Sequence record: MK448234.1
DNA length: 48,230 bases
Reading direction: 5' to 3' (one strand)
Origin: Klebsiella phage ST11-VIM1phi8.2
The translations under genes were made by a program, and so were the position numbers. The notes under the pieces were generated by a model. It saw only the letters and a list, made by a program, of their open reading frames with translations, searched no databases and was not told the DNA's origin. Of this stretch, positions 1-48,230 are shown one piece after another (position 1 is the first letter of the stretch; the number at the start of each line of letters is the position of its first letter).

Positions 1-3000
1 TTAAGCAGCGTCGCCGGGGTATGTGGCGTCGTCGTACTGGTAGAACGATTCGAGGTATTCTTTAGCGGTGACCTGACAGGTGCCGTCAGACTGCGGGGCG
101 ATCTCCTCTACAATGGCGTCGTAGACGTGGCGCGTTGAGCCGCAGAACACCAGGCGGATCGGCTCGATGGTTGCCGACGACAGGTCAACCTTCGTCGGGT
201 CATCAAACTCGCTCAGGTGCGGGACTGACAGCTGAAAATCACCCACCCTGCTCGCCACCATCAGCCCGGATGCAGAGCCATCCTGATAGCGGATCAGCGC
301 TCGGGGGTTTTCGAAAGACCAGTCCAGCGGCTCCGTAACGGTGAACGTTGTCACGCCACCAGCCGTTGTCATCGCCTCCACCAGACAGGAAATCGTGTTG
401 TTACCCGGAATATCATCCGTGAGCACAATGCGATCGCCCGTGTTGTAGCACAGCGCGTCCAGCTCGGTAGTGGTCTGGAACGTCACCCGCTGCAGCAGGT
501 ATTTCATCAGGCGACGCATGCCGATCTGATAGGCGTGGTCCTGAGTAAGTACCCCGTCAAGTTTGTAGTTCTCGATTTTCACCGGCGTGGGATTGTCCGG
601 CGTCCGGCATTTAACGGTCTCCTCTGCCCAGGTAGTCCCGTTGATGTACGTCACGTCGACACCATCAAAATCATCATCTGAGGGCACGGTAAATCCGCTC
701 TGCAGCTCCTCCACCATCTCATGCGGAGTGATCACACCGGTCCATGGCTTAATCCCCTCGCGGTTGACCGTCGCCAGGCCATCACTCAGCAGAAAACGTG
801 ACTTCCCGGCATTGGCTATCTTCTGCAGCATTTCCAGCGCCGAGATACTGTCGCCCGTGGCGAAATCGAAATTTTCGCCCCGTGGCGTCCAGTACGCGGA
901 TTCCAGCGCGTTGATGGTGTCGACATCCATTTCCAGCCCAAGAGAGTTCGCGACATGCAGCAGCGCTCCCGAAATGGTTCTGGCCGTTCCTGAGTCGTAG
1001 GCCCGCGTGGCCACAACGTTTACGCGGCGGTCCGACTGCGCCGCCAGCTTCCCGCCCGTCTCAACGGTCACCGCCATCAGCGACACGCCGGGATAGGATG
1101 AAGGGCGCGTCAGCAGTCGCCCGCGCAGTGCCTGCCAGTACATACTGTCTCGCGCGTTGTTTGAGCCCTGCTCATTGCGCCGACGGCAGCGAACCTCTAC
1201 CAGCCCCGGAGAGCTGAGGGTGATCCGCTCAGTGAAACCTAACCCGTTGACGTTTTTCAGCGCATACTCGCCCTGGTGACTCACCCACCCCGATCCGGAA
1301 CCGTAGACGCGATACTGTATCTCCCACTCCACGTGGCGGATCCGTTTTTTGCCCTTACTGTCAAAGCCACAGATGCCGTTCGGGAAGGAGAAATTCACCT
1401 CGAATGCATCCACCACTTCATTCTCAGGGCAAACCAGGAACGGCCCCAGCCAGCTCAGCGTGTCGTTAAGACCAGTGGCCTCATAGTCGATCATCGTCCT
1501 GGCGGTGAATCCCGGCCATGACTCATCAACGGCACCGGAAACCAGGCGCGCCACCGTCGCCGTCGTGCCGTCAGCTGACACAATCCGGTACTCATTCCCG
1601 CGGTGAGCAAGTGAAAGCCGTTGCACCCCCTCCGGCATGCCGGAAAAGGCCGTTCCCGTGGCAGAGTTATAGGCGAGTGTCACATTCGCCGTTACCGCCG
1701 GGCTGCCGCCGGTTGATGCCGTGCCGGAGGTGTAAACCGGGGCATCACCGAAAACAGCTGCAGGCAGTGAAGAGGACGTGATCGCCCCACCCGCGAACGG
1801 ACTGGCCGACTCGGTTATCAGTACAGTTCCGCCGTTGTCCTGCGCAACCAGGCCGGAGCCAGTGAGTCCCTCGGTGATGGCCGCCAGCAGTCCCGACATC
1901 GAGACGTAGTTAGCAACCAGCGACACCGGGTAGGTAACCCCCTTCCAGGTGATCGTGAACGTGCTGGAGCTGGTCGAAAAATCGTAGGTGGTCGGGGCCG
2001 CACTGGCCTGGACTTTTGCCGCACTCCCCCCGGTGCCGGGCACTGCAGCCTGACCGGGGGTATATGACGCGATAAACAGATCGTAATCGACAGAGTTAAA
2101 CCCCAGCGTCACCGGCATACCTACTACCGGCGCGATCTCCGTCAGCAGCGGGCTTGCGATAACGCTGTATCCAGCCGCCGTGGTGATCTGGTAGTTCGCC
2201 GGGGCTTTAAGTTCGACCACGGCGCCAGCGACCCAGCTGGGCGGCAGTGCGTTATCGTTCTCGTCATTATCGTCATCATCATCCGTATCCAGCCCCGTAA
2301 ACGTCACGCTCGATCCGGAGACGGTCATGCTGTCTGCGATAATGTCGTCTGCGTCCGGCGACGTCTGGGCCATATCCAGCCCGGTGCCGGATGACGTCCC
2401 GCCAACTTCGGTGGAGTTGACCCAGTTTTCGCTGCGCTCATCACCGGAAACGTCCGCGCCTGGCGGGTAATGGGTGCTGCTGAATCCCGGTAGCGTTGAA
2501 GCTGGCGTACTGCCAACCCTGATATCGCCATTGGTATAAATCAGATCACCGACACCGAGACACAGCAGCATCTGGACGCGCATTTTCGTAGGATCGGCGG
2601 CATCAAACCGGGTAACCGGCTGCACCACATAATCAGGGTAGATACGCACCCGGCCAAATACCTCACGAATGGCATCACCGAGTTTTGCGGTATTCGCCTT
2701 TGCCGGGTTCAGGTCGAGACTCCGCCCTGTGGATGAGGTATAGCCGCCCGTATCGATGTTGCTCATCATAAAGTACGAATAGGCTGCAGCGGCAACGGAG
2801 ATACCGACGCCGATCCACGCGATTGTGGCGGCCTCCAGCCCGAAGGGAACCGGATAAAGCCTGACATCACTATCAGGGCGAATCACACACTTAGCCCACT
2901 CGCCTGGCGGAATTAATAGCCCCTCAACCTCAACGGTCAGCGGTGGGACATCCCGATCCTCGTAGCCTTCAACATTTGCCACCAGCCACTTGCGAATACT

Positions 3001-3069
3001 GGTTACACCATGCTCATGCGTTTCGAGTGGTTCACCGGGAAGCCGGGACGGGTAAAAACGAATGGTCAT
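1..3069 (-). CDS. Tail tip / host specificity protein (lambda gpJ-like central fibre, 1022 aa) with an Asp-rich linker
   Basis: Large ORF immediately downstream of the K-like gene in the lambda H-M-L-K-I-J order. N-terminal hydrophobic segment resembles gpI/J. Contains a DTDDDDDNDEND acidic tract. Stop codon at bases 1-3. Confidence 0.6.
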   Translation of the reverse strand: MTIRFYPSRLPGEPLETHEHGVTSIRKWLVANVEGYEDRDVPPLTVEVEGLLIPPGEWAKCVIRPDSDVRLYPVPFGLEAATIAWIGVGISVAAAAYSYFMMSNIDTGGYTSSTGRSLDLNPAKANTAKLGDAIREVFGRVRIYPDYVVQPVTRFDAADPTKMRVQMLLCLGVGDLIYTNGDIRVGSTPASTLPGFSSTHYPPGADVSGDERSENWVNSTEVGGTSSGTGLDMAQTSPDADDIIADSMTVSGSSVTFTGLDTDDDDDNDENDNALPPSWVAGAVVELKAPANYQITTAAGYSVIASPLLTEIAPVVGMPVTLGFNSVDYDLFIASYTPGQAAVPGTGGSAAKVQASAAPTTYDFSTSSSTFTITWKGVTYPVSLVANYVSMSGLLAAITEGLTGSGLVAQDNGGTVLITESASPFAGGAITSSSLPAAVFGDAPVYTSGTASTGGSPAVTANVTLAYNSATGTAFSGMPEGVQRLSLAHRGNEYRIVSADGTTATVARLVSGAVDESWPGFTARTMIDYEATGLNDTLSWLGPFLVCPENEVVDAFEVNFSFPNGICGFDSKGKKRIRHVEWEIQYRVYGSGSGWVSHQGEYALKNVNGLGFTERITLSSPGLVEVRCRRRNEQGSNNARDSMYWQALRGRLLTRPSSYPGVSLMAVTVETGGKLAAQSDRRVNVVATRAYDSGTARTISGALLHVANSLGLEMDVDTINALESAYWTPRGENFDFATGDSISALEMLQKIANAGKSRFLLSDGLATVNREGIKPWTGVITPHEMVEELQSGFTVPSDDDFDGVDVTYINGTTWAEETVKCRTPDNPTPVKIENYKLDGVLTQDHAYQIGMRRLMKYLLQRVTFQTTTELDALCYNTGDRIVLTDDIPGNNTISCLVEAMTTAGGVTTFTVTEPLDWSFENPRALIRYQDGSASGLMVASRVGDFQLSVPHLSEFDDPTKVDLSSATIEPIRLVFCGSTRHVYDAIVEEIAPQSDGTCQVTAKEYLESFYQYDDATYPGDAA

Positions 3070-3446
3070 TGCCAGAACTCCACTTTGACAAATCGCCGCT
3101 TAAACCGCGGCAACGGCAGAAAGGTGACGTTCGTTCCCGGATTGCATTCCGCCACATGCAGCAGACCATCGATACTGACCACGATCCCTACGTGGGTGAC
3201 AGTCGACCCGGAATAACAGGCCACCCCGGCCCCTTCGCAGGGTTCGCAGCGCTCAAGGGTAAGCATCATCCGGCGCGCTTCCCGGTCGAGGCCGCCGTCG
3301 TCTTTGGTGACCCCTGCAAAATCGGGCCAGACGGGTAAATTCAGGTCGCGGCGTATCTCGTTCACAATGCCGAAGCAGTCGAGCTGCGGGTATACGCGCC
3401 CGCCCTTCAGCCAGGTGACTGAACGGTATTTATCAGGGTTAAACAT
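3066..3446 (-). CDS. Tail assembly protein K-like, NlpC/P60 (C40 peptidase) domain
   Basis: 126 aa with a Cys...His...His arrangement (CYSGS...HVGIV...H) typical of the NlpC/P60 gpK N-domain. Position immediately before the J-like gene. Confidence 0.55.
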   Translation of the reverse strand: MFNPDKYRSVTWLKGGRVYPQLDCFGIVNEIRRDLNLPVWPDFAGVTKDDGGLDREARRMMLTLERCEPCEGAGVACYSGSTVTHVGIVVSIDGLLHVAECNPGTNVTFLPLPRFKRRFVKVEFWQ

Positions 3447-3455
3447 TGGGATTCC

Positions 3456-3938
3456 TTAGCTGATATAACGCAGTCCGGGGAATACAGGTAGCGTGTAGCG
3501 GTAACGTGGCCAGGCTGTATCAAGGATATTCATATAACCCGCGGTAATCTGCGCCTCTGTCGCCGTCCAGTAACCAGACTTGATTTTCAGCGTATACGGC
3601 ACTTCCGCAGGGGCCGCTAAATCCGTGGAGATATAACGCCGGTACGTCAGCAATGCAGACAGACGGTTAGCCAGCGCATAGCGGATCGCCGTGGACACAA
3701 CACCATCGATATTGCACAGGGCAAATTTGAGGTCCTGCGTGCCGTCCGCATTGCGCGCCGGCAGAGCAATGTCTATCGCACAGGCGGTAAACGTTACGGT
3801 ATCGCCGTTCTCCGTCGTTGCCGTAATACCCTCGTAGCCCTGGCACAGATAATGGACGTCAGAACCAATGGTGATCTGCAGCGTCTCAATGATCACCTCC
3901 GGCCCGCTGCTGGCGTAGAGGCGGTTGAGTATTGTCAT
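3456..3938 (-). CDS. Minor tail protein (gpL position)
   Basis: 160-aa ORF in the tail-tip gene block between the M-like and K-like genes. No motif recognised. Confidence 0.4.
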   Translation of the reverse strand: MTILNRLYASSGPEVIIETLQITIGSDVHYLCQGYEGITATTENGDTVTFTACAIDIALPARNADGTQDLKFALCNIDGVVSTAIRYALANRLSALLTYRRYISTDLAAPAEVPYTLKIKSGYWTATEAQITAGYMNILDTAWPRYRYTLPVFPGLRYIS

Positions 3939-4118
3939 GATTTTTACCCAATAAAAAAGGCCACCCGAAGATGACCTTAAAAATTGGTGTCGAATGTGGG
4001 TGTACCCTCACCGGCAGGATCGCTATTCCGCGCTTTATTTCACGCTCCGGCTACGGAGCGGCATGAAGGACTTTCCCACAAATCGACACAAGTGATTATG
4101 AAGGAGAAACGGTTTTAA

Positions 4119-4583
4119 TCAAGCCTTGGGCCACTCCTTATTCAGCGCAATATCCAGCAGTGAGCTGCCGACGATCCATTCCGGGTAATTACCCCATGGG
4201 GCAGGAGCAAGGGGGCGTTCCCATAATTCAAGCGTCGCCGTGTACTTCCAGTAAATCGGGGCCACCAGCACCGGTCCCTGATAAATATCTGTGAAGCGGC
4301 ATTTGTAAAACTTAATGCCTGCCGGCGTCTGCAGCTTCATCATGAACCATGCAGCCCCGTCAGATAACGCATCACGGAACCAGGACTCAAACGCCAGTCC
4401 CTGCGCATCGGTTTCCATAAACCAGGTGATGCTGGCCTGCGTCGGCGTGGACGTATAAGCTCGCCTTTGCCGCGCGCGGCCGGTGATTAACTGGGTACGT
4501 TTTAACGGGCTTACAGGCTGGAATCCGTATCCTTCCTGTAATGGCATAGGGAGGCTGTCATGTGGGTAGTTGATATCAGTCAT
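4119..4583 (-). CDS. Minor tail protein (gpM-like / distal tail)
   Basis: 154 aa. Position directly after the tape measure block. Weak resemblance to the phage minor tail protein M family. Confidence 0.45.
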   Translation of the reverse strand: MTDINYPHDSLPMPLQEGYGFQPVSPLKRTQLITGRARQRRAYTSTPTQASITWFMETDAQGLAFESWFRDALSDGAAWFMMKLQTPAGIKFYKCRFTDIYQGPVLVAPIYWKYTATLELWERPLAPAPWGNYPEWIVGSSLLDIALNKEWPKA

Positions 4584-4897
4584 GCAGTCTCCCGGTAAAG
4601 TATCTCGAATAAAATTTCACCATTAACCTCAGGAGGATATTCATTTCAGAATAAAGCACGATGGAATCGAAGAAATCTCTGATTTTTTGGTTCAGATTAA
4701 CGAAGATAAAAATCTTATTAAATCGACACAAACACACAAGGCGATATATTTATCAACTCATCTTAAGAGCTAAAAGAAATCAGAAAAAACAGCATTATCA
4801 ATATATTAATTTTATTGACTTTAATGTGAGCTTACATTGTTTCGGCACAGCCCCACATCAAAATAAAAAAGGGCGATGTGCCGACAGGAAATATACG

Positions 4898-5260
4898 TCA
4901 ATGTGACTGCTTGTTTAAAAGCAACTCCTGAAGAAGAAGCGCAATAGAAACAAAGATCAAAACCCCACAAAAAACAATTTTTGCAAAATCATAGTTAAAC
5001 ACGGTTGTAAGCGTATCATTATTATATAAGTGATTATGCCTATAGGAATAAGTTGTGTAAATCTCATCACATATTTCAAGAATTCCACCAACTATCAAAA
5101 CAAGCCAAAGAAATGAAAACTTCACTCGGACCTCCTTACGTTTACGTCTCCTATTGAAGATAAGCCCGCCAATAAAAAGAGGAATCATAAAAGCTATAAA
5201 GTCTTTAAATGTAAATGTTAACAACGCTTCCATTAATAAGATCCTTGTGTTTTCTTGCAC
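4898..5260 (-). CDS. AT-rich membrane protein (moron) between tape measure and gpM-like gene
   Basis: 120 aa with 3-4 hydrophobic helices and a basic loop (NRRRKRK). Strongly AT-rich relative to flanking tail genes. An alternative start is the Met at 5233. Confidence 0.4.
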   Translation of the reverse strand: MQENTRILLMEALLTFTFKDFIAFMIPLFIGGLIFNRRRKRKEVRVKFSFLWLVLIVGGILEICDEIYTTYSYRHNHLYNNDTLTTVFNYDFAKIVFCGVLIFVSIALLLQELLLNKQSH

Positions 5261-5316
5261 CTACTCAGATTGTTAGACTTACCTACCTAATCAAGTCTCA
5301 GCTAATGCAGTTTAGC

Positions 5317-8232
5317 TTACCTAGGACCGTGTCGTGTATAGTTTCCTTTTAGAGCGTTGCCAAAAGCCCCTTGTGGCATGGTAACCTCCTTTGTGAGCTC
5401 ACCTTTTAACTGCCTGGAAAGCTGTCGATTATTCTGATTGAGTGTAGCGCTCAACTGCTCCGGAGTAATACCCTGGAGATGAAACTCCTGATTAATCGGC
5501 GCGTGTACAGTTGTTTGCCTACGGTTATCGCTGTTAACGTTCTGAACACCAGTACCAAACCCTGTACGCCCCAGAGTTGCATCAAGCGGTTGGCCATTTC
5601 GAAGTGCCTCAAGCTGAGACACGCCGATCCGGTTCGTTGACGCCTGGTCGAAGACGTACTCACCTTTGTGAACAATACCCGCGGGCTGATACTTACCACC
5701 GGGGCCGGTGTAACCGCCGGAGGCGAAGCCAACTCCTGAAACAGCCTGGATATTTGAGACGATACTGGCGGTCTGCGCAGCGATTGAGGCCATAGCGATG
5801 ATGTTGGCCGGATAAGGCGCGCTAACTGCACCGCTTGCTATAGCCTGCTGGATTTTCACCATTGAGTCCGCGATAGCGAATGCCTTGCTCGCAGCAAAAG
5901 CAACCTTGTAGATTGCCGATTGCTCACCAAACCCCGTTCGCATGATGTCGGCGGTACTGTCAAACAAGGACTGCGTGGCCGCAGATATGATGGTGTTTTT
6001 CTGAGCCTCTATGACCTGATTTGCATCCGCCGCACGTTGACGAATAGAGGTCATTCTGGCCTCACCCTCGGCAGTTATTTCACCGGCCTTCGCATAAGCT
6101 TCCTCCTGAGCTGCCAGCCAGCGCTGGAGCTCTTGCTGAGCCTGGTCATATTCGTTGATTTGCCCCTGCATCCCCTCAAAAGTTCCAGAGAGTCGCCCTC
6201 CTGTGGGTGTCAGGTTTCCTACAACATTACGAACCGTCGCGGGCAGTTGCATATCGGTATTTTGATAAATATCTGCCCGTGTTTTTTCATATTCACCGGG
6301 CTTTAGTTGCCCGGTTGCTTTGGCCTTCTCCAGAAGTTCAAGACGGGTTTTAAGCAGATCGTTGGTCCGCTCATCCTTCGTCTTTACCTGTTCCTGCATT
6401 TTCCGGTAATCATCCAGGGTTTTTACGGAGTTTTGCAGTGCCTCCTGCTGCTTATACGCCTGGAGGATTTCATCTGAACGGGAAAGGATCGATTTCTGGT
6501 CAGCGGTGAGCTGCGTTTTAGACTTGAGGTCAGTAATTTGCTGTTCGAACTTAACACGTGCCTGGGTTGCGCTGTTAAGCTTGTCACTGGCATCCAGTTG
6601 TGACTGCAAGGCAGCTGTCTGCTGGTTTATTTGATCAAGCAACCTGGTTGCTGCGTCCTCGGTATATGCTTTACCCTTTGGCGTCTTGGGTGGTTTCGGA
6701 TCTTTGTACATCTCGTTAATGCGAGAAACATTTTTTGCATATTGCTCTGCAGTAATTGCACCAGCCTTCAGGAATTCGCTTTGCTGCTTAATAGCTTTAT
6801 TGCGCTTATCCGCATTGCTCAGATATTGCTGGTTAACGCGATCTGCTTCCTGCTGCGTTTTAATTCTTTGCTGTTCGGCTTCCTTAGCCTTCGCCTGTCC
6901 TTTGGTTACATCCCCCTGAAGATTGGCAACTGATTCGAGCAAATCTCTCTGTTTTATCATCTCCGGGAGGTTGGTAAACCTCGCGCTAAAACTGTTCCAG
7001 AACCCACCATCTTTTTGCCCTTTTTGGGCTTCAGCAATATTTTCGTTTAAGGTGGCAAGTTTATCCGTTAGTGTTTGTTCACGCCCAATATTGAGCATCG
7101 CATCCCAGGCGCCTTTGGCCGTTTTACCCAGCGAGTCCCATGCACTTTCAAGAAGACCAAGATTCTGATGAATATCATTCGCACGCTGCTGCATGGCATT
7201 GGCGTAAGCATCAGTAGCCACCCGTGCAGCATCCTGCTGATTACCTTCATCCTGTAGCGCTTTAATCTGGTTGTAGGTTGCCAGTGTCAGAAAGTGGTAC
7301 TGGTCGTTAAGTTTGGTAATGGCCGCAACCGGGTCAGCAGTAATGTCGTTGAAATCACCAACCAGCTTATCGGTAGCAATGCCCGTCGCCTCGCTGGTCT
7401 TAACAATGGCGGTTGTCACGCGCTCCAATGAGTCGCCAGCTACTTTACCGGATAACACCAACTGATTCAGCGTTGAAGCTGCTGCACCGGTTGTGGAGTT
7501 AGCTGCGACCGATACACGGGCCGCCATATCTGCCAGTTGACCGGAAGTTTTGCCTACCAGATTACCAGTGAGAACGAGAGACTTATAAAATTCGTCCTGC
7601 TCCTGAGTGCCTTTGTAATAGGCCAGACCAAGAAATCCGACCGCCGCAGCTGCAAGAGTTAAAGGGTTAACCAACCCCATAACATAGGTGCCCACACCCT
7701 TAATTGCCGGACCAATACCACCAAACATATCTTTTAACTGCCCGCCCTGCTGCATAAGCACCATAAACGGTGACTGACCTGTAGATAAGCCGACAATAAT
7801 GTCGGTCATCTGCGCCGGGATCATGCGCATGGCATAGGCAGTCTGGGCGGCGGATTGGCCGGTTTTACCAAGGTCGTCGCGAAATCCTGTTAGCCTGTTT
7901 CGTGTTTCCTCGATTTTCTTTGAATAAAGATCGAATGTATCGGTATCTACCATCCCCTTGGATTTGAATTTCGCAAGATCCTGCTGCTGTTTATCCAGTT
8001 TGTTCAGCGCGGCGTTTACCGGGTCGATACGATCTAAAAGTTCAGAAAGGGACTGTTTTTCTTCATCAGTGGCCTTTGTCACTTTCCCTGCACTGGTGGC
8101 AGCACGTTCACCTGCCTGCGTCATTTTTACAAGTGCAGTTGCGAGATTGTCAGCCTGCTTTTCTGCCCCAGAGCTGTCAATAATAATGGCCAGGCGGGAG
8201 GTTTGTTCTGTCACGTGCTTTTCTCCGGGCAA
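5317..8232 (-). CDS. Tail tape measure protein
   Basis: 971 aa, highly alpha-helical, Q/A/K-rich with Gly-rich hydrophobic central segments. Located after the G/GT chaperones. Confidence 0.8.
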   Translation of the reverse strand: MPGEKHVTEQTSRLAIIIDSSGAEKQADNLATALVKMTQAGERAATSAGKVTKATDEEKQSLSELLDRIDPVNAALNKLDKQQQDLAKFKSKGMVDTDTFDLYSKKIEETRNRLTGFRDDLGKTGQSAAQTAYAMRMIPAQMTDIIVGLSTGQSPFMVLMQQGGQLKDMFGGIGPAIKGVGTYVMGLVNPLTLAAAAVGFLGLAYYKGTQEQDEFYKSLVLTGNLVGKTSGQLADMAARVSVAANSTTGAAASTLNQLVLSGKVAGDSLERVTTAIVKTSEATGIATDKLVGDFNDITADPVAAITKLNDQYHFLTLATYNQIKALQDEGNQQDAARVATDAYANAMQQRANDIHQNLGLLESAWDSLGKTAKGAWDAMLNIGREQTLTDKLATLNENIAEAQKGQKDGGFWNSFSARFTNLPEMIKQRDLLESVANLQGDVTKGQAKAKEAEQQRIKTQQEADRVNQQYLSNADKRNKAIKQQSEFLKAGAITAEQYAKNVSRINEMYKDPKPPKTPKGKAYTEDAATRLLDQINQQTAALQSQLDASDKLNSATQARVKFEQQITDLKSKTQLTADQKSILSRSDEILQAYKQQEALQNSVKTLDDYRKMQEQVKTKDERTNDLLKTRLELLEKAKATGQLKPGEYEKTRADIYQNTDMQLPATVRNVVGNLTPTGGRLSGTFEGMQGQINEYDQAQQELQRWLAAQEEAYAKAGEITAEGEARMTSIRQRAADANQVIEAQKNTIISAATQSLFDSTADIMRTGFGEQSAIYKVAFAASKAFAIADSMVKIQQAIASGAVSAPYPANIIAMASIAAQTASIVSNIQAVSGVGFASGGYTGPGGKYQPAGIVHKGEYVFDQASTNRIGVSQLEALRNGQPLDATLGRTGFGTGVQNVNSDNRRQTTVHAPINQEFHLQGITPEQLSATLNQNNRQLSRQLKGELTKEVTMPQGAFGNALKGNYTRHGPR

Positions 8233-8243
8233 TAAAAAACCCC

Positions 8244-8272
8244 GCCAAAGCGAGGTTGGAACTTTTTGAAAC
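8244..8272 (-). terminator. Rho-independent terminator (minus strand) downstream of the tail moron cluster
   Basis: Minus-strand CCTCGC-tttg-GCGGGG stem (one G-U pair) followed by TTTTTTATT. Confidence 0.45.
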
Positions 8273-8287
8273 TGTCGGGTCTTTACT

Positions 8288-8479
8288 TCATTGGCGGTAA
8301 AACATTATTGCTACGATAATCACCGCAAAGACAGTAATTGCAATTCCAGCGATTAACTTTACATTGACATCAGCCAGCCTATCACTAGCTCCAGTATTGT
8401 CAGTGTTAGCTATTATCTTCGAAGGAGTGGTAATGATACCAACGTGTTGATTTCGTATTTTCACTGACACCAGGATCAT
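8288..8479 (-). CDS. Small membrane protein (moron)
   Basis: 63 aa with a C-terminal TM helix. AT-rich. Overlaps the next gene by ATGA-type coupling. Confidence 0.35.
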   Translation of the reverse strand: MILVSVKIRNQHVGIITTPSKIIANTDNTGASDRLADVNVKLIAGIAITVFAVIIVAIMFYRQ

Positions 8480-8844
8480 CCTGATGTTACAAGGATTGAA
8501 TGACTACAGATTAAAATAGTCATCAACAGGTTGACAGCATTACCCGAAGGAGTTACATCACTCCCGCAATGCTTGCACTTCACCGCTTCGGAATTTATTA
8601 ATTCTGCGCAGTAAGGGCATTTGACTGAAGTTCCGGACGCTTTTAGCTTATCTCCCACCAGAGCAATAATGATACCTGCGATGGCTACGAAACCTCCAAA
8701 TATCATGTAATTTTGGCGCGATGACATTAATCCAAGATTGTTAACCCTATAGCCACCGCTTGTCGCTACTGTCACATCCATAAATAGCGCCGATACAGCA
8801 AAGATCACCCCTATTACAATCGCTAAGTATCCAATAATCTTCAC
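8476..8844 (-). CDS. Membrane protein with zinc-ribbon (CPYC...CKHC) domain (moron)
   Basis: N-terminal TM helices, then a C-x2-C-x12-C-x2-C zinc ribbon. AT-rich. Confidence 0.5.
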   Translation of the reverse strand: MKIIGYLAIVIGVIFAVSALFMDVTVATSGGYRVNNLGLMSSRQNYMIFGGFVAIAGIIIALVGDKLKASGTSVKCPYCAELINSEAVKCKHCGSDVTPSGNAVNLLMTILICSHSILVTSG

Positions 8845-8891
8845 TTGTCTACCCCATAAATTAAAAAGCCACCCGATGGTGGCTTTATCAT

Positions 8892-9248
8892 TCAGCTTGC
8901 GTTCTCACAACCCGGCAGGCTGCGGTCAATCACAAGATTACCCTCAACACGCAGACCAATTTTACCGAACAGGAAGGAGTGGTTAAGTTGAGTGACAACT
9001 ACGTCAGACAGACCAACTGCACAGCGATCTTTTTCAATCGCTCGATCAGCGGCTGTTTTAACGTTCGGGATGCCAAGAGGGAAGATGATAACCGGATAGC
9101 TATCTTCTGCTGTTACACGTTTCCCTTTATAGAACTTACCCCCATTGAGATTGTAATTTTTAGTACTCGCCACAGTCAAATCTGCAACACGTACTGTACA
9201 ACCAGAAAGTAACAGCGCTCCAAGCGCCAAAGCGATGACTTTTTTCAT
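8892..9248 (-). CDS. Lipoprotein (moron)
   Basis: Signal peptide with lipobox LLLSGC. 118 aa. Located between GT and the tape measure, where lambda has nothing. Confidence 0.55.
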   Translation of the reverse strand: MKKVIALALGALLLSGCTVRVADLTVASTKNYNLNGGKFYKGKRVTAEDSYPVIIFPLGIPNVKTAADRAIEKDRCAVGLSDVVVTQLNHSFLFGKIGLRVEGNLVIDRSLPGCENAS

Positions 9249-9324
9249 TATATGTTTCCTTTGATTGCAATCGGAAACATCCTATCATCGACTTTCAGGA
9301 GCATGGACCACCATTAATGGTAGG

Positions 9325-10163
9325 TCAGTTACTTCCTTTCTTATCCGCTGCACGTTTCTGTGCCTCTGCCCACTCAGCCCTCCAGGCATCATCGAGAGCC
9401 AGTATGGCTGCGTCAAACTCAATGCGGTCGATCAGGATGGTGCGCGATGCCAGGTAAAGCTCGATATCGTTCAGGGATAGAGGGAGCGGCACTCCGGCCA
9501 TGCCGGCATACTTCCTGCCGCGCGATATCATGGCGTAAGCGTTGAGGATCTCCCCAGTGACTGCATCGATTTCAGGCTCCTGAATGGGCGGGAGATTTAG
9601 TTTCTCCCTGCGCCACTTTGCTTTCTCGCCCTGCTCGCCGGCGAATTCCTTTAGCCACTTTTGGGCCTCTATGGCTTTTTTACGGTTTCCTGAGTCTGCT
9701 GCTCCTTACCCTGAGCAATATTCGCCGCCTCAGCCAGAATAAGCCAGTACAGAGAGGGGTTTTGCTTCAGTAACGCAACACCACGCTCCGGTGTATACGC
9801 TACCGCCGTCTCCGTACCATCCACCAGCTCCCCCACGCCTTCCCAGTCTTTCAGAAGAAAGCGCGCGCAATTGTCGATGAGAAGATCATCAACCGAGTCA
9901 ATCTCGCCCACACTGGCGAGATCGAAAGCATCCGTACCGACCTGGTAGCTCGCGTCCATTTTGTCGATATGGCGCCGCACCAGCGCATTGCGTGAGCGGT
10001 ATTGTGGATTCTCGCTACTGGCCACCAGCAGACGGAGTTTAAATAGCGCCTCGTCTTCCGGCGTGAATTTCTTTTTACTTCCTGCTGGCTTTTTGTAAGG
10101 GTAAAACCAGCGTTCTCCGTTCAAATCAATTTGAGAAGAAATAATCAGCATAAAGACTCCCAA
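9325..10163 (-). CDS. Tail assembly chaperone GT-like fusion, made by a -1 programmed frameshift at A_AAA_AAG (minus-strand positions 9681..9675)
   Basis: ORF 9325..9531 lies in the -1 frame relative to the G-like ORF and stays open upstream across the G stop. The canonical heptamer A AAA AAG sits 4 nt before the G stop. Confidence 0.55.
9669..10163 (-). CDS. Tail assembly chaperone (gpG-like)
   Basis: 164 aa acidic protein after the major tail gene. Ends ...ETVKKP with GTAAAAAAG at its 3' end. Confidence 0.6.
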   Translation of the reverse strand: MGVFMLIISSQIDLNGERWFYPYKKPAGSKKKFTPEDEALFKLRLLVASSENPQYRSRNALVRRHIDKMDASYQVGTDAFDLASVGEIDSVDDLLIDNCARFLLKDWEGVGELVDGTETAVAYTPERGVALLKQNPSLYWLILAEAANIAQGKEQQTQETVKKP

Positions 10164-10204
10164 AAAAGCCCGTTCCGCGATGACTGCAGAACGGGCCAGG
10201 TAAA

Positions 10205-11377
10205 TTAAGGCGCGGTAACGGTGATTTCAGACGTTGCGGTAAAGGTGCGGGCCTTACCGGTGATGGTTGCAGTACCGGCTGCGTTACGTGTGACTTTCGC
10301 TGTTTTCTGCCCGGTAGAAACCACGCTGGCGATAGTCGGATCCGATGACGTCCACTGGACGGTATCAGTTGAATCAGCTGGCGTAAGCGTGGCGGTTAAC
10401 GTCACAGTAGATCCCACTGCTCCAGTTGAAGTGGCTGGCGCAACACTGATTGCCGTCGCCGGCACTTTGGGAACGCGGGTGATAGTTGGCGGAGTATTGG
10501 CCGCGGTGATATCCAGCTGAACCTGAACAATGTCAGTGCTCCCCGCATCCGGCCAGTCGCCGGAGATCTGCACTTCCGGGAAATCGAAGGTATAGGCGCC
10601 TTCAGCATTCTCCAGCGTGAAGCTAAACGGCACCGTTTCGCCGGTGAACGTTTTTTTGTAAACCTCCCAGGCAGCCTTTGACCATGACAGCGTGATTTGA
10701 CCTGACGGGGTAAAGGTTGTCGGAATGTTTGCGCCGGCGAATGCCGAACCGGTACCAATGCAGCGCTGAGTCTGCATATTGTTGTTGAACTGGATGTTGA
10801 AGGTGTCGACGCAGAAACCTGTCCCGCCATCAACACCATTTAGCCGGATGTTCGTGACCTCTTTAAAGGAGTAACGCAGCGCCCCCGCTAAATCCACCGG
10901 CGCGGTGAAATAGCTGGTATCGTCCCCCTTCGTCTCCCAGTCCAGCCCTGCAAACGTAATGGTTGCAGTGATATCACCATCGGCCGGGATTTCCATCTGG
11001 AAGGTGCCAACCTGGCAACCGCGGGCAATCTGGGCGATCCCCACATCACTGGCAAAAGTCGCCACGGAGAACGTAATGCGACCATTACCCATCGTTAGCA
11101 CGTTATTTAGCCATTCGGAACCGAAGCAGCTGGCAAGAAAATCATCATGCTGGTTCCAGCGAAACCGCGTGCCGACATCGCCGCCGACATCCACTGTGCC
11201 GCGTGAAACACCTTGCGCCATGCGGTCACCAGCGATTTCGTCATTGTCGTTGGTGTTCTGCGTTGGTTTCAGACCAAATGAAGAACGACGCAGCAGGTTC
11301 CACGCCCCTGCTGTAGGCGTGATTCCTGGCGTTGTCTCGCGAATAAACGCGGCTACTACTTTTGCACCTGAGCTCAC
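10205..11377 (-). CDS. Major tail (tube) protein with C-terminal Ig-like (Big_2-type) domain
   Basis: 390 aa. Position like lambda gpV. C-terminal ~90 aa T/S/A-rich Ig-like repeat, as in gpV. Confidence 0.7.
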   Translation of the reverse strand: MSSGAKVVAAFIRETTPGITPTAGAWNLLRRSSFGLKPTQNTNDNDEIAGDRMAQGVSRGTVDVGGDVGTRFRWNQHDDFLASCFGSEWLNNVLTMGNGRITFSVATFASDVGIAQIARGCQVGTFQMEIPADGDITATITFAGLDWETKGDDTSYFTAPVDLAGALRYSFKEVTNIRLNGVDGGTGFCVDTFNIQFNNNMQTQRCIGTGSAFAGANIPTTFTPSGQITLSWSKAAWEVYKKTFTGETVPFSFTLENAEGAYTFDFPEVQISGDWPDAGSTDIVQVQLDITAANTPPTITRVPKVPATAISVAPATSTGAVGSTVTLTATLTPADSTDTVQWTSSDPTIASVVSTGQKTAKVTRNAAGTATITGKARTFTATSEITVTAP

Positions 11378-11400
11378 AGGAGCCTCCTGTTTTTTGTGCG

Positions 11401-11793
11401 CTACAGAGCGCGATAAGGAATTTGAAGATTGAGCTGTAACCAGCCATCGGTCTCACCCGCCGGCACAGCAGAAACAGCGAAATAACTCAGCTTTCCGTCA
11501 TCCTTAAACTCGAATAGCTCCGTTAGCTGATCGGCCGTTCGGGAGATAAGCAACGTCCCGGAACCGACCGGAACAAAAAGCTGAATGATGAGTAAGCCCG
11601 TCCTGTGGACTACCGGCCCGTCCCCGATCTCGGTTGCGCCAGCCTGCCCAGCAATGTTGGTTAGTCGGGCCCAGATATCGCGGTTACTGGGGTCAAATAC
11701 CGGGCCATTCGGATAATCCACCGCATCAGAGGCAATAGCGGTCTGTGCCGCCATTCGGGAAATGACAGCGTTTCTGATTTCTGTAAGGGTCAT
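11401..11793 (-). CDS. Tail terminator protein (gpU-like)
   Basis: 130 aa, immediately upstream of the major tail gene. Confidence 0.45.
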   Translation of the reverse strand: MTLTEIRNAVISRMAAQTAIASDAVDYPNGPVFDPSNRDIWARLTNIAGQAGATEIGDGPVVHRTGLLIIQLFVPVGSGTLLISRTADQLTELFEFKDDGKLSYFAVSAVPAGETDGWLQLNLQIPYRAL

Positions 11794-12425
11794 TTGTAGG
11801 CCTGAATAACACCATTAAACGAGACGGCATAGACGCCTGTCGGCGCCTGTGTTGAGTGGCCATTCTCCAGAGGCACGGAGTAAGGCAGGTTCGACTGGAT
11901 GTAAATCACCGAGTAGGCTGGCGCCTGGTCAATGATATTTTTGCCATTAAGAAACGTCATTGTCCCGCGCGGATCCGGTTCGGTCGGGACGGAATGATTA
12001 GGTTCGCCGATGCTGACGAAATGCGATGCCCTGAAGGTTCCTGCGCGATACTCAGCCGGCCGCCTGATATCCATGCTGTCATTAACACGGACTTTCTTTC
12101 TGAGACGGCCTGTCTTTGTCAGGTTGGCAGGATCGGCATAAAGAGATTCGTTCCATTCCCCAACAGCTTTGTTGTACTGAACCGCGGTCGCGTTAATGGC
12201 CCACAGCTCCGGGTTTCCTACCGGCGACCGCCGAACGATTTCATTCAGCAGCTGAATGGCGATTGTCCGCTGGCGTAGTTTGACATCTTCTGCCACCAGC
12301 CCGGCGAATGCCGCCGGGTCAATGTTCCAGCCCTTAGCCATATCACGCCCTCCGCAGTTGAATGGAGTACGCAGCGCCAGCAGAGTCGGCAGAAGCGGTG
12401 ATGACCTCGTAGCGCTGAAGCTCAC
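11790..12425 (-). CDS. Tail completion / neck protein (gpZ-like position)
   Basis: 211-aa ORF (a likely start is the Met at 12341). Located between the head-tail joining genes and the U-like gene. Confidence 0.4.
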   Translation of the reverse strand: MSFSATRSSPLLPTLLALRTPFNCGGRDMAKGWNIDPAAFAGLVAEDVKLRQRTIAIQLLNEIVRRSPVGNPELWAINATAVQYNKAVGEWNESLYADPANLTKTGRLRKKVRVNDSMDIRRPAEYRAGTFRASHFVSIGEPNHSVPTEPDPRGTMTFLNGKNIIDQAPAYSVIYIQSNLPYSVPLENGHSTQAPTGVYAVSFNGVIQAYK

Positions 12426-12726
12426 CCGTAACCGGATCCGGTGCGGTGATGATATGCCCGACGGCCGGCTTATCAGTCACCTCGTTAACCAGTGCGGTTA
12501 GCTTCACATCACCATGCAGAATGTTAACGCCATCGATACGGCGCAGCTTATAGCGCGCCAGTACTCCACGCCCCGAGTAAGTCACCTGCGTTTCAGTGCC
12601 GGTTTCCGTCACCGGGTCCCAGGCACCCCGAACGGTATATGACCCAGTGAAATCCTTAACGGCATCCTGCAGGTCGGTATCGAATGCCGCGGCGACTTCG
12701 GTTTGCAGCTCGTCACGAATGCCCAT
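12343..12726 (-). CDS. Head-tail joining protein (FII/gp10-like position)
   Basis: 127 aa from ATG 12726, which has a GGTGGG Shine-Dalgarno. The track ORF starts at an upstream TTG. Confidence 0.35.
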   Translation of the reverse strand: MGIRDELQTEVAAAFDTDLQDAVKDFTGSYTVRGAWDPVTETGTETQVTYSGRGVLARYKLRRIDGVNILHGDVKLTALVNEVTDKPAVGHIITAPDPVTGELQRYEVITASADSAGAAYSIQLRRA

Positions 12727-12946
12727 TGCACCCACCAATACGCTGCTGAGGTTTAACGATCACTGTACCGTGGAGTTTGCGGGTATAAATTTCGCCATTG
12801 CGCTTAACCCGCAGCGGGAGCGGAGCAAACTCTACAACACCCTTTGCCTGGTTTGCGTAAACGACATGTCTGATCGGGTTTCCATTCACAAACACATCGC
12901 GGGGACCGAGCCCGTCGCCGGCATAATGCACATATGGATTTTGCAT
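12713..12946 (-). CDS. Small head-tail joining protein (hypothetical)
   Basis: 77 aa. Overlaps the next gene by 14 nt. Confidence 0.3.
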   Translation of the reverse strand: MQNPYVHYAGDGLGPRDVFVNGNPIRHVVYANQAKGVVEFAPLPLRVKRNGEIYTRKLHGTVIVKPQQRIGGCNGHS

Positions 12947-12955
12947 GTTACCCCC

Positions 12956-13210
12956 TTACCGCCGCTCAATATGAGCATGGATAAAGTCGGTTTTAAGCGA
13001 CTCCATAGCGCCAACCATCACATAGGGGCGTCCACCGTTATGCCAGCAATCAATCGCGTTACCCTCATCATCAAGCAGTATCACTGCGACACTGTGGCAG
13101 CCGCCGTTTTCGGCTCTCTCCAGAGCCTGTTTCAGCAGGCGAATAACCTGGTCGTTATCGAGGCTGTGATGGCTGGGCTTTTGAAATGGGACCACCTTCA
13201 AATCGGACAT
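12956..13210 (-). CDS. Hypothetical protein in the head-tail joining block
   Basis: 84-aa ORF co-oriented and tightly packed with its neighbours. Confidence 0.3.
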   Translation of the reverse strand: MSDLKVVPFQKPSHHSLDNDQVIRLLKQALERAENGGCHSVAVILLDDEGNAIDCWHNGGRPYVMVGAMESLKTDFIHAHIERR

Positions 13211-13211
13211 A

Positions 13212-13676
13212 TCACGCCCTCACAAAGAACGTCTGGAAAGGGTTAATCATCCACGGTTTGAGCATATCCAGCGCCAGCTGCAAATCAGGATCGAGTAATT
13301 CAGTGCTGGTGGTTGAAAGCTCGGCAAAAGTGCGGGAAACCTTCACATCGTCGGCCTCAACGCTTTTGCTCGTCACCACGCCGGAATCTGTTTTTTGCTG
13401 ATACAGATTGCCTGCAGCGGCTACGGAAGCGATAAACGCTCCGGCTTGCTTAACTTCTTCAGGAATATGCTCCGGGTCGATATCCTGAAGGTTAAGCGCC
13501 GTCATCCAGGTGTTTGCCTGGAGCACGGCTTTACCCTTTTTGTCGGCGGCAGTCCAGGTATCCCCCAGCAACTCGTCAACGTCCTGGATTGTTATATAAA
13601 CGGTCATCGGATCCTCACCAAAAGAAACGGGGCTTTCGCCCCGTCGGTTAACCACCCGCAGGAGCAGTGAACGCAA
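13212..13676 (-). CDS. Head-tail connector / adaptor protein (gp6-like)
   Basis: 154-aa ORF (a probable start is the Met at ~13607). Immediately after the capsid/decoration genes. Confidence 0.45.
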   Translation of the reverse strand: MRSLLLRVVNRRGESPVSFGEDPMTVYITIQDVDELLGDTWTAADKKGKAVLQANTWMTALNLQDIDPEHIPEEVKQAGAFIASVAAAGNLYQQKTDSGVVTSKSVEADDVKVSRTFAELSTTSTELLDPDLQLALDMLKPWMINPFQTFFVRA

Positions 13677-13920
13677 TCGCTTCAGTTGTTTTCACCACAC
13701 CGTCAACGGTAGCCGTCACCGTGAAGGAGCCGGCCGTAGGAGAGGTGAGTTTCACCGTCGAGCCACCAGCAGACCCTGTCTGTGACGTCGAAGCACTTAG
13801 CGTGCCGCCTGTAGACGTCCACGCCACAGATGCCCCGGAGACTCCTGCACCATTTCTGGTGTACTTGAGCGAAACGGTCACCGCGTCGGTACTGTCAGCA
13901 GTTGCGGAAGTTTTATCCAC
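13648..13920 (-). CDS. Ig-like (Big_2) domain protein: head decoration, or a C-terminal extension of the capsid via -1 frameshift
   Basis: 90 aa T/S/G-rich beta-sandwich-like sequence. Starts with GTG 8 nt after the capsid stop, in the -1 frame relative to the capsid gene. Confidence 0.5.
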   Translation of the reverse strand: MDKTSATADSTDAVTVSLKYTRNGAGVSGASVAWTSTGGTLSASTSQTGSAGGSTVKLTSPTAGSFTVTATVDGVVKTTEAIAFTAPAGG

Positions 13921-13928
13921 TGACAGGG

Positions 13929-14882
13929 TTACTCCCCCGCAGGGGCTTCCAGCTTAATCAGTACGCCTGCAGTGGATTTGTTACTGGTGAAATGTTTCTT
14001 CCAGTTCGCGCCGGTGCCGATTTTGGTCAGGTCAGGGTTAGCGCCCTTCGTCTCATCCCAGCTGTAACCCAACAGTTCAACGTTGACCGTACCCTCTGCG
14101 CGATAGCCAATGGCAAGGTTTTCCTGGTCGTTGATATCGTAGGAACGGAAGCCCGGAGCCTGTGATTCCGTTACGGATACCGCGCCGGCCACCAGCCCCA
14201 GAATCGCATCAACTGGCATGGTGTCAGTTACCAGCACCGGTTTACCCAACGTGCCTGGCTGTCCGCCATAAACCACCACGCCAGCTTCTTCGTAAATTTT
14301 GTTGTCGATAGCCTGATCAACAATGTCGAAATAGGTCGTGGAATGCATAACGAACAGCGCAACACGGTTAAATTTATCGCCGTATTTACGCAGGCCACGG
14401 GTCAGCGTTTTCTTACCATCAGTGGCAATATCCGCGGATACCGTCATGTCAGCATTTGCGCCAATGGCTGCAACAAGACCCTGTAGGGCATACTTGATAT
14501 AACCTTCAAGCGTTGCATCAGCGACGTCGACGCCGATCACCTCGGAGAATTCGCTAACGTCGCGACCCCGACGTTTAAACGCCTCCTCAGTGGTTTCATA
14601 CGGGCCGTATTTCCACGGCGCCTTAACGCTGACAGATTCACCGGCACCGATTTTTTTACCCGTTACCGGGTCGGTGGAGTTAACGTTGCGCGATTCGATA
14701 GAACCACCAACTTTATAGAAGGTGCGCTTGCGAAAATCACCCTCGATCAGTTCGTTGTCGAGAATGATTGCGCCGTTTGAAGCGGCGTTGAAGACTTCCA
14801 GATTATCCTGGCGACGCTCAAGAAACGCAGTCTGCGCGAGGTCGTCATAGATAATCAGGTCACTGTTTACGGTCGTAGGCAT
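13929..14882 (-). CDS. Major capsid protein (HK97 fold)
   Basis: 317 aa. Follows the scaffold gene. Typical size and composition. Confidence 0.75.
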   Translation of the reverse strand: MPTTVNSDLIIYDDLAQTAFLERRQDNLEVFNAASNGAIILDNELIEGDFRKRTFYKVGGSIESRNVNSTDPVTGKKIGAGESVSVKAPWKYGPYETTEEAFKRRGRDVSEFSEVIGVDVADATLEGYIKYALQGLVAAIGANADMTVSADIATDGKKTLTRGLRKYGDKFNRVALFVMHSTTYFDIVDQAIDNKIYEEAGVVVYGGQPGTLGKPVLVTDTMPVDAILGLVAGAVSVTESQAPGFRSYDINDQENLAIGYRAEGTVNVELLGYSWDETKGANPDLTKIGTGANWKKHFTSNKSTAGVLIKLEAPAGE

Positions 14883-14892
14883 TGATTAGTCC

Positions 14893-15678
14893 TTACTTAG
14901 GCAATTTGAGATAGGCCTGCTGGCCATGTTTGCGGATGTAGTCCGCTTTGTCGCTTGAGCTCATTTCTGAACGTTTCAGACTACCGCCACCGCCACCGGG
15001 TTTATGACCACCAGCCCCGGAGCCTTCGGCGCGCGGGAACAGGTGCGGGGCCGTCTCTTTCAGAGATTCAGCCCACTCAACCGGGGTGAGCGGAGTTTTG
15101 CCGTCTTTACCGAACAGAACATCGCCATTTGCATCAACTGCTACGGCCTCGCCTTCGTCGTTGAGCTGGAATGTGCCTTTAGCACGAAGAATCAGATCGT
15201 CGGATGCTTCTGGCAGCGCGCCTGCCTTAAGCGCTGCACTGCGGATAGCATCACCCAGGACACGATCACGGAATTTGTTGGAGAACGCTTCCGCCTTTTC
15301 AGCGCGTTCATTAGCGGCTTTGATTTGCTTATCAACATCAGCACGTAGCCGCTCAGTGCGTTTATCCAGTACCTCGTCAATTTTCCCGGCGGCGATCAGT
15401 TGCGCCTCTTCATCATCAGAGAAACGCTGGAGAATAGTTTTCACCGCGTCAGGATCGATACCTTCAAAACGCTTAAGCGACTCAGTGGACTCTTTGAGCT
15501 TACCAAGCAGCTCGCTATTTTTATTTTTCAGGCCAGAAACCTGAGCGCTGACTTGCTCATCGATCAACTTCTGGATTTCCGGCGTAATCTCAGGCGCTCC
15601 GCCGCCGGAACCGCCACCTTCACCACCTTCGCTGCCAGCTGCCGAATAATATTTAATGAGCATGTTACGAATAAGCAT
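14893..15678 (-). CDS. Scaffolding protein
   Basis: 261 aa, helical and charged, with Gly-rich termini. Between the head morphogenesis and capsid genes. Confidence 0.65.
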   Translation of the reverse strand: MLIRNMLIKYYSAAGSEGGEGGGSGGGAPEITPEIQKLIDEQVSAQVSGLKNKNSELLGKLKESTESLKRFEGIDPDAVKTILQRFSDDEEAQLIAAGKIDEVLDKRTERLRADVDKQIKAANERAEKAEAFSNKFRDRVLGDAIRSAALKAGALPEASDDLILRAKGTFQLNDEGEAVAVDANGDVLFGKDGKTPLTPVEWAESLKETAPHLFPRAEGSGAGGHKPGGGGGSLKRSEMSSSDKADYIRKHGQQAYLKLPK

Positions 15679-15791
15679 GTTGTCCCCTTGGGATAGTAAC
15701 TGTGGGCCTGGCCCAATAAAAAAGGCCGCCCTTAGGCAGCCTGTTGTAAATTTCAGATAATAAAAAAGCCGCGCTAAGGCGACCTCTTCAT

Positions 15792-15968
15792 TTAGCTATT
15801 TTCTAGCATGTATTCTTTTGCATCTTTAATGGCTTTATCCATTCTCTGCAAAGAAGACTTTGGCTCTGCAATGCTTCGCACTGTGCAAATCTCTTTAATG
15901 AGCCCTCTTGCGATTACCAGCTCTTCATACAGGCTTGCAATAAGGTCTCTTTGTTTTTGTGAATCCAT
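15792..15968 (-). CDS. Small helical protein (58 aa) in a moron-like unit flanked by terminator hairpins
   Basis: ATG at 15968, TAA at 15794. Not in the ORF track because it is under 60 aa. AT-rich. Two minus-strand hairpins with T-tracts lie at ~15718-15780. Confidence 0.35.
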   Translation of the reverse strand: MDSQKQRDLIASLYEELVIARGLIKEICTVRSIAEPKSSLQRMDKAIKDAKEYMLENS

Positions 15969-16208
15969 AACAACCTCGTCTCGTTGCTTGTCGGGTTATT
16001 GGTGGTAGGCGGTGACGATTCCGCTTTTCGGGAGCGACCCTAGCCACTGACAATACAATTAGGTGTGGTGGCCGGTGCTGCCACGGCATTCTGATACTTC
16101 AGAACGGCGGGGACTCACCGAAGTGAGTCTGGTTTCCGGCTTGCCCGTTTCTCACGGGACGCTTTGGCGCGCAGGTCAGCATCCTGCATTCACCACGAAT
16201 TTACTCTA

Positions 16209-17333
16209 TCACACTCTGGCATCCTTAAACGCCTGCGCGTCACGGTTGCGCAATTGGTCAAGCGTCAGCCACTCGCCCCTGTCGTTGTAGAACTCATCGG
16301 GAGACATGCCGCCATCACGAATCAGCCTGGCGCGCGTTTCTCCGACAATCTCAGCTTGTCGCGTGAACGACTGCCGGGAGAGCCAGTCCTGGTAAGTCGT
16401 ATCAGCCGGAACCTGTCCATCCATACTGGCGCGCGAGCTGTCCTTGATTTCGCCGACTTTGATACCCAATTCCTCGGACGATTTCAGTATGTATGTTTCG
16501 GTGCTACGACAGCAAAAGTGGATTTTCCCCGGTCCCTGCAAATAAGGCACCTTGTGCCCTATCGGTTTGTTATCCAGCGTGTACTTGAGGCGGTCGCGGA
16601 TCCGACAATCCTTTGATGTCCGGTTATCCAAAGTGGATAACCACTGCTTACCCTTCAGAATGTGGTCGTTCGCCGACGCAAAGCTTTGTCTTGCTGTTGA
16701 TGCAAGATGCCCTACTGCTGTTTTCGCTATGCTGGCCGCATTGGCCCGGCTCATCTGAAGCGCACCATCCTGGTAGCCGCGGTTAGCATGTCCACGAACC
16801 TTTTTTGCGATCTGCTCATGCGTATCGCCCAGGAGAAAACCCTGCCGCACCGTATTGGATATGCGCGCCATACGATCAGCTTCGAGGTTGCTGGCCCATT
16901 CGCTTAGCAACCGCCCCTGAAATGGACGCGCCATCGCCGCGGCATAAACTGCATCCGGGGAGATGCCAACCAGTGGATGAAGAGCCAGAACATCGTCGGG
17001 AATGGCAAACTGGAAGAGGCTCATCTGAAAACTGGCCTCATGCTTCGCCAGCTCCTGCAGCTCGGTAGAGAGGGCTGCATACATGGACTGTATGGCATCC
17101 TTGTTTATGGCCCTGACACTGACCAGTAACGCTTCCAGACGCGAAACGGTAAAGCTCTCGGGATCCAGCGTATCGATAGCCACCAGCAGCCTGGCGGTAA
17201 GTTCGGCGTCGCTGTCATTCAGAACTTTTATCATCCTGTTGGCAACGCCGGTGCTGTAGCGACTAACCCATATAGCGTGGGCTATGGATTCATCCTGCAG
17301 TTTGTCATTCGCCGTTGCCATTATTGCCACCAA
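16209..17333 (-). CDS. Head morphogenesis protein (Mu gpF / SPP1 gp7 family)
   Basis: 374 aa with an H-x-x-C-R-C-type motif (HFCCRST). Follows the portal gene. Confidence 0.75.
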   Translation of the reverse strand: MVAIMATANDKLQDESIAHAIWVSRYSTGVANRMIKVLNDSDAELTARLLVAIDTLDPESFTVSRLEALLVSVRAINKDAIQSMYAALSTELQELAKHEASFQMSLFQFAIPDDVLALHPLVGISPDAVYAAAMARPFQGRLLSEWASNLEADRMARISNTVRQGFLLGDTHEQIAKKVRGHANRGYQDGALQMSRANAASIAKTAVGHLASTARQSFASANDHILKGKQWLSTLDNRTSKDCRIRDRLKYTLDNKPIGHKVPYLQGPGKIHFCCRSTETYILKSSEELGIKVGEIKDSSRASMDGQVPADTTYQDWLSRQSFTRQAEIVGETRARLIRDGGMSPDEFYNDRGEWLTLDQLRNRDAQAFKDARV

Positions 17334-18705
17334 TCAGGTTAGGCGCGCCGTTACGAATAGCGTCAATGACAGTTTCAGGGTCGTCAGCAGGATCTATCAA
17401 GTCAAGCCTCTGCAGAGCTCTGACCATATCCGTGTCGCGAATCGCACCGGACTGCCAGGCATTGACGATTGCCGTTACCATGCCGGATTCAGCGACTTTG
17501 GCGATAAACTCCTGATTGATGCTGTAACGGTATTCCTCGCCTTTTATGCCGAGATATCTGGCGCACCAGCCGAGCGCCAGCGTATAGGCCTCCGAGACAT
17601 TGGAAACGCAAATGCCGAGCACCGATGTGGATGCGGTTTGCTCGCCGCTGGATTGCGTGGCGGTTTTAACCGCGCCGTTCTGCTCGATAAGCCGGGCGCC
17701 AAGCTGAACAGAATAATCACGCTTACTGTCCATCGCCTCTTTAGCCAGGGTGTTTGGTTGCGCCTGAGCATAGGTAAAACTCCCCTCCTTCGGCAGCAGG
17801 AATGGAGAACGAGAACCGACACGAATTCCCTTATCCTGCAGCCAGTCACGCCAGGCGGTATCAAGACCGGAAATCACCGGCTGAACCTGACCGCAGAAAA
17901 ATACGCTGTCTTCGTAATCCGCCGAATTTCGATAATGACCAAGGTTAATTTCAACGAGGGCGGCTAAAGGCGACTCGTCGATGCTGGGATCGTTATTTTG
18001 TGCGCCAACGAAGGTAAAGGGGATCTCATCCCAAAAATCCTCACCTTTAGGCTTCGGGTGATACTCAGAATCGACAGAAAAAGACCCTGCATCGGCCGAC
18101 TTTCGCCACACCCTGCAGATAAACTTGCCATCCTCCAGGGCAAGTTCCCGATACTGGATTTCATCCTTGTACGCAAAACCATCTTCCTTTTCCATGCATT
18201 CGCGTAAAACCACCAGCACCAGTTGATCACGTCCATTGATACGTTTGGTACGCCAGTTAATGATGTTCTCCGCCTGATAGCGAAGGATAATCGCCTCATC
18301 AGTCCCAGCTGCATAATCCGTATACAGCCCCTCGCGCGCGGCTTCCAGAATATTTTCTGTAACCTGCTGGGACTGCTGATAGATACTGGCACCAGCACCA
18401 TCGGCGTTATCACGAAGATAATTCAGCTTATCCGGCGCGGTCATGGTAGGGTCTTTTCGGAATGCCAGCCCCAGCAAACCCACTTTTGTATTGCCCGTTA
18501 TCGCGTAGAAAACGGCGCGCTGAATGTAATCGGCATTGCGCTTTTTATTGCGAGCAGACTTATCGGAGGGATCCAGAAAAGGGAGGTATTCATTCCCGGC
18601 GGCCTTTACAGCATCAGCCCCTTTGCACAAGTCACGAATTTTTTTCCACACGGGCATCGCCGCCCTGACCTCAGGGCGGACGTAAGTAATATCATTATTG
18701 GCCAT
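17305..18705 (-). CDS. Portal protein
   Basis: 466 aa, directly after the large terminase (ATGA overlap at 18705). Confidence 0.7.
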   Translation of the reverse strand: MANNDITYVRPEVRAAMPVWKKIRDLCKGADAVKAAGNEYLPFLDPSDKSARNKKRNADYIQRAVFYAITGNTKVGLLGLAFRKDPTMTAPDKLNYLRDNADGAGASIYQQSQQVTENILEAAREGLYTDYAAGTDEAIILRYQAENIINWRTKRINGRDQLVLVVLRECMEKEDGFAYKDEIQYRELALEDGKFICRVWRKSADAGSFSVDSEYHPKPKGEDFWDEIPFTFVGAQNNDPSIDESPLAALVEINLGHYRNSADYEDSVFFCGQVQPVISGLDTAWRDWLQDKGIRVGSRSPFLLPKEGSFTYAQAQPNTLAKEAMDSKRDYSVQLGARLIEQNGAVKTATQSSGEQTASTSVLGICVSNVSEAYTLALGWCARYLGIKGEEYRYSINQEFIAKVAESGMVTAIVNAWQSGAIRDTDMVRALQRLDLIDPADDPETVIDAIRNGAPNLIGGNNGNGE

Positions 18706-20012
18706 CAGAATGTCGTGTCCAGTGAAATAGAGAATGCAGGTCGAACGATTGGGAATTGCTTCACAATGAAGTAACCAGCGCCATCGTTGGGGTGATCGTT
18801 ATCGCTCTTTTTATCCGGCTCGCCGTTTTTATCCCACACCTGTTGTTCCAGGCAGTCGGCATAGACCGGGCAACGGGCCACATTCACCTTGTACCGGCGA
18901 TCGCCATTACCATTGCAGAACATGGCGTTCATGGAGTTGATGCGGTCCTTTACCGGCGGGTTAGCATCATCAACGATGACGTTAAATCCGGCCTGTCGGA
19001 GCTGCTCAATATCTGTTTTGCTGGCGTTGTTTGATTTCCTGGAGTCACCAGAGGCATCCGGGTAAATATAAATCTCGCGGACCTTACGGTAGTCACCGTC
19101 GGCATACAGCCAGAAACGTTCCTTGATGATGCGTATCATGTCTGGCGTATCGTAAGCGTTGATAATCTCTGTTACCGCGTGTGGTAAGCCGAGCCGCAAT
19201 ACATGGACGATCCCGGCCATCTTCCCGACGTTGAAATCCATCCCGATATACAGCGCTTCACCTGGCTGCTCTTCCTCACTGGAATTATTCAGCACTCTGT
19301 CGAACTGATGATAAATGGTGCCGCTGGTCAGGTTAGTAAACTGGCCGTTCAGATATGCCTTGATCAATTCCGGCGGGTAACTCGCCAGAAGCGAAGGAAT
19401 ATAGTCGTCCGGCAGGTTCTTTTCGTTGTCGAATGTCGAAGCCTGTACCAGACCATACATCGACCTCAGTTCAGGCTTTTCCCTCACAGCCTTAACAAAC
19501 TGGTTATAGACGAACTTAAATCCTTCAGGTGTGGTAGTCACGTCAATGCCATTACGCAGACCATCAACTTTATAACGCATACGCGCGATTATTTTTCGCC
19601 ACGCCTGACGCGCCTTATCCGCTTTCAGAACGTCGAGTTCATCCACCAGCGCATTGCCGATTTTAAAGCCTACTATCGTGTCGGGCTTTTCCATCGACCG
19701 ACAAATTGTCGTGCCGCGGTACTGGCGCCCACTGTAGAAATGGACCTCTTTGTTGCTTTCAACGATTTTGACTTTCAGTCCCCAGTCGTGAGCAACTTCT
19801 TCCACCGTGGGGTAGAAAATATCGCGGATCTGAGGATAAGTCGGGGCAAAGTAGCCTTGGTTTATTTTGGGGAACTCCCAGAACCCTTTGCATATTCCAC
19901 CGCAGCCAACCCATGTCTTACCGGATCCAAAACCAGCTACATAGGCTTTGAACTTCTGCTGCATAGCCAGAAAACGAGCCTGGGGAACGTTAAGCGTCGG
20001 AGCTATCGCCAT
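18705..20012 (-). CDS. Terminase large subunit
   Basis: 435 aa. N-terminal Walker A GFGSGKT. C-terminal nuclease-like acidic residues. Confidence 0.85.
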   Translation of the reverse strand: MAIAPTLNVPQARFLAMQQKFKAYVAGFGSGKTWVGCGGICKGFWEFPKINQGYFAPTYPQIRDIFYPTVEEVAHDWGLKVKIVESNKEVHFYSGRQYRGTTICRSMEKPDTIVGFKIGNALVDELDVLKADKARQAWRKIIARMRYKVDGLRNGIDVTTTPEGFKFVYNQFVKAVREKPELRSMYGLVQASTFDNEKNLPDDYIPSLLASYPPELIKAYLNGQFTNLTSGTIYHQFDRVLNNSSEEEQPGEALYIGMDFNVGKMAGIVHVLRLGLPHAVTEIINAYDTPDMIRIIKERFWLYADGDYRKVREIYIYPDASGDSRKSNNASKTDIEQLRQAGFNVIVDDANPPVKDRINSMNAMFCNGNGDRRYKVNVARCPVYADCLEQQVWDKNGEPDKKSDNDHPNDGAGYFIVKQFPIVRPAFSISLDTTF

Positions 20013-20994
20013 CCTCTTCCCTCACTCGCGCATCGACTACGTTGATATTGATCGCAACTGGCGTTGGTTCGTCATCTTCTGGGTCAGCGGCCAGCTCTTT
20101 ACGGAGCTTGTCGATCTCCAGCTGCCGGCGCTCGATTTCAATCTGCTGTAGACGCTGGGCGAACTCACTGTCAGCCAGGCCGAGACGTTTCATCACCGCC
20201 TCGTACATGCGCTCACGGCTGATGGCGGTTATCTCAACGCCATTCTTACCAAGCTTCACACCGGAATAGGCAAGCGCAGCATCCGGCGCCAGCTTGCGCG
20301 TATCGGCGAAGAAAGGCTGGCCGATGCCATCACCATTACAGCGAGGACATTTCGGGTTAGGCGAGCTGGTATGGTCGTAACCGTAGCCGCCTCTGTCGTT
20401 TGGCTCTTTCCCTTTCTTCGCTAAAGCCTCAGCCAGCTTCTCTTCGAACTCAACCGCATCGCGCCATTGATACTGGTGACCGAAGCCCCAGCAGTAACGG
20501 CAGCTCCCGCGGCGATACTGAGAAAGTTGGTTGGCGTCGAATGTTGCCAGCCGCCACATCTGCTCAAGCACTTCATCAGCGCTGCCAAGCGTGCGCACAA
20601 TGGATGCTTTCTGCTGCTGCGCAATGGCCTGCGCAACTGAAGTTTTCTGAAGCAGCTGATAGCCAATTTGTTCAGCAGTCTTCTTGCTGTACCCGGCACG
20701 GATAGCGGCCTGCGTGGCGTTGTGGTCCTTCAGGTATTCTGCGACAAATAAACGTTGCTGATCGGTGAGGCCATCATCATCCACCAGCTCTTCTGCGCAC
20801 TTTTCCTTTTGCGCAGTGCGCAGTTTCTTCTGCGCAGGTTTTTGCGCAGTTTGCGCAGTGGGTTTCTTGATGTATCGGCGGGCAGTAGCGTAATTCAGTC
20901 CCTGCGCTTCACACCAATCCTTCGGTGATACGCCGGTTGCGGCATGATCGGACAGGAACCGTCGCTGAAGCTCGCCCCAGTCCGGTTTTGCCAT
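19990..20994 (-). CDS. Terminase small subunit
   Basis: 334 aa. N-terminal HTH-like region. Overlaps the large terminase start. Confidence 0.6.
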   Translation of the reverse strand: MAKPDWGELQRRFLSDHAATGVSPKDWCEAQGLNYATARRYIKKPTAQTAQKPAQKKLRTAQKEKCAEELVDDDGLTDQQRLFVAEYLKDHNATQAAIRAGYSKKTAEQIGYQLLQKTSVAQAIAQQQKASIVRTLGSADEVLEQMWRLATFDANQLSQYRRGSCRYCWGFGHQYQWRDAVEFEEKLAEALAKKGKEPNDRGGYGYDHTSSPNPKCPRCNGDGIGQPFFADTRKLAPDAALAYSGVKLGKNGVEITAISRERMYEAVMKRLGLADSEFAQRLQQIEIERRQLEIDKLRKELAADPEDDEPTPVAININVVDARVREEDGDSSDA

Positions 20995-21098
20995 GGATTA
21001 TTCCTATTTAACGTGAGGGAGAAAAAGGAATTACTGATTCTCCATAAAATATTCACTTTTATGTTTTGGAATTAAGGCTCTTTAGTTCAGGAGTTATT

Positions 21099-21227
21099 AT
21101 GAAAAGAATTATGCTTGCTGTTTTTGTGATCTGTGGTGCGCTGTCTCTTTCAGGATGTTTCCTTCCCCCTGGGCCTCATAGCGGCGGACATGGTGGAGAT
21201 CACTTCCATGGTCCAGAGCATCGTTAA
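21099..21227 (+). CDS. Small lipoprotein (43 aa), bor-like position, His/Gly-rich tail
   Basis: MKRIMLAVFVICGALSLSGC... lipobox. Convergent to the late operon. Ends at a bidirectional hairpin. Confidence 0.4.
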   Translation: MKRIMLAVFVICGALSLSGCFLPPGPHSGGHGGDHFHGPEHR

Positions 21228-21249
21228 CCGCCTGAGGACTTTCATTTTA

Positions 21250-21395
21250 CAGAAATGAAAAAGGCCGCAAAATTATGCGGCCTTTGGTCACTACCAACCA
21301 GCGTATAAAGAATCTCTCAGGAGCCAACAGATAGAGGTGCATCTATCCGGCTAACTAACCTCTGGCGTTCTGATGTTGGCAGGCAGAGACGTTAT
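21250..21395 (-). ncRNA. Candidate structured sRNA, copy A1 (~146 nt), ending in a Rho-independent terminator
   Basis: A second copy of the same element lies ~1 kb away (A2). Minus-strand 3' end is GGCCGCAuaauuuuGCGGCC + UUUUUCAUUU. An internal stem shows a compensatory change between copies. Confidence 0.3.
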
Positions 21396-21431
21396 GAGAG
21401 TATTGAGTATTTCAAAATACACCGGGAGAAA

Positions 21432-21458
21432 CAGACAATGATATCAGTCCATTGTCTG
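21432..21458 (-). terminator. Hairpin terminator after small ORF 21543..21734 (9-bp perfect stem CAGACAATG/CATTGTCTG + TTTCT)
   Basis: Seen directly in the sequence. Confidence 0.4.
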
Positions 21459-21542
21459 ACGGGCATTATCACAGGCACTCAATGAATACCTGCTGTAATG
21501 CGGTCAGATACCAGTTTATAACCTGACCAAATGTTACTTAGA

Positions 21543-21734
21543 TCACAATCCATAGAACCACCCACCAATGCCAAAGGCTGCAGCGATCACCAGACAAGCA
21601 ATTGCCGTTTTAGGCATTAACACACCGTAAAATGCAGGAGACAATCCCAGGAATAAAACCATTAGCACTGGCCACATACTAAGCAACAGGAAAAAGTAGC
21701 CATTTATACCACCGCTGCTAAACGTCACATTCAC
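21543..21734 (-). CDS. Small membrane protein (63 aa, 2 TM)
   Basis: Hydrophobic ORF with an SD (GGAG) upstream. Followed by the 40-bp B repeat. Confidence 0.35.
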   Translation of the reverse strand: MNVTFSSGGINGYFFLLLSMWPVLMVLFLGLSPAFYGVLMPKTAIACLVIAAAFGIGGWFYGL

Positions 21735-21856
21735 TCCAAACCATTACCCGGACTTTCCATAGCTTGGTTGCTTCGTTGCATGATATCATACAACTGCCCC
21801 TTATACAGGAGCTTTAACATTATCACAGGCACTCGATGAATGCCTGCTGTAATGCC

Positions 21857-22102
21857 TTAGCTGACTTTCTCAGCGGCAGTATCAAACAGCGCCAGCGCTT
21901 CGGTCGCTTCCTGGATTGCCTTACGGGTCTTCGAGACAATCTCACTTTCCGTGAAAACACGATCGAAAGAGTCAGCGAATAGCTCAGACTTCAGATAGCT
22001 GTCGCCTACCCAGTCAATGGCCAGCTTGGCCGCTGCGGTGTCATAATTAACTTTCTTGATTATATCCAGGCGGATTTGCTCGGATGCAGTGATCTCTGAC
22101 AT
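21857..22102 (-). CDS. Hypothetical helical protein (81 aa)
   Basis: ORF followed immediately by the 40-bp B repeat. Confidence 0.4.
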   Translation of the reverse strand: MSEITASEQIRLDIIKKVNYDTAAAKLAIDWVGDSYLKSELFADSFDRVFTESEIVSKTRKAIQEATEALALFDTAAEKVS

Positions 22103-22225
22103 GTCTTACCTCTGTGCGATGTGGGGAGTATTATCGAAGCCATTCGACAAAATAGCCTCTGTGATGCTTTTGCATTTATCTTTGCCGTGTGTACAAGCTG
22201 AACGGTTTCCTTACGGATGCCTGTT

Positions 22226-22380
22226 ACGCACAATAAAAAAGGTCGCATAAAAAATGCGACCTTTGGTTGGTACCAGTTAGAAAACTAAAATCTCTCAGGA
22301 GCCACCCGGGAGAGGCTTTTCTGCTTTTTAACTGACCACTGCCGTTTTGGTGTTGGCTGGCAGTGATAACGTGGTGATAG
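22226..22380 (-). ncRNA. Candidate structured sRNA, copy A2 (~155 nt), ending in a Rho-independent terminator
   Basis: Minus-strand 3' end is GGUCGCAUuuuuuAUGCGACC + UUUUUUAUUG. The body is homologous to A1, including GGCUCCUGAGAGAUU. Confidence 0.3.
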
Positions 22381-22536
22381 CTTCATTTAAGTTATCGAAA
22401 GCATTTAAATATCGAAAGAGCTCATTGAACCAATCATTTTCAACTTGCCGGAACATTCAACCAGAGCACCAGGCATCTCTGCTGGTCTTTTGATGGCAAT
22501 TCTCAGCTCTCCCGAACGAGGCCGGTAACTAACAAT

Positions 22537-22785
22537 TTATTCGACAGTTCCTTCGGCATTAACCCAAAGATCTAGATGCTTGATGTAGCGTTGGATGGGC
22601 ACATAAATAACCACCCCATCTACAAGGTTAACGGACTTGATAACATATCCCTGCGGAGCTAAATAATCCCCATCACAATGAGGGTGAATAGAGTGCTCGT
22701 CACCGTATCGATAACCATGCGGAAGTTGAGGGAGTGAATTTCTTGTCATGGGCAGCTTCTTAGATAGAAGGAATTGAAAATCCAT
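22537..22785 (-). CDS. Hypothetical protein
   Basis: 82-aa ORF (a likely start is the Met at 22749) in the AT-rich region downstream of the spanins. Confidence 0.3.
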   Translation of the reverse strand: MDFQFLLSKKLPMTRNSLPQLPHGYRYGDEHSIHPHCDGDYLAPQGYVIKSVNLVDGVVIYVPIQRYIKHLDLWVNAEGTVE

Positions 22786-22915
22786 AGTGCCTTAATGCAC
22801 CTGACTTAGATACCAACTTTTCATTTTTCAGCGCTCTGTTGTCTCGTATTCTGATTTTTTGTTCATGTGGCCATGTAAATTTCAATACCTAAAGTGTTCT
22901 GCGTTTGTAGCTGAA

Positions 22916-23146
22916 TTACCTGGAACCCTTCTCTGTGAGCTGCGAGCAATTGGCCTGCACTGCTTTGTTGTGCGCCAGGATGTCACGCTTGGTCTGCTTA
23001 TCCAACACATCGATATCGTGGTCAGTCAGGTAGATGATCCGCACCCAGCTGCAGGCCGTGTCAACGACTACCGGGGCGGGTAAACTTTTCGCGCAACTCC
23101 CGATCAACATCGTCATCGCCCATACGCTTAACGTCTTCCTGTACAT
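22916..23146 (-). CDS. o-spanin (Rz1-like outer-membrane lipoprotein)
   Basis: Start at the internal Met gives MYRKTLSVWAMTMLIGSC, a lipoprotein signal. Overlaps the 3' part of the Rz-like gene in another frame. Confidence 0.5.
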   Translation of the reverse strand: MYRKTLSVWAMTMLIGSCAKSLPAPVVVDTACSWVRIIYLTDHDIDVLDKQTKRDILAHNKAVQANCSQLTEKGSR

Positions 23147-23336
23147 CGCTGGCCCCTTTCGTGACTTCAGCACGGCGTTCTGCCGCGGCGACAGTAGCAG
23201 CGGCGTTCTCTTCGGTACGTTGCTGATCAGCTTTGGCTTTCGCCTTACTGGCCCCGCGAGCATGACCAATGCCGAACGCGCCAGCAATAGCACCCAGGAT
23301 GACGACCACCAGTCCCGCGATAATTTCAAAGCTCAT
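23061..23336 (-). CDS. i-spanin (Rz-like)
   Basis: 91 aa with an N-terminal TM helix then a charged helical periplasmic domain. Overlapped by the lipoprotein ORF. Confidence 0.55.
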   Translation of the reverse strand: MSFEIIAGLVVVILGAIAGAFGIGHARGASKAKAKADQQRTEENAAATVAAAERRAEVTKGASDVQEDVKRMGDDDVDRELREKFTRPGSR

Positions 23337-23677
23337 TGCTGCTCCTTCAGTTCGTCGGCCTTTTCTTTCAATGCTGGCTGGCGTACGTATTGCGATAGTA
23401 CGGCCAGCACCACCAGCGCAGGGCTAATCAACGCAACGATGTTTGGCGGCAGGATGTTTTTGATATCCGGCGGCAGCACCGCCCAGGCGTGCAGCGCAGC
23501 ATCCGGGAACGACTGCGCCCATACACCAACCAGCGCGCCGATAGCTCCCAGCTTTACAGACCACGTTTTCAGCAGCAAGCTGGCATGCCCTACGAACTCC
23601 AGCCGGGTATATTTGCGCAGAAGTAACAGAACGAGCACAGCCACCAGCACAAGCAAAGCGAAAATGATCATCTTCAC
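23333..23677 (-). CDS. Multi-TM membrane protein in the lysis cassette (LysA-like / lysis accessory)
   Basis: 114 aa with 3 hydrophobic segments. Between the endolysin and the spanins. Confidence 0.4.
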   Translation of the reverse strand: MKMIIFALLVLVAVLVLLLLRKYTRLEFVGHASLLLKTWSVKLGAIGALVGVWAQSFPDAALHAWAVLPPDIKNILPPNIVALISPALVVLAVLSQYVRQPALKEKADELKEQQ

Positions 23678-24213
23678 AGGACACGCTCCTTAACCCAGCC
23701 GTAGAGAAAATCCTCGTTGGCTTCGCGGCCCTCCGCCAGTTCGAGGTATCTGGCACCCTGGCTGCAGTTCAGCGCACGCACCAGAACCTGTTCACCCTCT
23801 TTCCCGCGGGCGGAAAGGTATCCCTTAAGCGCGGTGATGGTTCGGGGACCAATGGCGCCATCCGGAATCAGATCGGGATACAGCTTTCCGCGCATATTCA
23901 TTGCGGTCAGCCAGCGCTGGAAAAACTTACTGGCTACAGATGGCCCCATGTTCACGCCAGTGTCGCAAAGCTCATCTGCCAGTAACGTAGATAGAGCTGC
24001 CACCTGGTCAAACCGGGGGCCGGTCCAGTAATCGCTCAGCAGGATTTGCTTTGCTGTTTCCCTGGGCAGGTTCCGCATATCACCGGTGTAGCCATGTGCA
24101 CGGGCGGTGGTCTGCGTGATGCCCCAGCGGGTCGGCCCGCCTTTATCCGACGGATGATCGACATAACCATCCTCCTTGCCGAGGATCCCCTCGATAATCT
24201 GGTCTGCTGTCAT
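23674..24213 (-). CDS. Endolysin: glycoside hydrolase family 108 N-domain plus peptidoglycan-binding domain
   Basis: Motif GYVDHPSDKGGPTRWGIT, the GH108 signature. 179 aa. Confidence 0.8.
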   Translation of the reverse strand: MTADQIIEGILGKEDGYVDHPSDKGGPTRWGITQTTARAHGYTGDMRNLPRETAKQILLSDYWTGPRFDQVAALSTLLADELCDTGVNMGPSVASKFFQRWLTAMNMRGKLYPDLIPDGAIGPRTITALKGYLSARGKEGEQVLVRALNCSQGARYLELAEGREANEDFLYGWVKERVL

Positions 24214-24521
24214 TGTGCTTTCACTCCGGTGATTCGTTCCCAGAAATACGTGAGCGCTACGGAGCCCATCGCGCCGCTTATCCCCGCGGTTGCCAGAATC
24301 ATGTAAATGCTCAGTCCGCTTTCAATGCTCACCAGGCCAGCAATAACGCCGGTAAACCCTGAAACCACCATTTGGGCAAGAGCATTGATCAAGCTCCATG
24401 TTGCCTTGCTCTGCTTCACATCTATCAGGTAGCGGACAAGTCCACCCCAGCAAGCAATGATCAGCAGAACCAGCCAGGACATCCCGGCAATGCTCTCTTT
24501 GTCTTGCATACGCTTAGCCAT
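24210..24521 (-). CDS. Holin
   Basis: 103 aa with 2-3 TM segments, immediately upstream of the endolysin. Confidence 0.65.
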   Translation of the reverse strand: MAKRMQDKESIAGMSWLVLLIIACWGGLVRYLIDVKQSKATWSLINALAQMVVSGFTGVIAGLVSIESGLSIYMILATAGISGAMGSVALTYFWERITGVKAQ

Positions 24522-24630
24522 AGTTACCGCCTCCGATGAAAGATCGGGAAGCTGTGTGTGAGAAGGTCAGGCCCGTCAGGCTGGATTTAACAACGAAGCA
24601 TGTCGGTGATGATTTCCGCGGGACCTGATA

Positions 24631-24656
24631 ATAAAAAAGCCATGCAAATGCATGGC
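24631..24656 (-). terminator. Minus-strand terminator in the late leader (GCCATGCA/TGCATGGC stem + TTTTTTATTAT)
   Basis: Seen directly in the sequence. Confidence 0.45.
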
Positions 24657-24760
24657 CTTGTGATTTGAATCCGTTATTTACAAAATGTATTCGAGACAGT
24701 ATCTTTCGACTTCCGGACAAAAAACATATACCGGGACAAAATCTAAATGTAACTGCCTTG

Positions 24761-24820
24761 CCTGCATGAAACCATGCGGGCTTTTTTTTGCCCAAAGAAA
24801 AAGCCCACCGAAGTGGGCCT
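24761..24820. terminator. Back-to-back terminators. The plus-strand one is CCTGCATG..CATGCGGG + T8. The minus-strand one is GGCCCAC-uucg-GUGGGC + UUUUUCUUU (tR'-like).
   Basis: Seen in the sequence. Lies between the pR'-like promoter and the holin. Confidence 0.5.
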
Positions 24821-25146
24821 TACAGCTATCATCATTTTTTATTAGGTGTGGTGCCGGGTGCCTCCCGGTAAGTCGCCGCCAGTCCACAGACGACTCGCAA
24901 TGCGCAAAAAAACATATCAGACTGGCAATGCCCCTCCGCATAGGGGGATTCACCACACCAAAAATTTAACATCTGATGAAACTCGTTTCAATGCTCTACG
25001 ACGATGTGACAGGGGTACTGATGCAATGCATCTCGCGAATACCCCTGTCGTGTCGCCGGAAAGCAAAAAGCCCAAGGCGTTAACCTCGGGCTTGAATTCT
25101 TTGTGTCGACAATCGAAGCTATGGCGACGATATCAGATTTACATGA

Positions 25147-25175
25147 AATATATGCCTTTCAGTTCGGTTTTGCAA
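25147..25175 (-). promoter_or_regulatory. Late promoter pR'-like (TTGCAA-17 nt-TATATT) overlapping the 3' end of Q
   Basis: -35 at 25175..25170 and -10 at 25152..25147 on the minus strand, with a 17-nt spacer. Position analogous to lambda pR'. Confidence 0.5.
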
Positions 25176-25851
25176 GACTTACATCTAAATTTGTCGCCTT
25201 TTGTTGTGAACGTGATCGCGTTACCGATATGAGAGCGTCGCTATCAAGCTTCACAAAACTGCTGCGCAGCGCCAGCCAATGAGGGAGGTAGGTTTCTGTC
25301 CATGTGGACTTTGCTACACCAACCAGCTCCGCCAGCGCCTGATATTCATACGCCTCCCGCCCTGCCAGCTCGGCTTTGACATCCTGCGCGGCCAGCCAGA
25401 TAAGTTGGCGCAGGCGATCGACTGTTTTCTTTGCAATGCGCACGCCGGCCAGCTTTTCGTTGAATTGCCCCCATGCCCACCGGGTGATCGTCTCCTGGTG
25501 TTCCCAGCGGATATTATCGCTGTAGTTCCACAGCAGCCACGCTTTCTGGTGGTCTTCCAGCGACAGCAGAGCCCGTCGCCAACTTGCCGTCGAATATTCA
25601 ACGGGCAGAACGAGAGCGATTGATGAACCCTTAGCGCGGGACTGGCTGCCGCTCATCGGCGGCCCATCCGGGTTAACCATTTTTTGCTTTACTTCGCTAT
25701 AAACCTTCTTCCTTCCCCGGCTGCGCGCCGTAGCGGTGAATTGCGCGTTTTCTGCAAAGGCTACCAGTTGCCCTTTCGTCGCACCGCTCAGATCGGCGGT
25801 GGCCACTATCAGCTGCTGGCGAACATACTGGAGGTATTGGGTATTAATCAT
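25159..25851 (-). CDS. Late-gene antiterminator Q-like
   Basis: 230 aa. Directly upstream of the pR'-like promoter, tandem terminators and lysis genes. Translationally coupled to upstream nin genes. Confidence 0.55.
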   Translation of the reverse strand: MINTQYLQYVRQQLIVATADLSGATKGQLVAFAENAQFTATARSRGRKKVYSEVKQKMVNPDGPPMSGSQSRAKGSSIALVLPVEYSTASWRRALLSLEDHQKAWLLWNYSDNIRWEHQETITRWAWGQFNEKLAGVRIAKKTVDRLRQLIWLAAQDVKAELAGREAYEYQALAELVGVAKSTWTETYLPHWLALRSSFVKLDSDALISVTRSRSQQKATNLDVSLAKPN

Positions 25852-25988
25852 GCTGTCTCTCCCAGGGTCTGATAGATGCGGACAAAGTTTCTCAGTATGC
25901 GGTAGTCAACCAGTACGGTGCCGCGGTGCCGGCAGAGGCGAAGTTTTTGCCAGCGTTCGCGGATGCGTTCGATAACGTCACGGCTCAT
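25848..25988 (-). CDS. Small basic protein (46 aa), coupled by ATGA overlaps to NinG and Q
   Basis: ATG at 25988 overlaps the NinG stop. Its TGA overlaps the Q ATG. Confidence 0.3.
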   Translation of the reverse strand: MSRDVIERIRERWQKLRLCRHRGTVLVDYRILRNFVRIYQTLGETA

Positions 25989-26632
25989 GCGGCCTCCTGA
26001 TGGCGGGCGCGGCGCTTCTCCAGTGCGCGGGCTCTGCGGGTGAATATGGATTTGATACGCTGCAGGTATGGAATATCGAACCGGCGCAGCTCGTTATCAG
26101 CCTCAAGGCGCTCAACGCGATCCAGGCCAATGCGTTCAATCAGGTGAATGCGGTATTCAACGGCGTTGCCGCTCAACTGCCGATTGCAGCGGGTGCATGC
26201 GGAATGGACATTGAACACGTTGAATTTCAGGTGCGACGCCGCGCCACGGGAACGGTAATGACTGGCATCAATAGCGCTGCCGGTCAGGTAGTTGCTCTTG
26301 CCGATAAGCGGGTTTCCGCAGCTGACGCAGGGCTTACCTTCATCACGAATGCGAATGTACCGGTTAAAGGCTGACTGAGCCTCTTTATCCCATTGAGCCT
26401 TTGTCTTGAATGACTCACGCTTAGCTCGGCGACGTTGGCGCCCCTCCTTCTCGAATTCGCGCTGGCGCTTCACCGCTCTGGCCTTCGCTGCTTCCCGGGC
26501 TTTTGCTGTCTGTTTTTTGCCGATCTCGCTGGCGCATTCAAAACTGCATACCACCTGCCCTTCCCGGGCAGGATGGAACCATTCGCGGCAGTGGGCGCAT
26601 TTACGACGTGCTGGTTTACGCATGATCACCAC
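25985..26632 (-). CDS. NinG / Rap-like protein
   Basis: 215 aa, Cys-rich (CAHC...CSFEC, CVSC...CTRC) and basic. Typical NinG family features and position. Confidence 0.7.
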
Positions 26633-27284
26633 CCTGGATCTGCACCAAGGTCAGACGGCCGCAGAATACAGCCCCGGTATCGATATACATCTGATTGGCG
26701 TACTGGATTGGCTGATGTGCCGGGGTGTGCCCAAAAATAAACAGGTCGGCACCGGATATTTCATTCACTATCCCATCCTGAGCCGCGCTCACTCTCTCAC
26801 GATTCCAGATCACCTGTTCTGCATCGACGGGCTTGTCATACGCATATTCGTTATGAGGGTAATCAGCATGGCAGACCACCACCCTCTTACCCTCGGTCAT
26901 TACCTCGATGATGAGTGGCAAACCTGCAACTAAATGGGCCAACGCGATAGCCAGGCGTTCTTTGTCGTAGTCAAGGTTAAAGAACCATCCGCCACCGTTA
27001 GCGAGCCAGTGATACACGTTTCCGGAAGAGGATAGTCCGTCGAGCATCATCTGCTCATGGTTCCCTCTTACAGCCATAAACCAGGGCATTGCGATTAGCT
27101 CAAGGCATTCGACGTTTTCCGCACCGCGATCGATAAGGTCACCTACCGAGATCAGTAGGTCACACAATGGGTCAAAACTGACCCTTTCCAGCTCGTTCAT
27201 CAGCAGCGTATGGCAACCATGCAGATCGCCAACAACCCAGATGTTGCGCCAGATAGCTCCATTAATGCTTCGGTAAAGGCTCAT
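26616..27284 (-). CDS. Ser/Thr protein phosphatase (lambda PPase/NinI-like metallophosphatase)
   Basis: Motifs GDLHG, GDLIDRG, GNHE... GHTP of calcineurin-like phosphoesterases. Confidence 0.8.
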
Positions 27285-27478
27285 GCGATTTTCCTTCTGG
27301 CAGCGCGGCGCAACCAGCGGACATCTGCCAGGTGAGCCGTATAGTGAAAGGTGGGGATATCGGAAGGCTTTACTTCTACCTTGCGCTTGCGGCGCGCTGG
27401 CACGCGGAAAATACCGCGCTCCATGACCTTAGCGAGCAGACTGTGCATGCGAAGCCCTCCATTCCTGGGCCCACGCAA
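27281..27478 (-). CDS. Hypothetical nin-region protein
   Basis: 65-aa basic ORF, coupled to the phosphatase gene. Confidence 0.3.
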
Positions 27479-27896
27479 TCCGACTGCTGGACTTCTCGCT
27501 AAACTTCACATTGTGCTCGGTGCCGAACCAGTAGATCGCCTCGATTACCTCGACCATGTAGCGCTTGCTGGATTGAGAGGTGCGAACGCCGAAGTAGACG
27601 AGGCCGCCGTTGATGCCAGGGGCGGATTTCTGCTTACGCTCCGGGTTTTGCATCTGGCTGACCAGTACGGTAATGAGGTCTTTCCACTCCGCTGGCTCCA
27701 GCTTTTCACCGTGCCAGATCACCTGATCGCTCAGGTCTTTCAAAAGTGGCCACATGAGACGATTCTGTTTGTCGGTGCGGCTTTCTTCGCGCGCCTCGAT
27801 AATCAGCGGCGATCGGTGGTCTACAGGCAGAGACTGGATGAAGTTGACGACGTTACGCTTAACGTGGTCGTTGATAAGGCAGAATTGTTGCTTCAC
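27429..27896 (-). CDS. NinB (Orf-family recombination mediator)
   Basis: 155 aa. Position and family-typical N-terminus. GTG start. Confidence 0.65.
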
Positions 27897-28416
27897 GCTT
27901 CACCTCCGCAGAGGTCAAACGCTGAATACAGAAAATCGCCGGTGGCTTTCGCCATCGGTGATAGGAATTGCTGTACGGTTTTGTGCGCCATGTGTCCCCA
28001 CTTGGCGCCAGATAATCGTGTCAGTTGCTCAGGCTGACAAATTAATTATCGCCCTTCCCGGGGATAAAAGCAAAATGAGCATATACGAGAAAATCGCTAT
28101 TTCTTGGCGTTCTGCTCTGCCATTTCCAGATAGCGCGGATCGGATGCGCGGGGTAACTTGATGCTCTTCTCCCGGTCGTTCCAGTGCATGTTTGGCGGTG
28201 GCAGTTGTTCCCTTTCTGACCATCGCCCTTTTACAGCAGGACGCCATTGCGATGACTTTATGCTGTAAAATCTGTGACACCCAGCCAAGGGCGGCACTTT
28301 CCATCATCCCTGTTTCTCCAGGCTCGTCCGAGCATTTTTTTGCTCGTTTGGACTATTCCTAACAACTACAGTTGGTTATTATTGGTTAACAACAATTACC
28401 AATCTGGTTACACATA

Positions 28417-29445
28417 ATGAGCGAATCGTTGAAGGATGTTGTTTCATCAGTTAAAGATGCAATAATTACACCAGTCCAAGAGGCTTTTGTATATAGGGCA
28501 AAAAATCCATTTTTTGGAAGTTTGATTATATCCTGGGTTTACTGGAACTGGAATAAAATTGCTTACATGCTACTTTCGGATGATGATGTTTTAAAGAAAA
28601 TAGAATTTATAAAAAAATCAATCCCTGACAATACCCTTATACCATTTACGTCTTTTAGCATACCCCACACACATAGCTTATGGTTTCCTTTATTTTTCTC
28701 AATATTTTTCACCCTTAGCTACCCTGTTTTCTCTTGGGTTCTTACACTAATTCATAAGGGTATTTCTTTCCGCATTGAGAAAGTAGATTCTGAAAAGGAG
28801 GTTAAGAGACTCCAGCTTCAGGGTGCTATAATTACAGAGTTTGAAAAAAATGAGGGGCTCAGAGCAGTTGAAAGATCGAAAACAGAGGAGACAAAATTCT
28901 CAACAGCAGAAAGAGCAGCAGAGTCAAAATATAACATTAAAGAATTGCAAACCCAGCATGCCACGCTAAAAACTGAAGTCGCTCAACTTGAAAAGCAGAA
29001 GCAAAGTATGGAAACGATTTTAAGCGAGCAAGAAAAGAGAAGAAAAGGAGTTGTTGAAGAAATAACCTTACTCCAAGAAAAAGTCGCACCAGAAAGGGAA
29101 AGCGTCCAGAGAATTGAGCGAATAATAAATAGAAATATAGAATTAGAAAACCTTTTAACCACAAAGGAATCTCTGATTAATAGCAAACTTGATGAAACAA
29201 ATCAAAAATATGCATTTTACTTCAGCAACATGGTAATGCTTGATATGTATAAAGTTGAGTGCGAAAATTACAGAAAAATATTTAAGGAATTAGAAGAAAA
29301 AACCACTCAGATTTTTAGTTATGTTGAATCTGATGACCCTACCAGAGGTAGGAGCAATGAAGGGTATTTCATGTTAAAAAGCGATATAAAGGAACTAGTA
29401 AGCAAAGGGCTAGATCACGAGCAGAAATTTAGAAATTCTCACTAA
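28417..29445 (+). CDS. AT-rich two-TM plus long coiled-coil protein (342 aa). Moron; candidate abortive-infection or exclusion factor.
   Basis: Strand opposite to all neighbouring phage genes. Very low GC. Two hydrophobic helices (residues ~30-50 and ~85-115) then ~200 aa of heptad-rich E/K/Q sequence. Upstream TGGTTA repeats and a CATAAT -10 box. Confidence 0.6.
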   Translation: MSESLKDVVSSVKDAIITPVQEAFVYRAKNPFFGSLIISWVYWNWNKIAYMLLSDDDVLKKIEFIKKSIPDNTLIPFTSFSIPHTHSLWFPLFFSIFFTLSYPVFSWVLTLIHKGISFRIEKVDSEKEVKRLQLQGAIITEFEKNEGLRAVERSKTEETKFSTAERAAESKYNIKELQTQHATLKTEVAQLEKQKQSMETILSEQEKRRKGVVEEITLLQEKVAPERESVQRIERIINRNIELENLLTTKESLINSKLDETNQKYAFYFSNMVMLDMYKVECENYRKIFKELEEKTTQIFSYVESDDPTRGRSNEGYFMLKSDIKELVSKGLDHEQKFRNSH

Positions 29446-29910
29446 AAGTAAGGGGCGTAAACAGTTATGACGCGCCCCTGCTGCAGCCCCGTCGTGTTGA
29501 ACTGTTTCTTCATCATCGGGTAAGCATAGGTCAGCACATAAGCATCAGCGTTGTTCGGCGACCGACCCAACGTCTCTTTGATCTCTTCTTTATCCTAAAG
29601 AATTTTCCGGCTGTCCATCAGGCGCACCTTGTACTCCGGTGCGCTCAGCTGTTCAAAGCCAGGCCTGTCCAAATTTTGTTTCTGGCCTGGCCAGTGATGA
29701 CATGATTACGCCACGATATGCACCCATTCGAATTGTCTGTTTCTTTGGCAAGCGCTTCATCAGTGACTGACGACGGCGTTCAAACTCAGCTTCTGAATAA
29801 ACTCGCTTAACAATCTGCACAGGTTTACAGCCGATTTGCAGGAGGATATTACGAGCGAAGTCGACAGTTAAATCATGCTCGTTGTCAGTATCCGCCATCA
29901 CGTTCCGCAC
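29442..29910 (-). pseudogene. Frame-disrupted gene remnant (three consecutive frames carry protein-like pieces ending ...LGRSPNNADAYVLTYAYPMM...)
   Basis: ORF 29653..29910 continues as FEQLSAPEYKVRLMDSRKIL and then as DKEEIKETLGRSPNNADAYVLTYAYPMMKKQF... in two other frames. The final stop overlaps the stop of the inserted plus-strand gene. Confidence 0.35.
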
Positions 29911-29953
29911 CCGTTCGCCGAGCAGGTGATGAGCTCGTTAATTGTTGAGATGT

Positions 29954-30256
29954 TCATTTCCTTACTCCCGCCAGGCACTGGTTAAACAGGTTGGTCATTG
30001 GGTTTACGCCTCCAGGACGCTGGCGATACTGAACAGATGGATCGCTTTCGGTTACGGCTGTCGTGTCGATCAGGGTGTAGCGATAGCTCCTGCACTCTCC
30101 CTCACGCTTAACCTGGCCGTCACGGTGCATCTGCCACAGGGAGGAATTGACCACTGAAGAGTCAAGCCCGGTACCGCGGCGGATATCCTGAAAGCTGCAG
30201 CCAGGGTGCTGGCCGATGAAGTTAATAACGGCTTGTTTGCCAGAGTTCTTTTTCAT
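29954..30256 (-). CDS. Hypothetical winged-helix-like small protein
   Basis: 100-aa ORF coupled to the DnaC-like gene. Confidence 0.4.
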   Translation of the reverse strand: MKKNSGKQAVINFIGQHPGCSFQDIRRGTGLDSSVVNSSLWQMHRDGQVKREGECRSYRYTLIDTTAVTESDPSVQYRQRPGGVNPMTNLFNQCLAGVRK

Positions 30257-31101
30257 GACCGGTTCTCCCGATAGCTGTCCCAGGTAAACGAAATCGTGCA
30301 GCCTCCGCCGTCGTTCATGCGGTCGATGACGCGCTCGCCGATAAACTGCGTCAGCTCATCCTTCGGCAGGTTGCTGATCAGGATCGTCGGTTTCAGGCGC
30401 TCGTAGCGGGTGTTGATGATTTCAAACATGATCATCTCCTCGGCTTTGCTGCCGAACTGAATGCCTACCTCGTCGATAATCAGCAGGTCCGGCTTGGTGA
30501 AGAAGCGGATCACGTCTTCCTCGGAGCGGGTCGCCGTCTTTGACCAGGTGGATTTAAACTCCCGGGCGATTTTCAGCGCGGTGGTGAACACAACCGGGCT
30601 CTGGTGTTCTGCGATAACGCTTTTCGCAATTGCATAAGCCAGGTGGTTTTTTCCCGTGCCGGGTTTGCCGCACATAACCAGGCCGCCGCCGTTCTTCCGT
30701 CGATCTGGCCAGCGGGTGGCATACGCTCGGCAGACTTTCAGCGCAAACTCCGCGTCTTCGCTCACCGGCAGGTAGTTATCCAGCGTGCAGGCTTCAAACC
30801 GGGCCGGGACCTTGAGCTCCAGCATCAGGCGTTCAACATTCGCAGTGCGAGTTCTGTCATCCGTTTTGGCCTTCTCGTTTCGCAGGAAAACGAGCTCATC
30901 TTTCAGGCATCCCGGGCAGCTTGTCGGCGCACCTGGCAGACGGACAAGGCCAGTTGATACGCGCTGGCGTTGCTCATAGTCGCCGTGCTTTTCGCAGACC
31001 ACTAACTGCTTAATGACTTCGGTGTTTGGGATGTCCAGCGCTGGCTGTGACAGCTCCTGCAGCTGTTTTTCGACCAGGGTGATTCTTTCGTCCAGGTTCA
31101 T
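30253..31101 (-). CDS. Replication protein, DnaC-like helicase loader (IstB-type AAA+)
   Basis: Walker A GKPGTGKNHLA and Walker B LLIIDE. Confidence 0.85.
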   Translation of the reverse strand: MNLDERITLVEKQLQELSQPALDIPNTEVIKQLVVCEKHGDYEQRQRVSTGLVRLPGAPTSCPGCLKDELVFLRNEKAKTDDRTRTANVERLMLELKVPARFEACTLDNYLPVSEDAEFALKVCRAYATRWPDRRKNGGGLVMCGKPGTGKNHLAYAIAKSVIAEHQSPVVFTTALKIAREFKSTWSKTATRSEEDVIRFFTKPDLLIIDEVGIQFGSKAEEMIMFEIINTRYERLKPTILISNLPKDELTQFIGERVIDRMNDGGGCTISFTWDSYRENRS

Positions 31102-31958
31102 TGCTGATCCCTCATCCAGTTCGGAATTTCGGTTTTGCCGTAGTCTTTGTCAGCGAACCGCTCAGTGACGCGGGACTCCTGCCGGCGCTGCGCCTTGGCA
31201 ACTTTCGGCTCAAAAAGTCCCTGCCAGCCATTAGCGATGCTCTGGTTAATAATTTCGTCAGGGGAGTAACCGTTCAGCCGGCAACGGTCCAGCAGGTTGA
31301 TAGCCTGGGTGACGGTCTGCTGAGACTTGATCGGCTTTTTCAGGTCGCGACGGTATGCCACCCATGACGACCAGATTTCTGCAGAAAGCCAGTCAGGCAA
31401 CTGAACAGCTGACGCATCGAACGAAACCGCCCGGGGGGATTTAGGGGGGTTATTAATATTGTCTTTATTGTCTTTTGTATGTTTGTCTTTTGTGTTTACC
31501 TGATTCGGGTAATAGGCGTTACCTGATTCGGGTAAACTTTTCTTACCTGATTCGGGTAATGTTACCTTTTTCAGGTAAGGTTTCTTTTCTGTACCTTTTA
31601 TGGGTAAAGATGACCATTCGCTGACCGCTTTATTAATCCCGATTACGCGACCGGTTTGGGTTAATATCCCACGCTTAACCAGAGCGCTTTTTGCAGCTGA
31701 ACACTTATGCGGAAGAATGCCGGTCAGCACGGAGATCTGCTCGTTACTAACCCAGTCAGATTTCTTGTTGAAGCCGTATGTTTTGCGCATGACAGCCATG
31801 AACACCAAAAGCTGATGCTGCGACAAACCCGCATGCATGACAGCTTCAAGGAGCTCATTGGCGATGCGCGTAAACCCATCGTCGAGATCTGCCACGCGCA
31901 GCTCCTGTAGTGCCACGACAGGCACAGGGAAATTGATTACTTCGGCAGTATTTGCCAT
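31098..31958 (-). CDS. Replication initiator (lambda O-like) containing ori iterons
   Basis: 286 aa with an N-terminal DNA-binding region. The central part is encoded by iteron DNA (repeated TLPESGKK/SLPESGNA). Followed by the DnaC-like gene. Confidence 0.7.
   Translation of the reverse strand: MANTAEVINFPVPVVALQELRVADLDDGFTRIANELLEAVMHAGLSQHQLLVFMAVMRKTYGFNKKSDWVSNEQISVLTGILPHKCSAAKSALVKRGILTQTGRVIGINKAVSEWSSLPIKGTEKKPYLKKVTLPESGKKSLPESGNAYYPNQVNTKDKHTKDNKDNINNPPKSPRAVSFDASAVQLPDWLSAEIWSSWVAYRRDLKKPIKSQQTVTQAINLLDRCRLNGYSPDEIINQSIANGWQGLFEPKVAKAQRRQESRVTERFADKDYGKTEIPNWMRDQQ
31452..31607. repeat. Replication origin: five inverted-repeat iterons TTACC-N6/7-GGTAA (31497-31512, 31519-31535, 31543-31559, 31562-31578, 31592-31607) plus an adjacent AT-rich tract (31452-31496)
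   Basis: Directly visible repeats inside the O-like gene, the lambda ori architecture. Confidence 0.7.
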
Positions 31959-32043
31959 AATTACTCCTGTGAATTGATCCAGTTAATTCGCGTAGAAAGC
32001 CGTTGGTGTCCTACCACCGCGGCTTTCGCCTTTCTGTTCCCAC

Positions 32044-32265
32044 TCATGCTTCAAAATCACCTTTCTCTCCCGGCCTGTTAGAAATCAGGATGGCCAGCAG
32101 CAGCGACATGTTCGGCAGCAGACTTTCCCGCCAGCGACTCACCGTCGACTTATTCACTCCGGCCACTTTGGCGATATTCGTGGTTCCCAGTTCAGCTATC
32201 TGGCTGTGTAACCAGCTTTCTATCCTGCGAGCCTCCACTTTGTTGCGTGTCGTTGAACTCTCCAT
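32044..32265 (-). CDS. CII-like transcriptional activator
   Basis: Resembles lambda CII (IESWLHSQIAELGTTNIAKVAGVNKSTVSRW...LLPNMSLLLAIL). Start taken at the internal Met (MESSTTR). Confidence 0.6.
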   Translation of the reverse strand: MESSTTRNKVEARRIESWLHSQIAELGTTNIAKVAGVNKSTVSRWRESLLPNMSLLLAILISNRPGEKGDFEA

Positions 32266-32305
32266 TTGCGATACTTCCTCTGGTGTTGTTTGGAATGGCC
32301 GCTGG

Positions 32306-32533
32306 TTAGGCGGCCGGTGAATGCGCACTTAGCAACTGTGCAAGGTCAGGCCGGATCTCTGCCGCCTTAATCTTGCCGTTAGTCGCAGACACGATTTTCA
32401 TCACATAGCGGGCATCTATTCCGCCGCCATGCAGCCAGCGCCAAACTGTCGGCTGTGCTACGCCACACAGATCGGCCAATTTTTTCTGACTTCCAGCGAT
32501 ATCAATTGCCTTCTGGATGGTTTTGTTCGTCAT
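32306..32533 (-). CDS. Cro-like HTH regulator
   Basis: 75 aa from the internal Met (MTNKTIQKAIDIAGSQKKLADLCGVAQPTVWRW), an HTH. Divergent from cI across the operator region. Confidence 0.55.
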   Translation of the reverse strand: MTNKTIQKAIDIAGSQKKLADLCGVAQPTVWRWLHGGGIDARYVMKIVSATNGKIKAAEIRPDLAQLLSAHSPAA

Positions 32534-32644
32534 GTTCCAATTCCTATAAGTATTGGTGCAAAGTGATAATAGCAATTCGTATTGGCTTTAGCAATAGCAA
32601 AACGTGTTTTGACCAGTAATACGCAAGCGTATAAATTTGAAATT
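32534..32644. promoter_or_regulatory. OR-like operator/promoter region (pR/pRM) with ATAGCAAT-type repeats
   Basis: gataATAGCAATtcg at 32565-32576 and TAGCAATAGCAA at 32589-32600. The same 12-mer ATTGCTATTATC (reverse complement) occurs at OL. Confidence 0.5.
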
Positions 32645-33343
32645 ATGAAAAAAGAAACTCTTGCAGATCGTCTAAACGAAGCCATGAATTTGGCTGGAAT
32701 GTCCCAGGGGGCGCTTGCTAAGGCCTCAGGTATTGCTCAGCCGACCATTTGGCGCCTTGTAAGCGGAAACGCCAGGGGATCAACAAAAATTGTCGAGATA
32801 GCTAATGCTTTAGGCGTCAGGTCTGAATGGTTATCAACCGGCAATGGACCGATGCGCGATGATGGCCAGCTTCCTCGTGCTGCCCAGGTTAAAAGTCAGG
32901 ATACTGATGCATTCAGGATTGATGTGCTGGACCTTATGGTTAGTGCCGGTCCGGGCATCGTGAACCAGGAGTTCGTGGAGATCCTCCGCTCCGTAGAATA
33001 TGCACCGGCGGAAGCGCGCCACATGTTCGATGGACGCAAGGCTGAGAGCATCCGTATCATTAACGTCCGCGGAGACAGCATGTCTGGGACGATCGAGCCT
33101 GGCGATCTGCTGTTCGTGGACATCAGCGTTAAGAGCTTTGACGGCGACGGGATATATGCGTTCCTGTACGACGACACTGCTCACGTGAAGCGCCTTCAGA
33201 AGATGAAGGACAAGCTGCTGGTTATCTCAGACAACAAGAGCTATGCAGCATGGGACCCGATCGAGAAAGACGAGATGAATCGGGTGTTCGTGTTCGGCAA
33301 GGTGATAGGCAGCATGCCGCAGACGTACAGGAAGCATGGGTAA
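32645..33343 (+). CDS. CI repressor (HTH plus S24 LexA-like peptidase domain)
   Basis: The N-terminus (LAKASGIAQPTIWRLVSG) is an HTH. The C-terminus has GDSMSGTIEPGDLLFVD...KRL of S24 autopeptidases. ATG at 32645. Confidence 0.8.
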   Translation: MKKETLADRLNEAMNLAGMSQGALAKASGIAQPTIWRLVSGNARGSTKIVEIANALGVRSEWLSTGNGPMRDDGQLPRAAQVKSQDTDAFRIDVLDLMVSAGPGIVNQEFVEILRSVEYAPAEARHMFDGRKAESIRIINVRGDSMSGTIEPGDLLFVDISVKSFDGDGIYAFLYDDTAHVKRLQKMKDKLLVISDNKSYAAWDPIEKDEMNRVFVFGKVIGSMPQTYRKHG

Positions 33344-33365
33344 AGCCTTAGCACGCAGAGGAAGC

Positions 33366-33485
33366 ATGTCTGATCTGATTATCCCAATACTCATTACTTT
33401 GCTGATTATCGGACTAGTTGGGATAGCGCTCAGGTTGGAGAAGGTATTCTTCAAGCGAAGGGAGGAGCGGAATGACTTTGAATAA
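33366..33485 (+). CDS. 39-aa single-TM peptide downstream of cI
   Basis: MSDLIIPILITLLIIGLVGIALRLEKVFFKRREERNDFE. Not in the ORF track because it is under 60 aa. Confidence 0.35.
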   Translation: MSDLIIPILITLLIIGLVGIALRLEKVFFKRREERNDFE

Positions 33486-33630
33486 ATCAGTGCAGAAGGT
33501 TGATTTGATGTATTGAGGGAATGAATCATCTCCAACGCAATGATTATTAATATCTTTTTGTAAGTCTATGATGACCGGATAATTTTCTGGTCGCTTTTTT
33601 CATTACACACGGTAAACTTAGGATTAAATT

Positions 33631-34707
33631 ATGAAGTCGGAACTGGCGGAAGTTGCGAACGATATGGTAGATACAAATAAGAAATATTTGATCTGGAACA
33701 ATAAAGGCGGCGTTGGGAAAACGTTTTTGACCTATAATCTTGCTGTCGAGTATGCAATAGCGCATTCGGATGAAGATGTAGTCGTTATAGATGCCTGCCC
33801 TCAATCAAATGTTTCTGAGATTATTTTGGGCGGCAATGGAGTTGGAGAAGAAAATCTTAACAACCTCCGTGATAGAAATACTACTATAGCTGGTTACATT
33901 AAAGAGCGCTTTAGCAACTCTCCACTTGCACGCCTGGGGAATGAGTCTTCATATTTTGTTAAGGCTCATTCTGTAAATCCAAAAATGCCAAACAATCTTT
34001 ATCTTTTACCAGGTGACGTAGACTTAGATATTTGTTCAAGGCTTATTGCGCATATTGGATCCTCACCGGTTAAAGAAGCTTGGAAAAAAAGTCGATCACT
34101 TTTGATAGACCTCATCGCTTCATTTGAGGCAGATAAAACTATTTCCGAGAGGCCTAAAACGTTTTTTATTGACTGCAACCCTAGTTTTGCAAGCTACACA
34201 GAACTTGGAGTTGTCGCATCAAATCGAGTAATTATTCCATGTACAGCCGATGCTGCCTCAATTCGTGGTATCAAAAACTTAGTTAAATTGATTTATGGAG
34301 TTTCTATTGATAGCACTGAACAAGACGAAATGTTCCTTGATTTCAACAAGGAAGCAAAACAAAGTAAAATAGAATTCCCCAAGCTACATCTATTCGTCCA
34401 AAACCGATCTCGAACCAACGAAAGCGACGCTGCAAAAGCATTCAAGTCGCACGCTGAAGAAATAAAAAGAATCACATCTGAATTATTAAAAACACACCCT
34501 CATTTATTTACTGATGAAAGCATTGATGATCGCGTTAAGCACGTTAAAGATGGCAACACTCTTGCCGCAATCATTAATCATGAAGGCTGCCCATTAAGCA
34601 ATCTTCAACACAAAAGTTACACTATTTATGGTATGGCAACACAAGCAAATAAAGCTCAAATTGATGCTTTAGAAGCTGATGTAAATGGTGTTGTCTCCTG
34701 TATCTGA
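33631..34707 (+). CDS. ParA/MinD-family deviant Walker-A ATPase (358 aa) at the rexAB-equivalent position. Orphan: no ParB partner.
   Basis: N-terminal NKGGVGKT (the KGGxGKT deviant Walker A). AT-rich. Co-oriented with cI. Own plus-strand terminator at 34758-34783. Confidence 0.7.
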   Translation: MKSELAEVANDMVDTNKKYLIWNNKGGVGKTFLTYNLAVEYAIAHSDEDVVVIDACPQSNVSEIILGGNGVGEENLNNLRDRNTTIAGYIKERFSNSPLARLGNESSYFVKAHSVNPKMPNNLYLLPGDVDLDICSRLIAHIGSSPVKEAWKKSRSLLIDLIASFEADKTISERPKTFFIDCNPSFASYTELGVVASNRVIIPCTADAASIRGIKNLVKLIYGVSIDSTEQDEMFLDFNKEAKQSKIEFPKLHLFVQNRSRTNESDAAKAFKSHAEEIKRITSELLKTHPHLFTDESIDDRVKHVKDGNTLAAIINHEGCPLSNLQHKSYTIYGMATQANKAQIDALEADVNGVVSCI

Positions 34708-34757
34708 TTAGTTAACTTGATATTGTAACCAACAATCATTATCTATTTACAATCCAC

Positions 34758-34783
34758 AACCCGGCCCCCGCGCCGGGTTTTTA
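34758..34783 (+). terminator. Rho-independent terminator after the ParA-like gene (CCCGGC-ccccgc-GCCGGG + TTTTT)
   Basis: Seen directly in the sequence. Confidence 0.55.
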
Positions 34784-34788
34784 CTGCC

Positions 34789-34992
34789 CTACTCTTCCCG
34801 CGGCATCAACACATCCAGTGCCAGCTCTACCGCCAGATCTACCTGCTCACCCTGCCACAACACCTGAATCATCTCTATCAGCGCCTCTCTTGAGGGCTCG
34901 CGCTTCTCAACCAGCAGCTGCATAACCGCTATCCCGATGACCTGCGCTATCTGCTGATGCATCTCTGTGAAAAACTCATCCTCATTTGACAT
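34789..34992 (-). CDS. Small highly acidic protein (67 aa) divergently transcribed from the OL region
   Basis: MSNEDEFFTEMHQQ...ELALDVLMPREE, E/D-rich. Start at the internal ATG 34992. Confidence 0.45.
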   Translation of the reverse strand: MSNEDEFFTEMHQQIAQVIGIAVMQLLVEKREPSREALIEMIQVLWQGEQVDLAVELALDVLMPREE

Positions 34993-35039
34993 GCCGCCAC
35001 CCTTGCTGATGTTTTTTTGAGCACAACAGCACAATAGCA

Positions 35040-35213
35040 AAAAATAAATTCATTTAGCTATCAATGGTTTAATAGCCATTGCTATCAATTAATATCAATA
35101 CGTATTGCTATGGTTAATACTCATTGCTATTATCATCTCATCCAAACAACACCGGCAACGCCGGGTAATCGTAACAACGCTCAGCTGGCCGGCTTTAAGG
35201 CAAAGGTGAAGAG
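35040..35213. promoter_or_regulatory. OL-like operator/promoter region with at least three ATTGCTAT repeats
   Basis: ATTGCTAT at 35078-35085, 35104-35111 and 35123-35130. The palindromic ATAGCcattGCTAT is present. Shares ATTGCTATTATC with OR. Confidence 0.5.
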
Positions 35214-35321
35214 ATGATCCGCAAAGAAGACAAGCCTGCATGGCGTAATTTTTGGTTAAAGGTCGTTCCGTTTTTGGTTGCTGTTATCGCAGTTAGCTAT
35301 CCGTGCTGGGGTGGCAAATGA
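35214..35321 (+). CDS. 35-aa single-TM peptide, first ORF of the early-left operon
   Basis: MIRKEDKPAWRNFWLKVVPFLVAVIAVSYPCWGGK, with an SD (AAGGTGAAGAG). Its TGA overlaps the next ATG. Confidence 0.3.
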   Translation: MIRKEDKPAWRNFWLKVVPFLVAVIAVSYPCWGGK

Positions 35322-35428
35322 GCAAACAAGGCATTCGTTCACTGATTTACTGCCTGCTGATCTGCGGCGTTATCTGGACAGCGTTGATTATCAAAATTCT
35401 GCACGTTACGGGGGTGTTCAATGGCTAA
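35318..35428 (+). CDS. 36-aa single-TM peptide, translationally coupled to the previous one
   Basis: MSKQGIRSLIYCLLICGVIWTALIIKILHVTGVFNG. Confidence 0.3.
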   Translation: MSKQGIRSLIYCLLICGVIWTALIIKILHVTGVFNG

Positions 35429-35615
35429 CTCAATTCCTAACAACGGACGCGCCGTGATGATGCGCAATCGCCGCACCGGAGCCGCCTGGCTGGTCAGCTT
35501 CGACTATCGCGACGGCAGCTACTGGCATGAGCCGCAGGGCAATCTGCGCCACATCCGCCGGCCATACGCATCACGCAATATCGAGCCGAACCTGGTTCCA
35601 GCCGGGACGCATTAA
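35421..35615 (+). CDS. Hypothetical small protein
   Basis: 64-aa ORF whose start overlaps the preceding stop (ATGGCTAA). Confidence 0.25.
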   Translation: MANSIPNNGRAVMMRNRRTGAAWLVSFDYRDGSYWHEPQGNLRHIRRPYASRNIEPNLVPAGTH

Positions 35616-35703
35616 CCACGCATATCAGCGCACGAATTTAACTGAGCTATCAGGCAGCCATTACGGTGCCGGGATTCTTACAACCAAATTTCAGGAGCGA
35701 GCT

Positions 35704-35988
35704 ATGAACGCATACCGCGCATATGACGCTATCGAAGAACGGAAATGGGCTGAACAGTCGCTCACCGAAGAGAAGCAAAAGTGGATTGACGATCGGGCGC
35801 AGGAAATTATCGACTCGCTGCCGAAAGAGCCGTCAGGGCTGTTCCGCTTCTCTGTGCCGATGGACAAAAGCCCATATGAAGGCCTCCGCAGCGATGCAGC
35901 TGGCGAGGCATATAACGATCTCATCTCGGCAGTAGCTTACGCCCAGGCGGAATACGACTGGGATCACCGCACCGGCTGCCCGTTTTAA
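35704..35988 (+). CDS. Hypothetical early protein (94 aa)
   Basis: ATG with an AGGAG Shine-Dalgarno. Upstream of recT. Confidence 0.45.
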   Translation: MNAYRAYDAIEERKWAEQSLTEEKQKWIDDRAQEIIDSLPKEPSGLFRFSVPMDKSPYEGLRSDAAGEAYNDLISAVAYAQAEYDWDHRTGCPF

Positions 35989-36003
35989 CTTTGGGGAATA
36001 GCA

Positions 36004-36849
36004 ATGGCTAACGAACTTGTGATTACAGCCAGCTCTCTTGCTGAGCGAGGCATTGACAGCGCTACCTGGAGCGCCCTCAAAAACAGTATTTACCCTGGCG
36101 CCAAAGACGAATCGGTAATGATGGCGCTGGACTACTGCCGGGCCAGAAACCTAGATCCGCTTCTGAAGCCCGTTCATCTGGTGCCAATGAGCGTTAAGGA
36201 CTCGAAGTCGGGTAAAAGCGAGTGGCGCGATGTGGTTATGCCAGGCATCGGGCTTTATCGGATTCAGGCCGATCGCTCCGGTGATTACGCTGGCGCAAAA
36301 GAACCAGAGTTCGGCCCGGACGTCACTCTGACGCTTACCGGTATTGAAGTGACCGTACCTCAATGGTGCAAGTACACGGTCAGCAAGCGCATGCCAAGCG
36401 GGGAAATCGTCGAATTCAGCGCGAAAGAATACTGGGTTGAGAACTATGCCACCGCCGGCCGCGACACTACCGCGCCAAACGCAATGTGGAAAAAGCGCCC
36501 TTACGGCCAGCTGGCGAAGTGTGCCGAGGCCCAGGCTCTGCGTAAGGCGTGGCCTGAAATTGGCCAGCAGCCCACTGCCGAAGAGATGGAAGGTAAAACG
36601 CTGGAAGTGGATATGCGTGACGTTACGCCGCGCAACACGACAGAGGCTCTCCCCCTGGTGGCCAGTGGGGAAACGTTGCAGGCAATTACTGACCTCCTGA
36701 CGTCCCTGAATAAGGACTGGGAGCAGGACTTCCTGCCTCTGTGCAGCAACATCTTCAAGCGTGACATTTTCCAGGCATCACAGCTCACCGAAGAAGAAGC
36801 GCAGAAAGGCTTTAGCTTCCTCCAGAAAAAAGCGCAGGTGGCAGCATGA
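36004..36849 (+). CDS. recT: RecT-family single-strand annealing protein
   Basis: 281 aa. Sequence typical of RecT (..LDPLLKPVHLVPM.., ..YGQLAKCAEAQALRKAWPE..). Confidence 0.8.
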   Translation: MANELVITASSLAERGIDSATWSALKNSIYPGAKDESVMMALDYCRARNLDPLLKPVHLVPMSVKDSKSGKSEWRDVVMPGIGLYRIQADRSGDYAGAKEPEFGPDVTLTLTGIEVTVPQWCKYTVSKRMPSGEIVEFSAKEYWVENYATAGRDTTAPNAMWKKRPYGQLAKCAEAQALRKAWPEIGQQPTAEEMEGKTLEVDMRDVTPRNTTEALPLVASGETLQAITDLLTSLNKDWEQDFLPLCSNIFKRDIFQASQLTEEEAQKGFSFLQKKAQVAA

Positions 36850-37133
36850 CCGGAAAAACTGTTGAAGTGACCTGCAAGTGCTGCCCGGACAAATTCCTTG
36901 CCCGAGTTGCTGACAGAAAAAGAGGCTGGGCGCAGTTTTGCAGTAAGTCATGCGCAGCTTATTGGAAGCAATATGGCCGTCGTAGAGGCCATCAATCATT
37001 AGAGATGCGTCAGGCGGCCATTGACAGAAATTCTATTGAGCGACTTCAGCGCGATAAACATGGGCGCGATTCATCTAGCGGTTTTGTTTATGTAGGTGGA
37101 TTTGGGCCATGGGATGACCATAAGGACTGCTGA
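36846..37133 (+). CDS. Small Cys-rich (zinc-finger-like) protein
   Basis: CKCCPDKF...C..SC motifs. Coupled between recT and exo. Confidence 0.4.
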
Positions 37134-37134
37134 C

Positions 37135-37815
37135 ATGACACCAGAAATTATCCTCGATCGAACTGGCATTGACGTTACCCGCGTTGAACAGGGAGATGAA
37201 TCCTGGCACCGCTTACGCCTGGGCGTGATCACCGCCTCGGAAGTCCATAACGTCATTTCGAAGCCGAGATCAGGCACCAAGTGGACTGACATGAAAATGT
37301 CTTATTTCCACACGCTGCTCGCAGAGGTTTGCACCGGCGCGGCGCCGGAAGTTAACGCCAAGGCGCTGGCCTGGGGGAAACAGTATGAGGCCGACGCTCG
37401 CACTCTTTTTGAGTTCACCACCGACGTGAAGGTAACGGAGTCACCGATCCTTTTCCGTGACGAAGGTATGCGCACCGCCTGCTCACCAGACGGCCTGTGC
37501 AGTGATGGCCGCGGCCTTGAGCTGAAGTGCCCTTTCACCTCTCGCGACTTCATGAAATTCAGGCTTGGCGGCTTCGAGGCTATCAAATCCGCCTACATGG
37601 CCCAGGTGCAATTCAGCATGTGGGTAACCGGTAAGGATGCCTGGTACTTCGCGAATTATGACCCTCGCATGAAGCGAGAAGGCATTCACCACGTGGTTGT
37701 TGAGCGCGACGACAAATACATGTCCGACTTCAACGAAATGGTGCCGGAGTTCATCAGCAAGATGGATGAATCGCTGGCTGAGATCGGGTTCATCTTCGGG
37801 GAGCAGTGGAAATGA
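37135..37815 (+). CDS. Lambda-Exo / YqaJ-type alkaline exonuclease
   Basis: YqaJ-family layout (...[16 protein letters not shown]..., ...SPDGL...LELKCP...). Partner of RecT. ATG directly after the previous stop. Confidence 0.75.
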
Positions 37816-38240
37816 AACGCACTCCATTTTACCGCAGGCCCGGCAAAGCAGGGAAATTCTCCGGCCTTCGCGAGCGCGTGATCTGGATGATTCAGACGCG
37901 CGGCCGCCCCGTTACCGGCAGCGAAATAGCGGAGAAATTCGGCGTGACGCTTGTCGAATTTAACCGCGTTGCGAACGGCATAACCAAGGGAGAAGGCCGC
38001 ATTGCACAGCTGATCGCATCGGAAACCTGGCTCAACGAGGATGGCATATGCGATCGCACCTTTGACCTGATCACAAGGCCAAAGGTCATTACCCCGCAGG
38101 GTAAAACGCGCCTGTTCACTAAGCGCTCGATAGCTCAGGCCGCCTCTGGCAACCGCCAGAAATGTATTGATAAAGCGGCCCGGCGCCGCCGGCTTATCGC
38201 ATCTGGACTCTATTTCGATGAAATGGAGTCAGTCCTATGA
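37806..38240 (+). CDS. Hypothetical protein
   Basis: 144-aa ORF coupled to neighbours. Confidence 0.4.
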
Positions 38241-38899
38241 ACCGCTACTCACTTATCTATGCTGACCCGGCTTGGTCTTACGGGAACACGATAAGCAACG
38301 GCGCCGCCGTCGATCACTACCCCACCATGAGCTTGCTCGATATGAAGCGGCTCCCGGTGTGGGAGCTCTCCGCGGATAACGCTGTGCTGGCGATGTGGTA
38401 CACCGGCACCCACAACCAGGAGGCGATCGAGCTGGCCGAGGCCTGGGGATTTACGGTGCGCACGATGAAGCTATTCACTTGGGTGAAGCTGAACCAGCTG
38501 GCCGAGCTACGCATTACCAAGGCCCTGGCAGAGGGTGACGTCGCCGACTTTTACGACTTCCTCGACCTGCTGAATGCTGAGACGCGCATGAACGGCGGCA
38601 ACCACACCCGCGCCAATACCGAAGACGTGTTGATCGCCACCCGCGGCGCCGGGCTGGAGCGCAAGCACGCCGGCATTAAGCAGGTGGTCTACAGCCCGCT
38701 CGGCGCGCACAGCGAGAAACCGTGGGAAGTTCGCCACCGCCTGGAACTGCTCTACGGCGACGTGCCGCGGATTGAGCTTTTCAGCCGCAGCGCAGAGCCA
38801 GGCTGGAGCCACTGGGGCAACCAGTGCGCCTCCGCTTCCGTTGAGCTGATACCCGGCTACACCATCTGCCTGGACAATGTAACTAAGGGGTTTTTATGA
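38237..38899 (+). CDS. DNA N6-adenine methyltransferase (MT-A70 family)
   Basis: N-terminal YADPAW motif (DPPW-like). 220 aa. Confidence 0.75.
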   Translation: MNRYSLIYADPAWSYGNTISNGAAVDHYPTMSLLDMKRLPVWELSADNAVLAMWYTGTHNQEAIELAEAWGFTVRTMKLFTWVKLNQLAELRITKALAEGDVADFYDFLDLLNAETRMNGGNHTRANTEDVLIATRGAGLERKHAGIKQVVYSPLGAHSEKPWEVRHRLELLYGDVPRIELFSRSAEPGWSHWGNQCASASVELIPGYTICLDNVTKGFL

Positions 38900-39210
38900 C
38901 TAATACATCTCATAAATCAGATGAAATTTTGATAACCGATGACGTTCTGTCCAGATACAAAATATCGCGCAGCACACTCTATTTCTGGAGCACCCCATCC
39001 CGGATGCCCTCTTACTTTGCTCAGCCATTCCCGCAGCCTAAAATAAATGGCAGCCCTAAAAGGTGGAGACTTTCAGACCTGCTGGCCTGGGAGGATAACG
39101 TGGGGATCAAACCAGAGGCTGACCAACCAGCTTCTCAAGGTGATCCTGCCAAACAGCAAGCCAGTGACGCTGATCATCCAGATAATCATGCAGGTTATAA
39201 CGTGCCATGA
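38896..39210 (+). CDS. xis: AlpA-family excisionase / transcriptional regulator
   Basis: ISRSTLYFW...KRWRLSDLLAWE matches the AlpA/Xis HTH pattern. Convergent with the integrase, overlapping its 3' end by ~100 nt. Confidence 0.6.
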   Translation: MTNTSHKSDEILITDDVLSRYKISRSTLYFWSTPSRMPSYFAQPFPQPKINGSPKRWRLSDLLAWEDNVGIKPEADQPASQGDPAKQQASDADHPDNHAGYNVP

Positions 39211-40336
39211 CACCTGCCATATGATGGCCAAGCAGTTTTTCCACAACATGTGGCGGCGCACCTAATTCAGAAAGGCGTGTCGCCACTGTTCGTCTGAGGT
39301 CATGGAGAGACCAGGGCTTCATGCCTGTTTTAGCTATAATCTGAGCAGAAAACAGAGCGACGTTTGGTTGTTGTGGCGGTCTGTCATCTTCTGGCCCTCT
39401 GTAGCGTGACAGTGTCACAACGTGTTTTGAAACTGACGTTTCCTTCTCTGCTAACATCATTCTTACTACTGCCTCGGGAAGTGCCCTTCTGACCGATTTC
39501 CCGGTTTTATAATCGCTTGCCGGAATGGTCCACGTTTGCTCATGGAAATCGAACCACTCCCATCTTGCTGTCCTGATCTCCGTACTCCGGCAGCCAGTCA
39601 TGATGAGAAACTTCATTATCAGCTGTTGTCTGTACTTCATTTCAGGAAGGATGTTCCAAACTGTTTTGATTTCCTCATCACTCAATCTGCGATCTTTTAC
39701 GGATGCTGTGAGACCTACGTCAGAGCGCCTAAGGCTCTCAATTGGGTTCACATTAATGACCCCTCGATTGGAGCAAAAACGGAACGTACGCTGCATCAGC
39801 CCAAGCATCTGACCAGTGACAACTCTTCGCCCCATGCCATCAAAAAGGTTAAGCCAGTGCGCTTTAGTGGTCTGATCAACAATCATGTTCCCCAGCACAG
39901 GCGCTATATGGTTATTGAAGTCCCGCCGGTTAACCTTGATTTTCACAAGACCTTCAGGGATGCAGTAATACTTTTCCCAGTAATCGAAAGCCTCTTTAAC
40001 GGTGAGTGCTTCGACTTTTTTCTGTTTCTCCAGAACTGTTTGCCGTCTCGGATCGAGTCCTTCTGTCAACCAAGCCCTGAACTGCTGTCTACGTTCGCGA
40101 GCTTGAGATAAGGAGGTGGTGGGATAATCGCCAATCGTTAGCTGAGCGGCTTTCCCGTTCCATCTGTAGCGGTAAAAGAATGTTATACTGCCGGAAGTAG
40201 ACAACCGGACATTCAGACCATGAGCGTCCGATATGACCTCGATCTGGTCTCTCTTTTTGCCAAGAGCTTTTCTTAATTTTGTGTCGGTAAGCAATGTGTA
40301 CACCCCGGAAGATGATATACACATCAGTGTACACAT
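39107..40336 (-). CDS. int: Tyrosine integrase (P4/lambda-type)
   Basis: The C-terminal catalytic region has R...HDLRRT...RLLGH...Y motifs. The ORF track starts at 40375. A more plausible start is the Met at 40336 or 40324. Confidence 0.85.
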   Translation of the reverse strand: MCTLMCISSSGVYTLLTDTKLRKALGKKRDQIEVISDAHGLNVRLSTSGSITFFYRYRWNGKAAQLTIGDYPTTSLSQARERRQQFRAWLTEGLDPRRQTVLEKQKKVEALTVKEAFDYWEKYYCIPEGLVKIKVNRRDFNNHIAPVLGNMIVDQTTKAHWLNLFDGMGRRVVTGQMLGLMQRTFRFCSNRGVINVNPIESLRRSDVGLTASVKDRRLSDEEIKTVWNILPEMKYRQQLIMKFLIMTGCRSTEIRTARWEWFDFHEQTWTIPASDYKTGKSVRRALPEAVVRMMLAEKETSVSKHVVTLSRYRGPEDDRPPQQPNVALFSAQIIAKTGMKPWSLHDLRRTVATRLSELGAPPHVVEKLLGHHMAGVMARYNLHDYLDDQRHWLAVWQDHLEKLVGQPLV

Positions 40337-40470
40337 TTTGGTTAAATTGATAACCTTCAAATCAATGCAGAACACACAAAATTAAAGCACTCAATGCTGG
40401 CAAGGTGTTGGTATTAGCGGGATTTTTGAAAAGACTTAAAGCATGACTAACAAACTTAAAACGGATTCAT

Positions 40471-41361
40471 ATGCCCTACGATAGCGTTTATCTGGAAAAG
40501 CGTCCGCCCGGCGCGCTGCGCACCGTATGGCGTAAGTTCTATGGCGACACCACGGCGATGATCGGTCTGTACGGCTGCGCGGGCCTGCTGCTGCTCTGCG
40601 TCTTCGGCGGCTGGTTCGCCCCCTACGGCATCGACCAGCAGTTCCTCGGCTACCAGCTGTTGCCGCCGTCGTGGTCGCGCTATGGCGAAGTCTCCTTCTT
40701 TCTGGGAACCGATGACCTCGGCCGCGATGTGCTGAGCCGACTGCTGAGCGGCGCGGCGCCCACCGTCGGCGGCGCTTTTGTCGTCACCCTCGGCGCCACG
40801 CTGTTTGGTCTGGTGCTGGGCGTGATTGCCGGATCGACCCACGGCCTGCGCTCGGCGGTGATGAACCATATCCTCGACACCCTGCTCTCCATCCCCTCGC
40901 TGCTGCTGGCGATTATCGTCGTCGCCTTTGCCGGGCCGCATCTGAGCCATGCGATGTTCGCCGTCTGGCTGGCGCTGCTGCCGCGCATGGTGCGCTCCGT
41001 CTACAGCATGGTCCACGATGAGCTGGAGAAAGAGTACATCATCGCCGCCCGCCTCGATGGCGCCTCGACGCTGAATATTCTGCTGTTCGCCATCCTGCCC
41101 AATATCGCCTCCGGCCTGGTGACCGAGATCACTCGCGCCCTGTCGATGGCCATTCTGGATATTGCCGCGCTGGGCTTTCTTGATCTCGGCGCCCAGCTGC
41201 CTTCGCCGGAATGGGGAGCCATGCTGGGCGATGCGCTGGAGCTTATCTATGTGGCGCCGTGGACCGTGATGCTCCCCGGGGCGGCGATTATGCTCAGCGT
41301 ACTGCTGGTCAACCTGCTGGGCGACGGTATTCGCCGGGCGATCATTGCCGGGGTAGAATAA
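40471..41361 (+). CDS. sapC: Peptide ABC transporter permease SapC
   Basis: 296 aa, near-identical along its whole length to enterobacterial SapC (MPYDSVY...IIAGVE). Confidence 0.9.
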
Positions 41362-42353
41362 TGCCGTTACTCGATATTCGTCACTTAACCATTGAATTTA
41401 AAACCAGCGAAGGCTGGGTAAAAGCCGTCGATCGCGTCAGCCTGACGCTGACCGAAGGCGAAATCCGCGGCCTGGTGGGGGAATCCGGCTCCGGGAAAAG
41501 CCTTATTGCCAAAGCTATCTGCGGCGTGACCAAAGACAACTGGCGGGTCACGGCCGACCGCATGCGCTTCGATGACATCGACCTGCTGCGACTGTCGAAC
41601 CGCGAGCGCCGGAAGCTGATCGGCCATAACGTGTCGATGATTTTTCAGGAGCCCCAGTCGTGCCTCGATCCCTCTGAGCGCATCGGCCAGCAGCTGATTC
41701 AGAGTATCCCCGGCTGGACCTACAAGGGCCGCTGGTGGCAACGGCTGGGCTGGCGCAAGCGCCGGGCCATCGAGCTGTTGCACCGCGTCGGCATTAAAGA
41801 TCACAAAGATGCCATGCGCAGCTTCCCCTATCAGCTGACCGAGGGCGAGTGCCAGAAGGTGATGATCGCCATCGCCCTGGCCAACCAGCCGCGTCTGCTG
41901 ATTGCCGACGAGCCGACCAACGCCATGGAGCCGACCACCCAGGCGCAGATTATTCGCCTGCTGACGCGGCTCAACCAGAACAACAACACCACCATCTTGC
42001 TGATCAGCCATGACCTGCAAATGCTCAGCAAATGGGCGGATAAAATCAACGTCATGTACTGCGGGCAGACGGTGGAGAGTGGGCCCAGCGAAGAGCTGAT
42101 CACCCTCCCACATCACCCCTACACCCAGGCGTTAATCCGCGCGATCCCGGATTTCGGTAGCGCCATGCCGCATAAAAGTCGCCTCAACACCCTGCCTGGA
42201 GCGATCCCGCTGCTGGAGCAGTTGCCTATCGGCTGTCGGCTGGGGCCGCGCTGCCCGTACGCCCAGCGCGAGTGTATCGAAACGCCGCGTCTTACCGGGG
42301 CGCGCAACCATCTGTACGCCTGTCATTTCCCGTTGAACATGGAGAAAGAGTGA
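41361..42353 (+). CDS. sapD: Peptide ABC transporter ATP-binding protein SapD
   Basis: Starts at [13 protein letters not shown], with a TAATG overlap with sapC. Walker A GESGSGKS. Confidence 0.9.
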
Positions 42354-42354
42354 A

Positions 42355-43164
42355 ATGGTCGAAACATTGCTGGAAGTTCGCCAACTCAGTAAGACCTTTC
42401 GCTACCGCACCGGCTGGTTTCACCGTCAGACGGTTGAGGCGGTTAAGCCACTGAGTTTTACCCTGCGCGAACGGCAGACGCTGGCGATTATCGGCGAGAA
42501 CGGCTCCGGGAAATCGACCCTCGCGAAGATGCTGGCGGGCATGGTGGAACCCACCAGCGGCGAACTGCTGATTGACGATCATCCGCTGACTTTTGGGGAT
42601 TACTCCTACCGCAGCCAGAAGATTCGCATGATCTTTCAGGATCCGTCGACCTCGCTAAACCCGCGCCAGCGCATCTCGCAGATCCTCGATTTTCCGCTGC
42701 GACTGAATACCGATCTCGACGCCGAGGCGCGGCAGAAGCAGATAATCGACACCCTGCGCATGGTCGGTCTGCTGCCGGACCACGTCAGCTACTACCCCCA
42801 TATGCTGGCGCCCGGTCAGAAGCAGCGTCTCGGCCTCGCCAGGGCGCTGATCCTGCGCCCGAAGGTTATCGTCTGCGATGAGGCGCTGGCCTCGCTGGAT
42901 ATGTCGATGCGCTCCCAGCTTATCAACCTGATGCTGGAGCTGCAGGAGAAACAGGGCATCTCTTATATCTATGTCACTCAGCACCTGGGAATGATGAAAC
43001 ACATCAGCGATCAGGTGCTGGTGATGCATAACGGCGAAGTGGTCGAGCGCGGCAGCACTGCCGATGTGCTGGCCTCGCCGCTGCACGACCTGACCCGGCG
43101 CCTGATCGCCGGCCACTTCGGTGAAGCCCTCACCGCCGACGCCTGGCGCAAAGACGGGAAATAG
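42355..43164 (+). CDS. sapF: Peptide ABC transporter ATP-binding protein SapF
   Basis: 269 aa. Walker A GENGSGKST. Confidence 0.9.
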   Translation: MVETLLEVRQLSKTFRYRTGWFHRQTVEAVKPLSFTLRERQTLAIIGENGSGKSTLAKMLAGMVEPTSGELLIDDHPLTFGDYSYRSQKIRMIFQDPSTSLNPRQRISQILDFPLRLNTDLDAEARQKQIIDTLRMVGLLPDHVSYYPHMLAPGQKQRLGLARALILRPKVIVCDEALASLDMSMRSQLINLMLELQEKQGISYIYVTQHLGMMKHISDQVLVMHNGEVVERGSTADVLASPLHDLTRRLIAGHFGEALTADAWRKDGK

Positions 43165-43208
43165 CTGGCAGGCAACGGCAGGGGCGGCCCTCACGCCGCC
43201 CTTGTCAT

Positions 43209-44655
43209 TCAGGTGGAAGGGAAAAGACTCTGCGCCGGCAGCGACCGGCGGTCAAAGCGGCGCAGCGCGTAGTAAAGAACCCCGGTGCCAAACCAGCCTA
43301 TTATCCATGAGACATCGTTACCGGCGAAGATCCACGTGAGCGAACCATGGAACAACGGGTTCTCAATGAACGGCAACTGGATAAGCACACCGACGATATA
43401 CAGGGTGATCGCGTACAGGTTCCAGAACCCGTAGCGTTGCTGCGGGTCGCTTAGCGCCGGAATATCGATGGCGCCCTTCGAGATAAGATAATAATCCGTC
43501 AGACAGATGGCGCTCCACGGCACGAAGAACGCCAGCAGAAACAGAAGAAAATGCGTGAAATGCTTTAAGAAAGCGGGTTCGCTAAGCAACGCGATAATGC
43601 AGGAAGCCGTCACCATCAGCACCACGAATGCAATGCGACACTTTTGCGACAGCACGGTTTGCCGGCGGAAGGCGGAAACAATGGTGGTCAGCGACATAAA
43701 GCTGCCGTACGCATTGAGGGTAGTGAAGGTAATTTTACCAAAACAGATGGCGAAATAGATAACCATGGCCATCGCCTGACTCTTACCTAATCCCACCAGA
43801 TAGCTCACCTCGTGACCAGGGAACGCGCTGCCGGCAATGGCCGCTGTCAGAACCCCGAGCGTCATCGACGTTTGGGTGCCCAATACGGTGCCGAAAAACA
43901 CTGAGCACCACGTTTTCGTGGCGGAAACATCGCGTGGCAGGTAGCGCGAATAGTCGGATACATAGGGGCAAAAAGCGATCTGCCACGATGAGGAGAGCGA
44001 TACGGCTAATAAAAACGTCGGCAGCGAAAAATGGTTATTGTGCGCGAGCGCACTGAGATCGGCCGAAAGTAGCAGCGTGATGAACATATAAACGAAGGCG
44101 AGAATTCCGACGATACTCGCCAGTTTGCCCAGCTTGTGGATCACCTTATAACCGAGGACGGCGATAACGATAATAATCGCACTGAATATCAGCATCCCGG
44201 CTACGTGGCTGATATTCAGTAGTTTGGCCATTGCCTGCCCGGCCAATACGGTGCCGCTGGCAGAAAAAACCGATATACATGACGCAAACCAGCACCAGCG
44301 GCACCACCGCGCCAAAAACCCCAAACTGGGCGCGGCTAAGGATCATTTGCGGAAGTCCCAGTCGCGGTCCCTGCAGCGCATGCAGAGACATCACCGCCGC
44401 CCCCAGCATCTGACCGACCAGAAGCCCGACCAGAGACCACACTACATCGCCGCCCAGCACAACGGCTAAAGCGCCAGTGACAATCGCCGTAATTTGCAGA
44501 TTGCCGCCAAACCAAAGGGTGAACTGGCTAAAAGGGTGTCCATGCCGTTCGCTTTCCGGGATGTAATCAATCGACCGCCTTTCACTCATTCCAGCATAAT
44601 TGCTCTTTGACTGCCCGTCTGTAGACGAAAACGAAGACATAGGTTCCTCACTCAA
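43209..44655 (-). pseudogene. NCS1-family (cytosine/purine/allantoin-type) permease, frameshifted
   Basis: The N-terminal piece (44146..44655) and the C-terminal multi-TM piece (43209..44324) overlap in different frames. A poly-A run at ~44264 is a candidate frameshift site. Confidence 0.5.
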
Positions 44656-44827
44656 GTTATTAATATCACCTCACTCAATCGTTCTTGTATATACAAGCAT
44701 TGACAACTCACCGCCTTGCATGCACTCTCATTTTGTGACGAATATGTAAAATATTTGTATTGCAGAAAGTTACTAAACTAGCTCAAGGCGGTGCTTATTG
44801 TTGACGCCGGAAGCGATTAACTAAGGT

Positions 44828-45379
44828 ATGCTGCCCATGATGGTCCCTTTTCAACTTTCGACGCTCCCCGTCACGCCGTGGAAAAACGGCGGCGGAGAGA
44901 CGCGCGAAATCATCTGCGTACCCGCTCCAGATGCCCCTTTTCTCTGGCGAGCGAGTATTGCCACCCTGCAGGCGGATGGCCCTTTCTCCCCCTTTCCTGG
45001 CGTCGACCGGGTCATTACTCTGCTGGCGGGGCAGCCGCTACGGCTGTGTGGCGAGAATATCGACCAACCGCTGGCGCTCTGGCAGCCGTGGGCTTTCCCC
45101 GGCGAATGGGCGCTGTCCAGCGTCGGGATCGTTGCGCCAGGGCTGGACTTCAATATCATGACTCAGCGCGGGCGCGCGTCGGCGACAGTTCAGGTCGTTA
45201 GCGACCTGCAATGCCCTGCCAGCGAGGGGGTCGCTTATGTTCTACAAGGCGAGTGGGATCTGGCCGGGCGGCGCTGCGCGGCCGGCAGCGGCCTCTGCTG
45301 GCGCGGTGGATCCCCGCGGAATCTGCGTCCCGTGGGCAGCAATGGACGCCTGCTGCTGGCGGAGATCGCGCTCAAATAA
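44828..45379 (+). CDS. HutD/Ves-family protein
   Basis: 183 aa (...LSTLPVTPWKNGGGETREI...). Confidence 0.55.
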   Translation: MLPMMVPFQLSTLPVTPWKNGGGETREIICVPAPDAPFLWRASIATLQADGPFSPFPGVDRVITLLAGQPLRLCGENIDQPLALWQPWAFPGEWALSSVGIVAPGLDFNIMTQRGRASATVQVVSDLQCPASEGVAYVLQGEWDLAGRRCAAGSGLCWRGGSPRNLRPVGSNGRLLLAEIALK

Positions 45380-45577
45380 TCGTCAGGAGAGATGATATAC
45401 TGCAGCTATCGCGATGTACTTTTGCCCCGCGCGGCGCGGACCGGCTGAAAAATATCGTGACACAAGGGGTCGTCAGTGGGATATAATTCCCGGCTAAATT
45501 TGAGTTATTTTGAAATAACAATGTTAACGTTATGATTGTTAAAGTAAAAATAAGCAATAACGATAAGGATTAAAGCT

Positions 45578-46366
45578 ATGGGTTTTCTTTCCGGTAAGCG
45601 CATTTTGATCACTGGCGTCGCCAGCAAACTGTCCATCGCCTACGGCATCGCGCAGGCAATGCACCGCGAAGGCGCGGAACTGGCATTCACCTATCAGAAT
45701 GAGAAACTGAAAGGTCGCGTAGAAGAGTTTGCTGCCGCGCTGGGTTCTGACATTGTGCTGCCGTGCGACGTTGCTGAAGATGAGAGCATCACCGCGCTGT
45801 TCACCGAGCTGGAAAAAGTCTGGCCAAAATTCGATGGTTTCGTCCACTCAATCGGTTTTGCCCCGGCTGACCAGTTAGACGGCGACTACGTTGACGTTGT
45901 CACTCGCGACGGCTTTAAAATCGCGCACGACATCAGCGCTTACAGCTTCGTGGCAATGGCCAAAGCCTGCCGCGGCATGCTGAACCCGGGTTCGGCTCTG
46001 CTGACGCTCTCCTACCTGGGCGCAGAGCGCGCGATCCCGAACTATAACGTGATGGGTCTGGCCAAAGCCTCTCTGGAAGCTAACGTCCGCTATATGGCTA
46101 ACGCCATGGGTCCGGAAGGCGTTCGCGTCAATGCCATCTCTGCCGGTCCTATCCGTACGCTGGCCGCGTCCGGTATTAAAGATTTCCGTAAAATGCTGGC
46201 GCACTGCGAAGCGGTCACCCCGATCCGTCGCACCGTCACCATTGAAGATGTGGGTAACAGCGCAGCCTTCCTGTGCTCCAACCTGTCTGCGGGGATCTCC
46301 GGTGAAGTCGTTCACGTTGACGGCGGGTTCAATATCGCCGCCATGAACGAGCTGGAACTGAAATAA
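45578..46366 (+). CDS. fabI: Enoyl-[acyl-carrier-protein] reductase (NADH) FabI
   Basis: 262 aa ([41 protein letters not shown]...), unmistakable. Confidence 0.95.
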
Positions 46367-46556
46367 GTTCCTTCCCCTCCTCGCCCCGGTGAGGAGGGTT
46401 CTTCCCTCCCCCACGCCTTACGCCCCACCTGTTATTCCAATCGGCTATTTGTTAGCACGTATCAATATTTTCTCCTGCTTCCGGGTTACGCCAGGATAGT
46501 TCTGCATAAACGATCCGCGGAACGGCGGTTCGCCACATACCGAACAAGGAAAGCCC

Positions 46557-47714
46557 ATGGAGCCACGCCGCGTGAATGGCAAAAATCACTGGTATCACGA
46601 AACCCAGTCAACAATCTGCCCGGTGGATGTCCTGCCGCTCGTCCCTGAAGCCGCCCATGTTGAAGACCGCTTTTTGCTGGACCTGACGCTGCCGGCCGCC
46701 TGGCTACGTGCCCACGCTGACTGGCTACACCCCGCACGCCAGCTGGCCGAACTGCTGTTTCCCGACCAGGTGGCGGTGAGTCGCCTGCAGACCTTTACCG
46801 CTTACGATCGACTCAGCACCGCGCTCACCGTCGCCCAGGTCTACGGCGTCCAGCGGCTGTGTAACCACTACGCCGCCCGCCTTGCTCCCCTGCCAGGCCC
46901 CGATTCCTCGCGCGAGAGCAACCGTCGTCTGGCGCAAATCACGCAATATGCTCGTCAGCTTGCCGGTTCGCCCTCGGTTATTAACGCTCTCTCCCGTAGC
47001 CAGCTGGACGAAGTGGGCTTAACCAGTCGGGACATTATTCTGTTCAACCAGATTATCGGATTCGTCGGCTTCCAGGCGCGGGCGATTGCCGTCCTGCAGG
47101 CGGCCCAGGGCTTTCCGGTGCGCTGGATCCCCGGTATGCCCCAGCAAGAGGAGGCACCCGCGGAACTGTTCGCCCCGCCGCCGGGAGCATGGCAGGCAGA
47201 CATTGCGGATCCCGACCTGCAGTATGCCGATGATGAGCGTCAGCGGCGCATCGCCGGCTGGCAGTCGCTGCCCGGTCTGGGCGAGCTGGCGCCGCTGCTG
47301 GCCTGCGACCCACAGTTATTCGCGCCTCTGGAGACCTTGATCCGCCAGCTCAGCACGGATGATACCTTTGGCCCGCAGGTCGCCTTACTCACGGCGCGCA
47401 CCAATGGCAGCCCCACCTGTTTTGACGCCTGGCTCCCCCACTGGCAGGGTGAAGAGGAGTTCGCCAGCCATCTGCGGGAGGGCGACCAGGCCCTCCATCA
47501 CTGGCTCCAGCAGCATCCTCAGGCCCGGTCTCTCGTGACCGCGGTGCAGCTGTTAACCCGCTCGCCTGACCGGTTTAGCGCCGCCCAGTTAACGCCCCTC
47601 GCGGAATATCGACTCTCTGAGCAACAAGCAATCGATCTGTTGATCTGGAGCGGGCTGTGCGGATGGATGAATCGTCTGAAAATCGCCCTCGGCAATGTGC
47701 GTCAGCAGACGTAA
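46557..47714 (+). CDS. Conserved hypothetical protein (possibly a CMD/AhpD-like domain protein)
   Basis: 385-aa ORF between fabI and rnb. Family assignment uncertain. Confidence 0.45.
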   Translation: MEPRRVNGKNHWYHETQSTICPVDVLPLVPEAAHVEDRFLLDLTLPAAWLRAHADWLHPARQLAELLFPDQVAVSRLQTFTAYDRLSTALTVAQVYGVQRLCNHYAARLAPLPGPDSSRESNRRLAQITQYARQLAGSPSVINALSRSQLDEVGLTSRDIILFNQIIGFVGFQARAIAVLQAAQGFPVRWIPGMPQQEEAPAELFAPPPGAWQADIADPDLQYADDERQRRIAGWQSLPGLGELAPLLACDPQLFAPLETLIRQLSTDDTFGPQVALLTARTNGSPTCFDAWLPHWQGEEEFASHLREGDQALHHWLQQHPQARSLVTAVQLLTRSPDRFSAAQLTPLAEYRLSEQQAIDLLIWSGLCGWMNRLKIALGNVRQQT

Positions 47715-47795
47715 ATTGCTGAAACAGCGCTTGCTGCGGCAGGCATATTCGCGTAAAAATGTCAGCCGCTCTTTTAGCCACGAAAATACCTAATT

Positions 47796-48230
47796 ATGTT
47801 TCAGGATAACCCGCTGCTAGCGCAGCTTAAACAGCAACTGCATTCCCAGACGCCGCGCGCGGAAGGGGTCGTTAAGGGCACGGAAAAGGGCTTTGGCTTC
47901 CTCGAAGTGGACGCTCAGAAGAGCTACTTCATTCCGCCGCCGCAGATGAAAAAAGTGATGCATGGCGACCGTATCGTCGCGGTGATCCATTCTGAAAAAG
48001 AACGCGAAAGCGCCGAGCCGGAATCGCTGGTTGAGCCCTTCCTGACTCGTTTTGTCGGTAAAGTCCAGAAGAAAGACGATCGCCTCGCTATCGTTCCTGA
48101 CCATCCGCTGCTGAAAGACGCCATTCCCTGCCGCGCCGCCCGCGGCGTTGAGCACGATTTTAAACAGGGTGACTGGGCCGTCGCCGAGATGCGCCGTCAT
48201 CCATTAAAAGGCGACCGCGGATTTTACGCG
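47796..48230 (+). CDS. rnb: Exoribonuclease II (RNase II), 5' partial, runs off the window
   Basis: [64 protein letters not shown]... matches the RNase II N-terminus. No stop before the window end. Confidence 0.9.

Follow-up and report, generated by a model that had tools for sequence, protein, structure and literature searches.

Results

Two repeats and their relatives among prophages

Klebsiella phage ST11-VIM1phi8.2 (MK448234.1, 48,230 nt; this whole stretch is hereafter called the window) carries two direct repeats of ~150 nt each, A1 and A2, on its minus (late-gene) strand. With somewhat better than even confidence, we favor the joint view that these belong to a family of RNA elements, not described before, that are non-coding, structured, and terminator-ended, and that such an element may serve at once as insulating terminator, regulatory small RNA, and portable homology.

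The two repeats are real. They had been predicted at 21250–21395 and 22226–22380, and minus-strand alignment, BLAST, and a covariance model all recover them: the two are ~70% identical in an alignment spanning ~150 nt on that strand, A1 shares 70.9% identity over 136 nt with an A2-type copy in BLAST, and, in the 48-kb window, a covariance model derived from relatives matches A2 (body and terminator, ~22219–22388, minus strand) over its full length with 166 bits (E ~1e-40) and A1, a divergent variant (body and terminator, ~21242–21411, minus strand), with 158 bits (E ~1e-38). With filters off, the same model reveals no third copy in the window, the next full-length match scoring 13 bits. The conserved blocks named in the original prediction are partly as described: GGCTCCTGAGAGATT is exact in both A1 and A2, while the first block, GCCTGCCAACATCAGAACG in A1 and GCCAGCCAACACCAAAACG in A2, has one difference beyond the consensus proposed for it.

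Searching other genomes, as had been suggested, yielded a family of 171 copies from 151 fetched loci, ~145–190 nt in length and falling into about five sequence types (A1, A1', A2, E, and SEN34 among them). Its carriers form a narrow group of prophages, mainly of Klebsiella with some of Salmonella; a single E. coli genome out of 5426 has the element, and a scan of species-representative genomes gave one match only, in K. oxytoca. Plasmid matches proved to be prophages or prophage remnants with known types, and a covariance-model search of 155 loci returned known types only, among them an A1 copy that is interrupted by an IS element in one prophage; carriage of a prophage therefore does not require the element. 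Loci never hold more than two copies, the upstream copy always has an A2-type 5' half, and the copies are direct repeats in 20 of 20 two-copy loci; behind many A2 copies there is cargo but no second copy.

Neither repeat matches an Rfam family. At the gathering threshold, the Rfam/Infernal scan called for by the original prediction (Rfam 15, whole window) matched only STnc100 and isrJ, both away from A1 and A2, so that no family reaches this threshold on either repeat; at E ≤ 10 the best match in the A1/A2 region was Trp_leader, with 23 bits against a cut-off of 41 and over the terminator part only. The element was likewise unmatched in a Rfam scan of seven related loci, and a tRNA/tmRNA search of the window found none. 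In the literature, an exact-string lookup of the 12-nt box described below returned unrelated eukaryotic primers only, and the loci described in the Klebsiella interactome and Pas-sRNA papers differ from this element.

Coding potential

In three-frame translations of 11 representatives, reading frames shift between types, and the ORFs inside the element have zero matches in Pfam, PHROG, and NCBIfam. Because no frame is conserved and these ORFs match no protein family, we regard the repeats as non-coding, as originally proposed. Could they nevertheless be a small protein gene or its remnant? A 42-aa ORF (22328–22456) overlapping A2 is annotated in deposited phage records, in-element ORFs of 31–34 aa occur, and an ORF of 33–34 aa that has a start codon and terminates in or just past the box is present in each of the E, SEN34, and A2 types. 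However, beyond the shifting frames and the lack of protein-family matches, the frame left open by other types is interrupted by a stop and lacks a start codon in A1 and A1', the 42-aa frame is closed after three codons in the L008 type, the starts are not preceded by a Shine-Dalgarno sequence, and the first hairpin, P1, shows compensatory changes. We thus consider a protein-coding origin extremely improbable.

A conserved fold with compensatory changes

From 5' to 3', the consensus fold comprises the P1 hairpin (loop CCAAYACC), a long P3/P2 hairpin carrying the near-invariant box GGCUCCUGAGAG, and the terminator. The RNAalifold consensus has 31 pairs, with 97.4% of cells paired compared to 37–47% when the 3' partners were slid. 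Six pairs are altered on both sides and the observed covariation score was reached by 0 of 500 shuffles, although this signal is drawn from only about five sequence types and amounts to ~5–6 independent compensatory events. The trimmed alignment A4, in which P1 of the SEN34 types was misaligned, was excluded. This analysis across homologs, one of the checks initially suggested, confirms that the compensatory change noticed between the repeats (CTCTG/CAGAG in A1, CACTG/CAGTG in A2) is real and recurs as family-wide covariation. The scenario named beforehand as refuting the prediction, a duplicated coding segment with conservation confined to the terminators, does not describe the repeats: the P1 loop and the 12-nt internal box are their most conserved parts. 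Across family pairs, G-U outnumbers A-C by 59:4, an excess that points to an RNA of the late-sense (minus) strand. Some mosaic recombinants have mismatches, namely an A-A in the L008 type and mismatches in P3 of L003 and L124.

In A2, the minus-strand P1 hairpin (22337–22365) consists of CACUGCC, the 15-nt loop AGCCAACACCAAAAC, and GGCAGUG, with covarying pairs 27-55 and 29-53 of alignment A3. The long hairpin of this copy (22274–22334, minus strand; RNAalifold consensus and pair counts) has P2 (CUCUC/GAGAG) inside P3 (CAGUUA/UAACUG), and the box matches exactly at 22292–22303 on the same strand. An exact box also lies in A1 (21314–21325, minus strand), where the counterpart of P1 (21360–21388, minus strand; sequence and alignments) reads CUCUGCC...GCCAGAG with one C-C mismatch. 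The box is kept in every family type, a box-independent scan revealing just three single-base variants, and contains CUCCU, which is anti-Shine-Dalgarno-like.

Single-sequence folding gives a graded picture. For the A2, A1', and E types the consensus helices form at probabilities of 0.7–1.0, with z = −7.3 for the E type. The A2 copy of the window has 28 of the 31 consensus pairs in its minimum-free-energy fold, and helix probabilities of 1.00 for P1, 0.97 for P3, and 0.55 for P2. For the A1 copy of the window, the terminator alone is predicted to form (P1, P3, and P2 at ~0), i.e., this variant is predicted not to take up the family fold; several SEN34-type copies are also predicted outside it.

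Terminators

Each repeat had been said to end in a strong Rho-independent terminator, and the terminator scan indeed calls intrinsic terminators on the minus strand in both. That of A1 (21252–21285, also detected as inverted repeat I3) has a 10-bp stem (21285–21260; 6 G-C) and the tail TTTTTCATTT / UUUUUCAUUU, and that of A2 (22232–22264) an 11-bp stem (22264–22238) and the tail TTTTTTATTG / UUUUUUAUU. The A1 stem is palindromic, and the covariance model also matches the opposite strand there; the stem faces a convergent plus-strand lipoprotein-like ORF as well. Hfq-dependent small RNAs are expected to have a long 3' U-tail of ~6–7 U or more. The U-tails here (5 U then CAUUU in A1, 6 U then AUU in A2) are on the short side for a classic Hfq module.

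A further, separate terminator had been proposed at 21432–21458 and used to argue that A1 is an independent unit. The sequence there forms an A/U-rich hairpin (9 bp, 9-nt loop) that lacks a T-run and was not called by the terminator scan, and the argument fails in that form. This hairpin overlaps a conserved promoter-like block.

Promoter-like blocks and transcript type

The block, rACTGn-yAnnnT, is located ~55 nt upstream of P1 and occurs upstream of 74 of 82 non-A2 copies and of none of the 88 A2 copies. Upstream of A1 it takes an extended −10-like form (TG, one base, TATCAT; 21438–21446, minus strand; conservation in alignment A5) inside the hairpin at 21432–21458. Its conservation makes it a candidate promoter; a consensus scan for sigma-70 promoters found none on the minus strand near A1 or A2. 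The A1, A1', E, and SEN34 types carrying the block are probably self-transcribed, in the case of A1 as an RNA of ~180 nt. A2, in contrast, looks like a 3'UTR copy instead of an independent gene since the block is absent and an 82-aa gene lies 150 nt upstream. This ORF (22537–22785, minus strand; PHROG 7679, 1e-43), whose transcript would end in A2, is found directly upstream of A2-type copies wherever the flanks are readable. Opposite-strand ORFs flank the E-type copy of locus L128, so the element cannot be a neighboring gene's 3'UTR there.

A second −10-like motif stands closer to P1. In A1 it is TACTCT, 8 nt 5' of P1 (21397–21402, minus strand), corresponding to columns 9–15 of alignment A3, whose consensus is C-T-A-n-n-n-T (T10 and A11 never vary, while conservation of C9 and T15 is 90% or higher); the A2 counterpart is TATCAC (~22374–22379, minus strand), where the final T is absent in the window. 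A sigma-S-like reading of CTAnnnT beside P1 was considered and is weak, because 18 A2 copies, including that of the window, have C at the final T position.

Genomic position and cargo

Wherever flanking genes could be identified, the element sits after the lysis genes and before terS in late-gene orientation. This bears out, in the window and in related loci, the suggestion of an accessory region between lysis genes and terminase, and the position holds with Terminase_2/Terminase_6, P27-family/HNH, and other terminases. Between the two copies of the window lie two minus-strand cargo genes, one for an 81-aa DUF2560 protein (21857–22102; Pfam PF10834, 1e-19; PHROG 571) and one for a 63-aa hydrophobic protein (21543–21734; PHROG 36556, 7e-37). 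The convergent lipoprotein-like ORF (43 aa, MKRIMLAVFVICGALSLSGC..., plus strand, 21096–21227; ORF list) ends at the A1 terminator; it adjoins A1 and A1' copies in most loci and has no match in Pfam, PHROG, or NCBIfam. Downstream neighbors vary across copies, being this ORF on the opposite strand and then terS, DUF2560, a 212-aa ORF, or HNH. By its called factor-independent terminators, its place between lysis genes and terS in the late operon, and its variable cargo, the element has the features of a moron terminator, which closes an accessory unit at its 3' end.

Recombination and cargo loss

Related phages carry single chimeric copies. Those of the phi5.1 type join the 5' half of A2 to the 3' half of A1 and have no cargo, the copy at L149 has an A2 5' half and an A1' 3' half, and 5' and 3' halves are mixed mosaically among types. 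These chimeras show that cargo lying between two copies is lost when recombination takes place inside the element.

We also weighed a reading in which the element is a DNA-level recombination linker only, i.e., a shared patch at module boundaries whose fold is incidental. Such a linker would explain persistence through its mediating exchange among mosaic phages, and the chimeric copies, the cargo lost between copies, the mosaic halves, and the direct repeats in all 20 two-copy loci are in line with it. Yet types that are ~30% divergent keep their pairing through compensatory and G-U changes, which make sense only in a one-strand RNA given the 59:4 ratio of G-U to A-C, A2 and A1 have just 6 nt (CCTCTC) in common where they meet in the phi5.1 type, and orientation is fixed relative to transcription. 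A linker without any RNA role is thus improbable.

A more far-reaching idea is that the folded element, as RNA or single-stranded DNA, is the actual exchange site, a portable cassette-end module that also terminates transcription and would be the phage counterpart of integron attC; we give this very little credence. Hints of an attC-like site are that copies bracket different cargos, that chimera junctions span 6 nt, and that the 12-nt core is near-invariant. An integron attC-type cassette site proper, for which cassette arrays would be expected, is not supported: loci never have more than two copies, the upstream one always with an A2-type 5' half, and A2 often occurs without a second copy.

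Discussion

A model for the element and competing readings

In the model that we favor, polymerase that is unmodified by the phage Q antiterminator and comes from accessory-gene promoters or the element's own promoter would, in the lysogen, stop at the element's terminator. Stopping there would insulate the genes for packaging and head from this transcription, and a stable, structured RNA would remain from the 3' end of the transcript; in the case of A2 it would arise as the 3'UTR of the 82-aa gene lying upstream. A partner RNA or protein would probably make contact through the P1 loop, which is conserved and single-stranded, and through the box, and the RNA, once released, would thus function as a small regulatory RNA; a trans-acting role of this kind is plausible. 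At the DNA level, the copies also provide portable homology for losing or exchanging cargo genes.

Target prediction, which the original prediction had recommended and which we ran within the window, gave no target above chance. Complements of the box and the P1 loop occur there at chance level only, and a duplex-energy ranking of the 785 start regions of the window is headed by the element's antisense strand or an unremarkable 8-mer; the ribosome-binding site of the lipoprotein ORF pairs with the box merely ~1.5 sd below the mean energy. This null result within the window is compatible with a cis-only 3'-end module, i.e., a conserved 3'UTR plus terminator without trans function, that makes the mRNAs of accessory genes more stable and keeps transcription from running on into the packaging genes and into the convergent gene for the lipoprotein. 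The strong terminators, including the palindromic one of A1 shared with the convergent ORF, fit that reading, as do the position of A2 after an ORF with the promoter-like block absent, the narrow distribution, and the dispensability of the element. On the other hand, a terminator by itself does not call for 100 nt of preceding structure in which a 12-nt box is near-invariant and a hairpin loop is conserved, some copies (L128) have no upstream same-strand gene, and non-A2 types carry the conserved promoter-like block. We accordingly rate a purely cis-acting module as possible but rather unlikely.

Considerably less likely still is a riboswitch-type leader or attenuator, in which a sensor domain would gate the terminator and control the downstream terminase genes. 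The layout does resemble an aptamer with expression platform, having invariant unpaired bases and a terminator directly after, and no other late-strand feature stands between A1-type or SEN34-type copies and terS. Nevertheless, the downstream gene varies among copies, no conserved antiterminator alternative was seen on inspection of alignment A3, and late transcription is Q-antiterminated anyway, the Q gene and PR'-type leader RNAs being present. The variable downstream neighbors and the absence of a conserved antiterminator from that alignment led us to reject the riboswitch/attenuator candidate. A pac or cos packaging site was likewise rejected: the element occurs with several terminase types and at variable distance, and the 59:4 G-U bias indicates RNA.

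Potential significance

If expressed, the element would represent an RNA family of Klebsiella and Salmonella prophages that lacks an Rfam model and of which the literature searched yielded no description. A genus in which prophage small RNAs are essentially unexplored would gain a regulator of lysogenic conversion, and A1 and A2 would form a natural paralog pair with the same loop and box and different wiring (own promoter versus 3'UTR). Among its carriers are prophages of carbapenem-resistant K. pneumoniae clones, namely ST974, ST846, and ST16 OXA-48 strains. If no discrete RNA is made, the element is still a well-defined terminator and boundary module, albeit an ordinary one.

Comparison with known systems

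Prophage small RNAs at lambdoid moron sites include the EHEC anti-sRNAs AsxR and AgvB (PMC4104026) as well as the Pas sRNAs and STnc100 (bioRxiv 10.64898/2026.05.13.724894). Like these, the present element is non-coding, terminator-ended, and situated in accessory regions of lambdoid prophages, with related non-identical copies at conserved positions, sometimes convergent, that are spread by recombination. However, the known RNAs are encoded immediately after PR' and Q and ahead of the lysis genes, and this element follows the lysis genes; theirs are 51–200 nt long, come mostly from E. coli and Shigella, and have Rfam models, whereas this element matches none of those models, occurs in 1 of 5426 E. 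coli genomes, and is known from sequence alone.

The lambda PR'-tR' 6S-type leader offers another parallel, as a short late-strand, terminator-ended RNA that is read through by Q-modified polymerase. PR'-type late leaders of this phage are represented by the isrJ-like and STnc100 matches to Rfam models at 24790–25143, directly downstream of a good sigma-70 promoter. A1 and A2 differ in lying 2.5–4 kb further downstream and in having no Rfam match.

IpeX of the cryptic prophage DLP12 is a 167-nt RNA from a phage accessory-gene (porin) transcript, released by processing (PMC12197685). Processing from an accessory transcript is also how, in our proposal, A2 would be released as a copy borne on a 3'UTR. 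The two RNAs resemble each other neither in sequence nor by model, and IpeX is experimentally supported whereas this element is so far computational only. In addition, nmpC and ipeX are located between Q and the lysis genes, not between lysis genes and terminase.

Finally, morons are described as units of promoter, gene, and terminator (Juhala et al. 2000, cited in PMC4104026; PMC3594210). The element resembles them in that it supplies a factor-independent terminator closing accessory units between late genes, and in that cargo genes vary among otherwise similar phages. Moron terminators are not known to have a conserved 100-nt structured body common to unrelated cargos, and here the conserved part is a boundary element and not a gene. 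The element modestly extends a class of phage features that is already known. It shows that what is conserved at the boundaries of accessory genes can be a structured 3' element instead of a gene, which is useful in annotating mosaic prophages.

Two related elements between the lysis genes and the terminase

The original prediction of two direct repeats was borne out: on the minus strand, A1 (21242–21411) and A2 (22219–22388) could be aligned end to end over their full length, and both matched a covariance model built from relatives. That model scored 166 bits at A2 and 158 bits at A1 against ≤13 bits for any full-length match in the rest of the window, so the repeat lies far beyond chance; by BLAST, A1 was 70.9% identical to an A2-type copy across 136 nt. 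A terminator scan called the proposed terminal hairpin and T-run in both copies, the conserved blocks named earlier were present (GGCTCCTGAGAGATT exact in each), and the reported stem difference (CTCTG/CAGAG in A1, CACTG/CAGTG in A2) is real. The “separate terminator” assigned to 21432–21458 did not hold up, being non-canonical (9-nt loop, no T-run) and uncalled by the terminator scan. Just upstream of A2, two tandem 17–18-nt direct repeats (CTTTCGATATTTAAATG / CTTTCGATAACTTAAATG; 22418–22384, minus strand) lie within a doubtful 42-aa ORF and could form a protein-binding site.

The window represents a lambdoid prophage of Klebsiella, 99.2% identical over 21000–22600 to Klebsiella phage ST974-OXA48phi18.2. 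Its minus strand is the late-gene strand, with a Q-type antiterminator, sigma-70 promoter, leader-like RNAs, lysis genes, small ORFs, terS, and terL in that order. The promoter, directly after the Q-type gene, is a good one (TTGCAA 25175–25170, 17 nt, TATATT 25152–25147), and is followed on the same strand by an isrJ-like RNA (25143–25067; 63 bits) and an STnc100-like RNA (24985–24790; 104 bits), each ending in a terminator of its own, and by a third terminator-like hairpin (near 24655–24630) before the holin gene; 25175–24790 resembles a PR′-type late promoter followed by a stack of leader RNAs, with their terminators. A1 and A2 lie, as claimed, in the accessory region separating the lysis cassette (holin, 24210–24521; lysozyme, 23674–24213; spanin-like ORFs; all minus strand) from the minus-strand terminase genes terS (19990–20994, Terminase_2) and terL (18705–20012, Terminase_6). 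ST974-OXA48phi18.2, a 99%-similar phage, encodes a tRNA-Thr (TGT) in the interval from Q to the lysis genes (L001 10800–10875, compared with ~25800 in the window), while ARAGORN found no tRNA in the whole window, so that this module differs between the two.

A narrowly distributed family

Pattern scans of viral contigs and of annotated phage, plasmid, and E. coli records gathered 171 copies at 151 loci, in about five sequence types: A1, A1′, A2 with its L008 variant, a Salmonella SEN34-like type, and type E (e.g., in K. oxytoca). The distribution is narrow: the element occurred in 5 of 50,697 phage records, 1 of 5426 complete E. coli genomes, 1 of 185,579 species-representative genomes (exact-pattern scan), and 15 of 72,556 plasmid records (BLAST), of which the three examined carry prophages or prophage remnants. 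An Rfam scan of the window and related loci gave no family match to the element. At every locus with recognisable neighbours, it stood in late-gene orientation, downstream of the lysis genes and upstream of the terminase genes. This placement was constant across phages with three different terminase types, which links the element to the end of the lysis/accessory region and not to packaging. The element family is real and previously undescribed. A K. pneumoniae IncF plasmid (NZ_CP015754.1; locus L210, 3024–4143) carries a prophage remnant with spanin-like ORFs and a decayed A2-like element (129 bits, several pairs broken); on this conjugative plasmid, the remnant is flanked by a YcaO/ABC/pentapeptide-repeat cluster on one side and repA on the other.

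A predicted RNA fold and its near-invariant box

RNAalifold on a 30-sequence alignment yielded a four-part consensus: P1, a 6–7-bp hairpin whose loop (..CCAAYACCA..) is conserved; P3, a longer helix formed by CAGUUA.. and ..UAACUG; P2 (CUCUC / GAGAG), enclosed by P3 and presenting the box GGCUCCUGAGAG; and the terminator. Paired cells reached 97.4%, versus 37–47% after sliding the 3′ partners by 1–3 columns, and the covariation score was reached by 0 of 500 shuffles. Both sides had changed in six pairs, including U-A/A-U and U-A/C-G in P1 and C-G/A-U and G-C/A-U/G-U in P3. With only about five lineages represented in the alignment, this corresponds to ~5–6 independent compensatory events, i.e., moderate evidence for the fold, short of proof. 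Single-mismatch mosaic recombinants occur in the family. G-U pairs outnumbered A-C mismatches 59:4, a ratio expected only if the late-sense-strand RNA is under selection.

Folded singly, A2, A1′, and E sequences formed 28–29 of the 31 consensus pairs at minimum free energy with helix probabilities of 0.7–1.0, and type E reached z = −7.3 versus shuffles. For the window A1 type and chimeras derived from it, P1, P3, and P2 were predicted to form with a probability of ~0; these sequences carry a C-C mismatch in P1, a mostly G-U P3, and a private hairpin (GGAUAGA...UCUAUCU). By these predictions, A2 is the canonical and A1 the divergent copy in the window.

The box, part loop and part 3′ strand of P2, contains CUCCU, the complement of the Shine-Dalgarno core. 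The first two scans demanded the box; a repeat scan using only the P1 loop and terminator pattern found GGCTCCTGAGAG in all true elements recovered, except three copies with one substitution each, so its conservation is real.

A protein gene was rejected on unconserved frames and lack of a family match. Three-frame translation of 11 representatives gave no open frame with a start codon common to all types: the frame open in E and SEN34 holds a stop and lacks a start in A1 and A1′, the A2 frame is shifted by a 1-nt deletion, and a stop in the L008 variant interrupts the annotated 42-aa ORF. No Shine-Dalgarno sequence was found before candidate starts. Against Pfam, PHROG, and NCBIfam, the adjacent 82-aa, DUF2560, and 63-aa ORFs did match families, and the 42-aa and in-element ORFs matched none. 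The 42-aa ORF (22328–22456, minus strand), annotated “BN426_1862” in several deposited Klebsiella phage genomes and overlapping A2 at its 5′ side, probably reflects an annotation artefact.

Recombination between copies

All 20 two-copy loci have direct repeats with an A2-type upstream copy, and 18 of them show 978-nt spacing and the cargo found in the window (DUF2560 and 63-aa hydrophobic protein genes). At locus L128, A2 and a type E copy lie 1301 nt apart with different cargo between them; L177 has the window cargo and an A1 copy interrupted by an IS, which indicates that the element is dispensable for prophage carriage. Within L177 10056–11291, the IS lies in the variable hairpin of A1, its 322-aa transposase (10182–11150) on the opposite strand. 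ST16-OXA48phi5.1 and seven other loci have a single chimeric copy, with an A2 5′ half and an A1 3′ half, and no cargo; cargo is thus lost or swapped through exchange inside the element. The A2–A1′ junction of L149 falls within 27 shared nt around the box, and the A2/A1 junction has only six shared bases.

Another repeat located between genes is an imperfect hairpin of 38 nt (GCATTACAGCAGGYATTCAT.GAGTGCCTGTGATAATG) without T-run, found at 21464–21501 and 21818–21855 (95% identity), one copy after the DUF2560 ORF and the other after the 63-aa ORF. A comparable TTACAGAAGGCATTCAT hairpin (about 3830–3850) precedes a type E element in L126.

Predicted transcription

A sigma-70 consensus scan of the minus strand found no promoter for the element. 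All types except A2 share a further ~100 nt upstream of P1, whose best-conserved block, rACTGn-yAnnnT, comprises a TGn extended −10 and a −10-like hexamer (in A1, TG 21446–21445 and TATCAT 21443–21438, minus strand); it was present in 74 of 82 non-A2 copies versus 0 of 88 A2 copies. If this block is a promoter, the A1-type RNA would start near 21431 and span ~180 nt. The layout of L128, with its E-type copy between two opposite-strand ORFs, favours self-transcription of type E. An 82-aa ORF always precedes A2, which may best be read as the 3′UTR of that gene. A C-T-A-n-n-n-T motif stands 7–10 nt before P1 in all types; we give it little weight because its final base is C in the window A2. All these transcription readings derive from conservation.

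Proposed function and known prophage RNAs

We propose that the element acts as a structured RNA, ended by a terminator, that closes accessory transcription units, with A1-type copies self-transcribed and A2 3′UTR-borne. In the lysogen, unmodified RNA polymerase would stop at the element, which would shield from read-through the packaging genes and a convergent 43-aa lipoprotein-like ORF (21096–21227, plus strand), and would leave a stable RNA; in lytic growth, Q-modified polymerase would read through. This ORF, which encodes a classic lipoprotein signal with lipobox (MKRIMLAVFVICGALSLSGC) and a mature part rich in His and Gly, runs convergently towards the A1 terminator and is conserved beside A1 and A1′ copies in most loci; it had no match in Pfam, PHROG, or NCBIfam and is unannotated by PGAP in an E. 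coli relative (L209). Because the conserved loop and box point to a specific partner, we favour a regulatory small RNA. A purely cis-acting element is a serious rival, and a target search within the window gave nothing above chance. A function in trans is as yet a plausible reading, if on the less probable side, and the element is of moderate interest overall.

The element failed the tests for a riboswitch, an attC-like site, and, given the three terminase types, a packaging site; by definition it qualifies as a moron terminator. Its closest known counterparts are the small RNAs that lambdoid prophages carry at moron sites, such as AsxR and AgvB (PMC4104026) or the Pas sRNAs and STnc100 (bioRxiv 10.64898/2026.05.13.724894), together with IpeX RNA, made from an accessory-gene transcript (PMC12197685). 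Unlike these, the element follows the lysis genes rather than PR′, and it differs in host range and sequence, with none of their models matching. The family is thus an addition, not described before, to a known kind of prophage RNA.

Follow-up and report, generated by a model that had tools for sequence, protein, structure and literature searches.

The closest described relative of the gene studied here is GiPD474 (STM474_RS13505), located in the Gifsy-1 immunity region of S. Typhimurium 4/74 (Bosma, Noireaux and Bowden, AEM 2025, PMC12724215). Deletion of GiPD474 brings back plating of phage FO1 (Felix O1) and complementation re-establishes resistance; on a plasmid, the gene also restricts FO1 in S. 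LT2. In heterologous tests in LT2 and E. coli K-12, GiPD474 alone cut the plating of T4 by ~5 log and that of Alf5 by ~5.5 log, and T7, SP6, S16, Jbel, VpaE1 and LPST153 were unaffected. One gene suffices for the defence in both Salmonella and E. coli, with an action after adsorption put forward by the authors as a possibility. Growing lysogens transcribe GiPD474 strongly, with high levels in growth and stress, and its homologs, which include a Klebsiella/Enterobacter clade at ≥70% identity, adjoin cII, cro and repressor genes (PMC12724215). Our search of the subsequent literature found no later work on GiPD474.

In phage lambda, the rexAB genes are co-transcribed with cI from PRM; their products are a sensor and a membrane protein. 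BstA is a single-gene prophage defence, an abortive-infection protein encoded downstream of the repressor gene. It binds DNA, is accompanied by a self-immunity element and contains no detected ParA-type domain.

The window analysed here is the whole 48,230-nucleotide sequence of Klebsiella phage ST11-VIM1phi8.2 (MK448234.1), and positions are counted from its first letter (Table 1). It contains an integrated lambdoid prophage, in agreement with the earlier note, and the site of integration adjoins sapC: the integrase gene is followed by sapC/sapD-type transporter genes and fabI, and the same locus is annotated in CP089956. A gene for a ParA-like ATPase lies downstream of the CI repressor gene and in the same orientation, also as previously stated. 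Since related sets of operator repeats are found on either side, the ATPase locus is situated inside the immunity region. Promoter-like sites are present on both strands of the right operator region, and the left one has such a site at 35105-35133. Homologues of the small phrog_3946 gene occupy the same position in sister phages. A possible alternative start of CI is the TTG codon at 32582.

Table 1. Features of the immunity region and the prophage end in the window
Feature	Position	Strand	Evidence
Right operator region (OR), cro-cI intergenic, with divergent promoter-like sites	32564..32610	.	Repeat families D1, D2, I1, I4 in common with 35069-35135
CI repressor gene	32645..33343	+	HTH_3 and Peptidase_S24 domains, ORF list
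39-aa hydrophobic ORF, predicted single-pass membrane protein, backbone gene	33366..33485	+	AGGA ribosome-binding site, hydropathy
Cargo cassette downstream of cI, GC 0.374, sole gene ParA-like	33486..34759	.	blastn/alignment junctions
Terminator-like hairpin with a 3' C and six T, 5' of the ATPase gene	33572..33593	+	dG -11.2 kcal/mol, z -2.5
358-aa GiPD474-family ParA/Soj-type ATPase	33631..34707	+	Deviant Walker A K25-T31, D54, D181, KDGNT 306-310
Intrinsic terminator of the immunity operon, backbone	34758..34785	+	dG -14.6 kcal/mol, z -3.2; sister-phage alignment
Small conserved phage gene, phrog_3946	34789..35040	-	Match 8e-39; between terminator and OL/PL
Left operator region (OL), PL-like promoter	35069..35135	.	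Repeat families D1, D2, I1, I4
Tyrosine integrase, prophage end	39107..40375	-	Chromosomal sapC/sapD-type genes from 40471

The junctions of the cargo, at ~33486 and ~34759, were placed by blastn and by alignment to the sister phages L001, which has an empty slot, L015, which has rexAB, and L002. They delimit an AT-rich cassette of 1.27 kb, placed between the cI operon and OL/PL. The GC content falls to 0.36-0.40 over the ATPase gene, against 0.53-0.58 in the flanks, which bears out the AT-rich insert noticed earlier; the insert had, however, been described as carrying two genes, and the junctions enclose the ATPase gene alone. Between the same junctions sister phages carry RexA/RexB, BstA, an MqsA-like cassette or cassettes of unknown content, or lack cargo altogether. 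RexA and RexB occupy the slot of phage ST101-KPC2phi6.1 (PADLOC, 1.7e-109 and 1.3e-60), BstA that of Klebsiella phage RCIP0114 (5e-119), and the slot is empty in other sister Klebsiella phages. This variety of cargo makes the slot downstream of cI a defence hotspot, and the finding of rexAB between identical junctions in a sister Klebsiella phage upholds the description of the position as rexAB-equivalent. PADLOC found no RexA or RexB homologs among the proteins of the window.

The likeness to lambda RexA/RexB is one of place: both lie downstream of cI within the immunity region, whereas the window system is a single soluble ATPase with no sequence or fold kinship to either Rex protein. With BstA it has in common the slot and the single-gene architecture, but no PADLOC or Pfam family. 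By comparison with RexAB, the ATPase would serve to exclude other phages.

Kinship with GiPD474 is much closer. The window ATPase aligns with a 361-aa protein, P0018, over 357 residues without gaps, at 83% identity and 92% similarity. The cluster of P0018 comprises proteins of S. Typhimurium and E. coli, and we identify P0018 with GiPD474 from primer matches, length and motif position rather than from a deposited protein. Its gene (locus L184) has 1086 nt and encodes 361 aa with GGVGKT at residues 29-34, in agreement with PMC12724215. In L184 and in loci L127-L131, the knockout arm of GiPD474 matches at 40/40 positions, the reverse arm at 39/40 and the check primer at 23/23 (22/23 in L130). 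In L184 the cloning primers flank the gene at distances of ~25 nt on the 5' side and 74 nt on the 3' side, with 1 and 2 mismatches, and the protective fragment consequently contains that gene only.

In PMC12724215 the GiPD474 family is delimited by ≥70% identity and ≥70% coverage; the window protein has 83% identity to P0018 across 357 of its 358 residues. It likewise matches AAA_31 with a GGVGKT motif and is the product of a lone gene in an immunity region, next to repressor, cro and cII. The two systems thus resemble each other in having a single gene, a ParA/AAA_31 fold, a Walker A motif and the same surroundings. They differ in backbone, as the window phage is lambda-like with an S24-type CI, whereas in L184 the gene is preceded by a repressor of 155 aa that has an HTH but no Peptidase_S24 match. 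The window protein is also slightly shorter (358 against 361 aa), has another N-terminal tail and differs from GiPD474 at 17% of residues.

We therefore regard 33631-34707 as quite probably the GiPD474 ortholog of K. pneumoniae: a prophage defence that stands alone as the sole gene of its cassette and would act through the ATP switch proposed below. The involvement of a ParA-type ATPase in phage exclusion, which the earlier note had deduced, gains support from the rexAB/BstA slot and from the 83%-identical GiPD474. The same note took the system to be undescribed; the GiPD474 type was in fact already described in 2025, its Klebsiella/Enterobacter clade included (PMC12724215).

The 39-aa ORF had been read as a membrane peptide belonging to the insert. 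The ORF, its AGGA site and its hydrophobic core (19-residue Kyte-Doolittle maximum 3.0; predicted membrane) stand, but the ORF falls outside the cassette, as a gene of the phage backbone that has no part in the defence system. Both this ORF and the terminator at 34758-34785 are assigned to the backbone because they are kept in sister phages around an empty slot or other cargo. Whether the slot beside it is empty or holds rexAB or other cargo, copies of the ORF in sister phages differ by conservative substitutions only; it is also found beside the MqsA-like cassette, a 125-aa cassette and an ATPase allele of 36% identity, and it tracks this cI type, not the ATPase.

The peptide had also been proposed as a partner of the ATPase. 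A two-component system, for example a membrane effector with an ATPase sensor in the manner of RexB and RexA, would accommodate the adjacency of the two ORFs on one strand, the strong hydrophobicity of the peptide and the sensor-plus-membrane-protein composition of RexAB in the same slot. It is nonetheless quite unlikely, given the position of the peptide outside the cassette and its conservation beside unrelated cargo. The peptide is missing from most other ATPase loci; in L184, no plus-strand ORF of ≥20 aa separates the ATPase gene from the repressor gene, and the GiPD474 cloned fragment covers the ATPase gene only.

The product of the cassette is, as first recognised, a 358-aa ParA-family protein with a Walker A motif (KGGVGKT, residues 25-31), followed by an A' motif (D54) and Walker B (D181). 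The earlier note had called for a Pfam search, a structure prediction and a scan for defence systems. The first returned AAA_31 (3.2e-17) and CbiA (3e-9), and the protein also matches PHROG 164 'ParA-like' (1e-46). The predicted structure is a confident ParA fold (pLDDT 87), with McdA, Soj and ParA as best Foldseek matches (E about 1e-11). It forms a single ParA-like domain with insertions, and family conservation extends to the C-terminus, which disposes of the supposed C-terminal extension of ~100 aa. The C-terminal helix (341-357) looks acidic by eye. PDB sequence and profile searches gave matches at the level of the P-loop and Walker B only, the best being 3PG5, an uncharacterised protein of 361 aa. 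NCBIfam yielded only sub-threshold matches (ParA, MinD, BcsQ, ArsA). PADLOC v2.0.0, which has no model for the family, did not flag the locus: neither the window ATPase nor the 39-aa ORF nor any of the divergent alleles gave a match.

With ParA, Soj, SopA and McdA the ATPase shares its fold, the signature lysine of the deviant Walker A and the A' and Walker B aspartates. It differs from type I partition ATPases in being ~90 aa longer, owing to its insertions, and the TM-score over the query is only ~0.55. An orphan partition or positioning ATPase for the phage genome, for instance in an excised or pseudolysogenic form, could be imagined from the ParA fold and the deviant Walker A. Such a role has been speculated for phage phi297, which carries a parA homolog without parB (Krylov et al., PMC3564109), and homologs of subfamily B are found on P1-like phage-plasmids. 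The prophage is, however, integrated, and in accordance with the earlier note no parB adjoins the ATPase gene and no parS-like array lies near it. The only repeat arrays at the locus are the cI operators, the parS consensus does not occur above chance, and no partner or neighbour gene is conserved across 90 ATPase loci; on these grounds the partition role was rejected. The score against NCBIfam ParA_partition, 47.6 bits, is well below the cutoff of 180. The one P1-like plasmid inspected has, beside its replication gene, a gene of the ParB family as well, sister phages do without any cargo, and the phenotype of GiPD474 is phage restriction. A partition function is thus very improbable.

Relatives of ~36% identity and equal length in Betaproteobacteria are paired with a HEPN_RiboL-PSP gene directly 3', with stop and start codons abutting or overlapping. 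ParA/Soj-HEPN pairs have been predicted to be toxin-antitoxin systems in which the ATPase is the antitoxin (Anantharaman et al. 2013, PMC3710099); the published pair involves MAE_18760 HEPN, whereas the Pfam match here is to RiboL-PSP. The window gene could accordingly be an orphan regulator or antitoxin derived from such pairs, serving as an anti-defence factor or persisting as the remnant of an addiction module, with its effector encoded at another host locus or by a different phage. This is quite unlikely. A single-gene plasmid protects Salmonella LT2 and E. coli K-12 alike (PMC12724215), a result that speaks against an effector confined to particular strains. Unlike the HEPN-paired relatives, the window gene is solo, as is the rest of its subfamily, and no HEPN RNase gene lies close to the ATPase gene in the window or in 41 cI-linked viral loci. 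In a Pfam scan HEPN proteins made up only 4 of the 146 immediate neighbours, and clustering of neighbours tied five loci to a 200-aa HEPN partner.

ParA/MinD-family proteins are regulators of division and envelope machines. A lysogenic-conversion factor that alters division, envelope or nucleoid (cf. MinD, MipZ, BcsQ), and lowers plating indirectly, would be in keeping with such relatives, with the high expression of GiPD474 in growth and stress and with the 'BcsQ' labels that some homologs carry in some sources. The selectivity of the GiPD474 phenotype makes this very unlikely: T4 is reduced by ~5 log and the related S16 and Jbel are not affected, FO1 and Alf5 are restricted and VpaE1 is not, and the block suggested by the authors is possibly post-adsorption (PMC12724215). 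The ATPase also scores far under the cutoffs for MinD (TIGR01968, 18 against 212.9 bits) and BcsQ.

For the stand-alone defence that we favour, the ATPase would be an ATP-dependent switch based on a sandwich dimer. This is suggested by the invariance across the family of the signature lysine K25, the P-loop lysine K30 (both in 32 homologs), D54 and D181. It would operate without a fused effector domain or a conserved partner gene. Our preferred guess is that the dimer, in its ATP-bound form, itself blocks a phage-specific step after DNA entry. Its target could be DNA, or a component of replication or packaging found in certain phages only; a universal host factor seems less likely. The ParA fold is the one source for both the putative dimer switch and the binding of DNA or a phage component.

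Two hairpins bear on how the gene is transcribed. The terminator at 34758-34785, once considered the insert's own, is common to sister phages with other cargo or none, and the same hairpin lies 3' of the ATPase gene in the Siccibacter copy. The hairpin at 33572-33593, which separates the 39-aa ORF from the ATPase gene, renders co-transcription of the ATPase with cI less certain here. This hairpin has no conserved counterpart in the copies of Siccibacter and Leclercia, whose upstream similarity to the window is confined to the last ~28 nt ahead of the ATG; a search for a promoter between the hairpin and the ATPase ATG gave nothing convincing. The expectation that the gene is expressed together with the repressor in the lysogen is consequently not confirmed; we assume expression of the ATPase in this lysogen.

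The family reaches far outside the Enterobacteriaceae: it was found in 417 of 185,579 species genomes, covering many bacterial phyla and some archaea, and on 109 IMG/VR contigs. Its branches, at least four or five in number, share only ~35% identity with one another; three of them independently occupy the slot downstream of cI, and others are found on P1-like phage-plasmids, in IS1595-flanked units or in HEPN pairs. A cI-like gene lies directly upstream on the same strand at 41 of 80 IMG/VR loci, which combine 16 cI types with ATPase alleles of 31% to 100% identity, all solo. Among the immediate neighbours in other genomes are defence genes, namely MADS, AriA-like, NsnA, PD-T4-2 and restriction-modification methylases. 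One member of the 90%-identity cluster of the window allele occurs on at least 1,000 contigs, mostly labelled Klebsiella pneumoniae. Megablast with the Salmonella-type gene returned nothing from E. coli, but blastn picked up a related allele, at ~81% nucleotide identity to that gene, in 71 of the 5,426 complete genomes of this species; we therefore attribute the negative megablast result to limited sensitivity.

This likely defence gene, annotated simply as 'ParA family protein' and passed over by PADLOC v2.0.0, is relevant to the prediction of phage susceptibility in clinical Klebsiella and to phage therapy. It is possible, though we hold it to be rather doubtful, that the GiPD474 type represents one branch of a larger, unrecognised family of solo 'long ParA' proteins in which the ATPase may itself be the effector, a new principle of defence. 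If so, this principle would derive from DNA-partition machinery and would involve no nuclease, NADase or membrane effector; plausible modes of action include coating or mis-positioning of incoming phage DNA, or trapping of a ParB-mimicking phage protein. The scientific question is how a ParA-type ATPase without effector domain or partner stops a phage, and the map of cassettes established here (empty, RexAB, BstA, ParA-like variants, divergent alleles and HEPN-paired relatives) should help to frame work on the mechanism.

By sequence, the ParA/Soj-type ATPase gene downstream of cI in this Klebsiella prophage is an allele of the known GiPD474 family, and a defence role is predicted for it. GiPD474 (STM474_RS13505) is a single 1086-nt gene in the Gifsy-1 immunity region of Salmonella Typhimurium 4/74 (Bosma, Noireaux and Bowden, Appl Environ Microbiol 2025; PMC12724215). 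Its deletion allows phage Felix O1 (FO1) to plate again, complementation brings resistance back, and FO1 is restricted in S. LT2 when a low-copy plasmid supplies the gene. Heterologous tests in LT2 and E. coli K-12 gave reductions of ~5 log for T4 and ~5.5 log for Alf5, and no effect on T7, SP6, LPST153, Jbel, VpaE1 or S16; the authors suggest a possible post-adsorption action. The gene is highly transcribed in exponential growth, and its product resembles ParA/MinD/Soj proteins, having an AAA_31 domain and the motif GGVGKT (residues 29-34). Homologues of at least 70% identity adjoin cII, cro and repressor genes and form three clades, one of them mainly from Klebsiella and Enterobacter (PMC12724215). 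The phage-defence function proposed in the earlier note is therefore borne out by an 83%-identical ortholog that restricts phages, and would extend to the window allele; its impression that no such system was described is superseded by this publication, which includes the Klebsiella clade.

As a stand-in for GiPD474 we used P0018, the 361-aa product of locus L184, an assignment based on the published primers, length and motif and not on a deposited protein. The 40-nt forward knockout arm matches L184 and five IMG/VR loci at 40/40 positions, the 23-nt check primer matches L184 and four of the five at 23/23 (22/23 in the fifth), and the reverse knockout arm matches at 39/40. P0018 carries KGGVGKT at 28-34, ends in ALESDVSTVVKCL, as encoded by the reverse arm, and belongs to a 90% cluster that includes S. 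Typhimurium and E. coli proteins. The window ATPase aligns with it over 357 residues without gaps, at 83% identity and 92% similarity. The GiPD474 cloning primers lie at 913-934 and 2078-2097 of L184 (1 and 2 mismatches) and enclose that gene alone. L184 lacks the 39-aa ORF, as no small plus-strand ORF was found between its repressor and ATPase genes. Since the cloned fragment is one gene and no such ORF intervenes in L184, the 39-aa peptide is dispensable for the ortholog's activity, contrary to the earlier two-gene reading.

Features of the locus and its surroundings (window coordinates)
Feature	Position	Strand	Remarks
342-aa ORF	28417-29445	+	nin/replication region; GC ~0.31
Operator repeat set	32564-32610		related to set at 35069-35135
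CI repressor gene	32645-33343	+	HTH_3 and Peptidase_S24 domains
39-aa ORF	33366-33485	+	AGGA ribosome-binding site; hydrophobic core LIIPILITLLIIGLVGIAL
AT-rich cassette	33486-34759		GC 0.374; single gene, the ATPase
Hairpin and T-run, terminator-like	33572-33593	+	dG -11.2 kcal/mol; inside cassette, upstream of ATPase gene
358-aa ATPase gene	33631-34707	+	KGGVGKT at residues 25-31
Terminator	34758-34785		dG -14.6 kcal/mol, z -3.2; backbone feature
Small gene	34789-35040	-	phrog_3946, E 8e-39
Operator repeat set	35069-35135		related to set at 32564-32610
Tyrosine integrase gene	39107-40375		sapC/sapD-type ABC transporter genes and fabI lie beyond it

The cassette junctions come from an alignment with sister Klebsiella lambdoid phages of common backbone. 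The left junction (~33486) lies directly 3' of the stop codon of the 39-aa ORF, and the right one (~34759) is the first base of a hairpin common to all aligned sister phages (AACCCGGCC.CCGCGCCGGGTTTTT); in Klebsiella phage 2 LV-2017, where the slot is empty, only ~39 bp separate the two points. GC content is 0.36-0.40 across the ATPase gene versus 0.53-0.58 in the flanks. Because these junctions leave the 39-aa ORF outside, the cassette holds the ATPase gene alone. The ORF positions in the earlier note hold for cI and for the 39-aa and 358-aa ORFs, but its two-gene insert with an own terminator does not, the latter being the hairpin of the sister phages. The 39-aa ORF (Kyte-Doolittle maximum 3.0 in a 19-residue window) recurs, with only conservative substitutions, whether the slot beside it is empty or holds rexAB, an MqsA-like or a 125-aa cassette, or a distant ATPase allele. 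It is a backbone gene, which may encode a small immunity-operon membrane protein in its own right. It tracks this cI type with any cargo, including either of two ParA-like branches.

The slot between the cI operon and OL/PL is a defence hotspot. In sister phages the space between these junctions is occupied by RexA and RexB in ST101-KPC2phi6.1 (PADLOC 1.7e-109 and 1.3e-60), by BstA in RCIP0114 (5e-119), with an rve-family transposase (IS) gene alongside, and by three genes, including one for an MqsA-like protein, in 2b LV-2017. Proteins without known function are encoded there in 6 LV-2017 and ST15-VIM1phi2.1 (two, of ~90 and ~190 aa) and in vB_Kpn_RAH1 (125 and 40 aa). These two pairs and the MqsA-like three-gene cassette, all cargo without known function (L002 3120-3922, L102 1236-2101, L100 1484-2008 and L101 797-2313), are candidate new defence cassettes. 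The Gifsy-1 immunity region of strain 14028s carries remAIN, a three-gene defence system, where that of 4/74 has the single gene GiPD474 instead (PMC12724215).

Bracketed by the operator repeat sets, the ATPase locus falls within the immunity region, between cI and OL/PL. The prophage is integrated, since its integrase gene is adjoined by the sapC/sapD-type transporter genes and fabI. No tRNA gene and no parS-like array was found, nor any match to the parS consensus exceeding chance. The 27.8-kb record CP089956.1 (L097), deposited as a circular plasmid, combines this prophage arm with sapC and sapD of the chromosome and is probably a mis-circularised chromosome fragment. The small minus-strand gene between the common terminator and OL/PL keeps its position in sister phages. 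The 342-aa ORF, on the strand opposite to its neighbours, gave only a weak DUF7310 coiled-coil match and none in PADLOC, and has the appearance of a second AT-rich accessory gene.

Co-transcription of the ATPase gene with cI in this lysogen seems plausible but less certain, because the hairpin inside the cassette intervenes. This hairpin is not kept in the Siccibacter and Leclercia copies, to which similarity begins only ~28 nt 5' of the ATPase ATG, and no terminator-like site was found between cI and the ATPase gene in the Siccibacter, Lonsdalea and phi297 loci.

Placement of the protein in the ParA/MinD/Soj family, already made from its KGGVGKT motif, agrees with matches to Pfam AAA_31 (3.2e-17), CbiA (3e-9) and PHROG 164 'ParA-like partition protein' (1e-46); scores against curated partition, MinD and BcsQ models fall far under each cutoff. 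Invariant in 32 homologs (54-100% identity) are W22-NNKGGVGKT, D54-x-CPQ-x-N, GD-x-DLD-x-CS, D181-CNPS, PC-xx-DAAS-x-RG, N-x-SR and KD-x-NT (306-310; KDGNT in the window protein), and conservation runs on to the C-terminus. AlphaFold gave a high-confidence model (pLDDT 87, pTM 0.89), whose top PDB matches are McdA, Soj and ParA (E ~1e-11; TM-score ~0.55 on the query, 0.72-0.78 on the targets). By these matches and the C-terminal conservation, the protein is a single ParA-fold domain enlarged by insertions, without the separate C-terminal extension of ~100 aa previously supposed.

Invariance of the signature lysine, the P-loop lysine and two aspartates suggests that the ATPase would form an ATP-dependent sandwich dimer, as in ParA, Soj and MinD. 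The GiPD474 gene acts singly, in both Salmonella and E. coli, on some phages only (PMC12724215). That the protein is highly conserved across phyla and works in two host genera favours a universal ligand, which could be DNA, a nucleotide or a phage component that is widely conserved, over a host-specific partner. Since the ATPase has neither effector domain nor partner, direct interference is favoured: speculatively, the ATP-bound dimer would disturb the replication, positioning or packaging of phage DNA, with a phage-specific factor triggering or directing it. By analogy with HEPN-paired relatives, the fold might also act as a switch over a separate effector.

The ATPase family extends past Enterobacteriaceae. 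Among 5.8 billion non-redundant proteins (90%-identity clusters), a word-indexed search retrieved 2,264 relatives, and exhaustive HMMER on a separate 1.84-billion-protein library (50%-identity cluster representatives) retrieved 65 with E below 1e-30. A relative is encoded in 417 of 185,579 species genomes, among them Campylobacter (71% identity), Acinetobacter, Azospirillum, Planctomycetes, Verrucomicrobia, Spirochaetes, Firmicutes and two archaeal MAGs. The genes sit in mobile or variable surroundings: accessory-gene positions of prophages, a small integrative element beside an SNase gene, a place beside HicAB, a one-gene chromosomal insert. Neighbour clustering over 90 loci found no general partner gene; IS1595 transposases (7/146) and HEPN_RiboL-PSP proteins (4/146) are the commonest immediate neighbours, and the rest include several known defence proteins. 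The Leclercia adecarboxylata NCTC13032 copy (L023 10001-10863; 92% identity) is split over two ORFs, either as a frameshifted pseudogene or through an assembly error.

IMG/VR yielded 109 contigs with relatives, and in 41 of the best 80 a same-strand cI-like gene lies directly upstream. These 41 represent 16 cI types at 70% identity, and one cI type is found with ATPase alleles as unlike as 32% and 97%, or 36% and 100%. Pairwise comparison separated branches only ~35% identical to each other: a GiPD474 branch (Klebsiella, Salmonella, Campylobacter, Acinetobacter, Azospirillum; at least 59% mutual identity), a phi297 branch (phi297, a P1-like plasmid gene, one cI-linked allele, IS1595-linked copies and Methanoperedens; 52-87%), a third cI-linked branch (L178 and L173; 90%), a HEPN-linked branch from Betaproteobacteria (~36% identity to the window ATPase) and a singleton, viral locus L166 (32-41% to all others). 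The divergent alleles had no PADLOC match. The phi297 gene was recorded as an orphan parA by Krylov et al. (PMC3564109).

A relative is also encoded in 156 PLSDB records, mostly non-mobilizable E. coli, Klebsiella and Salmonella plasmids with a homolog of ~35% identity; sizes among the matches listed are ~93-190 kb, mostly 93-103 kb. On NZ_CP142951.1 (L096), the one P1-like phage-plasmid inspected in full, the ATPase gene (5983-7038) comes after icd, two genes with KilAC domains and a 281-aa HTH gene, at the place of P1 repL, and a ParB family gene lies elsewhere, adjoining the replication gene.

In Betaproteobacteria (L076 11026-11628, L082 1685-2287, also L071, L085 and L091) a 200-aa HEPN_RiboL-PSP gene follows a ParA-like gene of ~36% identity, with stop and start codons abutting or overlapping. 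Such pairs have the look of a two-gene conflict system, related to the ParA/Soj-HEPN pairs for which Anantharaman et al. (2013; PMC3710099) predicted a toxin-antitoxin role. In seven alphaproteobacterial loci (L022, L053, L055, L057, L063, L075, L084) the ParA-like gene adjoins an IS1595-family transposase gene, with a 143-aa ORF nearby in five, which suggests transposon cargo. This wider picture of the family beyond the published clades may merit follow-up.
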